50,334 bases of DNA, taken from assembly GCA_034722055.1 (NCBI GenBank), contig JAYENL010000010.1, forward strand, positions 1 through 50,334. Reading direction: 5' to 3'. A program made the position numbers and the translations under genes. This DNA is from Armatimonadota bacterium (GTDB lineage: Bacteria > Armatimonadota > Zipacnadia > Zipacnadales > UBA5352). Position 1 is the first letter of the stretch, and each line of letters begins with the position of its first letter. Shown here one piece after another: positions 1-50,334 of this stretch. The notes under the pieces are model-generated. The model was given only the letters and a program-made list of their open reading frames with translations, searched no databases and had not been told where the DNA came from.

Positions 1-2
1 CG

Positions 3-247
3 TGTGCGTAGGTACCTTGCCGTTGGAGGGGCCGCACGAGCGCCGGAGGCGCGAGGCCGGCCCACCACGGTCGTCCATCGCTCTTCCGCTGGGGCCACGT
101 GGAACGGCCGTAGGCGGGCCGACCTCGTCCGGGCCTTCGGCCCGTCCTCGTGCGGCCCCTCCACGTACCTGTGCCTGTGCGTAGGTGCCTTGCCGTTGGA
201 GGGGCCGCACGAGCGCCGGAGGCGCGAGGCCGGCCCAACACGGTCGT
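3..247. repeat. BIME/REP-like cluster: 72-bp direct repeats (3-74, 176-247) with an inverted unit between them (~116-163)
   Basis: TGTGCGTAGGT.CCTTGCCGTTGGAGGGGCCGCACGAGCGCCGGAGGCGCGAGGCCGGCCCA.CACGGTCGT occurs twice, 173 bp apart; CTCGTGCGGCCCCTCCA (147-163) is the reverse complement of 24-40. Probably continues beyond the window edge. Confidence 0.85.
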
Positions 248-1923
248 TACTGCTCGCTGCCGGGCACCAGCTCCAGGCCGAAGGTGAAGTCCAGGTCCAC
301 CTCAGACATCCGCCGCCAGGGCAGCCGCAGGCGAGTCTCCTCCAGGGCGTCAAGTACAAGGCCCGAGCGGCTCTGCTCGACGCCGATCTGCACCATCTCC
401 TGGGCCAGAAAGTGATCGCTCCACAGATCGCCGGCGGCCGCTCCCAGCTCCTGGGCGACCATCCGCTCGACCTGGCGGTAGCTTGAGGCCAGGTCCAGGA
501 CCGAGGCCTCCAGCAGCTTCACGACTCTGTCGGTGACCTGCGGCCGCACGCGGGACTGGTAGAGCCAGTCATCCACAAAGCGGCCGAAGAGCAGCTCCAC
601 GTGCGCCCGCTCGGAGTCGATGAGCGAGTTGAGCAGCTCCAGATAGCGCATGGGGGAGATGTCGGCAAGAAGCTGGGCGAGGTCGAAGGCGCCTTTGTCC
701 TGGAGGGCGATCAGCCGCAGGGTGCCGTGGGCGAGGGCGCAGCCGAGGGAGTTGCCGGCCGCGTTCCAGGCTGCGAACGAGAGCAGGCGGTGAAGCTGCA
801 GGTCACTGTGGCGCAGCTCCCGCATGAGGGCCTCGTCAGCGCCGTTGGGGAAGGCCACGTCCGCGATGAGGACGCGACGGTGGGAGAGCTCGGATGCCCG
901 CTCCAGCAGCCCGCGGACCTCGCGCCTGCGGCGATCGCGCGCCGGCCCACGCTCGCAGTCCTGGCGGCCGCCCTGGGCCGGTGTGCTGACCGCCAGCACC
1001 AGGTCGGCGTCAGCATCCTCGTCCGCCATCTGCGCTCCGACCGCCGCCACGTGCGCCTCCACGGTCTCCCGCAGCGGCCGGTCCTCGAAGGGGGCGGTGC
1101 GCTGCGCCCCCTCCTCGGAGGAGAAGATGACGCGCACTGTGGGGGTCTTGAGCATGTGGCGGTGGATGAAGCGCGCCAGCAGCGTCATCCCGGCCTCGTC
1201 CGTGCCGGGGTAGATCATGGCGCGGTCCTCGATGTTGTGCAGGGCGATGCGGTCACGAAGCCGCTCCTGCTCGTCAAGGTGCGGGCCGAACTGGGCGGCC
1301 CGCTCCTGGGTCAGAGCCAGGAAGTCGATGTGCCTCGCTGCGGTCTCATCGACGGCCCGCACGTTCACGCGATGATTCCGCTGGCGAGTGGCCTGGTAAT
1401 CGTTGATGATCTCCGGGGGGATGGACTCCTCAAGCTCCGTGAGCTGGCCCTGCAGCTCGTCCTCACCGCGCTCTCGAACGCGGTGGCTCAGCTCGGAGTA
1501 CTCGCGCATGGCGTCCCAGTACTGGCTCGCCTCGGGGGTGTCGGCGGTGATCGACAGGCCCATGATGACGTTGAAGGCGTAGACGGCGGCCTCGCCGAGC
1601 TGCTCGCGGAGCCGGCTGAGCACATCGAGCCGCGCCAGCGCCGTCTCAGTCGAGACGCCCATGGTGCGGGAGGCGACCAGGCCGCCGTAGGCCAGCATCT
1701 CGAGGGAGAGGACGGCGGCGTCGATGCGGCCGTGCGGCTCCATCAGCCACTCGCCGATGCGAGTGGGCTGGGCGGCCTGTCCGGGCCCGCCGAGCAGGTC
1801 CAGCGGCGGCATCACCAGCTCGAAATCGACCATCCTGGCCAGCAGTCGCGGAAGCTTCGCGTTGCAGGGCCGGTCGTCGAGCGGAACGTAGATGACCCGA
1901 TGTGCTCGGTGTCTGAGCGACAC
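247..1923 (-). CDS. DUF4127 family protein
   Basis: N-terminal IYVPLDDRPCN, LEMLAYGGLVASR, YPGTDE, ADVAFPNGAD and AAWNAAGNSLG motifs; GTG start at 1923 with AGGAGG RBS upstream. Confidence 0.85.
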   Translation of the reverse strand: MSLRHRAHRVIYVPLDDRPCNAKLPRLLARMVDFELVMPPLDLLGGPGQAAQPTRIGEWLMEPHGRIDAAVLSLEMLAYGGLVASRTMGVSTETALARLDVLSRLREQLGEAAVYAFNVIMGLSITADTPEASQYWDAMREYSELSHRVRERGEDELQGQLTELEESIPPEIINDYQATRQRNHRVNVRAVDETAARHIDFLALTQERAAQFGPHLDEQERLRDRIALHNIEDRAMIYPGTDEAGMTLLARFIHRHMLKTPTVRVIFSSEEGAQRTAPFEDRPLRETVEAHVAAVGAQMADEDADADLVLAVSTPAQGGRQDCERGPARDRRRREVRGLLERASELSHRRVLIADVAFPNGADEALMRELRHSDLQLHRLLSFAAWNAAGNSLGCALAHGTLRLIALQDKGAFDLAQLLADISPMRYLELLNSLIDSERAHVELLFGRFVDDWLYQSRVRPQVTDRVVKLLEASVLDLASSYRQVERMVAQELGAAAGDLWSDHFLAQEMVQIGVEQSRSGLVLDALEETRLRLPWRRMSEVDLDFTFGLELVPGSEQ

Positions 1924-1942
1924 GCAAGTCCCTCCTGGCGCC

Positions 1943-2131
1943 TCAGCTCTCCCCTTCGGTCGCTGCGCGCACGTTCTGCGTCGCCTCGGCCGTCCAGCTC
2001 GACGCAGTCGCACTGACGGTACCGCCGATCGGGCTGCGGCCCAGCCCGGCGTCGATCGGCACCCGGACCTCGCTCGGCGCGCATGGCACCGCCACGACGA
2101 TGGCGCTCGCCACCGCGAGCGCGCGTCTCAC
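1943..2131 (-). CDS. putative small secreted protein or gene remnant (62 aa)
   Basis: GTG start overlaps the apgM stop (GTGA); signal-peptide-like MRRALAVASAIVVAVP; fills the gap up to the DUF4127 RBS. Confidence 0.4.
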   Translation of the reverse strand: MRRALAVASAIVVAVPCAPSEVRVPIDAGLGRSPIGGTVSATASSWTAEATQNVRAATEGES

Positions 2132-3381
2132 GCCCCGAACTTCCCCGCGCGGTCCATCATGTTGGTGAGCACGTCCATTATCTCCATGCCCCTCAGGCGG
2201 CCCATGATGCCCTTGCCGCAGGGCCGCTCCCCGAAGCGCTCCACGTCATCGGGGCGCGTGCCGTGGCCAAAGAACGCCATGGGCACCGCGTCGCCACTGT
2301 GATCCTGCACGCTGCAGGGAGTGCAGTGGTCTGCGGTGATCATGATGGTGGTGCGGTCCCAGTCCACGTTGTCGAGCACGTGGCCCATGGCCCGGTCCAC
2401 CTTGGTGATGGCCTCCATCTTCGCCTCGCAGTCGCCGTCGTGGCCACCGAGGTCGGGGCACTTGATGTTCGCGAGCACGAAGTCGTGATCGTCCAGAGCG
2501 TCCACGACGGCCTGCGCGATGGCCATCTCGTCGGTGTCCTGGCCGCCGGTGGCGCCGTCCACGTGGATGACGTCCATCTGCAGGTACTCGCCAAGGCCGC
2601 GGACGAGGTCCACCTCCACGATCATCGCCGCGGACAGGCCGTAGCGCTTGCTCAGCGGCTCCAGCTTCACGGCGGTCCCGGCGCCCCGGGGGAGGATGAT
2701 GTTCGCCGGCAGCTTCCCCTCCTCGCGACGCTCCTGATTGATGGGGTGGTCCTGCAGGATCTCGCGGGTGCGGGAGACGAAGTCATTGAGGATGCGCGCC
2801 GCCTTCTCCGCCCCTGCCCTGTCCTCTACATCCTCCTGGGGGTGGGACTCGAAGTACTCCAGCCCCGGATCGTGCGGATCGACCTCCGTGACCTCGTGCG
2901 AGAGGCCCGGGCCGCGCAGCACCAGGGCGGCGCGGTGCTCCACCGAGGGCTCGAAGATGATACGGACGTCCTCGATCTTGGGAATCCCCTCCTGGATGGC
3001 CCCCGCGAGCGCGTCGGTGCCCTCCTTGATGCGTCCGGCGCGGCGGTCCACCACGGTGCGCCCCTCCACGGTGGCGAAGTTGCAGCGGAAGGCGACGTCG
3101 CCCACCTCCACGTCGATCCCCACGCCCTTGGCCTCGAAGGGACCCCGCCCGCGGTAGTAGCGGTGCGGCTCATAGCCGAGGATGGCCATATGTGAGGTAT
3201 CGGAGCCGGCCGGCTTGCCCGGTGCGATGGGATCCATCAGCCCGCACCCGCCCTCGCGGGCGATGCGGTCCATGGCAGGCGTCTCCGCCGCCTCCACGGT
3301 GGTGCGTCCGTTAAGAGCCGCTATCGGGCGTCCGCCCATGCCATCGCCTATAAATATCAACGATTTTGTGTCTTCTCTCAC
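2128..3381 (-). CDS. apgM: 2,3-bisphosphoglycerate-independent phosphoglycerate mutase, archaeal (ApgM) type
   Basis: IGDGMGGRP, TPAMD, GSDTSHMAILGY, YRGRGPFEA, AFRCNFAT, DRRAGRI, PDLGGHDGD, TADHCTP and HSGDAVP motifs; AGGAGG RBS. Confidence 0.93.
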   Translation of the reverse strand: MREDTKSLIFIGDGMGGRPIAALNGRTTVEAAETPAMDRIAREGGCGLMDPIAPGKPAGSDTSHMAILGYEPHRYYRGRGPFEAKGVGIDVEVGDVAFRCNFATVEGRTVVDRRAGRIKEGTDALAGAIQEGIPKIEDVRIIFEPSVEHRAALVLRGPGLSHEVTEVDPHDPGLEYFESHPQEDVEDRAGAEKAARILNDFVSRTREILQDHPINQERREEGKLPANIILPRGAGTAVKLEPLSKRYGLSAAMIVEVDLVRGLGEYLQMDVIHVDGATGGQDTDEMAIAQAVVDALDDHDFVLANIKCPDLGGHDGDCEAKMEAITKVDRAMGHVLDNVDWDRTTIMITADHCTPCSVQDHSGDAVPMAFFGHGTRPDDVERFGERPCGKGIMGRLRGMEIMDVLTNMMDRAGKFGA

Positions 3382-3428
3382 GCGTAGTCCTCCTGTCAGT
3401 ACTGAGGCGCCCCAGCAATGCTCTGCGG

Positions 3429-3457
3429 ATTGTATGACATCGGATGGGCCAAGTCAA
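3429..3457 (-). promoter_or_regulatory. sigma70-type promoter of apgM
   Basis: TTGACT-N17-TACAAT on the minus strand. Confidence 0.7.
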
Positions 3458-3526
3458 GATCGGGGCTCGCCGCTGGAGGTCGGGGAATGCGGATGAGTTA
3501 GGCTGGCGTGTGGGTTCAGATTCCAC

Positions 3527-3553
3527 TCAATTCCCGGCTGCACATGCCGATAG
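3527..3553 (+). promoter_or_regulatory. sigma28 (FliA/WhiG/SigD)-like promoter
   Basis: TCAA-N15-GCCGATAG versus consensus TAAA-N15-GCCGATAA; lies upstream of ORF 3603-3881. Confidence 0.5.
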
Positions 3554-3602
3554 TACCGACGAACAGGCGACAGTGTGGGGCGATCTGACGGGAGAGAGAG
3601 CC

Positions 3603-3881
3603 GTGCGCAAGCAGGGCGGACGGGCGGAGCTGTGGAGGACGGTGGCGCTGGTAGCGGCCGTGGCGGCGCTGCTGGCGACCGCCATGGTGCCGGCCCTCAC
3701 TCCGGACGCAACCCAGCCGATCCGTGGCGAGGTGGGGCAGGCGCTGCACGCCCGCATGCAGGACTTCCCCCCGCCGGCCCCCGCCACGAGCTTTGGCGAT
3801 CATTACTACCGGTGGTCACACGTTGCGTGCCCAAGCGGGGAGTACCATCCGCCATCCAGGGAGCCCGCCTCCAGAGGCTGA
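3603..3881 (+). CDS. small hypothetical membrane-anchored protein (~92 aa)
   Basis: GTG start after purine-rich GGGAGAGAG; one hydrophobic helix (VALVAAVAALLATAMVPAL); start codon uncertain. Confidence 0.5.
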   Translation: MRKQGGRAELWRTVALVAAVAALLATAMVPALTPDATQPIRGEVGQALHARMQDFPPPAPATSFGDHYYRWSHVACPSGEYHPPSREPASRG

Positions 3882-3988
3882 GACGCACCCTCAGACAGGC
3901 GGACGCCGGGGCCATTTCATCACGTCATAGGGCCGTGGACTCCTCGGGCGCGCAGCGACGAACTGCGGTACCTCGTGGCCTCAGACTG

Positions 3989-4663
3989 CTACCAGTTCTT
4001 CAGCTCGTACTGGGTCGCGTTGCGCTGGTGGACAGCCACCCCCTGCTCGTGGAGGGGTCTGGCCTTGTAGAACTTGGCGTGGCCGTCCGCGAATCCGACG
4101 TTGCCGGCGTCGAAGTCATTGCCGTCGCGGCCGGGGTGTCCACAGAAGTGCTCTTCGAGATCGAACCATGGCCGAATGCCATCAAACCAGACGACGGTGA
4201 TCGACGGCTCCGGGGGGATTGACAGGGACAGCCCGGGATGTGGCCCCACGGTCGGGATGCCCGAGGGGTGATGGACAAGGTAGTCGTTGTGCTCGTAGCT
4301 AAGCTTGTATGCCCTCATGTAGCCGTCGTTGCCAGCAGTGGCGTTGGGGCACACGAACACCTGGCGATTCTTGACGTAGGGCAGGATCTTCACGCACCAT
4401 GCGCCCGGCTGGGACCAGATCCACTCGGGGTGGCTGGGCCCCGGACCCCAACCGGCCTCTCGCGAGGGGAACCTCTCGTCGTAGTCCTCGGCGTACATCA
4501 GCGTACCCACGGTGATCTGACGGATGTTGGAGGTACAGGTAATGCTCCTGGCCTTCTCGCGCGCCCTGGCGAACACTGGGAACAGGATGGCTGCGAGCAC
4601 GGCGACAATGGCTATCACCACGAGCAACTCGATGAGAGTGAAGCCGTGGCATAGACGCTTCAT
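3989..4663 (-). CDS. prepilin-type N-terminal cleavage/methylation, DUF1559 / H-X9-DG domain protein
   Basis: GFTLIELLVVIAIVAVLAAILFPVFARAREKAR...C.SNIRQI N-terminus and C-terminal H...GNVGFADGHAK. Confidence 0.93.
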   Translation of the reverse strand: MKRLCHGFTLIELLVVIAIVAVLAAILFPVFARAREKARSITCTSNIRQITVGTLMYAEDYDERFPSREAGWGPGPSHPEWIWSQPGAWCVKILPYVKNRQVFVCPNATAGNDGYMRAYKLSYEHNDYLVHHPSGIPTVGPHPGLSLSIPPEPSITVVWFDGIRPWFDLEEHFCGHPGRDGNDFDAGNVGFADGHAKFYKARPLHEQGVAVHQRNATQYELKNW

Positions 4664-4765
4664 TGGGATCGCCCCCTTCTGAGGATGCCCTGTCAGCCGA
4701 GATCACAGGTGACTTGGCTGCCAGGATCCCGGTGGTCGCACCTTCGAGGCAGGCCTACTTCGTTA

Positions 4766-4791
4766 GACGCGTGCCGGGACGGGAGGTTTCA
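4766..4791 (-). promoter_or_regulatory. ECF sigma (SigW-like) promoter upstream of the DUF1559 gene
   Basis: TGAAAC-N16-CGTC on the minus strand, followed by a leader hairpin at 4689-4725. Confidence 0.55.
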
Positions 4792-4812
4792 CCATGACTG
4801 CATGGGAGGGGA

Positions 4813-5538
4813 CTACGCGGCTACCCCGTCTTCTCCGCTATCGTCGGGGTGGGGCTCGAAGCGGTAGCCCACGGAGCGGATGGTGATGATGTGCCTGGGA
4901 TTGCGACCGTCCTCCCCCAGCTTCTTCCGCAGGCGGCCGATGTGCACGTCGAGGGTGCGCGTCCTGACATCAGGCGGATAGCCCCACACGTCCTGCAGGA
5001 GGTCCTCGGAGGCCATGACCTCGCCGGCGTGGCGACCGAGTGTCCACATTAGCTCCATCTCCATGGGCGTGAGCTCCTCCGCCCGGTCGCCGACGGTAAG
5101 CGTGTGCGCGTTCCGGTCGATGACGATGTCGCCGAAGTCAAGGACCCCGCCGTCGCCGTCCCGGGAGTCGACCCCCTCGGCCCGTCGGAGCGCGGCCTTC
5201 ACGCGCTCCTGAAACTCCGCGCCGTCGCATGCCGAGCCCACGAAGTCATCCGCGCCCAGCTCCAGAGCCAGCACGCGGTCGGTGCCAGTGGCCCGCTCCC
5301 CGAGCACGATGAGGGGCACGTCGCTGGTGCGTCGGAGGCGGCGACAGACGTCGAATCCATGCAGGTCGGGGAGGTCGAGGCTCACGACCACCAGGTCGGG
5401 ATCGGCCTCGCCTTGAAGCTGCAGGGCGTCCGAGCCGGTGGCCGCCCGCTGCACGCGCAGGTCCAGAGCCTCCAGGCGCTGTTGGAGCTCGGCGGCGCGG
5501 TCTTGGTCGTGTTCGGCGAGGAGGACGGAGGGCGGCAT
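4813..5538 (-). CDS. OmpR/PhoB-family response regulator with atypical receiver domain
   Basis: Receiver-like LELGADDFV and intact winged helix (LTPMEMELM...VWGY...RTLDVHIGRLRKKL...TIRSVGYRF); the phosphoacceptor position reads DLVVVSLDLP. Confidence 0.92.
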   Translation of the reverse strand: MPPSVLLAEHDQDRAAELQQRLEALDLRVQRAATGSDALQLQGEADPDLVVVSLDLPDLHGFDVCRRLRRTSDVPLIVLGERATGTDRVLALELGADDFVGSACDGAEFQERVKAALRRAEGVDSRDGDGGVLDFGDIVIDRNAHTLTVGDRAEELTPMEMELMWTLGRHAGEVMASEDLLQDVWGYPPDVRTRTLDVHIGRLRKKLGEDGRNPRHIITIRSVGYRFEPHPDDSGEDGVAA

Positions 5539-5589
5539 ACCGGTCTCACCCCGTGGCGGCAGGATCGGCGGACACGAGCCTCAGTACAT

Positions 5590-5617
5590 GTATCCGCCCG
5601 GCAGCCCGCCGCCTTTA
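5590..5617 (-). promoter_or_regulatory. sigma28-like promoter upstream of the response regulator
   Basis: TAAA-N16-GCGGATAC on the minus strand. Confidence 0.5.
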
Positions 5618-5716
5618 GGGGGCGACCAGCGTGATGCGCCGACCTGGCAGGGAGAATCCAGCTAGATGTCACGGCGAGCCGCTGACCTGGAACACCGCTC
5701 TTCGTGGGCCACGGCC

Positions 5717-5988
5717 GGCAGCATCCAGATGCGTGCCCCAGCGCCGGGGAGCAGACTGTCGGAATGCCGGTGGTAGTCGAGGAGGGGCCGCCTGAGGCTC
5801 CAGCGTGGTTTCCTGGAGCCGAAGCCGGCCCGGCCCTTCGCCGTTCGGAGGAGCGCCTCGCGACGCTGTCTCGTGGGGGTCGCGGGCCGGCTTCGTCGCG
5901 CATAAAGGGCATGCGCTCCTCAGGCGGCCCCTCCGCGGGCATCGGCGGCGTCGGTACAGAGGACAGGCACACGAATCTGGATGCTGCC
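5717..5988. mobile_element. MITE-like non-autonomous element, copy 1
   Basis: Terminal inverted repeats GGCAGCATCCAGAT / ATCTGGATGCTGCC; flanking direct repeat GCCACGGCC (5708-5716, 5989-5997); closely similar inverted copy at 9450-9723. Confidence 0.88.
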
Positions 5989-6004
5989 GCCACGGCCGCC
6001 CGTC

Positions 6005-6033
6005 TTGCCCGCGGCCCCCACCCGTGATACACT
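6005..6033 (+). promoter_or_regulatory. sigma70-type promoter of the dehydrogenase gene
   Basis: TTGCCC-N17-TACACT with a TG extended -10. Confidence 0.6.
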
Positions 6034-6086
6034 CGCCGCCAAGCATCGATGTTCGGTGTGCCGGGTTTGCGGCTGAAGGAGCGAGG

Positions 6087-7070
6087 ATGATGACCGAGCC
6101 GGTGAAGACCGTTCACGTGGGGCTGGGGCCGATCGGGCTGGAGATCCTCAAGGCCGGCGTGCGCGCGCAGGTCTGTCAGCCAGTGGCCTGCGCGGACCTC
6201 TCCCCCGAGATCGCGGGCCGCTCCCTGCGCGCGGTCGCCCAGGAGCAGGACCTGCCGGCGGTCACCATTTGCGCGGAGCTGCCCGCCGCCATCCGGCAGG
6301 GCGTGGAGGCCGGAGCGGCCGTTGCGGTCGTGTGCACCGGCTCGCACCTGGAGGGGATCGAGGCGCAGCTCGAGGCGGCGCTCGCCGGCGGCCTCCACTG
6401 CATCTCCACCTGCGAGGAGCTGGTCTTCCCGTGGCTGCGGGCAGCCACCGCCGCCGACCGCCTGGATGCCCTGGCGGTGGAAAACGACGTGGCCCTGCTG
6501 GGCGCGGGGGTCAACCCCGGGTTCGTGCTGGACCTGCTCCCCTTCGCCCTCACGCGCGTGTGTGAAAGCGTGGATTCCGTCTACGCGGGCCGCTTCGTGG
6601 ACGCTACGCGCCGCCGCCGACAGCTTCAGGCGAAGATCGGCGCCGGCATGTCTCCCGACCAGTTCCGGGCCGAGGCTGCTGAGGGGACCATCGGCCACGT
6701 CGGGCTGGCCGAGAGCGCTGCGCTGGTGGCGGACTCACTGGGCTGGCAGTGGGAGGAGTTCGAGGAGGTCATCGACCCGGTGGTGGCCCAGGAGCCCGTC
6801 GCCACAGAGCACTTCGACGTGCGGGAGGGGCAGGTCCGGGGCCAGGCGCAGACCGTGACCATGGGCGACGTTCGGCTGGAGCTGACCTTGGCGCTGGGTA
6901 CCGAGGATCGCGACGAGGTGCGCATCGAGGGTCGGCCGCCGGTGCACGCAGTCATCCAGGGTGGCATCCACGGGGACACCGCCACAGCCGGGACGGTCAT
7001 CAACCTGCTCCGACCGCTGACACGCGCCGATCCTGGCCTCCGGACCGTGACGGAGGTACCGCTTGGCTAA
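6087..7070 (+). CDS. NAD(P)-dependent amine dehydrogenase family protein (2,4-diaminopentanoate dehydrogenase / dihydrodipicolinate reductase-like)
   Basis: Rossmann motif VHVGLGPIG; ISTCEEL, GVNPGFVLD, GHVGLAES and GGIHGDTAT motifs; AAGGAG RBS. Confidence 0.85.
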   Translation: MMTEPVKTVHVGLGPIGLEILKAGVRAQVCQPVACADLSPEIAGRSLRAVAQEQDLPAVTICAELPAAIRQGVEAGAAVAVVCTGSHLEGIEAQLEAALAGGLHCISTCEELVFPWLRAATAADRLDALAVENDVALLGAGVNPGFVLDLLPFALTRVCESVDSVYAGRFVDATRRRRQLQAKIGAGMSPDQFRAEAAEGTIGHVGLAESAALVADSLGWQWEEFEEVIDPVVAQEPVATEHFDVREGQVRGQAQTVTMGDVRLELTLALGTEDRDEVRIEGRPPVHAVIQGGIHGDTATAGTVINLLRPLTRADPGLRTVTEVPLG

Positions 7071-7210
7071 CGTCAGATAACATCAGAGAACGGCAGATCA
7101 CGTCAGACAACGGCAGATAACGGCAGAGAACGGCAGACAACGGCAGATAACAGCAGAGAACGGCAGATAACAGCAGATAACAGCAGAGAACGGCAGATAA
7201 CGGCAGACGA
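7071..7210. repeat. tandem array of 14 decamers, consensus CGGCAGA(T/G/C)AA
   Basis: Strict 10-bp period starting right after the stop at 7070, between convergent genes. Confidence 0.95.
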
Positions 7211-7251
7211 CACCAGCGAATGGCAGGAACGACCGGAGGCGGGTGCGGGCG

Positions 7252-7752
7252 TCAGGCTCCCTGCGCAGCGGCGTCCGTGCGGAGGCGCTCGGCCACCGCC
7301 GCCGTGCCGAAGGCCTCCGCGAAGGCCACTACCGCCCAGAAGGCCAGCTCCAGCAGCGTGAGGACCACCGGCTCGCCGAACATGTTCAGCGGCGTGAAGA
7401 ACTCCCAGAACAGGTACACCAGAGCCCAGATCAGCGCCCCGAAGCGCAGCGCTCTGGGGACCACACCCGCCGGCCAGCCCCGCGACAGCCACAGGTAGAT
7501 CCACGCCCGCACCACGGACAGGCCAATCGCGCCCAGGCCCATCAGGACCGGATGGGTGACCACTCGCGGAAGCGGCTGCAACTCCGTCCACACCCCGATG
7601 AGCTTCCGGCTCTGGACGGCTGGGTCCAGCAGGATGCCCTCGCCGGTGAGCGCCATCCCCAGCACCCGGAAGGTCAGCAGCATCGCCAGGTTCGCCATGA
7701 CGCCGCCGGTGACCCCGGCGGCGACGGCGGTCGTTACTCCGCGACGGTCCAT
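7252..7752 (-). CDS. hypothetical integral membrane protein (~4 TM)
   Basis: Four hydrophobic segments; GAGGTG RBS before the ATG. Confidence 0.75.
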   Translation of the reverse strand: MDRRGVTTAVAAGVTGGVMANLAMLLTFRVLGMALTGEGILLDPAVQSRKLIGVWTELQPLPRVVTHPVLMGLGAIGLSVVRAWIYLWLSRGWPAGVVPRALRFGALIWALVYLFWEFFTPLNMFGEPVVLTLLELAFWAVVAFAEAFGTAAVAERLRTDAAAQGA

Positions 7753-7771
7753 CTTTCCGGCACCTCGTCCG

Positions 7772-7783
7772 CTGACCAGTCAG
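7772..7783. promoter_or_regulatory. palindromic operator-like site CTGAC-CA-GTCAG
   Basis: Perfect 5-2-5 palindrome 20 nt upstream of the 7752 start; resembles TetR-type boxes. Confidence 0.3.
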
Positions 7784-7851
7784 TGTGGGCGCTGCCGGAG
7801 TCTCCTCTCTCTTCTCTCTCGGGGAGCAGCGTCCGGCTCAGGGCGGCCGGA

Positions 7852-8703
7852 CTACTCAGCGTGGGCCCGCGCCGGCACGCGCTCGTTCCACTCCGCGGTG
7901 GCGTACTTCTCAGCCTCCAGCGCCACCGCCTGTCGCCGCTCGGCCTCCGAGAGGTCCCGGCGGTCAAGCTCCACCCCGAACGCCTCCGCGAAGCCGGCTA
8001 CGATGGCCTCGGCCATCTCCTCGAAGCTCACCGGGCGGCCAAGCAGGTCCGTCACGCTCATGGCCGCGCCGGCCAGCACCTGCCGGGCGATGCGCTCATC
8101 GGCGCCGGGCATCACCGCGATCTGATCCTCCAGGTCGATGGTGATGGGGATCGACCCGTGCTGCAGGATGCCGCCGCCCCGGCGCACCTGGGCGCTGCCG
8201 ACGACCTTCCGGCCGGCGGCCTGCAGATCGCAGCCCGCGGTCTTCGCGAAGCAGATCGGCCGGGCGGCATCGGCGCCGGTGGCCGGCTCTTGAGCCTGCC
8301 GCCGATCGCCGTCGCCGCCCAAGCTCACCTCCGCGCCCAACAGCTCCAGGCCGGCAATGATCCCGCGGGAGATCTCCCGGTAGGACTCCATCACCGAGTG
8401 CCCGCCGGCGATCTCGTCCTGGCGGATGCAGAAGCTGTAGGTGAGCTCATCAGCGTGCAGGATCGCCCGCCCGCCTGTGGGCCGGCGCACAATGTCGTAG
8501 CCGCGCTCGCGCACGGCGGTGCGGTCGATGCCCTCATCCAGCTCCTGATGGTAGCCCAGCGACACGGCTGGCGGTCGCCAGCCGTAGAGCCGGAGCGTAG
8601 GTGGCGCCTCGCCGCGGGCCACCGACTGCATGATGGCCTCATCCACCGCCATGTTGCGGAAGCCGCTGGCGTAGCCGCTTTCAATGATGCGCCAGGCGGT
8701 CAT
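7852..8703 (-). CDS. lipoate-protein ligase / octanoyltransferase (LplA/LipM family)
   Basis: NMAVDEAI, PTLRLYGW..PAVSLGYHQ, VRRPTGGRAILH, CF, GRKVVGSAQ and LQHGSI motifs; single catalytic domain like LipM. Confidence 0.92.
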   Translation of the reverse strand: MTAWRIIESGYASGFRNMAVDEAIMQSVARGEAPPTLRLYGWRPPAVSLGYHQELDEGIDRTAVRERGYDIVRRPTGGRAILHADELTYSFCIRQDEIAGGHSVMESYREISRGIIAGLELLGAEVSLGGDGDRRQAQEPATGADAARPICFAKTAGCDLQAAGRKVVGSAQVRRGGGILQHGSIPITIDLEDQIAVMPGADERIARQVLAGAAMSVTDLLGRPVSFEEMAEAIVAGFAEAFGVELDRRDLSEAERRQAVALEAEKYATAEWNERVPARAHAE

Positions 8704-8789
8704 GCCATCACCTCATATGAAACGAGCCGGCCGCAACGACGGCCGGCCCCCGGCTCACGCTTGGCTTTCTTCTGTGAGTGTCTGGCCGC

Positions 8790-9203
8790 TCAGAACTCCT
8801 CGTCCTCGTCGCGCGCGCCCTCGAGCCCGTCAAGGTAGTCCTCGTACTCATCCTCGCTCATGAGGTTGTCCAGCTCCGAGGGGTCCTCCAGCCTGACCTC
8901 CATCAGCCAGCCGTCGCCGTAGGGGTCCTGATTGATCAGCTCCGGGGCGTCGAGGACCTCCTCGTTGACGCGGATGATCTCCCCGCTGGCGGGGGCGAGC
9001 AGGTCCTCCACGGACTTCACGGACTCCACCGTGCCGCAGGCGTCGCCGCGGATGATGGCGGTGCCCTCCTCGGGCATCTCCGCGAAGATGATCTCGCCCA
9101 TCATGTCCTGAGCGTAGTCGGACATGCCTACCACCGCCAGGTCACCGTTCTCCAGCCGCACCCACATGTGGCCCTCGTCGAACTTCAACTCCCCGGAACT
9201 CAT
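8790..9203 (-). CDS. gcvH: glycine cleavage system H protein (lipoyl carrier)
   Basis: HMWV, VGMSDYAQD, VESVKS (lipoyl-Lys) and PELINQDPYGDGWL motifs; GAGGAGG RBS. Confidence 0.95.
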   Translation of the reverse strand: MSSGELKFDEGHMWVRLENGDLAVVGMSDYAQDMMGEIIFAEMPEEGTAIIRGDACGTVESVKSVEDLLAPASGEIIRVNEEVLDAPELINQDPYGDGWLMEVRLEDPSELDNLMSEDEYEDYLDGLEGARDEDEEF

Positions 9204-9325
9204 CGTGTGCCTCCTCGCTGCGTGCTGCCCACGGCCTCAGCGCGGGCATGGATCACATGCATGGAGCGGCCAGAATCTGCAATTCGAGGCCGCGTCGAAG
9301 CACCGTCTCCGCGGCGCCGCCCCAC

Positions 9326-9354
9326 ATATTAGGCGAGGGCCGCAGCCCTGTCAA
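9326..9354 (-). promoter_or_regulatory. sigma70-type promoter of the gcvH operon
   Basis: TTGACA-N17-TAATAT on the minus strand. Confidence 0.75.
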
Positions 9355-9449
9355 CCAGCCGCCGGAAATGAGGCCGCAGCGGTCTGCCGGGCCGTCGGCT
9401 GGCAGGTACGGGCGCTGCGCGCCTGGCGACCGCTGCAGCAAGGTACGCG

Positions 9450-9723
9450 GCAGCATCCAGATTCATGTGCCTGTCCTCTGCAGTGACGCCGCCGATGCCC
9501 GCGGAGGGGCCGCCTGAGGAGCGCATGCCGTGTATGCGCGACGAAGCCGGCCCGCGACCCCCACGAGACAGCATCGCGAGGCGCTGCTCCGAACGGTGAA
9601 CGGCCGGGCCGGCTTCGGCTCCAGCAAACCACGCTGGAGCCTCAGGCGGCCCCTCCTCTACTACCGGCATTCCGACAGTCCGCTCCCCGGCCCTCGCGCT
9701 GGGCACACGAATCTGGATGCTGC
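9450..9723. mobile_element. MITE-like non-autonomous element, copy 2 (inverted relative to copy 1)
   Basis: 22-bp TIRs GCAGCATCCAGATTC(A/G)TGTGCC (21/22 match); direct repeat AAGGTACGCG at 9440-9449 and 9724-9733. Confidence 0.92.
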
Positions 9724-9739
9724 AAGGTACGCGGGCGAT

Positions 9740-9768
9740 TTGACTTTGCTGGGGGGCTGTGTTAGGCT
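9740..9768 (+). promoter_or_regulatory. sigma70-type promoter of the DUF151 gene
   Basis: TTGACT-N17-TAGGCT with a TG extended -10. Confidence 0.7.
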
Positions 9769-9969
9769 TCTGGCTGCCATCGCCGTTGGCAAGTGAGACG
9801 GCTATGGCGGCTGCCGACGCCACGGCGGGCCGGCGTCGGTGCCGGGGCCAATCGGCCCCGGGTCGTGGTGACGTAATTCGGCGGCCGCAGGTCGCGGGCG
9901 CCAGCGGACGGCGCGCCGGGGCCGTGTGCGGGGGGGAGGGTGATGGCTCCGCGGAGGAGGCGGAGGAGC

Positions 9970-10440
9970 ATGGTTCGGATGAAGGTCCAGCGGGTGGGCA
10001 TCGACCCCAGCAGGCATGCACTGGTGATCCTCGCGGACGACGAGGAGCGGCGCCTGCTGCCCATCCTCATTGGCCTGTTCGAGGCTCAGGCCATCGCCAT
10101 GGCCATCAGTGGGGAGGACATCGGGCGGCCGCTGACACACGACCTGCTGCTGTCGGTGATCGAGGAGCTCGGCGGGCAACTGGAGCGCATCGAGGTCACA
10201 GAGCTTGCAGAGAAGACCTTCTACGCCCTGTTGCACGTGGAGTGCAATGGCAAGACCCTGCAGATCGATTCCCGGCCGTCGGACGCCATCGCACTGGCGC
10301 TGCGGGCCGAGGCCCCCATCTATGTGGCGGAGGAAGTCCTGGCGGATGCCCAGGTGATTGACGAGGACGTGGAGGAGGACGTCGAGAAGTTCAAGGACCT
10401 GCTGGATAAGGTGGATCTCGACGACGACCGGTCCGAGTAG
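9970..10440 (+). CDS. bifunctional nuclease family protein (DUF151/BFN)
   Basis: LPILIGLFEAQAI, RPLTHDL, TFYA and IDSRPSDAIALALR motifs; GGAGGA RBS. Confidence 0.93.
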   Translation: MVRMKVQRVGIDPSRHALVILADDEERRLLPILIGLFEAQAIAMAISGEDIGRPLTHDLLLSVIEELGGQLERIEVTELAEKTFYALLHVECNGKTLQIDSRPSDAIALALRAEAPIYVAEEVLADAQVIDEDVEEDVEKFKDLLDKVDLDDDRSE

Positions 10441-10549
10441 GACCGTGCGCGGTCGGACCCCGGCGTATTGAAGGCCTCGCCGACGCCAGGTGGCGGGGCC
10501 TTCCCCGTACTGATTCCAGCTGCTGCGAAGGAAGCGGAGGACCCACTGA

Positions 10550-13500
10550 GTGGACACATCGAATCGCTGGCTCTGGTACCTGCTGGGCATCTTCCTCGCC
10601 CTGATTCTGATCGCCAAGGGCCTGACGCTTTATACCGATTACTTGTGGTTTGGCTCCTTCGATCAGGCGGCGGTGTGGAGCACCATGTTCTGGACCAAGA
10701 TCCTGCTGGGAGTGGTGCTGGGAGCAGCGTTCTTCGCTTTCCTATACGCGAACCTGCGCTTCGCCCGACGGCCGCTGCCGGGTGACGTCACCTTCATCGG
10801 CCGCAGGCTGCTGCCGGAGGAGGAGCGGGAGCAGATCGAGCAGTACGCCGACAGGGCGCTGCTGGTCTTCAGCGTCGTCGGCGCCGTCATGGCCGGGATC
10901 GTGGCCAGCGGCCACTGGCTGGAGCTGCTGCAGTACCTCAACGCGGTGGAGTTCGGGAGGGCCGACCCCGTCTTCGGCAACGATGCGGGCTTCTACGTCT
11001 TCAGGCTTCGCTTCATCGAGTACATCTGGCGCTCCGTCTACTACGCCCTGATCGTGACCTTCGTGGCCAGCGTCCTGGTGCACCTGTATCAGGAGGCCAT
11101 CCGGCTGGTGGGCAGCAACATCCAGGCCATCCCCAGGGCCCGGGCGCACTCGCTGGGACTGCTGGCGGGGGCGCTGTTCGTGAAGATCTACGGCTATCGG
11201 CTGTCGCAGTATAACCTGCTGTTCTCGACCAGCTCGGGCGCCTTCATGGGCGGAGCGGGCTGGACCGACATTCACGCCCGGCTGCCGGTGCTGTGGCTGC
11301 TGATGGCGGCTGCGGCGGTGTGTGGCATCATCGCGCTGGTGGCGATCAAGACCCGCAACTACAGGCTGCCCGCCGGAGCTGTTGCCGCGCTGGTGCTGCT
11401 GTCGCTGCTGGGTGGCACGGTCTATCCGCTGGCCATGCAGAAGCTGGTGGTTGTGCCCAACGAGCTGGACTACGAAGCGGATTACATCACGCGGAACATC
11501 GAGGCCACCAACTTCGCCTACGGAACCCACATGGTCCGGGACGACATCTTTGGGGTGAGCAACGACCTGGACGCGGACATGGTGGAGCAGAACTGGGCGA
11601 CTATCGAGAACATCCGCCTCTGGGACCATCGCCCGCTGCAGCGCACCTACAACCAGGAGCAGGCCATCCGCGCCTACTACAACTTCCCGGACGTGGACGT
11701 GGACCGCTACACCATTGAGGGGCGGCTGCGCCAGGTCATGCTGGCGCCGAGGCAGCTCAACGCCGACAAGATCCCCGGCAAGGAGCGCTGGGTCAACTAT
11801 CACCTGAAGTACACGCACGGCCACGGCCTGGCGATGTCGCCGGTGAACGAGATCGGCCCCGAGGGGCTGCCTAACTACTGGGTGGGCGACATTCCCCCGC
11901 GCTCGATTGAGGATACCACGGTGACCGAGGCGGGGGCGAGGGTCTACTACAGCGCCAGCGTACGGCCGCGACTGATCGAGTGGACGAGTCCGCCGGAGAC
12001 CCCGCTGCGCGGACAGGAGCCGCAGGCAGACCAGGAGCCCGAGCCGGGCCCGGGCGGTGGCCAGCCACGGCAGGGCCCCAATCAGCCACGACGCGGCTAC
12101 GGCGGGGTGCCCGAGGACATCACCACGCAGAAGTTCGTCATCGTGAACACGCAGGAGCCTGAGCTGGACTACTCCCGCGGCGGCCAGACCGGTGCCGACA
12201 CCATCGACAATGCCTACAACCACTACGATGGCACCGGCGGGGTGGTGCTGAGTAACTTCTTCCGACGCATCGCCTTCTTCGCGCGCTTCTTCCCCGACGT
12301 GCGCATTCTGTTCACCAACCAGCCCACGGCTGAGAGCCGCATCCAGATCAACCGCACCGTTCCGGAGCGCATGCAGGCGGTGGCGCCCTTCCTGCTCTAC
12401 GATCCCGACCCCTACCTGGTGGTCGATGAGGACGGGACGCTGAAGTGGATCGAGGACGCCTACACAGTCTCAGGCAGGTACCCCTACTCGCATCTTCTGC
12501 AGCGCCTCGGCGCGCGGCGCCTGCCACTCGGCAACTACTTCCGCAACTCCGTGAAGGTGGTCTGTGACACCTACCACGGCGTGCCTGAATACTACGTGAT
12601 CGACCCCGAGGACCCGCTGGTGCAGTGCTATCAGCGGATCTTCCCCACCCTCTTCAAGCCCATCGACGAGATGTCACCGTACCTGCGCAAGCACCTGCGC
12701 TATCCCCAGCTTCTGTTCGCCATCCAGGTGGCTGCATACACGGACTACCACATGAAGGATCCGCAGGTGTTCTATCAGGGCGAGGACCGGTGGGCGATCC
12801 CCCCGGAGATCTACTCCTTCGGGCGCCGGAAGATGGAGGCCTACTATGTGGTCATGCAGCTTCCCGACGCCGAGGAGCCGGAGTTCTTGCTGATGATGCC
12901 GCTGGTGCTCTCGGGCCAGGAGGAGCGGGTGATGGTGGCCTGGATGGCGGCCCGCTGTGACGAGCCGCACTACGGGGAGCTGATGGTCTACCACTTCCCG
13001 CGCCGAACCATCTACGGACCATGGATGATCGAGTCCCGCATCTCCCAGGACGCCGAGATCTCCGAACAGATCACCCTCTGGAGCCAGGCCGGCTCCCGCG
13101 TGATCCGGGGGAACCTGCTGGTGATACCGCTCGCGGACTCGCTGCTGTATGTCGAGCCGCTTTACCTTGAGGCCGAGGACACCGGCCTGCCGGAGCTGCG
13201 ACGCGTCATCCTGGCCTACGGCGAGAACATCGTTTGGGGGAAGGACCTGGAGACCACACTGGCCAAGCTCTTCGGCAGGATCGAGGCCCGCGAGGAGATC
13301 GCGGAGACGCCCGCCGAGGAGCAGCCCCCGCAGGTCGAGGTCGCCCCCGAGGTCATCGAGACGCTGCGCCAGAGGATCGAGCGGGTGCTCGACCTCGATC
13401 GCGAGGCCGAGGAGGCGCGGGCCCGCGGCGACTTCCAGACCTATCTGGAGAAGAACGTGCAGCAAAGCGAGGCTCTCAGAGAACTCGAGCAACAGCTCGA

Positions 13501-13552
13501 GAGCGGAGCAGGAGGAGCCGGGCTTGACGCAGGAGAGGCCGCAGCTCCCTGA
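10550..13552 (+). CDS. UPF0182 family membrane protein
   Basis: YTDYLWF, DPVFGNDAGFYVF, NIRLWD.RPL, YYNFPDVDVDRY, HLKYTHGHG, DPDPY, HLRYP..LF and VIRGNLLVIP...LLYVEPLYL motifs. Confidence 0.95.
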   Translation: MDTSNRWLWYLLGIFLALILIAKGLTLYTDYLWFGSFDQAAVWSTMFWTKILLGVVLGAAFFAFLYANLRFARRPLPGDVTFIGRRLLPEEEREQIEQYADRALLVFSVVGAVMAGIVASGHWLELLQYLNAVEFGRADPVFGNDAGFYVFRLRFIEYIWRSVYYALIVTFVASVLVHLYQEAIRLVGSNIQAIPRARAHSLGLLAGALFVKIYGYRLSQYNLLFSTSSGAFMGGAGWTDIHARLPVLWLLMAAAAVCGIIALVAIKTRNYRLPAGAVAALVLLSLLGGTVYPLAMQKLVVVPNELDYEADYITRNIEATNFAYGTHMVRDDIFGVSNDLDADMVEQNWATIENIRLWDHRPLQRTYNQEQAIRAYYNFPDVDVDRYTIEGRLRQVMLAPRQLNADKIPGKERWVNYHLKYTHGHGLAMSPVNEIGPEGLPNYWVGDIPPRSIEDTTVTEAGARVYYSASVRPRLIEWTSPPETPLRGQEPQADQEPEPGPGGGQPRQGPNQPRRGYGGVPEDITTQKFVIVNTQEPELDYSRGGQTGADTIDNAYNHYDGTGGVVLSNFFRRIAFFARFFPDVRILFTNQPTAESRIQINRTVPERMQAVAPFLLYDPDPYLVVDEDGTLKWIEDAYTVSGRYPYSHLLQRLGARRLPLGNYFRNSVKVVCDTYHGVPEYYVIDPEDPLVQCYQRIFPTLFKPIDEMSPYLRKHLRYPQLLFAIQVAAYTDYHMKDPQVFYQGEDRWAIPPEIYSFGRRKMEAYYVVMQLPDAEEPEFLLMMPLVLSGQEERVMVAWMAARCDEPHYGELMVYHFPRRTIYGPWMIESRISQDAEISEQITLWSQAGSRVIRGNLLVIPLADSLLYVEPLYLEAEDTGLPELRRVILAYGENIVWGKDLETTLAKLFGRIEAREEIAETPAEEQPPQVEVAPEVIETLRQRIERVLDLDREAEEARARGDFQTYLEKNVQQSEALRELEQQLESGAGGAGLDAGEAAAP

Positions 13553-15017
13553 GGTCATCGAGCGGCTGATCGACCCGCAGGTGGCGAGCCTGCGGGTCGT
13601 CACTGACAGCTCGGCCGCGGCCGGGAGCCGCGTTGCCGTCACCGTCCAGGCCCGCAACGCCACGGGGGCGACGGCCACCGCCGGCGAGGGCTCGGTGCCG
13701 CTGGTTCTCCGCGGCCCCGGCGGCCATGCCAAGGCCGGTGAGGTCGAGCTGAGCGGCGGCCTGGGCCACGCCGAGATCGAGCTCCCCGAGCCGGGCGTCT
13801 ACCGCGTGGAGGCGCTGATGAGCGAGGAGCTGTGGGCGGTCAGTGACCCGGTGGAGGTCGCGGACCGAGAGCCCCAGAGGAGGCTCTACTGGGGCGACAT
13901 CCACTCACACATCCGGGAGCGGCGCGCCCAGGCCACCATCAGCGATGCCGACGAGCTCATGGGCCCGGCGACGGTTGATGCCGCTCTGGCGTGGGCCAGG
14001 GACGTGGCCGGCGTGCACTTCGCCTCGGTCACCGACCATGACCTGAAGCTGACGGAGCTGGAGTGGGAAGAGACCATCGCCGCCTGCGACGAGGTGACCG
14101 AGGACGGGCGCTTCGTGGCCTTCCCGGGCTACGAATGGGGAGACTCCCGCGGAATGGCCATGAACTACGGGCACCGCCAGGTGGTCTACAGGAGCGGTGA
14201 GATCGCCGGGGGCGAACAGGTTCCTCTGCTGCGGTGCTGCGAGCAGCCGACCCACACTGCGCCGGGCCTGTACGCCGGCCTGCGGGAGGCGGTGAGCCTC
14301 GAGGACGTGCTGGTGGTCCCGCACCACACAGCGCGCGGCGGCGGCAACACGTGGATGAACTGGGACTACTTTGACCCGGAGCTGGAGCGCTGCTGCGAGA
14401 TCTATTCCATCTGGGGCAGCTCCGAGATGATGGGCGAGCCCTACCCGATTCGCTACATCGCCACCGGCGGCTACTTCGGCACCGCCGAGGCCCGCGGCCA
14501 TCACCTCCAGGACGGCCTGGCTCGAGGCTGCCGCTTCGGCTTCACAGGCGGCTCCGAGTCCCACGATGGTCGGCCGGCGAGGCCGCTCATTCACGGCAGG
14601 GAGCTGATCGCCGAGTCCGACCAGCTCTGGCCGCCGGGGATTACCGGCGTGTGGGCGGAAAGGCTGAGCCGGGACGCCGTGTTTGATGCCCTCCGCGCGC
14701 GCCGCTGCTACGGGACCACCGGCGCCCGCATCATCGTCCGCTTCTCGCTGGGTGACGCGGCGATGGGTGAGGAGGTGGCTGCGGAGCAGCTCTCCGCCCC
14801 GGTAGAGTTGACAGCGGAGGCCATCGGCACCGCCGCCATCCGGCGCTGCGAGCTGGTGCGCAGCAACCAGGTCATCGACGCCGCCTCCTCCGGCAATGAG
14901 CACCTGACGGCGCAGTTCATGGACGGGAGCCGGCCGCACCCGGGCGACTTCTACTACCTGCGCATCACCCAGGCCGACGGTGAGATGGCCTGGGCGTCAC
15001 CGATATTCATCACATGA
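13524..15017 (+). CDS. PHP-fold metallohydrolase (DUF3604 / CehA-McbA-like)
   Basis: YWGDIHSH, VTDHD, PGYEW, VPHH, GFTGGSESHDGRP and ALRARRCYGTTG motifs; TTG start with GGAGGAG RBS overlapping the upstream gene end. Confidence 0.85.
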   Translation: MTQERPQLPEVIERLIDPQVASLRVVTDSSAAAGSRVAVTVQARNATGATATAGEGSVPLVLRGPGGHAKAGEVELSGGLGHAEIELPEPGVYRVEALMSEELWAVSDPVEVADREPQRRLYWGDIHSHIRERRAQATISDADELMGPATVDAALAWARDVAGVHFASVTDHDLKLTELEWEETIAACDEVTEDGRFVAFPGYEWGDSRGMAMNYGHRQVVYRSGEIAGGEQVPLLRCCEQPTHTAPGLYAGLREAVSLEDVLVVPHHTARGGGNTWMNWDYFDPELERCCEIYSIWGSSEMMGEPYPIRYIATGGYFGTAEARGHHLQDGLARGCRFGFTGGSESHDGRPARPLIHGRELIAESDQLWPPGITGVWAERLSRDAVFDALRARRCYGTTGARIIVRFSLGDAAMGEEVAAEQLSAPVELTAEAIGTAAIRRCELVRSNQVIDAASSGNEHLTAQFMDGSRPHPGDFYYLRITQADGEMAWASPIFIT

Positions 15018-15718
15018 GCACCGAGGCGACACCCGACATCGTGACCGACTTCGACCCCGCTGCGATCCGCGGCGTGATCTTTGACTTCGACGGCACCCTG
15101 GCGGAGACCAACATCGACTTCGCACTCATGCGCCAGCGGGTGCTGGAGGTCGCGGAGCGGTGGGGGCTGGCCGAGCACCTCGACGCCAAGCGCTACATCC
15201 TCGAGATCGTGGACCAGTCCCTCTCGCTGCTGGCCGAGGAGGCGGAGCGCAACCGCTTCCGAGAGGAGGCCGAGCGTGCCATGCAGGAGGTGGAGCTGGT
15301 GTTCACCTCAGTAGCGGTACCCTTCGGTGGCGTCGAGGAGACCCTCGAGCAGCTTCAGCGCTGCGGCCGACGCGTGGGGATCATCACCCGAAACTGCCGC
15401 GCCGGCGTGCACTCGGTGATGCAGCGCCACCCGCTCGCCCATGAGGTGCTGCTGACCCGCGACGACGTGGACCACGTCAAGCCGGACCCGGCGCACCTGC
15501 ACGACGCTCTGGAGGCGTTGGAGGTCGTGCCCGCCGAGGCGCTGATGGTGGGGGACCACGTGACGGACATTGAGGTGGGCCACGCCGCGGGCACCTGGAC
15601 GGCCGGCGTGCTGACTGCGAGGACCACACGGGAGCAGTTCGCGGAGGCCGGCGCAGACCTGATCCTGCCCTCCGCCGCGGCGGTCGCGCAGGTGCTGCGC
15701 CTGCAGGAGGAGCAGTAG
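15014..15718 (+). CDS. HAD family hydrolase (phosphoglycolate phosphatase-like)
   Basis: IFDFDGTL, IITRN, KPDP and MVGDHVTD motifs; ATGA coupling with the upstream gene. Confidence 0.93.
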   Translation: MSTEATPDIVTDFDPAAIRGVIFDFDGTLAETNIDFALMRQRVLEVAERWGLAEHLDAKRYILEIVDQSLSLLAEEAERNRFREEAERAMQEVELVFTSVAVPFGGVEETLEQLQRCGRRVGIITRNCRAGVHSVMQRHPLAHEVLLTRDDVDHVKPDPAHLHDALEALEVVPAEALMVGDHVTDIEVGHAAGTWTAGVLTARTTREQFAEAGADLILPSAAAVAQVLRLQEEQ

Positions 15719-15721
15719 GTC

Positions 15722-16741
15722 ATGCGGCAGCGGTTCCCGGTGGGGAAGCTGGAGCCGGAGCTGCTGGCCGAACTGCTGGGGAGCCTGCACATCGATGACC
15801 CGGCGGTGATCGTGGGACCCGGCGTCGGTCGGGACGTGGCGGTGCTGGAGTGGGGCCAGGGAGACAGCTACCTCATCGCCAAGACCGACCCCATCACCTT
15901 CGCCACCGACGAGATCGGGCACTACGCGGTGAGCGTCAACACCAACGACGTGGCAACCAGCGGCGGCCTGCCCCGCTGGTTCCTGGCCACGCTGCTGCTG
16001 CCCGACGAGGACAGCGATGAGACGCTCGTCCGCACCATCTTCAAGCAGATCGACGAGGCCTGCCGGGAGATGGACATCGCCCTGGTGGGAGGCCACACCG
16101 AGGTCACCTACGACCTTGGTCGCCCCATCCTGGTGGGCCTGATGATCGGTGAGGTGGAGAAGCGGAACCTGGTCACCAGCGATGGCGCGCAGGTCGGCGA
16201 CCGGCTGCTGCTGACCAAGCGCGTGGCGGTGGAGGGCACCGCCATCATCGCCCGGGAGATGGGTCAGGAGCTGATCGACCGGGGCTTCGATGAGGAGACG
16301 GTGCAGCGGGCCGCCGCGATGCTGCACGATCCCGGCATCAGCGTGCTCGCTGAGGCCCGGGCGGCCGTGAGCGCCGGCGAGGTGCACGCCATGCACGATC
16401 CCACTGAGGGCGGCGTTGCCACCGGCCTGCACGAGCTGGCCATCGCCAGCAGCACGGGCATCCAGGTCGCGCACGATCAGATCCCCTTCTACCCCCAGAC
16501 GCAGGGCTTCTGTGAGGCGCTGGGCATCGAGCCTCTGGGACTCATCGGCTCCGGGTCGCTGCTGATCGCAGCTCCGCCCGAGGACGCTGAGCGCATCATC
16601 GACGCCATTCGCGAGAGGGGCGTGGAGTGCGCGGACATCGGCGAGGTGGTGGAGGAGGCGAAGGGCATCATGATCCGCCGCGGCCTGGACTGGTTCGATC
16701 TCCCGCGCTACGATCAGGACGAGATCGCGAAGCTGTTTTGA
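15722..16741 (+). CDS. AIR synthase-related (PurM/HypE superfamily) protein
   Basis: GKL, VGPGVGRDVAV, KTDPITFA, VNTNDVAT.GG.PRW, VGGHTEVT and AMHDPTEGG motifs. Confidence 0.9.
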   Translation: MRQRFPVGKLEPELLAELLGSLHIDDPAVIVGPGVGRDVAVLEWGQGDSYLIAKTDPITFATDEIGHYAVSVNTNDVATSGGLPRWFLATLLLPDEDSDETLVRTIFKQIDEACREMDIALVGGHTEVTYDLGRPILVGLMIGEVEKRNLVTSDGAQVGDRLLLTKRVAVEGTAIIAREMGQELIDRGFDEETVQRAAAMLHDPGISVLAEARAAVSAGEVHAMHDPTEGGVATGLHELAIASSTGIQVAHDQIPFYPQTQGFCEALGIEPLGLIGSGSLLIAAPPEDAERIIDAIRERGVECADIGEVVEEAKGIMIRRGLDWFDLPRYDQDEIAKLF

Positions 16742-16749
16742 AGCAGCCG

Positions 16750-16952
16750 CAAGCGGCAAGCTACAAGCTGCAAGCTAACAGCGGACAGCTATCAGCTATC
16801 AGCGGACAGCTATCAGCGCACAGCTATCAGCTATCAGCGGACAGCTATCAGCTATCAGCAGACAGCTAACAGCTATCGGCGGACAGCAAACAGCTATCAG
16901 CGGACAGCAAACAGCTATGAGCGGACAGCTAACGGCCAACGGCGAACAGCTA
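16750..16952. repeat. tandem heptamer array (~29 units; CAAGCNN then CAGCTAT/CAGCGGA/CAGCAAA variants)
   Basis: 7-bp periodicity directly visible after the stop at 16741. Confidence 0.95.
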
Positions 16953-17071
16953 CGGACGAACACCTACCCCGGATTACTCGCGTAGGTCGGCCTGCGACTG
17001 GTGGTGCCTGTCAGGCGCAGGTGAGAGCGCGCTGCGCTCTCAGCTTTCAGCTCGACACCCGTGTGTCACCG

Positions 17072-17191
17072 TGGAGGGGCCGCCGCGAGCGTAGCGAGCG
17101 GGCAAGCTGTGGAGGCGGGAAGAGGCGCGCAGGCGCCTCCGGGGTGAGCTCGCGAGCAAAGCGAGTGAGCTCACAGGTTCCACCCCGGCCC
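17072..17191 (+). repeat. REP-like composite unit (left partner of 18212-18290)
   Basis: TGGAGGGGCCGCCGCGAGCGTAGCGAGCG (17072-17100) ... CAGGTTCCACCCCGGCCC (17174-17191). Confidence 0.8.
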
Positions 17192-17232
17192 ATCGAGGCT
17201 GAGGCTGTTTCGCAACGCATGGAAGCGGCTGT

Positions 17233-17256
17233 GTCGGGCAGGGATGCCCGACCTAC
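17233..17256 (-). repeat. GTAG-type REP palindrome
   Basis: Reverse strand GTAG-GTCGGGCA-TCCC-TGCCCGAC; a partial inverted partner CGCGTAGGTCGG lies at 16979-16990. Confidence 0.7.
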
Positions 17257-17357
17257 GCGGGGTCATGGAACGCGCTGTACAGTAACCGCGGAAACGACGA
17301 ACGGCGGAGCAGCGAACTTCGCCGGCTGTGAAGCCGTCTCGGGCTTCGGTGATATCC

Positions 17358-18191
17358 ATGCGGACGCTCAGATCAGCTCTACTCGCCCTTGTGCTCCTGA
17401 CGACCGCCTTGGGGTGTCTGGCGCAGCCGCCGTCGGTGACGGAGGCGCAGCCCTTCACCTTCGCGGTGTTCGGCGACTGCCGGCCGGGCAACGCGGACTA
17501 CAGCCCGATTCTGGAGGCCTTCGCCACTGAAGTCGGGGGTCTGGACGTGCCCTTCGTGATCGGGACCGGCGACTACATCGAGGGGTCCACCAACCAGTCC
17601 ACGGTCCGTGGCCAGTGGGAGGGCTTCTTCGCCGGGCTGGCCCCGTTGCAGGCCCAGCGAGCCATCCCCGTGGCCCTCGCCCCCGGCAACCACGACATCG
17701 TGGGCGTGCGGCGCAACGCGGAGATCTTCATCGAGCACTTCAAGCGCCTCTACTTCTCCTTCGACCACGAGGGCTGCCACTTCGTCATCCTCAACAGCGA
17801 GACCGTCGGCTCGGAGGGACGACTCTCGGAGACGCAGCTCACCTGGCTGAAGCAGGACCTGGCGGAGAGCCAGGACGCGAGGTTCACCTTCGTGGCCCTG
17901 CACCGGCCCCTCTTCCCGGTGGACGGGCACGTGGGCTCGTCCATGGACGCCCACCCCGCCGAGCGGGATGCCCTGCACCGGCTGTTCGTCGAGGCCGGCG
18001 TGGACTGCGTCCTCGCCGGCCACGAGCACCTCTACAACCACCAGCAGAGGGACGGCATCCACTACTTCATCACCGGTGGCGCCGGCGCGCCGCTCTACGC
18101 CGAGCCGGCGCGGGGCGGCTTCTACCACTACCTGCTGGTCTCTGTCGGCGACGAGGACTTCACCGTGCAGGTGCAGCGGATCACTCCCTGA
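17358..18191 (+). CDS. secreted calcineurin-like metallophosphoesterase
   Basis: Signal peptide; FGDCR, GTGDYI, PGNHD, ALHRP and AGHEHLY motifs. Confidence 0.93.
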   Translation: MRTLRSALLALVLLTTALGCLAQPPSVTEAQPFTFAVFGDCRPGNADYSPILEAFATEVGGLDVPFVIGTGDYIEGSTNQSTVRGQWEGFFAGLAPLQAQRAIPVALAPGNHDIVGVRRNAEIFIEHFKRLYFSFDHEGCHFVILNSETVGSEGRLSETQLTWLKQDLAESQDARFTFVALHRPLFPVDGHVGSSMDAHPAERDALHRLFVEAGVDCVLAGHEHLYNHQQRDGIHYFITGGAGAPLYAEPARGGFYHYLLVSVGDEDFTVQVQRITP

Positions 18192-18211
18192 GCTGCCCGG
18201 CCGCCGAGGCC

Positions 18212-18290
18212 GGGCCGGGGTGGAACCTGGGAGGTCCGTCGCTGCGCTCGGGACCTCCCACCGCTCGCTTCGCTCGCGGCGGCCCCTCCA
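18212..18290 (-). repeat. REP-like composite unit (inverted partner of 17072-17191)
   Basis: GGGCCGGGGTGGAACCTG is the exact reverse complement of 17174-17191; CGCTCGCTTCGCTCGCGGCGGCCCCTCCA matches 17072-17100 at 28/29. Confidence 0.8.
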
Positions 18291-18384
18291 TGGTCGCACC
18301 AGAGGCACCGCCGTGACGCTGCACAATCAGCGATCAGCTAACGGCTGGGCACGGCAACGGCGGGGGGCGAGGACGGCAAACGGC

Positions 18385-18409
18385 GCACGGACAGGACTGT
18401 CCGTGCCAC
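18385..18409 (-). repeat. GTGG-type REP palindrome embedded in ACGGC-rich short repeats
   Basis: GCACGGACAG-GA-CTGTCCGTGC-CAC, a perfect 10-bp stem. Confidence 0.65.
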
Positions 18410-18492
18410 GGACGGCATACGGCAACGGCGCGCGCGAAGTCCTACCGCTGAGCACTGGCGGTCGGCTGACGGTACAGGGGAGATCGGCCATC

Positions 18493-18648
18493 ATGGGGAA
18501 TTGCTGCGGGAGCAGTTGCGGATGTGGATGCGGCTGCCTGCTGGCCGCCGGCGCCCTCGTGCTGCTGATCCTCGCCCTGCTCTTCGGGGACGAGGATGAC
18601 GACTACGAGAAGGTGGCCGTGGCCACCTTCCTGATGGACGATCAGTGA
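18493..18648 (+). CDS. Cys-rich single-pass membrane microprotein (51 aa)
   Basis: MGNCCGSSCGCGCGCLLAAGALVLLILALLFGDEDDDYEKVAVATFLMDDQ; GGGGAG RBS; GC3-rich codons. Confidence 0.7.
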   Translation: MGNCCGSSCGCGCGCLLAAGALVLLILALLFGDEDDDYEKVAVATFLMDDQ

Positions 18649-18672
18649 GGGCCGGACACGGAGGGATGGAGC

Positions 18673-19692
18673 GTGAGCGAACCGCTGGGCGCCGCCATCA
18701 ACGCCTGCGGGTGGGTGGCCACAGAGCACGCCAAGGCCTACATCGCCAATCCGCACACGCGCATCGTGGGCGTCACGAGCCGGACGCGAGCCAGCGCGGA
18801 GAGGCTCGTGGCAGAGATGGCCCTGGACTGCCGCATCTACCCCGACTACGAGGCGCTGCTGGCCGACGATGAGGTGGACATCGTCTCAGTGACCACACCC
18901 AACTTCCTGCACGCCTCCGACGCCATCGCCGCCGCCCAGGCCGGCAAGCACATCTGCCTGGAGAAGCCCGCCGCCATCACCGAGGAGGAGCTGGATGAGC
19001 TGGGCGAGGCGGTGGAGGCGGCCGGCGTCACCAGCGTCGTGAGCTTCGTGCTGCGCTGGAACCAGCAGGTGCTGAACATCAAGAGCCTGCTGCAGCGCGG
19101 GGCGCTGGGGGAGCTGTTCTACTGCGAGGCCGACTACTGGCACGGGGTGGGCGAGGTCATCCGCGCCGACCGGTGGCTGGCGCGGCGGGAGCTGGCCGGC
19201 AGCGCCATGCTCACCGGCGGCTGCCACGCCGTGGACATGGCGCGGAACTTCATGGGCGAGGTGGCGACTGTCACTGCCCACTCGCACTTCAACCCCTCGC
19301 TGGGCTTCGACTACGACACCACCACCGTGTGCACCGTGGAGTTCGAGAGCGGCGCCGTGGGCAAGATCTCGTCCATCCTGGAGATTGTCTCGCCCTATCG
19401 GTTCAATGTGACGGTGATGGGCAGCGAGGGGACGGCGCTGGGCAACCGGGTCTACAGCCGCGTCCTGGCGCCGGAGCAGGACGACTACTTCGAGATCCCC
19501 TGCATTACGCCCTCCAGCGGCGACGTGGAGCATCACCCCTTCCAGCAGGAGATCGACCACCTGGTGGAGTGCATCCTGAACGGCCGGGACTGTGTGCCCA
19601 ACATCGCCGACGGCATCAGAACCAGTCGCGTCTGCCTCGCCGCCGACCGCTCGGCTGCGGCCGGCGGCCGGCCGGAGGAGCCGAACTACTGA
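18673..19692 (+). CDS. Gfo/Idh/MocA family oxidoreductase
   Basis: ACGWVA..H, DVDIVSVTTPNFLH-like segment, AGKHICLEKP and GGCHAVD motifs. Confidence 0.93.
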   Translation: MSEPLGAAINACGWVATEHAKAYIANPHTRIVGVTSRTRASAERLVAEMALDCRIYPDYEALLADDEVDIVSVTTPNFLHASDAIAAAQAGKHICLEKPAAITEEELDELGEAVEAAGVTSVVSFVLRWNQQVLNIKSLLQRGALGELFYCEADYWHGVGEVIRADRWLARRELAGSAMLTGGCHAVDMARNFMGEVATVTAHSHFNPSLGFDYDTTTVCTVEFESGAVGKISSILEIVSPYRFNVTVMGSEGTALGNRVYSRVLAPEQDDYFEIPCITPSSGDVEHHPFQQEIDHLVECILNGRDCVPNIADGIRTSRVCLAADRSAAAGGRPEEPNY

Positions 19693-19707
19693 GACGCGCC
19701 GCGAGGA

Positions 19708-20112
19708 TCAGTGCGTGCGGCCGGTGAGCTGCCGCCGGATCCGCCGGTAGCGCTTCTTGCCCGGGTCCAGGTCGATGGCGCGCTCGATGGCCTCCAGCGC
19801 GCGGTCCGGCTGGCCCAGCCGGGCCATGCACACCGCCAGGTTGGCGTGGGCGTCAGCGTACTCCGGCTCCTGCTCCAGGACCTGCTGGAACTGCTCGGCG
19901 GCCTGCCCCCACTTGCGCTCGTACATCCGGGCCAGCGCCAGGCCGTAGCGGGCGGCGGCGTCCTCGGGGTTCTCGAGCACCTGGCTGGCGTACTCCTGCG
20001 CCATGTCGCGCACGGCCTGTGAGGTCTCCTCCTCGGTCAACCTGGCGCCGCACTCGGGGCAGAAGTTGGCATCCTCATTGACGCGGGTGCCGCAGATCGG
20101 GCACACGGGCAT
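19708..20112 (-). CDS. zinc-ribbon + TPR protein
   Basis: CPICG...ANFCPECG followed by 2-3 TPR motifs; GGAGGA RBS. Confidence 0.9.
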   Translation of the reverse strand: MPVCPICGTRVNEDANFCPECGARLTEEETSQAVRDMAQEYASQVLENPEDAAARYGLALARMYERKWGQAAEQFQQVLEQEPEYADAHANLAVCMARLGQPDRALEAIERAIDLDPGKKRYRRIRRQLTGRTH

Positions 20113-20155
20113 CTCGGTCCTCCACCGGGTCGCTCGATGGGGAGATCAGGAGCAG

Positions 20156-20183
20156 GTTCGCCGCGGCCGCCGGGACCTCCTTC
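20156..20183 (-). promoter_or_regulatory. sigmaH-like promoter of the Zn-ribbon-TPR gene
   Basis: GAAGGA-N18-GAAC on the minus strand. Confidence 0.5.
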
Positions 20184-20263
20184 AGGGGAGGCATAGCGGG
20201 TGCGGACGGCGAAATATCACTACACCCGTCAGACGTGCATCCTCGCTTGCGTCACGTGAGACG

Positions 20264-21970
20264 ATGGCTGAGCGCAGTCGCGACGACTCGGTTGTGCGTG
20301 TCGGTCCCTACCTGGTCCAGGACGTGATCGGGCAGGGGCCGCACGGCACCGTGTTCGCGGTGCTGCACGAGCAGAGGCGGCAGCGGCTGACGCTCAAGCG
20401 CCTGCACGAGCCCGCGAAGGGCCGCCCGGGGCGCACCTTCAATCGCATCGTGCGGGTGGTGGTGGCGCTGAGCCATCCTGCCATCGCCGACGTCTCCCAC
20501 GTGGCGCTGCACGGCGAGCATGTGGCGATCATCGGTGAGGTGGTGGCGGGCAGGTCCCTGGCCGACGTCATCGCCGAGGAGGGGGCGCTGGACCCCTACG
20601 AGACCGTGGGGCTGGCTCGGCAGCTCTGCATCGGGCTGATGTACGCCCACCAGCGCTGCGTCTATCACACCAGCCTGCGGCCGGAGAACGTCTTCCTGAT
20701 GTCGGACGGGAGCGTGCGCATCACGGACTTCGCCATTGCGGCGCTCTACGGCAACTCTGTGCGCAGGCGGCCCCCGTACACCGCGCGCCATGCGGTCTTC
20801 TTCGCCCCGGAGTTCCGCGAAAAGGGGGTCATCCACCCCCCGTCGGACATCTACAGCCTGGGGGTGCTGCTCTACTCGGTGCTGGCGGGCGGCGTGCCGC
20901 TGACCGCCGCCGGGGCCGAGGCCGGGGACGGCCGGTTCTCGTACCTGGAAGTCGGGGCCGAGGCGCCCGAGAAGGTGCAGCCGCAGGCGCTGGACATGAG
21001 CCACCTCCCGGAGGCGACGCCGCCGAGGCTGCGCAGCGCCATCGCCGCCGCCATCGCCCCGCAGGTCTCGGACCGGCCGGGCAGCATCAACGCCTTCGCG
21101 GATATGCTCAAGGGCACCCCCACGCGCTCGTCGCTGTCGCGGCTGGCGCGGGAGGAGGTGCAGGACGAGGATCGCATCCCTGCCGCGCCGGGCCCCAGCG
21201 TTCGCGTCTGCCCCGCCTGCCGGCGGCCGGTCAGCCCCGCCGGCCGCGTCTGCCTGGCCTGTGGCCTGGTGCTGCGCGAGGTGCTCGAGGAGGACGAGAG
21301 CATCGACTACTTCCAGAACCACGGGAGGCGGCTGCTGGCCAAGCGCGACCTGGCGGCGGCGGAGAGGGCCTACCGGCGGGCCATCGACCGCAAGCCGCGC
21401 CAGGCCCAGCTTCACAATGAGCTGGGCGACGTGCTGGCCGTGGGCAACCGCTTCGACGAGGCCGTGACGGAGTACCGGGAGGCGGTCCAGCTCGACCCCG
21501 GCGCCGATGACGCCTGGCATGACCTCGGGGTGTCACTGGCCGCACTGGGGCGCCGCCGGGAGGCGCGGCAGGCGCTGGAGAGGGCCGTGGAGCTGACCGA
21601 CCGCGACGAGCTGCGACTCTCGGCTCGGATCCACCTGGGGGCCATCGCCGCGGAGGAGGGGCGGGTGCAGGAGGCCATCGACATCTGGGAGGAGGTCCTG
21701 CGCGACGATCCGGGGCTGATCCCGGTGCGGATGGCGCTGGCCTCAGCCTACGCCTCACACAGCCGCTACGAGCAGGCCGAGCAGCACCTCCGGGCGGTGC
21801 TGTCCATCGAGCCGGGGATGCGGGAGGCCGAGAATCTGCTCTCCAGGGTCCGGGAGCGCCAGCAGCTTGAGCGGCAGGATGTGGACACCAGCTTCGGCCT
21901 GATGGACGATGTCGGCGGGGGCACCGCCTACATCGGCCCCGGCTTCAGTTGGGTGCGACTGATCCGGTGA
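20264..21970 (+). CDS. Hanks-type Ser/Thr kinase-like protein (probable pseudokinase) with zinc ribbon and TPR repeats
   Basis: IGQGPHGTVF, LTLK, HTSLRPEN, TDFA, FAPE and SDIYSLG; CPAC..CLAC ribbon; C-terminal TPRs. Confidence 0.9.
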   Translation: MAERSRDDSVVRVGPYLVQDVIGQGPHGTVFAVLHEQRRQRLTLKRLHEPAKGRPGRTFNRIVRVVVALSHPAIADVSHVALHGEHVAIIGEVVAGRSLADVIAEEGALDPYETVGLARQLCIGLMYAHQRCVYHTSLRPENVFLMSDGSVRITDFAIAALYGNSVRRRPPYTARHAVFFAPEFREKGVIHPPSDIYSLGVLLYSVLAGGVPLTAAGAEAGDGRFSYLEVGAEAPEKVQPQALDMSHLPEATPPRLRSAIAAAIAPQVSDRPGSINAFADMLKGTPTRSSLSRLAREEVQDEDRIPAAPGPSVRVCPACRRPVSPAGRVCLACGLVLREVLEEDESIDYFQNHGRRLLAKRDLAAAERAYRRAIDRKPRQAQLHNELGDVLAVGNRFDEAVTEYREAVQLDPGADDAWHDLGVSLAALGRRREARQALERAVELTDRDELRLSARIHLGAIAAEEGRVQEAIDIWEEVLRDDPGLIPVRMALASAYASHSRYEQAEQHLRAVLSIEPGMREAENLLSRVRERQQLERQDVDTSFGLMDDVGGGTAYIGPGFSWVRLIR

Positions 21971-22054
21971 GGGCCGGGGCAAACCTCGCGTGAACACTGC
22001 GTCTCCCATCATCGTCACGCAGGTGAGTATTCACTTACCCAACGCTATCGCCAC

Positions 22055-22083
22055 TTGCCATCACCGGCTGACCACCGTATAAT
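22055..22083 (+). promoter_or_regulatory. sigma70-type promoter of the ABC exporter operon
   Basis: TTGCCA-N17-TATAAT; imperfect palindrome GGTGAGT-ATTC-ACTTACC upstream at 22022-22039. Confidence 0.8.
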
Positions 22084-22192
22084 TGTCCTCGCCCGCGGGT
22101 TGGGGGAAGGGACGCGTTGCAGATGCGGGCGCCCCCTCGAAGACTACTCCAAGCACGCGCGCCCGCGAGAGCACTGCAGGAGAGAGAAGCAG

Positions 22193-24052
22193 ATGAGGCA
22201 TGGCAGGGGCCGCCGTCGGGGCCACCATCGCGCCAAGGACCGTTACGAGGAAGAAGTCGAGCCGATATCGATAACCGACCGGCGAATGTTGGGCTGGTTC
22301 GCGCGGTATCTCGGCCCGCACTGGCCGACGTTGCTGCTGGGGCTCATCAGTATGTTGGTCGCGACGGGTGCGGGCCTCTACGCGCCACAGGTGCTCAGGG
22401 CCATCTTCGATGACGTTATCCGCGACCGGAACCTGGCGCCGCTTCCCACGCTGGGCTGGCTGCTGGTCGCCGCCTACTTCGGCCAGCAGGCCTTCAGCGC
22501 GGTGCGTATGAACGTTATGCATCGGCTGGGTCAGCGCTTCGTGCTGGAGGTGCGCCTGAACGCCTACCGGCATCTGTTGCGGCAGTCGCTGAGCTTTTTC
22601 GAAGCCCGTCGCACCGGCGACATCATGTCCCGCATCTCCAATGACGTGAACAGCGTCGAGGATATGGTCGTGCACGGCGTGGACACGATCATCACCGATT
22701 CCATCACCGTCCTGGGCACCATCGGGATCATTCTGTGGATGAACTGGAAGCTGGCGCTGATCGGGATGGCGCCGCTGCCCATCTTCCTGGTGGGCGTAGT
22801 CATCTTCGCTCGCATCATCCGCCCGCTCTACGAGCGCATCCGCGAGGAGCTGGGGGACATCAACTCCCGCCTGCAGGAGAGCCTGGAGGGCATGCAGGTC
22901 GTGAAGGCCTTCGACCGCGAGGACCATGAGTACGAGCGGTTCGAGGAGGACAGCACCGAGTACTACCGTGCCTCGATCAAGGGGATCTGGCTGTGGTCCA
23001 CGTTCTTCCCGACCATGGGCTTCCTGACCACGCTGGGGCTCATCGGCGTTATCTACTTCGGCGCGCGCATGACGGCCTACGGCGCGACCTCGCCGGGCGT
23101 CATCGTTGCCTTCCTGGCCTACATGCAGAGCTTCTACCGGCCGATCCGCAGTCTGGTGCGTGTGCACAATGTCTTCAATCGGGCTCTGGCGTCGCTGGCG
23201 CGGATCTTCCAGCTCCTCGACGAGGAGCCGACTGTGGAGGAGAAGCCTGACGCCCAGCCGCTGCCTCCCGCCGCGGGGCACATCGAGGTTGAGGACGTCA
23301 CCTTCCGCTACCAGACTGGCGAGATCGTGCTCGAGGACGTCTCGGTGGATGCAGAGCCGGGGGAGACGGTCGCCATAGTCGGCCGCAGCGGCGCAGGGAA
23401 GACGTCGCTGGTGAACCTCATCCCGCGCTTCTACGACCCCCTGGAGGGCCGCGTCCTCATCGACGGTGTGGATGTCCGCGACGTCAAACTCGACAGCCTG
23501 CGGTCCCAGATCGGGATCGTGCTCCAGGACACCTTCCTGTTCAATGACACCGTGCGCAACAACATCCGCTACGGGCGCCTGGACGCCACCGACGAGGAGA
23601 TCGAGGACGCCGCCCGCCGGGCCTACGCCGACGAGTTCATTGAGGAGCTGCCCGAGAAGTACGAGACGATGATCGGGGAGCGTGGCGTGAAGCTCTCCGG
23701 CGGTCAGAAGCAGCGCATCGCCATCGCGCGGGCGCTGCTGGCCGACCCCCGCCTGCTGATCCTCGACGAGGCCACCTCGCTGGTAGACACCGAGGCCGAG
23801 CAGCTCATCCAGCGGGCCCTGGACGAGCTCCGGCACAACCGCACCACCTTCGTCATCGCGCACCGGCTCTCCACCGTGCGCAACGCCGACAAGATCGTGG
23901 TCATCGAGGGTGGGCAGATCGTCGAGGAGGACAGCCACGAGGAGCTGATGCAGCGCAACGGCGTCTACGCCGAGATGTACAACCGCCAGTTCCGCCTCGA
24001 GGACGTATGGGACGAGGAGGACGCGCGGCTGGGCCGCGACATGCCGCGGTGA
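22193..24052 (+). CDS. ABC exporter, fused permease/ATP-binding protein (MsbA/Sav1866-like)
   Basis: TM domain followed by GRSGAGKT, LSGGQKQR, LILDEATS and IAHRLST. Confidence 0.95.
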   Translation: MRHGRGRRRGHHRAKDRYEEEVEPISITDRRMLGWFARYLGPHWPTLLLGLISMLVATGAGLYAPQVLRAIFDDVIRDRNLAPLPTLGWLLVAAYFGQQAFSAVRMNVMHRLGQRFVLEVRLNAYRHLLRQSLSFFEARRTGDIMSRISNDVNSVEDMVVHGVDTIITDSITVLGTIGIILWMNWKLALIGMAPLPIFLVGVVIFARIIRPLYERIREELGDINSRLQESLEGMQVVKAFDREDHEYERFEEDSTEYYRASIKGIWLWSTFFPTMGFLTTLGLIGVIYFGARMTAYGATSPGVIVAFLAYMQSFYRPIRSLVRVHNVFNRALASLARIFQLLDEEPTVEEKPDAQPLPPAAGHIEVEDVTFRYQTGEIVLEDVSVDAEPGETVAIVGRSGAGKTSLVNLIPRFYDPLEGRVLIDGVDVRDVKLDSLRSQIGIVLQDTFLFNDTVRNNIRYGRLDATDEEIEDAARRAYADEFIEELPEKYETMIGERGVKLSGGQKQRIAIARALLADPRLLILDEATSLVDTEAEQLIQRALDELRHNRTTFVIAHRLSTVRNADKIVVIEGGQIVEEDSHEELMQRNGVYAEMYNRQFRLEDVWDEEDARLGRDMPR

Positions 24053-24084
24053 CGGGCGCGCCATCGCAACCGGAGGACTTCGCT

Positions 24085-27000
24085 GTGAGCGCCAGGGCAC
24101 AGCTCATGTCCGCGCTGCGCCGCCACCTGCTGGGGTGGCGGCTGCTCGCGACTGGCGCCGGGCTGCTGCAGGGGGCGGCGCTGGCGGCCGCTGCGCTGGC
24201 GCTGATGCTTCTGGTGGCCGGTCGCGGAGTCCTCGGCGAGCCTCGCGTAACGGCGGCGATGCTGGCGGCGCTGCTGCTGCCGGCCCTCCTGCGCCTGCTG
24301 CGGCCCGTGGATCCTCTGGCCGCCTCGCTGGCCATCGAGCGCACCTTCCCCTTCCTGCAGGACCGGGTGGCGACCGCCGCCGACCTCGCGAGCGGGCGGA
24401 CGGGTCGGGCGCCGCGCTCCGAGCGGATGATCAGCCGGATCACGAGCGAGGCGGCCTCGGCGCTTCGCGACCTGCCCCTTCACCGCGCGCTGCCCGCCGG
24501 GCAGCTTCGGCTGCCGGCGGCGGCGCTGGCAATCGCTCTGGTCCTGGTGGTCTGCGCCTGGGCCGCGGCTCTGCCGCCGGCTGAGCCTGCGGCAGCCGCG
24601 CCCGCCGTCGCGGCTACCCCCCATGTCGCGCCTGAGCCGCATCCCCCGCGCCTGTACGAGATCGCGATCGCCGTCACGCCGCCGCCCTACACCGGCCTGC
24701 CCTCTCGCCGACTGACCTCGACGCTGGACGAGGTCTCCGCGCCGGCTGGAAGCGAGATCACCATCTCAGGGCGCTGCAAGCCCCAGGACGCTGAGGTGAC
24801 CCTGGCGCTGGATCCCGGCACAGGCCGAACGCTGACCCCCGACGCCGGGGCGGTCTCCCACAGCTTCAGGCTCACCGAGCCGCTGCGCTGGCGTCTGGTG
24901 GCCGAATCCCCGGACGGGCGGGCGCAGAGCCCCTGGCGCTGGATCAAGCTGACCTCGGACGGCGCCCCGAGCGTTCGTCTGGTCCGGCCTGAAAGCGATC
25001 TGACGCTCGACCTTGCGGAGAGCATCGAGGTGGCCGCGTGGGCCACCGACGACTTCGGCGTGACCGCTCTGGGCCTGCGCTACCGCCTGGCGGGCGAGGA
25101 CCGGTGGCGCTCGCTGCCGCTGGAGATCGACCCGGCCGCCGGCGTCTCCGCCGCGGCGCGCATGAACCTGGGCGCGGTGGGCCTCAAGCCCGGTGAGGAG
25201 CTCATCCTGCGCGCCTGGGCCACGGACAACGATGCCGTGAGCGGGCCGAAGACCTCGGTCAGCGCCCCGGTGCGCATCCGGCTGCGCGAGACGGCCCCCG
25301 AGAGGCGCGAGCCGCGCACGCCGTTGGAGGAGGCCCAGCAGCAGGAGGCCGACGCCATGGAGCAGCTTCGGCGGGCGGCCGAGGACCTGCAGCAAGAGCT
25401 GACACAGGCGCTGGAGCGCGCGCAGGGCGGGCCGGGCTCGGAGGCCGGGGCGCAGGCCGGGCGGGAGCTTCAGGAGGCCGCCCGCAGGCTGCAGGAGCAG
25501 GCCGGACGCCTGCAGCGGGCCATGCGCGAGGCGCAACGACAGCTCCAGGCCGACGAGCTGATGACGCCCGAGCTGGTGGAGAAGGTCCGCGAGCTGCACG
25601 AGCTGATGCGGCAGGTGCTGGACGAGGAGATGCGCCGGGCGCTGGAGGAGCTGCAGAAGGCGCTGAAAGCGCAGGACCTGGACGAGATCCGCATGAGCCT
25701 GGAGCAGGCCCGCGAGGCCCAGCAGCGCTTCCTGGAGCGCCTGGATCAGACGCTGTCGCTGCTGCGCCGAGCGCGGATGGAGGCGGTGCTGGAGCGGCTG
25801 CGGAGGCTCGCGGATGAGCTCGCGTCCCGCCAGGAGGAGCTGAGCCGGCGCACCTCGGAGCTGTCGGAAGCGGAGAGCGACACGCGCGCCACCGAGCGAA
25901 GCCAGCGCCTGCTGGCGCGGGACACCGAGCCGCTGGCGGCCAAGGTGGAGGCCGGCGTGGAGCAGGCGCGGGAGCTGTCCGCCGAGGTCGCTGCGAAGCT
26001 GGGGGCGGTGGCCGACCGACTGATGCGCGAGGACCCGGCCGGACAGATGCGCCGGGCGGCCAGCGCGCTGAGCCGGGGGAGCCCGAACGATGCAGCCGGG
26101 CCGCAGCAGGAGGCCGAGAAGTCGCTGCGCCGGGCGGCCGAGGCGCTCTCGGAGCTGGAGCAGCAGGTGCGGTCTGAGGCCACGGAGGACGCGCGGCGTC
26201 AGATCGCGGCCATGGTCCGTGACGCCCTGGCGCTGTCTGAGGAGCAGGAGGAGGTGGGGGAGGACGTCCGCCGGCTCTCGGGGCTGCGCCGGGCGGACCT
26301 GATGCGCGACAAGCGCCCCATCGACCCGGTGAGGCGCCGCGAGAGCCGCCTGGCGGAGGCGACCAGCAGGCTGGCCGAGCGGATGGCGCAGCTCTCCGGG
26401 CAGACGCCGGCGATGGACCCGCACCTGCCAGCGGGGACGAAGCTCATCGCCGAGCAGATGGCACAGGCGGCGCGGGAGATCGAGGGCGCCGACCTGGCGA
26501 CCGCGCGGCAGCGTGGCCGGGAGGCGATGGCGGGGCTGAACGAGGTGGCGCGGCGCCTCCTGGAAGTGCAGGACCGGCTCAGGCAGTCATCGGCGCAGAC
26601 GACACTCTCGCAGTGGATGCAGCGGCTGCAGTCGCTGGCGCAGCGACAGCAGGGGCTGAACCAGCAGACGGGCCAGGCGCAGCAGTCCGGGCAGTCGGAG
26701 TCCGGCCGCCCGCAGGCTCAGCCCGGCGGCATGAGCCCCTCGCAGCTCGCCTTCGAGCAGGCGCTCATCCGGGCGGCGCTGGAGGAGATGCTCAAGCGCG
26801 GCGGGCGCGCCACGCAGCCGATGGCAGACCAACTCGGGGGCGTCCCCGACGAGATGGAGAAGGTGGAGGGGGAGCTGCGCTTCGGCCGCATCGAGCGCAA
26901 GACGGTGGAGCGCCAGGAGCGCATCCTGGAGAAGATGCTGGAGGCCCAGCGCTCGCTCTACACCAGGGAGCAGGAGCGCTCGGAGCGGAAGGCGGAGCGG

Positions 27001-27165
27001 CCCGGTGAGTGGGAGCCGCCGCCCTCGCCCCCGGCCCTCTCCCCCAGCCTGATGCGAGCGCCCTCGGTCAGCGTCGAGGGCGGCAGGGGGACCGGCGACC
27101 TGCCGCGCGGCTACGAGGAGATGGTGCGGGAGTACTTCCGGGCGCTGGGGGAGGGCTCGCCATGA
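24085..27165 (+). CDS. DUF4175 family membrane-anchored coiled-coil protein
   Basis: Three N-terminal TMs, PPPYTGLP, D.APSV, ATDDFGV, ATDNDAVSGPK, long coiled coil and C-terminal LPRGYEEMVREYFRAL; GTG start with GGAGGA RBS. Confidence 0.85.
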   Translation: MSARAQLMSALRRHLLGWRLLATGAGLLQGAALAAAALALMLLVAGRGVLGEPRVTAAMLAALLLPALLRLLRPVDPLAASLAIERTFPFLQDRVATAADLASGRTGRAPRSERMISRITSEAASALRDLPLHRALPAGQLRLPAAALAIALVLVVCAWAAALPPAEPAAAAPAVAATPHVAPEPHPPRLYEIAIAVTPPPYTGLPSRRLTSTLDEVSAPAGSEITISGRCKPQDAEVTLALDPGTGRTLTPDAGAVSHSFRLTEPLRWRLVAESPDGRAQSPWRWIKLTSDGAPSVRLVRPESDLTLDLAESIEVAAWATDDFGVTALGLRYRLAGEDRWRSLPLEIDPAAGVSAAARMNLGAVGLKPGEELILRAWATDNDAVSGPKTSVSAPVRIRLRETAPERREPRTPLEEAQQQEADAMEQLRRAAEDLQQELTQALERAQGGPGSEAGAQAGRELQEAARRLQEQAGRLQRAMREAQRQLQADELMTPELVEKVRELHELMRQVLDEEMRRALEELQKALKAQDLDEIRMSLEQAREAQQRFLERLDQTLSLLRRARMEAVLERLRRLADELASRQEELSRRTSELSEAESDTRATERSQRLLARDTEPLAAKVEAGVEQARELSAEVAAKLGAVADRLMREDPAGQMRRAASALSRGSPNDAAGPQQEAEKSLRRAAEALSELEQQVRSEATEDARRQIAAMVRDALALSEEQEEVGEDVRRLSGLRRADLMRDKRPIDPVRRRESRLAEATSRLAERMAQLSGQTPAMDPHLPAGTKLIAEQMAQAAREIEGADLATARQRGREAMAGLNEVARRLLEVQDRLRQSSAQTTLSQWMQRLQSLAQRQQGLNQQTGQAQQSGQSESGRPQAQPGGMSPSQLAFEQALIRAALEEMLKRGGRATQPMADQLGGVPDEMEKVEGELRFGRIERKTVERQERILEKMLEAQRSLYTREQERSERKAERPGEWEPPPSPPALSPSLMRAPSVSVEGGRGTGDLPRGYEEMVREYFRALGEGSP

Positions 27166-29786
27166 AGCTGCGGGCGCTCCTGGTGATGGGACTGCTGGTA
27201 GTGCTGCCTGGGGCGTGGGCGCAGCAGGAGGATTTCGGGGCATTGCTCTCCCGCGCGGAGGCAGTTCAGCGGGGCGGAGATCAGGAGGCCGCCGAGAAGC
27301 TCCTCGACCAGGCCCTGCAGGCCGCCCGCACCGACGAGGAGCGGGCGCAGGCCCGGTGGATGCTGTCCCAGTCGCGCGAGCATCGCGGGGACTCCCAGGG
27401 CGCGCTGTCAGCCCTGGAGCCGATGCTGCAGCTTGAGGCTGACGGGCACTGGGCGGTCCGCTGCCTGCAGGCGCTGGCCTCTCTCGCAGAGCGCATGCGC
27501 CGGCCGGAGCTGGCCGCCCGCGCGAACAGCCGGCTGGTAGAGGTGCTCGAGGAGGACGATCCGCGGGCGGTGTCGGCCGCGCTGTCCCTGGCGCGTGCCG
27601 AGCGCCGGAGTGGTGACCTGCAGGGCGCCGTCGAGCGCCTGCGGCGGCTGCTGGCCGGGGATGCGCCGACTCATGTTGAGGCCCAGGCCCGGGACCTGCT
27701 CGTGGGGATGCTGGTGCAGGCTGACGAGTTCGAGCAGGCTCTGCAGGCGGCCCGCCAGGCTCAGGAAAAGCAGGAGCGGGCCCGCCTGCTGATCCGCGTG
27801 GCGGACGGGCTCGAGGAGGGCCAGGAGCCCGACCGGGCGGAGGCGGTCGCCTGGGAGGTGCTGGAGCTCTCGCCCGCTCACCCGCAGGCAATGCAGCTCA
27901 TCTACCGCATCGCCGCGCGGCGGGGGGCGGTGGAGGAGCTGCGGGCGAGGCTGGAGCGGGAGGTCAGCGACCAGCCCGAGCGGACGCTGCGCTTTCTGGC
28001 GCGGATCGCGGAGTGGGAGGACCAGCCGGAGGCGGCACTGGGCGCGTTGGAGCGGCTGGTGGAGACTCGCCCGGATGACGCGGACCTGCTGCACGAGCTG
28101 GGCAGGCTGGCGATGGAGGCCGGGAAGCTGGAGCGGGCAGAGACGGCCCTGCGGAGGGTCCTGGAGATCGCCCCGAACGACCGCGCGCCGGCCGTCACGC
28201 TGGCCGAGGTGCTGGTGCACGAGGGGCGGAGCGACGAGGCGGTCGCGCTGCTGAAGGACGCCGTCAGCTACGATCCGAGGCAGCTCCCGTCGGTGCGCTC
28301 GCTGGGCAATCTGCTGGAGAGGCACTCGCTGCACCACCAGGCCGCCGAGGTCTATCGCCAGGCCCGCAAGGCGGCCGGCGATCCGGCGCTGCTGGCCTTC
28401 GAGATGGCGCGGGCGCAGATCGGTCTGCTGCACTACGAGGAGGCCACGGGCGAGCTGCTGCGCGCCCTCGAGAGCCAGCAGGTGGCGCCGCGGATCGTGG
28501 GCTACGAGCTCCAGCGGCTGGCGACCGATGAGGTGGCCGGCGGCGAGGTGCTGGAGGCGGTTGATGCTCACGTCGCGGAGGCGGAGCTCTCCGACGAGGC
28601 GCGCGTGGCGCTGGCGAGAGTCTTCCTGGCGGCGGAGCGCGCCCAGCGCGCCGCCGAGATGCTGGCGGGCATCGAGGCGGCTGGGATGGAGATCGCCGAG
28701 CTGGCTCGGGACTGCGAGCTGCGCGGGGAGCGGGACCTTGCCGCCCGGCTCTACGCCATGGCCCTGCAGGCGGAGCCTGATGGGCCGCTGGCCGCCGAGA
28801 CTGCCACGCGCCTCGCGCGGATCAGAGCGGAGCGGGGCCGCTGGCGCGAGGCCCTGGAGGCGCTGGAGGATGTCGCGGGCATCGACCAGTACCCCGAGGC
28901 GCTGCTGCTGCGGGGGCGCCTGCTGCTGCACCGCGCACGGAGGCCCGATGAGGCCCGGGAGGCCTTCCGGCAGTTGATCGGCTGCGCGGGCTCGGAGCCT
29001 CGCTACCTGGAGGCCGCGCGCTGGGGGCTGGCCGACTGGCTGTTCGCGGTGGGGCGGCTGGACGAGGCCGAGGAGGCCTACGCGCAGCTCGCGGGCGCCA
29101 AGGGGGAGGCCGAGCAGCTCGATATGCCGCCTGCGCCTCCGGGCGTCACCCTTCCAGGCCTGCCGATGCCCGTCCTGATGGAGGAGGAGCCCGGTCCGGG
29201 GCCGGCCTACGCCGCGCTGCGCATGGCCGAGATCGCGCTGCGCCGCGGCGACCTGGAGGAGGCCGAGGAGCGCTTCCGGCTGGTAGTCTCCGCTTACTCC
29301 GACAGCGACCACGCCAACGACGCGCTGCAGCGCCTGGCCTTCATCCAGGAGAACCTCGATGGTGAGGGGCGCGCCGAGGAGCAGTACCTGCAGGCCCTGG
29401 GCATGATCGAGCGCGGGGAGGGTGAGGCTGCGGAGATGCTCCTGGCGGAGGTGGCCGGAACGCGGGGCGAGCCGTTGGCCGATGACGCCCAGATGCTGCT
29501 GGGCCGGGCGCGGGCCGAACGCGCGGAGTACGAGGCGGCGGTGCGGGCATGGATGCGGCTGGCTGACGGCTTCCCGGAGAGCCTGCTGGCGCCGCAGGCG
29601 CTGCTGCGGGCCGCCGGGGTGCTGCGCGGGGAGCTTGGGGACGCCGCAGCGGCGGCCGACGCGCTGCAGCGCGTGGTCGATGCCCACCCCGAGTCCGCCG
29701 CCGCGGATCAGGCGCGGGCGGAGCTGGAGCTGCTGCCGCGGGCCACGGCCCCCGGTGCCGACGCCGGGGCCGTGGAGGACTCCTGA
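27162..29786 (+). CDS. secreted tetratricopeptide repeat protein
   Basis: Signal peptide MKLRALLVMGLLVVLPGAWA; many TPRs ending in YbgF-like FPESLLAP and HPES motifs; ATGA coupling. Confidence 0.88.
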   Translation: MKLRALLVMGLLVVLPGAWAQQEDFGALLSRAEAVQRGGDQEAAEKLLDQALQAARTDEERAQARWMLSQSREHRGDSQGALSALEPMLQLEADGHWAVRCLQALASLAERMRRPELAARANSRLVEVLEEDDPRAVSAALSLARAERRSGDLQGAVERLRRLLAGDAPTHVEAQARDLLVGMLVQADEFEQALQAARQAQEKQERARLLIRVADGLEEGQEPDRAEAVAWEVLELSPAHPQAMQLIYRIAARRGAVEELRARLEREVSDQPERTLRFLARIAEWEDQPEAALGALERLVETRPDDADLLHELGRLAMEAGKLERAETALRRVLEIAPNDRAPAVTLAEVLVHEGRSDEAVALLKDAVSYDPRQLPSVRSLGNLLERHSLHHQAAEVYRQARKAAGDPALLAFEMARAQIGLLHYEEATGELLRALESQQVAPRIVGYELQRLATDEVAGGEVLEAVDAHVAEAELSDEARVALARVFLAAERAQRAAEMLAGIEAAGMEIAELARDCELRGERDLAARLYAMALQAEPDGPLAAETATRLARIRAERGRWREALEALEDVAGIDQYPEALLLRGRLLLHRARRPDEAREAFRQLIGCAGSEPRYLEAARWGLADWLFAVGRLDEAEEAYAQLAGAKGEAEQLDMPPAPPGVTLPGLPMPVLMEEEPGPGPAYAALRMAEIALRRGDLEEAEERFRLVVSAYSDSDHANDALQRLAFIQENLDGEGRAEEQYLQALGMIERGEGEAAEMLLAEVAGTRGEPLADDAQMLLGRARAERAEYEAAVRAWMRLADGFPESLLAPQALLRAAGVLRGELGDAAAAADALQRVVDAHPESAAADQARAELELLPRATAPGADAGAVEDS

Positions 29787-30682
29787 TGTCCGACCGCACA
29801 CTCGGCATCCTGCTGGGGCTGGCGGCCAGCGCGCTGTGGGCGTCCGTCTTCGTCGTCGGGCGCTACGCCACCGCGGTGCGCGGAGTTGACCCCATTCTCA
29901 CCGCGGCGGTGCGCTTCTCGGTGGGAGCGGCCGCGGCCGTCGTCTACCTGGCGCTGGCAGGCCGCTGGAGGCGGCTGATGAGCGCCAGCCGCGACCTCGG
30001 CCCACTGGCCGCCCTGGGCGCGGTGGGCATCTTCGGCATGGGCGTGCTGGTCTTCATCTCCACGAACCTCACCACCTCCATCAACGGGGCCCTGATCCTC
30101 AACGCCAACGCCATCTTCATCGCGGTCTTCGCCCTGCTGGTCGGCGAGCGGGTGCCGGCCATCCGCTTCATCGGCCTGATCATCGGCCTGGCCGGATGCG
30201 CCGTGACCGTGATGGGGCGGACGCCACCTCAGCCGGTGCCGGTTGTCAACAATCTCCTCGGCTCGCTGGCGGCGCTGGGAGGAGCGATCTGCTGGGCAGC
30301 GTACACGGTGGCCGGCAAGCCCTACGTGCGCCGCCACGGCGGGCCGGAAGCGGCCACAGTGACGCTGGTGTTCGGCGCGGTGCTGCTGATCGCCCTGACC
30401 TTCATCCTGCGGTCGCCGATGGCCCTGCGCCTGCCGGAGGCGCTGTCCATCATCTACCTGGGCGTCCTCCCCACCACCGTCGCCATGCTGATGTGGTACC
30501 GGGCGCTGGAGCTGGTGGACGCCAGCGCGCTGGGCCCGACGCAGTACGTGGCACCCCCCGGCGCGACACTGCTGGGATGGGCCCTGCTGGGCGAGCCGTT
30601 GAGCTGGACGTTCGTGGCCGGGGCGGTGGCCATCATCGGCGGCGTCTACCTCGCTACCCGCCCGGCGCGCCCTCCGGCGTGA
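29786..30682 (+). CDS. DMT/EamA family transporter
   Basis: Ten TM segments; two EamA halves ending LLVGER and ALLGEPL. Confidence 0.93.
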   Translation: MSDRTLGILLGLAASALWASVFVVGRYATAVRGVDPILTAAVRFSVGAAAAVVYLALAGRWRRLMSASRDLGPLAALGAVGIFGMGVLVFISTNLTTSINGALILNANAIFIAVFALLVGERVPAIRFIGLIIGLAGCAVTVMGRTPPQPVPVVNNLLGSLAALGGAICWAAYTVAGKPYVRRHGGPEAATVTLVFGAVLLIALTFILRSPMALRLPEALSIIYLGVLPTTVAMLMWYRALELVDASALGPTQYVAPPGATLLGWALLGEPLSWTFVAGAVAIIGGVYLATRPARPPA

Positions 30683-30709
30683 GAGGTGCTGCAGGGCCTC
30701 GCAGCGAAC
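30682..30709 (+). promoter_or_regulatory. sigmaH-like promoter upstream of the Ogl-like gene
   Basis: AGAGGT-N18-GAAC. Confidence 0.35.
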
Positions 30710-30750
30710 CCCGCCCCGGTCACAGGATGCAGCAGCAGGAGGGGACGCCG

Positions 30751-31896
30751 ATGCGCTTCAGCAGGGAGAGGCCGGCCGTGGAGTTCGTGCCACGCGGCGT
30801 TGACCAGCGCTCCGGATCGCGGCTCATGCAGCTCACCAGCGGGGTGTCGATCGACTGCAACATGTACTGCGAGGTGCCCTACATGGACGCCGCCTCGCGG
30901 TACGTGATGTTCACCCGCGGCGCCGGTGCCGCCGGCCCCTTCGAGCTGTGGCGGGCGGACCTTGAGCGCGTGTGGTGCGAGCCGGTGGCGGAGCGGGTGG
31001 ACGGCCTGCGCGGCGCGGCGGTTACGCCCGACCAGCGCTTCTTCCACATCGCCCTGCGCCGCCCCGATCTTCCTACTACCGTCCTGCGGGTGGAGATCGC
31101 CGCCCTGCGGCGGGAGCGCATCGAGCTGAGCGGAGCGCCGCGGATCCGCAGCCTGGGCTCGGCGGCTCCCGATGGCCGCACCTACATCTACGGCTGCCGG
31201 CTGGGGCCGCGGCGGTTCGGCATCGTCCGCGCCGACCTGCAGGACGGCACCTGGCGCGTGATCCACGAGGACCCGGAGATCTGCAATCCCCACCCGCAGA
31301 TCGAGCCGGCGGCCGGGCAGCTCTACCTCATCCAGCACAATCGCGGCTGCAGCTTCGACGCGGAGGGGCGCATCAGGGGCCTCACGGGCAAGCAAGGGGC
31401 TACGCTCTACGTCATCGACCCGGAGGGGGAGAAGACGGAGCTGCCCGTGGGGCTGCCTCACACCGCCCGCTGCCAGGGGCACCAGTGCTGGATCGGACAG
31501 ACCGGCGAGGTGCTGCTCACCGTCTCGCACGCGAACGCCCGCGGCACCATGCGCGCCGGCAACCTGCTGGCCGTGCGGCCGGACGACGGGCCGGCCCGCG
31601 CGGTGGCGGCCGGCCACACCTTCTGCCACCCCAACGCCTCGCGCGACGGCCGGTTCTTCGTCTCCGATACCCGGGAGCCGGGGCATCCCATCGTGGTCGG
31701 GTCCATCACGACCGGTCGCTCGCGCGTCCTCTGCCGCTCCCTGGCCTCGATCGGCCGGCCGCAGTACACCCACCCGCACCCCTACTTCAGCCCCGACCGG
31801 CGATGGGTGATCTTCAACTCCGACCGCGACGGCGTACCGCGGCCCTACGCCGCCAGCGTCCCGGAGGGGCTGCTCGAGGAGCTGGAGGAGGCGTAG
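30751..31896 (+). CDS. oligogalacturonate lyase (PL22/Ogl)-like beta-propeller protein
   Basis: QLTS, HPQIEP, HQCW, HPNASRDGRFFVSD and HPHPYFSPDRRWVIFNSD motifs; no signal peptide; AGGAGG RBS. Confidence 0.8.
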   Translation: MRFSRERPAVEFVPRGVDQRSGSRLMQLTSGVSIDCNMYCEVPYMDAASRYVMFTRGAGAAGPFELWRADLERVWCEPVAERVDGLRGAAVTPDQRFFHIALRRPDLPTTVLRVEIAALRRERIELSGAPRIRSLGSAAPDGRTYIYGCRLGPRRFGIVRADLQDGTWRVIHEDPEICNPHPQIEPAAGQLYLIQHNRGCSFDAEGRIRGLTGKQGATLYVIDPEGEKTELPVGLPHTARCQGHQCWIGQTGEVLLTVSHANARGTMRAGNLLAVRPDDGPARAVAAGHTFCHPNASRDGRFFVSDTREPGHPIVVGSITTGRSRVLCRSLASIGRPQYTHPHPYFSPDRRWVIFNSDRDGVPRPYAASVPEGLLEELEEA

Positions 31897-31943
31897 CGCA
31901 CGTCACCTGGCCGAGACTCCCCGCCTGCAAGCCAGGTAAGTGC

Positions 31944-31969
31944 TGGGGCGCGGGCGCCCTCGCCCGCGC
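31944..31969 (+). repeat. REP-like palindrome between convergent genes
   Basis: GCGCGGGCG-CCCT-CGCCCGCGC; the 18-mer at 31950-31967 recurs inverted at 49041-49058. Confidence 0.7.
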
Positions 31970-32036
31970 GTTCTACCGACACTTGGAATCCGCGCCCGAG
32001 CGCCACGGCGGCGCGGCATCGCTTCGACCGCGTGAG

Positions 32037-35000
32037 TCACTGTCGTGGAAGCGGCCACCGAACGGCCTCGGCCCCCGCCGGTATCTTCCCCTCCGGCGCG
32101 GCCGTCCACTCGTCGGCGTCCTGCAGGCGGTAGTGCGTGGCTCCCTCGAGGGTCAGCGGCACATTCGTTCGCAGGGCGAAGTCGGAGCCGGCGGTTCGCG
32201 TCAGGGAGGCGTGCGCGAGGATGACCGCCTCGTCGCCGGGGCGGATGTCATGGTAGTAGCAGACGTCGCCGTCGCCGAAGCCCTCAACCGAGTCCACCTG
32301 AAGCTGCTGTGGCTGCCCGTAGACGACCCGGCGAAGCGTCGTTGATGCCGTGCCGTCCTCGGTGGTCACGAGCTTGTCGGCGAAGAAGTCGGCCTCCTCC
32401 GGGACCTGGCCGCGGGATCGGATGCGGGCGTAGTCGTGCGGCACCAGGCTCGCCAGCGTATGGGCGTCGAGCGGCGGTCCGTCGATGACGGCCTTGCCCA
32501 GCAGGAAGGTGGCCTCCCGCACGCTGAGGCGGAAGCGGCCGCCATCGCGGCGGGTGCTGTCCACGTGATACACGGTGTTGCGGGAGTACCGCGGGTTGCT
32601 GAAGTAGACGGCCTGCCCGCGCACGGCCTCGCCCTCCGGCAGGTCGGCCCCCTGGACGTCCAGCACCACCTCGCCCGCGTCGTCATCGACCTCCACCACC
32701 GTGGCGCGCCAGGCGTCGCGGGCCAGGCGCACGCTCAGGTGGGGCGCGCGCAGCTCAGCGCCGCCGATGATGCCGAGCTGCGCCGGGCCGCGGTCATCTG
32801 TGCGTAGCCAGGCCAGGCGGGCGGCGGCCGCGTAGCCGCCGCCGTAGTCCGCCGGCCGGGCGTCGAGCGCGGCGAAGAGCCGGTCCTCGACGCCGTCGCG
32901 GCCCACCACGTGAACCCCCGCTGCGCCCTCGCGGTCGGCCTGCAGGCGGCGTGCGCCGGCGATCCGCGGCTCGACCGGTCCCTGCGTCGCCTCGTCCGCG
33001 GGCTGCAAGCCGACGAAGGTGAGGCCCATCCAGTAGCGCCCCTCCTCCGCGTCGGGCGCCACCAGCTCCACCGCCATCTCGTGCTGGCCGGCCGTCACGT
33101 GCACCGTCCCCAGCTCAGCGGGCCGAGCCGGGGCCACGCCGTCCGCGGTCCCCCGGAAGGGCTCGCCGACCGGCTCACCGTCGATGAGCAGCCGCGCGGT
33201 GCCGTAGGCCGGCGAGAGGTAGTGGCCCACGGTGACGAGGTAGTCGCCCTCCTCAGGCACCGATGCCGGGAAGGTCATCCGGTCGCCGTGGGCCTCGGCC
33301 TTGAACAAGGCCACGTCGATCCCGCTCACGTACTTCATGGAGCCGCCGGTGAGCTCGGCAGAGCTGAGTATCTCCAGCGCCCGGACGCCGTGGCGGGCCT
33401 GGGCGCGGTCGATGGGCTCCAGCACGGTGGCGTAGGTGCTTTCCAGGTTCTCGCCGGTGCGCCGGGCGCAGACGTAGGCGGCCTTCGGGAAGCGCGGGTA
33501 GATGCCCGGCGCCCAGGCGGTGATCAGTTCGGTCTCCGGCTCCGGGAGGCCGATGGCGCGCACGCGAGCCTCGCGGGAGGGGTCGATCTCCCAGGTGGCG
33601 GTCCATTGTCCGTCAGCCTCGCCCCGGCGCACATCCACCAGGAAGCCGTAGCCGTTGCCCGGCGGCGGGTTCCAGTAGGGCTTGTTGGGATGGCCGATCA
33701 TGTCGCCGTCATTGCCCTGCATCTTGCCCCACTCGTACTCCGGGCCGGCCAGCGAGCCGGGCTCCGGCTCGCCCACCTCCACGCCCTCGATGCTCAGCTC
33801 GTCGTTCAGCGCGTGCAGCATGTAGTCGTGCTGGAAGCCGCCGCGGACCCGGAAGAGGTCGATGAGGTAGCGCTGCGGACCCTCGCCCACCAGCGCCACC
33901 AGCCTCCGGTAGCGGTCCACGCCCTGGCTGAGGTAGGCGGCCTTCGCCTCCGCCTCCACTACGCGCAGGCCGGGCAGCTCGTCGATGAGCAGCAGGCTCC
34001 CGCCGCTGCCGCAGCCCGCTTGGTGCTGGGGGGTCTCATCGACCACCACCAGGTTGTGGCTGGCGGTCTGCCTGGCCCAGCCCACCTGAGTGTGCGTTGA
34101 GCCGAATGAGTAGCCGAGATCGTACGTTACCTCGTAGCCCAGGGCGTAGTAGTTGAGGTTGAGGTCATCGTTATGCCCGTGGTTGAGGGACTGGCCGAAG
34201 CGCAGCAGCGCCGCCTGGGCCTCGGTGTCCTCTCCAGCCCGCAGGATCGCGATGCCCTTCTGGCCGAAGAAGTCGGTCGAGGTCAGCCGCCGGCGGATGA
34301 ACTCCACCTCCGCCTGGCCGGGGAACTCGCCGGCGTGGAAGAGCATCCACATGCTCTGGCGGCCCGAGGACCGGATCTGCTCCCCCCGCGGGCCGGCCAT
34401 GTAGGTCATGGCGCCGGCGAAGCGCTCCCGGGCGCCGCCCTCCGTGCGCCGGTAGCAGACCTCGGCGAACTGGTAGTCCCGCTGCGAGAAGATGGGATCG
34501 GTGGGATAGCTGGAGGCGGTGTCAGGGCCGGTGTCGCCGTAGCGCGGCATGTGCCCGGCGCAGTCGAACAGGGAGTCCGGCAGGAAGTAGAATGTCAGGA
34601 ACTTGTCGTCCTCGTAGAGGTTCACGCCCCGGGGGTACTTCTGGGAGCGGTAGTTGAGCAGCGGCTCGGAGAAGGTGAGATAGAGGTTCCTCGCGTGCAG
34701 CGCGTAGCTCAGCGAGGTCTCGTAGTAGCGGCCGTCGCGGTCGGCGTTGTTGGCGATCATGCTGCGAATGCCGTAGGGCCCGTCCAGCGCCCAGTCGATG
34801 TAGTGATCGATGCCCAGCACGCAGCCGACCGCCAGCGCGCCGCGGATGTAGTCGGCCTCACCGTTGTGCAGCCCGCCCTTGAGCGACTGCTCGTAGCAGT
34901 ACCAGGCGCCGTTGCGCAGCAGGTTCTCCTCGATGTTCTCCCGGCGGGTGAGACCATCGACCAGCGACGGCTCATCCAGCGCCGGGGAGTCGAAGATCTC

Positions 35001-36182
35001 GTCATAGAAGTCCACGTAGTGGATCAGCACCCGCGCCACCTGATACCACGGGCGATTGAGGCGGCCGCTGGGCGGGTCGGAGGGGTAGTCCCACGAGCCC
35101 TTGTCGCAGGAGGGGTAGATGGTGGCGATCCCGTCCATGATCACGGCGGCCTTCTCTGCGTACCGCTCGTCCCCGGTGAACAGGTAGGTCAGGCACAGCG
35201 GGCGCAGGGCGTCGAACTGCAGCTTCTCGACCACCCACGCGTTCCAGGAGCCAACGAAGTAGTGGATGCGCCCGTCCTCGCCGACGTAGCCGGTGCCGGG
35301 GTCGGGGTGCTCCTCGTCGGGCAGCACGTGCCCGTTGGCGCAGGTGACGTGGCCGGGGTTATCCCAGGAGCAGCGCGCCCCGCCCCAGGTGCCCCAGCTC
35401 GCGCCGCAGATGGGGCAGCCGGTGCGCCCGTAGGCGAAGCAGGCACCCGGCTCAGGGATCATCTCCAGGATCCACTCGTCGGAGCGCTCCAGCCACTCGT
35501 CGGCCTGCGCCTGCATGTTCTCGACGTACTCCGCCAGCCACTGGTAGCGCTCCATGTTCTCTCGCGCCCGCTCCACATCCGCGGGCATCTTGTTCACGCA
35601 CGGGTGTACCTCTCGCCCCTCCGCCGTCAGGTCCGGATGCTCCCAGCGCTGCCTGGGCGGGATCACTGGCTGCACCACCTTGTCGGGGTCACGGAAGATT
35701 TGCAGCTCGTCGATGCCCACGTAGACCTTCTGCTGGTACACCGACAGGAACGTCACCCGCAGCCACTCGGTCTCCCGGGCCTCAAAGCGCACGATCTGCG
35801 GCGCCGAGGTGTCCTCCAGCGCCACCTCCACGGTCTCGCCCTCTGAGAAGGAGAGCTCCACGCGCTCGGCGTTGGCGTAGATGCGGGCGAGCGAGGACTG
35901 CTCGATGACGAGCGTGTCCACCGTGGTGGGCCGCTCGAAGGTCACCTGCAGCCACTGCGGCAGCTCCGCCCCGTGGGCGGAGGCCCAGCGGGTGTCCCCG
36001 CTGCCATCGATGGCCCGTGGCGGGCCGTACTTGCCGTCGAAGTCGGTCGCGGAGGAGCTGGCCTCGACCTGCGCGTCCAGGGCCAGGTTCTCCAGCCCGC
36101 CGCTGCGCACGGTCTGCGCAGTGGAGAAGCCGATGATCAGCACGAGGAGAACGATGGTGATGACGAGCGCGCGTCGGGTCAC
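32037..36182 (-). CDS. secreted heparinase II/III-family polysaccharide lyase-like protein with N-terminal discoidin (F5/8 type C, CBM32-like) domain
   Basis: Signal peptide; NLALDA..ASS...AIDG...TRWAS...PQWLQV discoidin; LHN, DGRYYETSLSY, HGHNDDLNL...YDLGY and TASHNLVVVDE Hepar_II_III motifs; GTG start after GAGGTGA. Confidence 0.88.
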   Translation of the reverse strand: MTRRALVITIVLLVLIIGFSTAQTVRSGGLENLALDAQVEASSSATDFDGKYGPPRAIDGSGDTRWASAHGAELPQWLQVTFERPTTVDTLVIEQSSLARIYANAERVELSFSEGETVEVALEDTSAPQIVRFEARETEWLRVTFLSVYQQKVYVGIDELQIFRDPDKVVQPVIPPRQRWEHPDLTAEGREVHPCVNKMPADVERARENMERYQWLAEYVENMQAQADEWLERSDEWILEMIPEPGACFAYGRTGCPICGASWGTWGGARCSWDNPGHVTCANGHVLPDEEHPDPGTGYVGEDGRIHYFVGSWNAWVVEKLQFDALRPLCLTYLFTGDERYAEKAAVIMDGIATIYPSCDKGSWDYPSDPPSGRLNRPWYQVARVLIHYVDFYDEIFDSPALDEPSLVDGLTRRENIEENLLRNGAWYCYEQSLKGGLHNGEADYIRGALAVGCVLGIDHYIDWALDGPYGIRSMIANNADRDGRYYETSLSYALHARNLYLTFSEPLLNYRSQKYPRGVNLYEDDKFLTFYFLPDSLFDCAGHMPRYGDTGPDTASSYPTDPIFSQRDYQFAEVCYRRTEGGARERFAGAMTYMAGPRGEQIRSSGRQSMWMLFHAGEFPGQAEVEFIRRRLTSTDFFGQKGIAILRAGEDTEAQAALLRFGQSLNHGHNDDLNLNYYALGYEVTYDLGYSFGSTHTQVGWARQTASHNLVVVDETPQHQAGCGSGGSLLLIDELPGLRVVEAEAKAAYLSQGVDRYRRLVALVGEGPQRYLIDLFRVRGGFQHDYMLHALNDELSIEGVEVGEPEPGSLAGPEYEWGKMQGNDGDMIGHPNKPYWNPPPGNGYGFLVDVRRGEADGQWTATWEIDPSREARVRAIGLPEPETELITAWAPGIYPRFPKAAYVCARRTGENLESTYATVLEPIDRAQARHGVRALEILSSAELTGGSMKYVSGIDVALFKAEAHGDRMTFPASVPEEGDYLVTVGHYLSPAYGTARLLIDGEPVGEPFRGTADGVAPARPAELGTVHVTAGQHEMAVELVAPDAEEGRYWMGLTFVGLQPADEATQGPVEPRIAGARRLQADREGAAGVHVVGRDGVEDRLFAALDARPADYGGGYAAAARLAWLRTDDRGPAQLGIIGGAELRAPHLSVRLARDAWRATVVEVDDDAGEVVLDVQGADLPEGEAVRGQAVYFSNPRYSRNTVYHVDSTRRDGGRFRLSVREATFLLGKAVIDGPPLDAHTLASLVPHDYARIRSRGQVPEEADFFADKLVTTEDGTASTTLRRVVYGQPQQLQVDSVEGFGDGDVCYYHDIRPGDEAVILAHASLTRTAGSDFALRTNVPLTLEGATHYRLQDADEWTAAPEGKIPAGAEAVRWPLPRQ

Positions 36183-36217
36183 GACGATCACCTCGCTGAG
36201 CCATGATGGGTGGGCCC

Positions 36218-36245
36218 ATTCGCCTCCCACGACCTGGTCTCCTGC
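36218..36245 (-). promoter_or_regulatory. sigmaH-like promoter of the minus-strand lyase
   Basis: GCAGGA-N18-GAAT. Confidence 0.6.
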
Positions 36246-36312
36246 CCGCCAGAGCTCGGCGTTGGCCTCGGAAGGCAGGGTGTCTTCGACGACGAGAGGC
36301 ATCGCCTCTCCC

Positions 36313-36335
36313 GTGGCGCGGGCTTCCAGCCTGCG
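36313..36335 (+). repeat. GTGG-type REP palindrome
   Basis: GTGG-CGCGGGCT-TCC-AGCCTGCG. Confidence 0.55.
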
Positions 36336-36349
36336 ATCCCTGCCCCCGT

Positions 36350-36378
36350 GCAGGAGAACCGCGTCCGGGCCATGAAAT
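36350..36378 (+). promoter_or_regulatory. sigmaH-like promoter of the plus-strand lyase operon
   Basis: GCAGGA-N18-GAAAT. Confidence 0.55.
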
Positions 36379-36436
36379 CCCCCTCCCGGTCCGTGTGCAT
36401 CTGTGCCAGCAGCGCCTCCCGAGAGGGTGATCGCTG

Positions 36437-39400
36437 ATGCACTACATGCTGCTGCTCATCGCGCTCGTGCTCGCCTGCGCCTGCCCGGTCCTGTCGCAGC
36501 AGGACCGGCGGGAGGCCGAGCTTGAGCTGCTCCACAGCCTGGAGATCCAGCCCGATGAGCTGATGCCGCTGCACCTCGACACGCCCATCGTCGATGGCGG
36601 CGAGCCGCGGGCGGTCATCTGCCACGCCGATGACCGGGCCTGGTCGGAGGCCGCGCGGGTGGTGCAGACGGCCGTGCGTCAGGCCACCGGCGCGGAGCTG
36701 CCCATGGTGACCGACGGGGCCCTGAGCTTCGAGGAGGCGGATGGGCAGAGCGTCATCCTGCTGGGGCACCTGGACAACAACCGGCACGTGGCGCGGCTGT
36801 ACCACAACTTCTTCGTCTGCCTTGACACGGCCTACGCCGGGGCCGACGGCTACGTGATACGCTCGGTGCACGATCCGTGGGGGGAGGGGCACAACGTTCT
36901 CCTGGTGGGCGGCAGCACCGCGGAGGGGACTGCCCGCGCCGCCGAGGCCTTCGCAGAGGTCATCGCTGACGCCCCGGCGGGGGACTCGCTGACGCTCGGC
37001 CGGCAGATGGTGCTGGAGATCGGCGGCGAGGCCATGACGGCCGAGGAGCGCGACGCCGCGATCGAGCTTGGCCGGGAGAGGCTCTTCGCACCCGGCGAGG
37101 GGCGCCGGGGCGTGGCGCGGCTCATCGCTCATGGCGTGGCTTACCACCGCACCGGTGACCCGATGGAAGGCGCGGTCTACCGTGCGATGATGCACGCCCT
37201 GGCGGAGTACTTCGAGACCGACGAGTACATCGCCACCATGCCGCTGTCGCGCTACGACCGGGACTTCCGCGATGCCTGGACCTACCGCGTGGGCGTGACG
37301 TGGGACCTGCTGGAGGAGAGCGGGCTGTTCAGCGATGAGGAGCGGCTGCGCTTCACCAACCTGGTGCTGCGGCTGATGGTAGAGTGTGACCTCTACCAGG
37401 GCTACGAGCGGCGTCTGGAGCACTGGCGCGAGAACACCGACGTGCCGCACAACCATAACACCTTCCCGGCGCTGGGCGCCTACTTCGTGGGCAGCTACTT
37501 CAAGCGCCATTACGGACAGAACTCGCGCCTCATGGAGCGCGCTGACATGTGGCTGGAGATCGCGGAGGGCGTCTTCCGCGGCCTGAAGCACTCCCCCAAG
37601 CCGCTGGAGGACGCCGCCAGCTACGTGTGGCTGCCGATGATGCACGTGATGACCTACTCCCTGGCGGGCGGCGACACCACCTGGTTCGACGAGGGCCACG
37701 GGCGGGAGACCGCAGAGGTCGCCATGATGGTCATGGACAACGCCGGCTACCAGTCCGCCTACGGGGACCACTCCGCCTACAAGGCCACCTCCGGTATCGC
37801 CGACTGCATCTTCAAGATCGCCTGGTACTACCGCGACCCCGAGATTCTGTGGATGACCGAGCACGCCGGGGGCAGCAACGGCCACCCCTTCGGGCAGACC
37901 TACGCCCTGGACATCGAGCCACGGGCTCCCGCCGAGCACGTGGGGCTGACGGTCGCCGACCTGCCGCCCGCCGCCTACGACGAGGGCATCAGGCGCAGCC
38001 CCTACCCTACAGAGCCGAAGGTCCCCCTGGAGCGGTGCTTCAACAAGATGAGCTTCCGCGCGGGGCTGGACGAGTCAGACGCCTACCTGCTGCTGGACGG
38101 CTTCGGCCGCGGCACACACATGCACTGGGACGCCAACGCCATCATCCGCTACGCCCACGGCGGCGAGCCGCTGCTGGTGGATGGCGAGTACATCAAGAAC
38201 GCGCCCAAGTATCACAGCTCGCTGGTCATCATCCGCGACGGGCGGTCGCAGGACGCCCCGGCTGTGACGGAGCTGCTGCGCGCGGAGGAGCTGGAGGCGG
38301 TCTGCTTCGCGCAGACGCGCCTGCCGGAGTACAACGGCACCTCGTGGACGCGCGCCATCGTCTGGCGGCCCAACGACTACGTGCTGGTCAGCGACGAGGT
38401 GGAGGCCCTGGAGGCGGCGGATTACACGCTCCGCTGCTGCTGGCGGCCGTGGGGTCACGCGGAGCTTGAGGCCGGCACCTGCACGGTGATGCACCGGCCC
38501 ATGCGCCTGCAGGTGATGAACCTCGACGGGGCGCCGTCCAGCATCGAGGAGATGAAGATGGTCGGCAACATGCCCGTCTTCCGCCTCTCGCAGCAGGTTA
38601 CGCGGCCGATGGAGGTCGGGGACAGCTACCGCTTCGCCAACGTCATCCACTCCCACGCGCAGGACCGGCCTCGCGAGGTCGCCGCCCGGCGCGTGGGCCG
38701 GGGGCTGTTCGTGGTCGAGCGGCCGGAGGGCGCCGAGGTCATCGCCCTGGGCCCGGAGGGCCTCGCCGCCATGGGCATCGACGGTGAGGCGGAGATGGTG
38801 CTGCTGGGCGAGGACCTGCTGGTGACGACTGGCGCGACCGAGCTGTCGCCGGACGGCCCGGCCGAGCTCCGCTTCGCTGCCGGCGACGCGCCGGAGCAGA
38901 TTGCGGCGATCCGCGAGCGCGTGCTGGCGATGCCCGCCGCGGCCGCGACCGAGATGGGCGCGGGCGTCGAGGCGCCGGAGCTGGCCCAGGCCTGGGAGGC
39001 GGGCGGCTTCGAGGCGCCGCTGGAGACGCTGCCGGTGGCGAGCATCAGCGCCGACAGGGAGCCCTACGGCCGCTACGAGCCGGTGGACAAGCTCATCGAC
39101 GGCATGTTCAGCAGCTCCTACCACTCAGTGATGTGGCCGGACGGGGAGACGGTGACCATCACTGCTGAGCTGCCCGGGGAGACCGAGATCAGCACCATCA
39201 TGCTCCGCGAGTGGCACATGAGCGAGGACTGGGACATCGGCCGGCGCCGCCTGTGGATCAGCAGCGATGGCTTCCAGGAGGACGTGCGCGATCTAGGCAC
39301 GCCCTTCGAGGACGTGGGCACGGAGCGATTCGGCGGCAACGTCAACACCCTCATGGAGGCGCAGGTCCACCAGCGCGCGCGGCAGGTGCGGCTGACCATC

Positions 39401-40507
39401 AGCCCCGACCGCGAGGACTCCCGCGTCTACCTGGCGGAGCTTGAGATCCGCGGGACGCAGCCGGGCGAGCGGGCGCGGATCACGGCCATGGCCTCCGGGG
39501 ACCTGACCGGCGACGGCCGGACGGAGGTCGTGGTGGGCGCCGAATCGGGGCAGATTCGGGCCCTCTCCGCCGAGGGCGAGGCGCTGTGGACGGCCGACGA
39601 GCTGGACCGGTCCCAGATCAACGCGCTCGCCTGCATGGATCTCGACGGCGACGGCCGCGCGTCGGTCATCTTCGGCAACAACATGGCGACGCTGGGTCGC
39701 ATCTCGCCCGACGCCGAGCTGCTGTGGGAGATCACGCCGCCGCGATACCGCGGCATCGACAGCGACGTCATGACCATCCTGCCGGCCGACCTCGACGGCG
39801 ACGGCACGCCGGAGATTGTCATCGGCTGCCGGAGCTGGCAGTACATGGCCTACGACGCGGATGGCCAGATGCTGTGGAAGAACATCATCTACGCGCACTC
39901 CGCGACCGTCGGCCACGCCGATGACTTCGACGGCGACGGGCTCCCGGAGATCGTCGGCGGGAACGCGTACTACCGGCTGAACCTCATCGACCAGGACGGG
40001 ACGCGTATCTTCAGCGCCAGCCGCTTCGGCCCGGAGCAGACCGCGGTGGGCTCGGCCGATGTCGATGGAGACGATCTGGCGGAGATCCTGGTGGGCACGG
40101 ACCTGGGCGAGCTGCTGTGCTTCGACGGCGACGGCTCGGGCCTGTGGGAGCAGAACGTGGGCGACCGGGTGACGGCCATTATCCCCGCCGATTTGGATGG
40201 TGATGGGGTGGAGGAGATCGTGGTCGCGGCCGAGAGCGCCAACGTCTACGCCTTCGACGCGGACGGAGAGCCGGTCTGGCGGACGCCGCTGCCGGGCGGC
40301 GTCGGCGACATGATCCGCCTGCCCGGTGACGAGCCCCGCTTCGTCGCGGCCGCCGGCGCTGCGGGCGTGGCGATTATCGACGGCGATGGCGAGGTGCTGG
40401 CCATGGGGCCGGCCGACGCCCGAGCCCTCTCGGTGTCGCTGGTCGGCGGCCGCGTGGCGGTGACGACGACCGCGGGGCTGGTGCACGCCTTCGACCTTCC
40501 CGGATAG
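36437..40507 (+). CDS. secreted multidomain heparinase II/III-like protein with C-terminal FG-GAP/beta-propeller repeats
   Basis: Signal peptide; HNH, LEDAASY, LLDG..RGTHMHWDANAI and HSSL motifs; repeated DLDGDGxxEIVVG units. Confidence 0.8.
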   Translation: MHYMLLLIALVLACACPVLSQQDRREAELELLHSLEIQPDELMPLHLDTPIVDGGEPRAVICHADDRAWSEAARVVQTAVRQATGAELPMVTDGALSFEEADGQSVILLGHLDNNRHVARLYHNFFVCLDTAYAGADGYVIRSVHDPWGEGHNVLLVGGSTAEGTARAAEAFAEVIADAPAGDSLTLGRQMVLEIGGEAMTAEERDAAIELGRERLFAPGEGRRGVARLIAHGVAYHRTGDPMEGAVYRAMMHALAEYFETDEYIATMPLSRYDRDFRDAWTYRVGVTWDLLEESGLFSDEERLRFTNLVLRLMVECDLYQGYERRLEHWRENTDVPHNHNTFPALGAYFVGSYFKRHYGQNSRLMERADMWLEIAEGVFRGLKHSPKPLEDAASYVWLPMMHVMTYSLAGGDTTWFDEGHGRETAEVAMMVMDNAGYQSAYGDHSAYKATSGIADCIFKIAWYYRDPEILWMTEHAGGSNGHPFGQTYALDIEPRAPAEHVGLTVADLPPAAYDEGIRRSPYPTEPKVPLERCFNKMSFRAGLDESDAYLLLDGFGRGTHMHWDANAIIRYAHGGEPLLVDGEYIKNAPKYHSSLVIIRDGRSQDAPAVTELLRAEELEAVCFAQTRLPEYNGTSWTRAIVWRPNDYVLVSDEVEALEAADYTLRCCWRPWGHAELEAGTCTVMHRPMRLQVMNLDGAPSSIEEMKMVGNMPVFRLSQQVTRPMEVGDSYRFANVIHSHAQDRPREVAARRVGRGLFVVERPEGAEVIALGPEGLAAMGIDGEAEMVLLGEDLLVTTGATELSPDGPAELRFAAGDAPEQIAAIRERVLAMPAAAATEMGAGVEAPELAQAWEAGGFEAPLETLPVASISADREPYGRYEPVDKLIDGMFSSSYHSVMWPDGETVTITAELPGETEISTIMLREWHMSEDWDIGRRRLWISSDGFQEDVRDLGTPFEDVGTERFGGNVNTLMEAQVHQRARQVRLTISPDREDSRVYLAELEIRGTQPGERARITAMASGDLTGDGRTEVVVGAESGQIRALSAEGEALWTADELDRSQINALACMDLDGDGRASVIFGNNMATLGRISPDAELLWEITPPRYRGIDSDVMTILPADLDGDGTPEIVIGCRSWQYMAYDADGQMLWKNIIYAHSATVGHADDFDGDGLPEIVGGNAYYRLNLIDQDGTRIFSASRFGPEQTAVGSADVDGDDLAEILVGTDLGELLCFDGDGSGLWEQNVGDRVTAIIPADLDGDGVEEIVVAAESANVYAFDADGEPVWRTPLPGGVGDMIRLPGDEPRFVAAAGAAGVAIIDGDGEVLAMGPADARALSVSLVGGRVAVTTTAGLVHAFDLPG

Positions 40508-40529
40508 CTCGCAGACGATGGAGGTCTCC

Positions 40530-42941
40530 ATGCTTCGAGCGATGATCGTCCTGACGGCGGTGGTCATGGTGGCAGCAGCGGCCTTCGCGCAGGCGCAGTT
40601 CGATGACACGCCCGCTGGCGAGCGGGAGTGGGGCTTCCGGCCGGCGGACGGCAGCGCGTCCGCCACGAACCCCCCGGGCTTCTGCTGGCGCCCCCAGGAG
40701 GGGGCCCGCGTCTACGCGCTGGAGGTCGCCCGCGACCGGGACTTTCGAGATATCGTCTACGAGGCGCAGGGCTTGGAGCTGAGCGTGCACTGCCCGCCGC
40801 TGACGCTCCCGGCCGAGCGCCTGTGGTGGCGGGTAGCCTTCGTGGGCGAGGAGAACAGGCGCTCGCAGTGGAGCAAGCCCCGATCCTTCACATTCGCCGA
40901 GGACGCGGTGCGGTTCCCCATGCCCCAGCGAGGGGAGCTGCTGGTGCGGGTGCCCGACGAGCATCCCCGGCTGTTCGTGCGCCCGGACGAGCTCCCGAGG
41001 CTGAGGGAGCTGGCGCAGGGACAACTGCGCGACCGCTACCAGAGCCTGGTGGCGGCGTGTGAGGAGATCATGGCCGATCCGCCGCCCACCGAGGAGCCGC
41101 CGAAGTACCCCGAGGATATGGTGCGGGGCAGCGACGAGTGGAGGAGCATCTGGTGGGGCAACCGCACCTACACCATCAGGGTCCTCAACAGCGCCGCCAC
41201 GCTGGCCTTCACGCGGCTGCTGGGCGGGCAGGAGGAGTACGGCCAGAAGGCGCGGGAGCTGCTGATGGCGGCGGCCGGGTGGGACCCCAAGGGCGCCACA
41301 GGCTATCGCTATAACGACGAGGCCGGCATGCCCTACAACTACTACTTCTCGCGCACCTACACCTTCGTGAACGACCTGCTGAACGAGGAGGAGAGGCAGA
41401 GGTGCCGCGAGGTCATGCGGGTGCGCGGGGAGGAGATGTACAACCACCTCTGCCCCCGGCACCTGTGGCGGCCCTACTCCAGCCACTCCAACCGCGCCTG
41501 GCACTTCCTGGGCGAGGTGGCCATCGCGTTCCTGGACGAGATCCCGGAGGCCGCCGACTGGCTGTGGTTCGCCGAGAACGTGTTCTTCAACGTCTACCCG
41601 GTGTGGAGCGACGATGACGGCGGCTGGCACGAGGGCTCGGCCTACTGGGCCAGCTACCTGACGTGCTTCACGTGGTGGCAGGACGTGCAGCGGGTGGTCC
41701 TGGGCATCGACGGCTACCGGAAGCCCTTCTTCTCCGCGTGCGGCGGCTTCGCGCTCTATGTCATGCCGCCGAACGTGCCCCGCGGGGGCTTCGGCGACCT
41801 GACCGGCGGCCGGGAGGCCCAGGACAACCGGACGCTGATGAGCGTCTTCGCCGCCCAGGCGCAGCAGCCCTACTGGCAGGACTACGTGGAGCGCATCGGC
41901 GGTCCGTCGCAGACCGGCGGCTACATCGGCTTCATCCGCGGGGCGCTCCCCGACGTGGAGAGCCGGCCGATCTCAGAGCTGCCCTCCTCCAAGCTCTTCC
42001 GCGGCACCGGCCTGGCGCTGCTGCACACCGACATCACCGACGCCCGCCGCGACGTGCAGATCGAGTTCAAGTCCAGCCCCTTCGGCTCTCAGAGCCACGG
42101 GTATGAGGCCCAGAACGCCTTCCTGCTGTATGCCTACGGGGATCCGTTGTTGATCCGCACGGGGCGGCGTGACAGCTACGGGAGCAAGCATCACAAGCAG
42201 TGGATGTGGTCCACGCGATCGGTCAACTCCATCACCGTGGGCGGGCAGGGCCAGATGCCCCACAGCGCCGCTGCCGAGGGGAGGATCGTGGCCTTCGAGA
42301 CCTCCGAGAGCTTCGACTACGTGGCGGGGGAGGCCGGTAGCGCCTATCCTGACGGCCTCGTCGAGCAGTTCACGCGGCATATCCTCTTCGTCAAGCCTCA
42401 TCTGGTCGTCATCTTCGACGAGCTTGCGACGCCGCAGCCGCAGACCTTCCAGTACTGGCTGCACTCGCCCGAACAGATGCAGATCGGTGGACAGCACGAC
42501 ATTCGGCTGGTCGTGGGCGACGCCGGCTGCCGCATCGACATGCTGGAGCCGGAGGGCCTGGCGCTGAGCCAGACGGACCAGTTCGATCCCCCGCCGCGGC
42601 CGCGCATCACGCTGACCCAGTGGCACATGACCGCCGAGACGCCCCAGCCGGCCAGCCGGCAGCACTTCGCGACCGTCATCCGGCCTCATCGCGCTGGCGA
42701 GCAGCCGCCCACGGCGGCGTCGGTGCAGCGCTCCGAGAGCTGCCATGCCATCCGCGCCGCGCTGCCGGAGGGCGAGGTCATCATCCTGTGGCGGACCGGT
42801 GGCGGCGAGCTGTCCGCCATGGATGTGAGCACCGACGCAGACGTTGCGGCGGTGAAGCTCGACGCCAATGGGGCGGTGGTGGAGGGATGGCTGCATGGCG
42901 GCGAGGCCCTGGCATATCGCGGCGAGGATGTGCTGCGGTGA
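40530..42941 (+). CDS. secreted DUF4962 / heparinase II/III family lyase (PL15-like)
   Basis: PADG....TNPPGFCW, HPRLF, YSSH, DGGWHEG..YW and FKSSPFGSQSHG..QNAF motifs; GGAGGT RBS. Confidence 0.9.
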   Translation: MLRAMIVLTAVVMVAAAAFAQAQFDDTPAGEREWGFRPADGSASATNPPGFCWRPQEGARVYALEVARDRDFRDIVYEAQGLELSVHCPPLTLPAERLWWRVAFVGEENRRSQWSKPRSFTFAEDAVRFPMPQRGELLVRVPDEHPRLFVRPDELPRLRELAQGQLRDRYQSLVAACEEIMADPPPTEEPPKYPEDMVRGSDEWRSIWWGNRTYTIRVLNSAATLAFTRLLGGQEEYGQKARELLMAAAGWDPKGATGYRYNDEAGMPYNYYFSRTYTFVNDLLNEEERQRCREVMRVRGEEMYNHLCPRHLWRPYSSHSNRAWHFLGEVAIAFLDEIPEAADWLWFAENVFFNVYPVWSDDDGGWHEGSAYWASYLTCFTWWQDVQRVVLGIDGYRKPFFSACGGFALYVMPPNVPRGGFGDLTGGREAQDNRTLMSVFAAQAQQPYWQDYVERIGGPSQTGGYIGFIRGALPDVESRPISELPSSKLFRGTGLALLHTDITDARRDVQIEFKSSPFGSQSHGYEAQNAFLLYAYGDPLLIRTGRRDSYGSKHHKQWMWSTRSVNSITVGGQGQMPHSAAAEGRIVAFETSESFDYVAGEAGSAYPDGLVEQFTRHILFVKPHLVVIFDELATPQPQTFQYWLHSPEQMQIGGQHDIRLVVGDAGCRIDMLEPEGLALSQTDQFDPPPRPRITLTQWHMTAETPQPASRQHFATVIRPHRAGEQPPTAASVQRSESCHAIRAALPEGEVIILWRTGGGELSAMDVSTDADVAAVKLDANGAVVEGWLHGGEALAYRGEDVLR

Positions 42942-42953
42942 GCTGTCCCGGGC

Positions 42954-43005
42954 TTGACCGAGTCTTGCGCATGACTACACTGAGCGAAACATGTAAATCA
43001 TACAT
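42954..43005 (+). promoter_or_regulatory. sigma70-type promoter plus downstream palindromic operator
   Basis: TTGACC-N16-TACACT (42954-42981); ATGTA-AATCA-TACAT (42991-43005) in an AT-rich patch. Confidence 0.6.
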
Positions 43006-43089
43006 AACGCGGGAATCAGATTCGGGTGGGGGCGGCTTGTGCCGCCTGCTCTCAGGAGACGGGGCCGAAGCAGTGGAGGCGACGATACG

Positions 43090-44661
43090 ATGACGCGGCG
43101 CGCGATTATCCTCGTGCCGCTGATTCTGATGGGAGGGGGCGTGGCTGTGTGGTACTTCCTCCTGCGGTCCGAGGAGGCCCCGACCGACCGCCTGGTGCTG
43201 TCCGGGACCGTTGAGGCTACCAGCACGGAGGTGGGGAGCGAGGTGGCCGGCCGGGTGCTGCGGCTGAGCATCGACGAGGGCGATGCGGTGGCGGCGGGCG
43301 ACCCGCTGGCAGAGCTGGCCACGGAGCTGGGGGAGGCGAGGCTGTCGCAGGCGGAGGCGGCCAGCGCCGCCGCCCGCCAGCGCGAGTCCCAGTCGGCGAC
43401 TGCGGCGTCAGTGCAGGCCGGAGTGCTGGCCGCCGAGGTGGAGCGCGCCCGGCTGGCGGTGGCCACGGCGGAGGCACGCCTGGCCGACCTGCTGGCCGGG
43501 GCGCGTCCGGAGGCCATCCGTGAGGCGGAGGCCGGCGTCCGGCAGGCCGAGGCGCAGCGTCGCGCCGCCGAGGAGCAGCTTGCCAGGGCGGTGGAGGGAC
43601 CGCGGGAACAGGAGATCGCGCAGGCGGAGGCGGCCGTGGCGCAGGCTGATGAGCGCGTCCGGGCGGCTGAGGCCAGGCTCGAGGAGCTGAGAGAGGGCAC
43701 GCGGGAGCAGGACATCGAGCAGGCCCGGGCGGCGGTGGCGAGCGCTCGGGCGCGGGCCCAGAAGACGGAGAAGGACGCCGCGCGTATGCAGCAGCTCCAC
43801 GATGATGGCGTGGTCTCCGCCGATGCCCTGGAGCAGGCTCAGACGGCTGCAGAGACGGCCGCGGAGTCCCTGCGCTCGGCGCAGGCGGCGCTGGAGAAGG
43901 CTGAGGAGGGCCCGCGGCCGCAGACCATCCGGGCGGCGGCGGCGGAGGTGGACCAGGCCAAGGCCGCTCGCCGCCAGGCGCAGGAGCAGCTCGCTCTGCT
44001 GCGAGAGGGTACCCGGCCGGAGGACATCCGGGCCGCCGAGGCCCAGGTGGATCAGGCTCGGGAGGCGGTGGCTGCCGCCGAGGAGCGGCTGGCTGCGCTG
44101 CGCAAGGGCCCCACTGAGGAGCAGATCCGCATCGCGCGGCGGCAGGTAGACGAGGCCCGCGCCGGGCTCGGGCTGGCTCGGCGGCGACAGCGGGAGGCGG
44201 AGGTGTCGCGCCAGCAGGCCGAGGTGGCCGCCAGAGAGGCCGAACGCGCGGAGGCCGCCGCTGAGGAGGCCGCCATCAGCCTCGGCAAGCACGTCGTCGC
44301 CGCACCCTCGGCCGGCATCGTGGACAGCATCAACGCGGAGGCCGGTGAGGTGGTCTCGCCCGGCAGCTCCCTGGTCACGGTGGTGGACCCCGACGACCTG
44401 TGGGTCACCGTGTTCGTGCCCGAGCCGCAGATGCCGCTGGTGGAGGTGGGCCAGCGCGCGCAGATTGCCGTGGACGGCTGGGACCAGCCCTTCGAGGCCG
44501 AGGTCTACTGGATCGCTGAGGAGGCGGAGTTCACCCCCAAGTACGTGCTCACCAAGGCCGAGCGCACGCGGCTGGTCTACGAGGTCCGCGTGCGACCCCG
44601 GCACCGGGATGGGCGGCTCAAGCCGGGCATGCCCGCGGATGTCACCATCTTCGTCCGCTGA
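43090..44661 (+). CDS. HlyD/YbhG-family periplasmic adaptor with extended coiled coil
   Basis: N-terminal TM, LSGTVEA...VAGRV, APSAGIV...GEVV.PG, AEFTPK and LKPGMPADV motifs. Confidence 0.93.
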   Translation: MTRRAIILVPLILMGGGVAVWYFLLRSEEAPTDRLVLSGTVEATSTEVGSEVAGRVLRLSIDEGDAVAAGDPLAELATELGEARLSQAEAASAAARQRESQSATAASVQAGVLAAEVERARLAVATAEARLADLLAGARPEAIREAEAGVRQAEAQRRAAEEQLARAVEGPREQEIAQAEAAVAQADERVRAAEARLEELREGTREQDIEQARAAVASARARAQKTEKDAARMQQLHDDGVVSADALEQAQTAAETAAESLRSAQAALEKAEEGPRPQTIRAAAAEVDQAKAARRQAQEQLALLREGTRPEDIRAAEAQVDQAREAVAAAEERLAALRKGPTEEQIRIARRQVDEARAGLGLARRRQREAEVSRQQAEVAAREAERAEAAAEEAAISLGKHVVAAPSAGIVDSINAEAGEVVSPGSSLVTVVDPDDLWVTVFVPEPQMPLVEVGQRAQIAVDGWDQPFEAEVYWIAEEAEFTPKYVLTKAERTRLVYEVRVRPRHRDGRLKPGMPADVTIFVR

Positions 44662-44666
44662 GGCCC

Positions 44667-45596
44667 ATGGATGAGATCAGCGTCCGCACCGAGGGGCTGT
44701 GCAAGCGCTTCGGCCCGATACGCGCCGTGGATGGGCTGGAGCTTGAGGTCAGGGCAGGCGAGATCTTTGGCCTGGTGGGCTCCGACGGCGCCGGGAAGAC
44801 CACCACCATGCGGCTGCTCGCAGGCCTGCTGCAGCCCGACGCCGGGTCGGTGTCCGTCGCCGGGATCGATGTGCTCAGCCAGCCCGAGCAGGTCCGCCGC
44901 CGGCTGGGATACCTGCCGCAGACCTTCGCGCTTCACGGCCACCTGTCCATCGACGAGAACATCGATTACTTCGCCGACCTCTTCTGCCAGGACCGCGCCG
45001 AGATGGCCGGGCGGCGGCGGGAGCTGCTGCAGGCCACGGACCTGGCTGAGTTCGCCGACCGCCGCGCGGATGCCCTGTCGGGCGGCATGAGGCAGAAGGC
45101 CGCCCTCATCTGCGCGCTTATCCACCGGCCCCAGGTGCTGCTGCTGGATGAGCCGACGCGCGGCGTGGACCCCGTCTCCCGCCGCGATCTGTGGCGCATC
45201 GTCTACGGGCTCCCCACCGAGGGCGTGACGGTGCTGGTGGCCACGCCCGATGCCGACGAGGCTGAGCGCTGCGGGCGGCTGGGCGTCATCGCCGAAGGGC
45301 GCATCATCGACACCGGGACGCCCCAACAGCTCGTGGAGCGGCACACCGCCGGGCTCATCGAGGTCGCCGCCGACCGCCCTCAGGCCGCCCGCGAGGTACT
45401 GCGCGGGGTTGGGGGCGTGCGTGGCGTCTCCGCGCTCGGCGCCAGCCTCCGGGTCAGCGTGGCGGAGGACGGCCCCGATTGCCAGGCGCTGCGCGGCATG
45501 CTCCAGGAGAGGGGCATCGAGGTGCATGAGGCACGGGCCATCGAGCCGGGCCTGGAGGACGCGCTGCTGGTGCTGGAGGCGGAGCGCGGTGGCTGA
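44667..45596 (+). CDS. ABC-2 transporter ATP-binding protein (YbhF N-terminal NBD-like)
   Basis: GSDGAGKTT, LSGGMRQK and LLLDEPT motifs. Confidence 0.93.
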   Translation: MDEISVRTEGLCKRFGPIRAVDGLELEVRAGEIFGLVGSDGAGKTTTMRLLAGLLQPDAGSVSVAGIDVLSQPEQVRRRLGYLPQTFALHGHLSIDENIDYFADLFCQDRAEMAGRRRELLQATDLAEFADRRADALSGGMRQKAALICALIHRPQVLLLDEPTRGVDPVSRRDLWRIVYGLPTEGVTVLVATPDADEAERCGRLGVIAEGRIIDTGTPQQLVERHTAGLIEVAADRPQAAREVLRGVGGVRGVSALGASLRVSVAEDGPDCQALRGMLQERGIEVHEARAIEPGLEDALLVLEAERGG

Positions 45597-46539
45597 GAGA
45601 AACGGTCCGGCCATCGTGGTGGAGGATCTGACGAAGCGCTTCGGGGACTTCGTGGCGGTGGATCACATCAGCTTCAGCATCGACCGCGGTGAGGTCTTCG
45701 GCTTCCTGGGACCCAACGGGGCCGGCAAGTCCACCACCATCCGCATGCTCAACGGCCTGCTCCTGCCCAGTGAGGGTCACGCGCGCGTCGCCGGCCTGGA
45801 CGCCGCCACCGAGACTGAGCGGCTGCGCACCCGCATCGGCTACATGCCCCAGCTCTTCTCCCTCTATCCTGACATGACCACCCGGGAGAACCTGGAGTTC
45901 TATGCCGGCCTCTACGGCATCGAGGCCGAGGACGTCCGCCCGCGGATCGAGCAGCTCATCGAGATCGTCGGACTGCAGGACGTCATCGACCAGCTCACCG
46001 GGACGCTGGCCACCGGCTGGCGGCAGCGCGCGGCCCTGGCCTGCGCCATCGTGCACTCGCCGCCCATCGTCTTCCTCGACGAGCCCACCTCCGGCGTCGA
46101 TCAGCAGACTCGCCAGCAGTTCTGGGACCTCATCGCCGACCTCGCCGCCGAGGGCACCACGGTGCTGGTCACCACCCACCTGATGGAGGAGGCGGAGCGC
46201 TGCACGCGTCTTGGTATGATCAGCCGTGGGCGGCTGATCGCGCTGGACACCCCGCAGGCGCTCCTCCGGACGCTGGAGGACCTGGTCTTCGTGGCTGACG
46301 TTGCGGCGCCCCTGCGGGCGGTGGAGACCCTGTCTGGGCTGGACTTCGTGATGGACGCCGCACTCTCGGGCTCCCGAGTGCGCGTCCGGGTGGCTGAGGA
46401 GGCGGACGACCCCTGCGCCCGGATGACCGAGGCACTGGAGCAGGCGGGCCTCGGGGTCCGGGACGTCCGGCCCACGCGACCGTCGCTGGAGGACGTCTTC
46501 GTGGCGCTGGTCGGAGACGCGAGGGGCGACGAGCAATGA
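45589..46539 (+). CDS. ABC-2 transporter ATP-binding protein (YbhF C-terminal NBD-like)
   Basis: GPNGAGKST, degenerate signature LATGWRQR, FLDEPTSG and TTHLMEEAE; GTG start overlaps the upstream gene. Confidence 0.92.
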   Translation: MAERNGPAIVVEDLTKRFGDFVAVDHISFSIDRGEVFGFLGPNGAGKSTTIRMLNGLLLPSEGHARVAGLDAATETERLRTRIGYMPQLFSLYPDMTTRENLEFYAGLYGIEAEDVRPRIEQLIEIVGLQDVIDQLTGTLATGWRQRAALACAIVHSPPIVFLDEPTSGVDQQTRQQFWDLIADLAAEGTTVLVTTHLMEEAERCTRLGMISRGRLIALDTPQALLRTLEDLVFVADVAAPLRAVETLSGLDFVMDAALSGSRVRVRVAEEADDPCARMTEALEQAGLGVRDVRPTRPSLEDVFVALVGDARGDEQ

Positions 46540-47687
46540 GGTGCCCCGATGCACTGCGGCGGACCATGGCGGTGGCCCGCGCCGAGTGGCTTCACAACTG
46601 GCGGGACCCGCGCAGTCTCGGCATCATCGTGCTGCTGCCGATCATGTTGCTGCTTCTGTATGCCTACGCCATCAACTTCGACCTGCGGGAGCTGCGCTTC
46701 GCCGTGCAGGACTGGGACCGCTCGGAGGCCAGTGCCGAGCTCGTGGACTCCATGGTGCGCAGCGACTACTTCACGCTGCACGGGCTCATTGACGACACGA
46801 GCGAGATGCAGCGCCTGGTGGAGCACGGCCGGGTCCGCTTCGCGCTGGTGATCCCTTCGGGCTTCGCCGCCGAGATCGCGTCGGGACGCACGGGGCGAGT
46901 GCAGGTGCTGCTGGATGGCGCGGACTCGCAGACTGCGGGGGTGGCGCTGGGCTACATGGAGGCGGTCATGCGCCGGCACTCGGTGGAGCTGGTGCGGCGC
47001 TGGGTGAGGCGCGCGGGCATTCCGGCCTCCACCGCCGCGCCACCGCTGGGCGTTGAGCCGCGGGTGCTGTACAACCCCGAGGTGAAGAGCATCAACTTCG
47101 TGGTCCCGGGCCTGATCGCGGTGCTGATGATGATGCTGGCGGCGCTGCTGACCTCCGGCTGCATCGTGCGCGAGCGGGAGTCGGGCAGCTTCGAGGGGCT
47201 GGCCGCCTCGCCCATCGCGCCGATGGAGATCGTGCTCGGGAAGCTCACCCCCTACGCCTTCATCGGCATCTTCGACGTGGTGCTGTGCATCGTGGTGGGC
47301 TGGCTGATCTTCGGCGTGGCGCCGGAGGGCGATCTGCGGGCGCTGCTGGGCGTCACGGCCGTCTATCTGGTGGCCTCACTGGCCATCGGCCTGCTGGTGT
47401 CGAGCCTCACGCGCACACACCAGCTCGCCACGCTGCTGGCGTTCCTGACCACCATGCTGCCCACCATGCTGCTGACGGGCTTCGTCTTCCCGCTGCGGTC
47501 GATGCCCCGAGTGCTGCAGTACATCGCGCAGATCTTCCCGGCCACGCACTTTCTGGTCATCATCCGCGCCATCTACCTGAAGGGCACCGGGATCGGCCTG
47601 TTCGTGCGGGAGACTGTGGCCCTGGTGGTCATCGCGCTGCTGCTCGTGGTCCTGGCCGCGAAGGCCTTCCGGAAGTCGCTTGAGTGA
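46536..47687 (+). CDS. ABC-2 transporter permease (YbhS-like)
   Basis: RDPR, LLDGADS, YNP, VPGL, IVRERE.GS.E and LTGFVFP motifs. Confidence 0.93.
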   Translation: MRCPDALRRTMAVARAEWLHNWRDPRSLGIIVLLPIMLLLLYAYAINFDLRELRFAVQDWDRSEASAELVDSMVRSDYFTLHGLIDDTSEMQRLVEHGRVRFALVIPSGFAAEIASGRTGRVQVLLDGADSQTAGVALGYMEAVMRRHSVELVRRWVRRAGIPASTAAPPLGVEPRVLYNPEVKSINFVVPGLIAVLMMMLAALLTSGCIVRERESGSFEGLAASPIAPMEIVLGKLTPYAFIGIFDVVLCIVVGWLIFGVAPEGDLRALLGVTAVYLVASLAIGLLVSSLTRTHQLATLLAFLTTMLPTMLLTGFVFPLRSMPRVLQYIAQIFPATHFLVIIRAIYLKGTGIGLFVRETVALVVIALLLVVLAAKAFRKSLE

Positions 47688-47790
47688 GGATGGCGGACCA
47701 TGGGTGATCGCGCATGACAGCGCAGCGGCGAACGGGGTCCCTGCTCTCTGCGAATGGCGATGGACACGGAGCGCGGCTGCATGCCCGGCC

Positions 47791-47826
47791 GTTGAGTGCT
47801 GATAGCTGGAAGCTGGTAGCTGGCTG
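47791..47826 (-). repeat. short heptamer run of the CAGCTAT family
   Basis: Reverse strand reads CAGCTAC CAGCTTC CAGCTAT CAGCACT, immediately before the 47827 ATG. Confidence 0.55.
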
Positions 47827-48960
47827 ATGCACGATCGAATGAGGCGCCTGAGGTCGGTGATCCGCAAGGAGCTGCGCCAGATGCGGCGCAACCCCGTCCT
47901 CGTGCGTCTGTTGATCGTCGCCCCGATCCTGCAAGTGATGATCTTCGGCTACGCCGCCACCACTGACGTCAGGCATGTGCCTGTGGTCATCTGTGACCAG
48001 AGCACGAGCCGGGAGAGCCGGGCGATTGCAGCCAGCATCCGCGCCAGCTTCTACCTTGACCTGGTGGGCCACGTGCAGGACTTCCGCGACCTCAAGACCG
48101 AGCTTGATGCCGGCCACGCCCAGGTGGCGCTGCACATCCCGATGGACTTCGCCCGGGACCTGCGGCGGGGCGAGGGCGCCTCAGTCGCGCTGTACCTGGA
48201 CGGCACCGACCCCGTGACCGCGAACACTGCCGCCTCCTACGTCACGGCGCTGCTGCAGAGCCACGGTCGGCGCATCACACTCGCGCGCCTCAGCAGCGCG
48301 GGCCTGCAGAGCGATGTGCCCAGTGTCGAGATGGTTCCGCGCGTGTGGTACAACCCCGACCTGCGCAGTGCCAATTACATGGTGCCCGGCGTCTTCGGGC
48401 TGATCATCATGGTCCTCACAACGGTGTGGACGAGCCAGTCAATCGTCCGGGAGCGCGAAGTGGGCACGCTGGAGCAGCTCCTCGTCACGCCCGTCCGCCC
48501 TATCGAGCTGCTTGTCGGCAAGAGCCTGCCCTACGCCGCGATGGCGCTGGTCGGCGCCACGGAGATCATCCTCCTGGCTCGCTTCTGGTTCGGCATCCCG
48601 ATCCAGGGCAGCGTCCTGCTCTTGTTCGGCGTGGCGCTGGTCTTCATCCTCACCTCCCTGGGCATGGGCCTGCTCATCTCCACCGTCTCCTACACCCAGC
48701 AGCAGGCGCTGCTGGCCGCGTTCTTCATCATCATCCCCGCGGTGCTGCTATCAGGGTTCATGTTCCCCATTGCGAACATGCCCTGGATCATCCAGCAGGT
48801 GAGCTACCTGATCCCCTACCGCTACTTCCTGGAGATCTGCCGGGGGGTGTTCCTGCGCGGCGTCGGGCTGGGCGTGCTCTGGCCGCAGGCGGTGCTGCTG
48901 ACCCTCTTCGGCGTGGTGCTCTTCACGGCAGGAGCCCTCTCCTTCCGCAAGCGGCTGTGA
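47827..48960 (+). CDS. ABC-2 transporter permease (YbhR-like)
   Basis: KELRQ, IFGYAA, WYNP.L, VRERE.GTLEQLLVTP and LSGFMFPI.NMP motifs. Confidence 0.93.
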   Translation: MHDRMRRLRSVIRKELRQMRRNPVLVRLLIVAPILQVMIFGYAATTDVRHVPVVICDQSTSRESRAIAASIRASFYLDLVGHVQDFRDLKTELDAGHAQVALHIPMDFARDLRRGEGASVALYLDGTDPVTANTAASYVTALLQSHGRRITLARLSSAGLQSDVPSVEMVPRVWYNPDLRSANYMVPGVFGLIIMVLTTVWTSQSIVREREVGTLEQLLVTPVRPIELLVGKSLPYAAMALVGATEIILLARFWFGIPIQGSVLLLFGVALVFILTSLGMGLLISTVSYTQQQALLAAFFIIIPAVLLSGFMFPIANMPWIIQQVSYLIPYRYFLEICRGVFLRGVGLGVLWPQAVLLTLFGVVLFTAGALSFRKRL

Positions 48961-48997
48961 GCAGAAGGGCGACGACCAGCGCGTGAGTGGTCGCGTC

Positions 48998-49166
48998 CGG
49001 GCCGAAGGCCCGCTCAGCACGGAATGAAGCACTGAGATGGGCGGGCGAGGGCGCCCGCCGCCCCAACAAGGTGGGATGGCCGGTGCTGTGTCGTTCCGCC
49101 GCGAGCAAGGAGAAACGTGGCGGGCTGACCTTCATGTTGGATTGGGACCCGGGCGCCCTCGGCCGC
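48998..49166. repeat. cluster of REP-like hairpins
   Basis: CGGGCCGAAGGCCCG (48998-49012; reverse complement of 130-144), GCGGGCGAGGGCGCCCGC (49041-49058) and a degenerate inverted copy at 49143-49166. Confidence 0.6.
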
Positions 49167-49270
49167 GCACCGCCTGATGCGACGGCCCGCCGCCGCGAGG
49201 GCGACGGACCGGATCGGAATGGAGAAGCGTTAAGTGACACTGACGGTCGCACCTATCAGCTACAATGGGG

Positions 49271-50334
49271 ATGTCTGGAATGCGGAGATGGAGCGTACTT
49301 CTCGCACTGACGGCCGCAACGATGTGCCTGCAGTCCGTGGCAGCCGAGCCGGTGAAGGTCTGGGACGTGCCGGACGTGGGCTGGTCGAGGGGCAAGGACT
49401 ACTACCCGATCGCCTGCCTTGAGGCAGCGCTGATCGGCATGGAGAAGGACGTCTCGTACCACGAGCTGATGGTCGCTTCAGGGGCGGCGTTCCGTATCGC
49501 CTGGCGGCCGGGCGCCTATGACGCCGGCGCCAAGATCCTCTACGGCTACGACCCCATCGTCGAGGCGGCACCGGCGGCTGGCGTTCGCGCGGAGGTGGTG
49601 ACCGCTCCGGATGCGGAGGCCGCGTGGGACATCATCACCGAGAGCATCGACCGCGGCGCGCCTGTGATATCCTGGGCCGAAGACGGCCTCCAGGTCATCT
49701 GCGGCTACGACGCGGATACCCGCAACATCCTCTGCCGCACCTGGGACGTGGACGCGGAGGAGTACGTCCAGCGCCCGGTCTCGTCCGCCAGGGTCGCGGG
49801 GTATGGAGCGTTTCCCGGAAGGCGCGCGGAGGCGGCTCCGGCGTATGAGCTGTGGGTGCTGCATGAGGAGGGCGAACCGCCTCAGGAGCTCGACTGGCCC
49901 GCGGTGCTCAGGCGCGCTCTGCAGATGTCTCGACGGCCCGCCTACGATCGTCTTCACGGCCGCTACGTCTGCGGGCTCGCCGCCTACCAGGCATGGGCCG
50001 AGACGCTCCGCAACCCGGAGGCCCATAACGGCTTCCCAAGCGCGGGCCTCCAGACGGTGAGCACGGCGCTGAACTTCGCTGAGGGCCGCGAGGCTGCCGC
50101 AGAGGTGCTCCAGCAGCGCACCTATGTCCACGATGCCTTCGCGCGGGCGGCGCAGGCCTATCGGAGCGAGGCCGCTGAGTTCCGCGGCACGCAGTGGGTG
50201 CTGTGCCGCAATCGGCAGGCCCCCTGGGCGGAGCGTATGGAGATGTTCAACGAGAACATCAAGGATGAGGCGATCCGCGAGGAGGCTGCGCGGCTGATTG
50301 AGCGCGCGCTGGCCTACGAGCGCGCGGCTCTGGC
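49271..50334 (+). CDS. secreted BtrH-N / peptidase C39-like fold protein, truncated by the window end
   Basis: Not in the ORF track because it has no stop in the window. Manual translation: MSGMRRWSVLLALTAATMCLQSVAAEPVKVWDVPDVGW...ACLEAAL...VSYHELMVASGAAFR...IITESIDRGAPVI...VICGYD. Alternative in-frame ATGs at 49265 and 49280. Confidence 0.75.
   Translation, partial: MSGMRRWSVLLALTAATMCLQSVAAEPVKVWDVPDVGWSRGKDYYPIACLEAALIGMEKDVSYHELMVASGAAFRIAWRPGAYDAGAKILYGYDPIVEAAPAAGVRAEVVTAPDAEAAWDIITESIDRGAPVISWAEDGLQVICGYDADTRNILCRTWDVDAEEYVQRPVSSARVAGYGAFPGRRAEAAPAYELWVLHEEGEPPQELDWPAVLRRALQMSRRPAYDRLHGRYVCGLAAYQAWAETLRNPEAHNGFPSAGLQTVSTALNFAEGREAAAEVLQQRTYVHDAFARAAQAYRSEAAEFRGTQWVLCRNRQAPWAERMEMFNENIKDEAIREEAARLIERALAYERAAL

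Follow-up and report, generated by a model that had tools for sequence, protein, structure and literature searches.

The question of how bacterial Mutator-like transposases find promoters has stood since TnGBS. For p-MULT elements, target duplications of 8-9 bp, an insertion peak at 16 bp and, if the inverted repeats (IRs) are near-perfect, insertion in both orientations have been reported by Guerillot et al. 2014 (PMC3942029; here and below, statements on this survey refer to the portions of its text and the table rows used here). The closest described system is the ISKra4 group (ISKra4, ISDesp4, ISTvi1, ISCasp2/3), whose members encode a UPF0236 DDE transposase with a DxxH motif, carry G-terminal TIRs of 18-39 bp, generate 8-9 bp duplications and insert ~16 bp upstream of sigmaA/70 -35 boxes with either side facing the promoter; some are frameshifted. 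The ISLre2/TnGBS group (p-MULT 3) likewise exhibits a 16-bp peak before the sigmaA -35 box and ~9-bp duplications, but insertion there is oriented, IR-right facing the promoter, and most of its members come from Firmicutes. For TnGBS, a contact with the RNA polymerase initiation complex has been proposed, which is a hypothesis in the literature.

The element analysed here, a gene-less MITE from an uncultured brine bacterium, is very likely a non-autonomous derivative of an ISKra4-family (wide sense) insertion sequence (IS) from the p-MULT 4 side (UPF0236), moved in trans to sites 16 +/- 1 nt before a -35 box. The basic promoter-targeting phenomenon is already known (2014), and promoter-targeting ISKra4-group elements inserting in both orientations are listed from Chloroflexi, Cyanobacteria and Proteobacteria (PMC3942029), so that the behaviour is not new outside the Firmicutes, the group to which the original prediction had referred it. 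New are the non-autonomous derivative, a transposase that appears to branch outside the ISKra4-group references and apparently lacks a signature aspartate in most covering sequences, and an internal REP-like unit. In the accessible portion of Table S1 of PMC3942029 the term 'MITE' is absent, and the MITE TIR was not found in its sequences (first 400 characters per cell). Neither the papers listed in literature searches nor a term search of a 2024 review of prokaryotic MITEs revealed a promoter-targeting MITE of the ISKra4 family.

Two MITE insertions in the window

The window, that is the whole stretch of 50,334 nucleotides that was analysed, contains two copies of the MITE, both in divergent intergenic regions as originally predicted:

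4813..5538, minus strand: OmpR-type response regulator gene, divergent, far side of copy 1
5708..5716, plus strand: target duplication of copy 1, left, 9 bp
5717..5988, plus strand: MITE copy 1 (272 bp), running from its left end at 5717 to its right end at 5988
5717..5739, plus strand: left TIR of copy 1, degenerate, with a 7-nt deletion relative to other copies
5966..5988, minus strand: right TIR of copy 1, 23 bp; 23/23 identity with the right TIR of a frameshifted ISKra4-family IS end in relative G012
5989..5997, plus strand: target duplication of copy 1, right, 9 bp
6005..6033, plus strand: predicted sigma70 promoter TTGCCC-N17-TACACT, 16 nt from the right end of copy 1; TACACT at 6028
6087..7070, plus strand: gene downstream of copy 1, 2,4-diaminopentanoate dehydrogenase-like (PF19328; under the NCBIfam Ord cut-off)
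8790..9203, minus strand: gcvH, divergent, far side of copy 2
9441..9448, plus strand: target duplication of copy 2, first, 8 bp (9 bp with 9440 and 9724 included)
9449..9724, minus strand: MITE copy 2 (276 bp), in the opposite orientation to copy 1, its T-variant left end at 9724 and its right end at 9449
9725..9732, plus strand: target duplication of copy 2, second
9740..9768, plus strand: predicted sigma70 promoter TTGACT-N17-TAGGCT, 15 nt from the left end of copy 2; TAGGCT at 9763
9973..10440, plus strand: gene downstream of copy 2, bifunctional nuclease domain (PF02577)

Both elements, their inverted orientation, TIRs, differing target duplications and promoter-like sites were found where the original prediction had placed them, and the two copies, which are 91% identical, are confirmed as real, independent insertions. 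The exact borders required revision. Genome-wide, where copies are typically ~275 bp long (range 208-282 bp) with 23-bp TIRs, the right ends terminate in ...GCTGCC in 20/20 cases and the left terminal base varies (G in 10, T in 9 and C in 1 of 20 left ends), which indicates symmetric ends at 5717-5988 and 9449-9724. Thus, the predicted bounds of copy 1 hold, whereas those of copy 2 (9450-9723) do not; the TIR, present at both copies, measures 23 instead of 22 bp; and the spacing to the -35 box, which is fixed as proposed, amounts to 16 and 15 nt instead of 17 and 16 nt. For the duplications, given before as 8-10 bp, we obtained 9 bp at copy 1 and 8 bp at copy 2 (9 if base 9724 belongs to the target). 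Asymmetric ends with a 10-bp duplication were rejected: mismatches pile up at the base beside the left end, whereas with symmetric ends the duplication becomes 9 bp and the mode is 16 for left and right ends alike. An exact 9-bp duplication accompanies 11/20 left ends, and further ends show one mismatch (n = 1), 8 bp (n = 1) or 10 bp (n = 1). The 9-bp duplication lacks a sequence motif, and a -10-like hexamer is absent inside the element.

Both -35/-10 pairs are intact, as had been claimed, and conserved in relatives: the copy 1 promoter is kept without the element in 3/5 of them (G001, G010, G003) and the copy 2 promoter in 5/5, and no TIR adjoins the conserved counterparts of either promoter there. 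The window promoters, predicted and conserved, appear to be older than the insertions. A consensus promoter scanner scored neither of them (each 8/12 vs a cut-off of 9). Four DNA contig sets from one study contained no joint across either element and no empty site there, which carries no evidential weight.

Promoter geometry across the genome and in relatives

To describe the geometry genome-wide, 40 element ends (20 left, 20 right) were counted, which re-pairing by their duplications assigned to 23 sites; among 43 TIR-like matches, C29, C106 and C110 were left out, their inward sequence not being element. The promoter pattern was defined as TTG-N19-21-TAnnnT, i.e. a spacer of 16-18, and measured from either element end. 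It occurs at 15-18 nt (mode 16) in 16/23 sites, corresponding to 16/40 ends, with offsets of 15 nt in two, 16 nt in ten, 17 nt in three and 18 nt in one case, which bears out the -35 enrichment on which the original prediction depended. Random flanks carry the full pattern within a 3-nt window at a rate of 0.00016 and shifted local flanks at 0.0015, far below the 16/40 ends observed. The promoter-facing ends comprise eight left and eight right ends, at variance with the oriented ISLre2/TnGBS elements; the near-identity of the two TIRs allows either side to be turned towards the promoter. Sites without the pattern at 15-18 nt number 7/23, two of them having it at 30 and 32 nt. Target genes include ileS-, rimP- and pnp-like genes (by our own reading of the translations), tRNA-Ser and tRNA-Pro. 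The proportion of promoter-adjacent sites, 70%, is higher than the 20-50% of junctions in the promoter-targeting rows listed in the survey, for which the promoter rule differs. With 15/40 ends at 15-17 nt and both sides in use, the element behaves as described for the ISKra4 group (>20% of junctions, on either side, with a sigma70 promoter at a distance of 13-17 bp).

Such a distribution could in principle also result from near-random intergenic insertion followed by selection that retains promoter-sparing copies, and both the housekeeping targets, where promoter-breaking insertions would be lost, and the sites missing the pattern agree with this. However, selection predicts a threshold and not a 3-nt peak, as offsets 19-45 account for 2/40 ends vs 16 at 15-18 nt, and a control REP-like repeat that is equally intergenic has the pattern at offsets 14-18 in 0/642 ends. 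We therefore regard selection as a very improbable source of the geometry.

The same TIR and geometry recur in relatives. The TIR pattern is present in 12/18 genomes of the family (Ca. Zipacnadia), with none for a reversed control. Relative G007 carries a MITE with an unrelated body and the same TIR, for which 22/40 loci examined display the promoter geometry (18/40 are without it) and 23/34 pairs a 9-bp duplication. In metagenome contigs, the exact TIR was found at two loci with one shared flank, the transposase being absent at both.

The probable cognate transposase

As predicted, there is no transposase in the window, and the cognate enzyme is missing from the whole assembly too: tblastn and blastn searches of the genome, which is 93% complete in 330 contigs, yielded as sole match an ISKra4 element on contig C213. 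IS256 (PF00872) had zero matches in the genome, and a search for the cognate enzyme across species genomes returned only the record of G002. A transposase bounded by the same TIR does exist in relatives, namely in a frameshifted ISKra4-family IS of same-family genomes (Ca. Zipacnadia). Autonomous partners with MITE TIRs were found in G007, G012, G005/G010 and G002. The MITE TIR directly follows the transposase C-terminus in G012 (23/23) and on contig C56 of G007 (0 mismatches), the TIR in the latter case being the same as the right TIR of copy 1, and the MITE TIRs are linked to both ORF A and ORF B, as well as to the C-terminus, by a deletion derivative of 601 bp that G005 and G010 carry. Across the frameshifted IS ends of G007 and G012 and the right end of the G005 derivative, TIR identity with the MITE reaches 20-23/23. 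This identity supports the proposed mobilisation of a non-autonomous element in trans by a UPF0236 Mutator-like DDE transposase. The IS is itself promoter-adjacent: in G007, 5/8 ends lie 15-16 nt from a full promoter pattern (left 3/5, right 2/3). We are highly confident that the enzyme of the frameshifted IS moved these copies.

The intact ISKra4 on C213 might instead cross-mobilise the MITE. No other p-MULT transposase was detected in the assembly. A TTGACT lies 15 nt away from the C213 element, which is flanked by a 9-bp duplication and whose TIRs have a TCCAGATT core in common with those of the MITE; moreover, the left end of the MITE contains a degenerate C213-type TIR. However, the common core is offset by 2 nt, TIR identity is 8/23 and 4/23 vs 20-23/23 for the frameshifted lineage, and C213 has MITE families of its own, B and C, which peak at 15-16 nt. 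Mobilisation by C213 is accordingly quite improbable.

The transposase of the frameshifted lineage lies in two frames, ORF A and ORF B, split at a conserved T6C run, where a -1 frameshift may take place. ORF A (98-105 aa) contains a four-cysteine zinc finger. By NCBIfam scores, ORF B matches ISKra4 best (152 bits, i.e. 151.6) vs 89 bits for ISLre2, which together with insertion in both orientations argues against the ISLre2/TnGBS group named in the original prediction; each scored alone, ORF B (151.6) and ORF A (32.3) stay under the ISKra4 cut-off of 205 bits (NF033572). In ORF B of G002, D1, D2, DxxH and E align with named references, as expected for a p-MULT DDE enzyme, which has a C/D(2)H motif behind the second D, and PF06782 scores above its cut-off. 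The ends also agree with p-MULT elements (IRs of 18-39 bp with terminal C, duplications of 8-9 bp), having a 23-bp TIR and mostly 9-bp duplications; the terminal TIR base is conserved in 20/20 right and 10/20 left ends. Head-to-head junctions of IRs, separated by 8-9 nt on the chromosome, occur on C213, G007:C142 and G007:C32 and in G021. For p-MULT circular intermediates, an IR-IR junction with a 6-10 bp spacer is described.

In its phylogenetic position the cognate enzyme may depart from the ISKra4 group. ORF B falls outside the clade of ISCasp3, the sole named ISKra4-group reference, in three trees (AU p = 0.054 for joining), and shares a branch side with the ISAzba1 group in 2/3 trees (97; 98/95), while the third tree differs (AU p = 0.098). 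The trees disagree over the sister group of ORF B, and the AU test rejects neither alternative. Judged from these discordant ORF B trees, the transposase would represent a branch outside the ISKra4-group references. With the ISAzba1 group (ISKpn19, ISEc51, ISSysp7) it has the motifs VDGGYVR and ISSA..EQTV of the catalytic region in common, but each of rows 1-24 (of 31) for that group has 0 promoter junctions, and its stem is long. A T-run -1 frameshift splitting the transposase is also known from the ISMich2 group, whose members differ in being 1.2-1.8 kb long, cyanobacterial and without promoter targeting in the rows listed, with a short ORF A by our own reading. The candidate signature aspartate, located between domains N1 and N2 and identified by inference from the text of PMC3942029, corresponds to D117 of C213, which is invariant in 38 homologues and missing from ISAzba1 references. 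Its equivalent is present in G002 and apparently absent in G007:C142, the G005 derivative, G010:C89 and P0049, i.e. in 4/5 covering sequences, two of these four being degenerate copies; the G007 enzyme has glutamine in its place.

How the promoter may be located, and the internal unit

In the mechanism we propose, both MITE ends would derive from the right TIR of the frameshifted IS, whose transposase, acting in trans, would make a 9-bp staggered cut and place the promoter-nearest end at a distance of 16 +/- 1 nt before the -35 hexamer of a housekeeping promoter. The core promoter would thereby be spared and DNA beyond about -52 split away from it. The ruler is probably promoter-bound RNA polymerase (sigma region 4 or alpha-CTD) and not direct promoter reading by the transposase. 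A predicted complex of the C213 transposase with sigma70 region 4 scored 0.02 in a run without controls, and weighs neither way.

If the same enzyme itself read the promoter, i.e. the -35 hexamer, DNA shape or the -35/-10 pair, contact with RNA polymerase would be dispensable. TTG at -35 is indeed the fixed feature, some ends have TTG at 16-17 nt but no matching -10 (18 vs 16 ends), and the aspartate proposed for protein contact seems dispensable in the cognate clade. On the other hand, 16/18 of the TTG-positive ends have TAnnnT as well, with a spacer of 16-18, a combination that reading of TTG alone would seldom produce, and the -35 boxes vary (TTGACA, TTGCCC, TTGCGC, TTGAAA). The scatter of distances is about equal for the -35 (SD 0.99) and the -10 (SD 1.06), hence neither anchor is favoured. 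Direct reading is unlikely in our estimation.

A further, tentative possibility is that a deep, unnamed p-MULT branch, separate from both ISLre2/TnGBS and the ISKra4 group, moves the element and keeps the same 16-nt geometry though active members lack the signature aspartate. If so, promoter homing would be ancestral across p-MULT 3/4 and lost in ISAzba1, the targeting determinant would be a surface distinct from the predicted motif, and the many MITE landing sites would map the native promoters of an uncultured class. Already now, the landing sites yield a sigma70 consensus for this uncultured class of Armatimonadota, TTGACa-17-gtGg-TAtAaT (39 sites; TTG and TAnnnT are the selection rule). 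The MITE and its matching enzyme form a compact test system, in which dozens of natural sites with a sharp peak at 16 nt come together with a 23-bp TIR and natural variants of the predicted signature residue. Targeting in trans would act on gene-less elements, which settle and stack at housekeeping promoters, severing upstream regulatory DNA. Derivatives of ISKra4 elements are described in ISfinder, TnCentral and reviews.

Inside each copy lies a palindromic unit:

5781..5934, no strand: internal palindromic unit of copy 1, bounded by inverted GGAGGGGCCG arms; abundant REP-like family
9503..9656, no strand: internal REP-like palindromic unit of copy 2

These inner 154 bp are hairpin-rich, and their repeat family, which we take to be of the REP/RAYT type, adjoins 5/6 Y1 (HUH) transposase genes in the genome. 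For the element, Rfam gave no match above the gathering score; two weak, chance-level matches lie outside it. This neighbourhood would fit REP-like spread via a Y1 (RAYT-type) HUH transposase with incidental outer arms. Yet target duplications sit at the outer TIRs, free REP-like ends are without promoter bias, and the G007 elements, having an unrelated body with the same TIRs and targeting, largely refute such spread, which is hardly credible. The likeness to REP/RAYT-associated repeats thus concerns the hairpin-rich palindrome whose family flanks Y1 transposase genes, whereas the unit here is cargo within a DDE-type MITE.

Insertion sites and promoter spacing

Sequence comparison confirmed the two window elements, 5717-5988 (copy 1) and 9449-9724 (copy 2), as initially described; they are 91% identical and inverted to each other. 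A scan of the whole assembly (6.14 Mb, 68% GC, 330 contigs, 93% complete; the sequencing runs containing the window are labelled brine metagenome) returned 43 TIR-like hits, three of which were left out because the sequence inward of the TIR is not MITE. The remaining 40 ends belong to 15 copies with both ends and 10 with one end, the latter mostly at contig edges, and a hand count based on ends and duplication pairing yields at most 23 distinct sites. All 20 right ends terminate in GCTGCC, and the terminal base of the left ends varies (G 10, T 9, C 1; n = 20). As T-ended copies group in two weakly supported clusters of the element tree, this variable base is part of the element. Assuming symmetric ends, exact 9-bp duplications are present at 11 of 20 left ends, and three further left ends have a duplication of 9 bp with a single mismatch, of 8 bp (window copy 2) and of 10 bp, respectively. 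The duplication is mostly 9 bp, and the duplicated sequences share no motif. Three duplication pairs span different contigs. The copy at C288:30516-30793 combines a left flank pairing with contig C197 and a right flank pairing with C101, and represents either an assembly chimera or recombination between copies.

With promoters defined as TTG-N19-21-TAnnnT and distances measured from the element end, 16 of the 40 ends carry a full promoter pattern, at offsets of 15 nt (2 ends), 16 nt (10), 17 nt (3) and 18 nt (1). Left and right ends contribute eight each and both ends of one copy never face a promoter, so that these correspond to 16 of 23 sites. The predicted fixed spacing upstream of the -35 box is thus found at most sites of the genome, with a peak at 16 nt (10/16 ends). 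Random flanks have a background frequency of 0.00016 in a 3-nt window, and shifting the actual flanks gives 0.0015. An abundant intergenic repeat of this genome has the pattern at 14-18 nt at none of its 642 ends, which excludes a plain intergenic bias. Seven of the 23 sites lack the pattern at 15-18 nt, two of them having one at 30 and 32 nt and one at 11 nt. Genes downstream of MITE sites include tRNA-Ser and tRNA-Pro genes as well as ileS-, rimP-, pnp-, fabZ- and yebC-like genes (translations read by eye). A TAnnnT hexamer is absent from both strands of the two window copies. A near-consensus promoter for gcvH (TTGACA-N17-TAATAT; 9326-9354, minus strand) lies ~95 nt from copy 2 and is not the promoter at the fixed distance.

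Conserved promoters and related MITEs in other genomes

In G001, a genome of the same genus, synteny is preserved for the genes on either side of copy 1, with an alignment gap of 22 nt in place of 373 nt. The promoter beside copy 1 (6005-6033) is kept in three of five relatives searched and missing in G007 and G002, both of which are rearranged here; that beside copy 2 (9740-9768) is kept in all five. No TIR adjoins these conserved promoters, which represent empty sites in the relatives. This comparison shows that the predicted window promoters predate the MITE insertions. The gene adjoining copy 1 has an orthologue in G002 (contig C20) with an independent MITE upstream (L204; related TIRs, 9-bp duplication). 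A further motif at 5590-5618 (minus strand), CT(A/C)AAG-N15-(G/C)C(G/T)(G/C)ATA(T/C), lies upstream of a response regulator, is kept in five of five relatives and occurs twice in the genome; we take it to resemble a sigma28-type promoter.

Allowing up to 3 mismatches, a 21-nt TIR pattern is present in 12 of the 18 family genomes, and its reversed control in none. G007 has 112 matches, and the analysis covered 40 of its top-listed loci. These are MITEs of ~170-180 bp with a body unrelated to the window MITE; at 22 of the 40 a full promoter starts 15-18 nt away, mostly at 16 and 17 nt, and 34 end pairs show duplications of 9 bp (23), 8 bp (4), 10 bp (1), 11 bp (1) or none (5). One end of this MITE (L140-L179) begins with GAGAGC instead of GGCAGC and accounts for 4 of 23 promoter-facing ends, offering a natural test of end asymmetry. 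The exact TIR also occurs with identical flank in two metagenome contigs (L118:1209-1229; L119:1801-1821), with no second end or transposase close by.

The probable cognate IS and its targeting

A transposase bounded by the same TIR was found in relatives: in G012 (C276) and G007 (C56) a transposase C-terminus is directly followed by the MITE's TIR with 0 mismatches, and in G005 and G010 a 601-bp deletion derivative links both TIRs to parts of ORF A, ORF B and the C-terminus. In G002 (C52) the ISKra4-family gene is split into two frames around a T6C run, and the IS ends in a related TIR (16/23) ahead of a tRNA promoter. Its final 10 nt are tandemly duplicated (L030:1309-1328), the outer copy stopping 16 nt before this promoter. 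G007 (C142) has a left end matching at 20/23, an ORF A 45% identical to that of G002 and the same T6C run. Across G007, the IS ends are located ~110 nt inside contig edges, the pattern that a collapsed multi-copy IS would leave. Of these, 3/5 left and 2/3 right ends have a full promoter 15-16 nt away. The resemblance of both MITE ends to the right end of the IS is in keeping with two-sided insertion. The window's assembly yielded no fragment of the cognate IS, which is either unassembled or lost there. The initial reading as a non-autonomous, promoter-targeting element is supported.

Taken together, the fixed distance, both orientations, the 9-bp cut, the pre-existing promoters and the TIR identity with an IS of the same landing rule are observed. 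The MITE is very probably mobilized in trans by the cognate IS enzyme, with promoter-bound RNA polymerase as the likely ruler, since the variable -35 boxes are nearly always paired with a correctly spaced -10 (16/18). The cut would fall at about -52 to -44, leaving the core promoter intact and displacing upstream activator sites. Later insertions may fall between an earlier element and the promoter, which would generate the head-to-head junctions with 8-9-nt spacers on C213 and in G007 and G021.

ORF B has a DDE triad with DxxH and carries PF06782. It scores 152 bits to ISKra4 (cut-off 205) and 89 bits to ISLre2; the initial reading as a Mutator-like DDE transposase is supported, with an ISKra4-family-like enzyme in place of the suggested ISLre2/TnGBS type. 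Its closest relatives are likewise ORF-B-sized pieces. Three trees place ORF B outside the clade of ISCasp3 and the C213 enzyme, an intact ISKra4 of the window's genome, and two of them on the ISAzba1 side (support 97; 98/95); in the third, rooted with an Anoxybacillus ISLre2, it is the deepest branch. AU tests do not reject its joining the ISKra4-group clade (p 0.054) or the ISAzba1 clade (p 0.098). With long branches and only one named reference of the ISKra4 group, the placement is provisional. As proposed targeting signature, an aspartate conserved immediately ahead of domain N2 has been described (PMC3942029). It presumably corresponds to the D of PLDE, directly 3' of the frameshift. This residue shows no variation among 38 homologues and is lacking in three ISAzba1 references. 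It is kept in G002 and replaced in G007:C142 (PLQG), the G005 derivative (PLPP), P0049 (PLAG) and, read by eye, G010:C89; two of the four are degenerate copies, and the assembly of the multi-copy G007 IS does not span the motif.

According to passages of Guerillot et al. 2014 (PMC3942029), a 16-bp peak and 8-9-bp duplications were already reported, and 13 ISKra4-group elements with near-perfect IRs, including frameshifted and non-Firmicute members, target promoters on both sides; the behaviour outside Firmicutes is thus not new. The term 'MITE' is absent from Table S1 of that paper, matched passages of a 2024 MITE review (PMC10969869) do not mention these families, and no promoter-targeting MITE of this kind appeared among the titles listed in literature searches. 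The finding is real: the window MITE shares the targeting behaviour of ISKra4-group and ISLre2 elements, and represents a non-autonomous variant whose enzyme has a provisional subgroup placement.

Further MITE families and the inner repeat unit

The window's genome contains one p-MULT transposase, the intact C213 ISKra4 (285 bits), located 15 nt away from TTGACT and flanked by a 9-bp duplication; no IS256 transposase was found. As matching enzyme of the MITE it is unlikely, with TIR identities of 8/23 and 4/23. It explains two further MITE families, B and C: 4/7 family B ends lie 15-16 nt from a promoter, and 5/24 and 10/50 family C ends at 14-17 nt, the latter count including family B ends. 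Part of the sites of both families lie 14-17 nt upstream of -35 boxes. The window holds one end of a family C MITE (~31900-31997, minus strand; ~110 bp, TIRs like those of the C213 ISKra4, on many contigs). On C213 (L001:139-1639) the ISKra4 sits between a family B end and the promoter, forming a head-to-head IR junction; similar stacks occur in G007 (C142, C32) and G021 (C61).

Both window copies enclose a palindromic unit with inverted GGAGGGGCCG arms, which we take to be REP-like cargo:

5781-5934, inner unit of copy 1
9503-9656, inner unit of copy 2

Its 9-nt core is found 808 times in the genome (424 for the reversed control), frequently in inverted pairs separated by 100-270 nt, and is also present in 14 of 17 family genomes. 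Five of six Y1 transposase genes have the core within 900 nt, against a background of 0.15 for at least one per 2.1 kb, and two Y1 genes have inverted core doublets on either side. A large palindromic repeat family with the same arms flanks Y1 genes (window 25-206 and 17073-18289; contigs C193, C100, C256, C61 and C30); these repeats are probably a REP/RAYT system of this class. The whole MITE has no match in Rfam and folds strongly (z -7.8), mainly via its own inverted repeats. Intergenic tandem arrays with units of 10 bp and 7 bp are located at 7049-7248 and 16717-16966, respectively.
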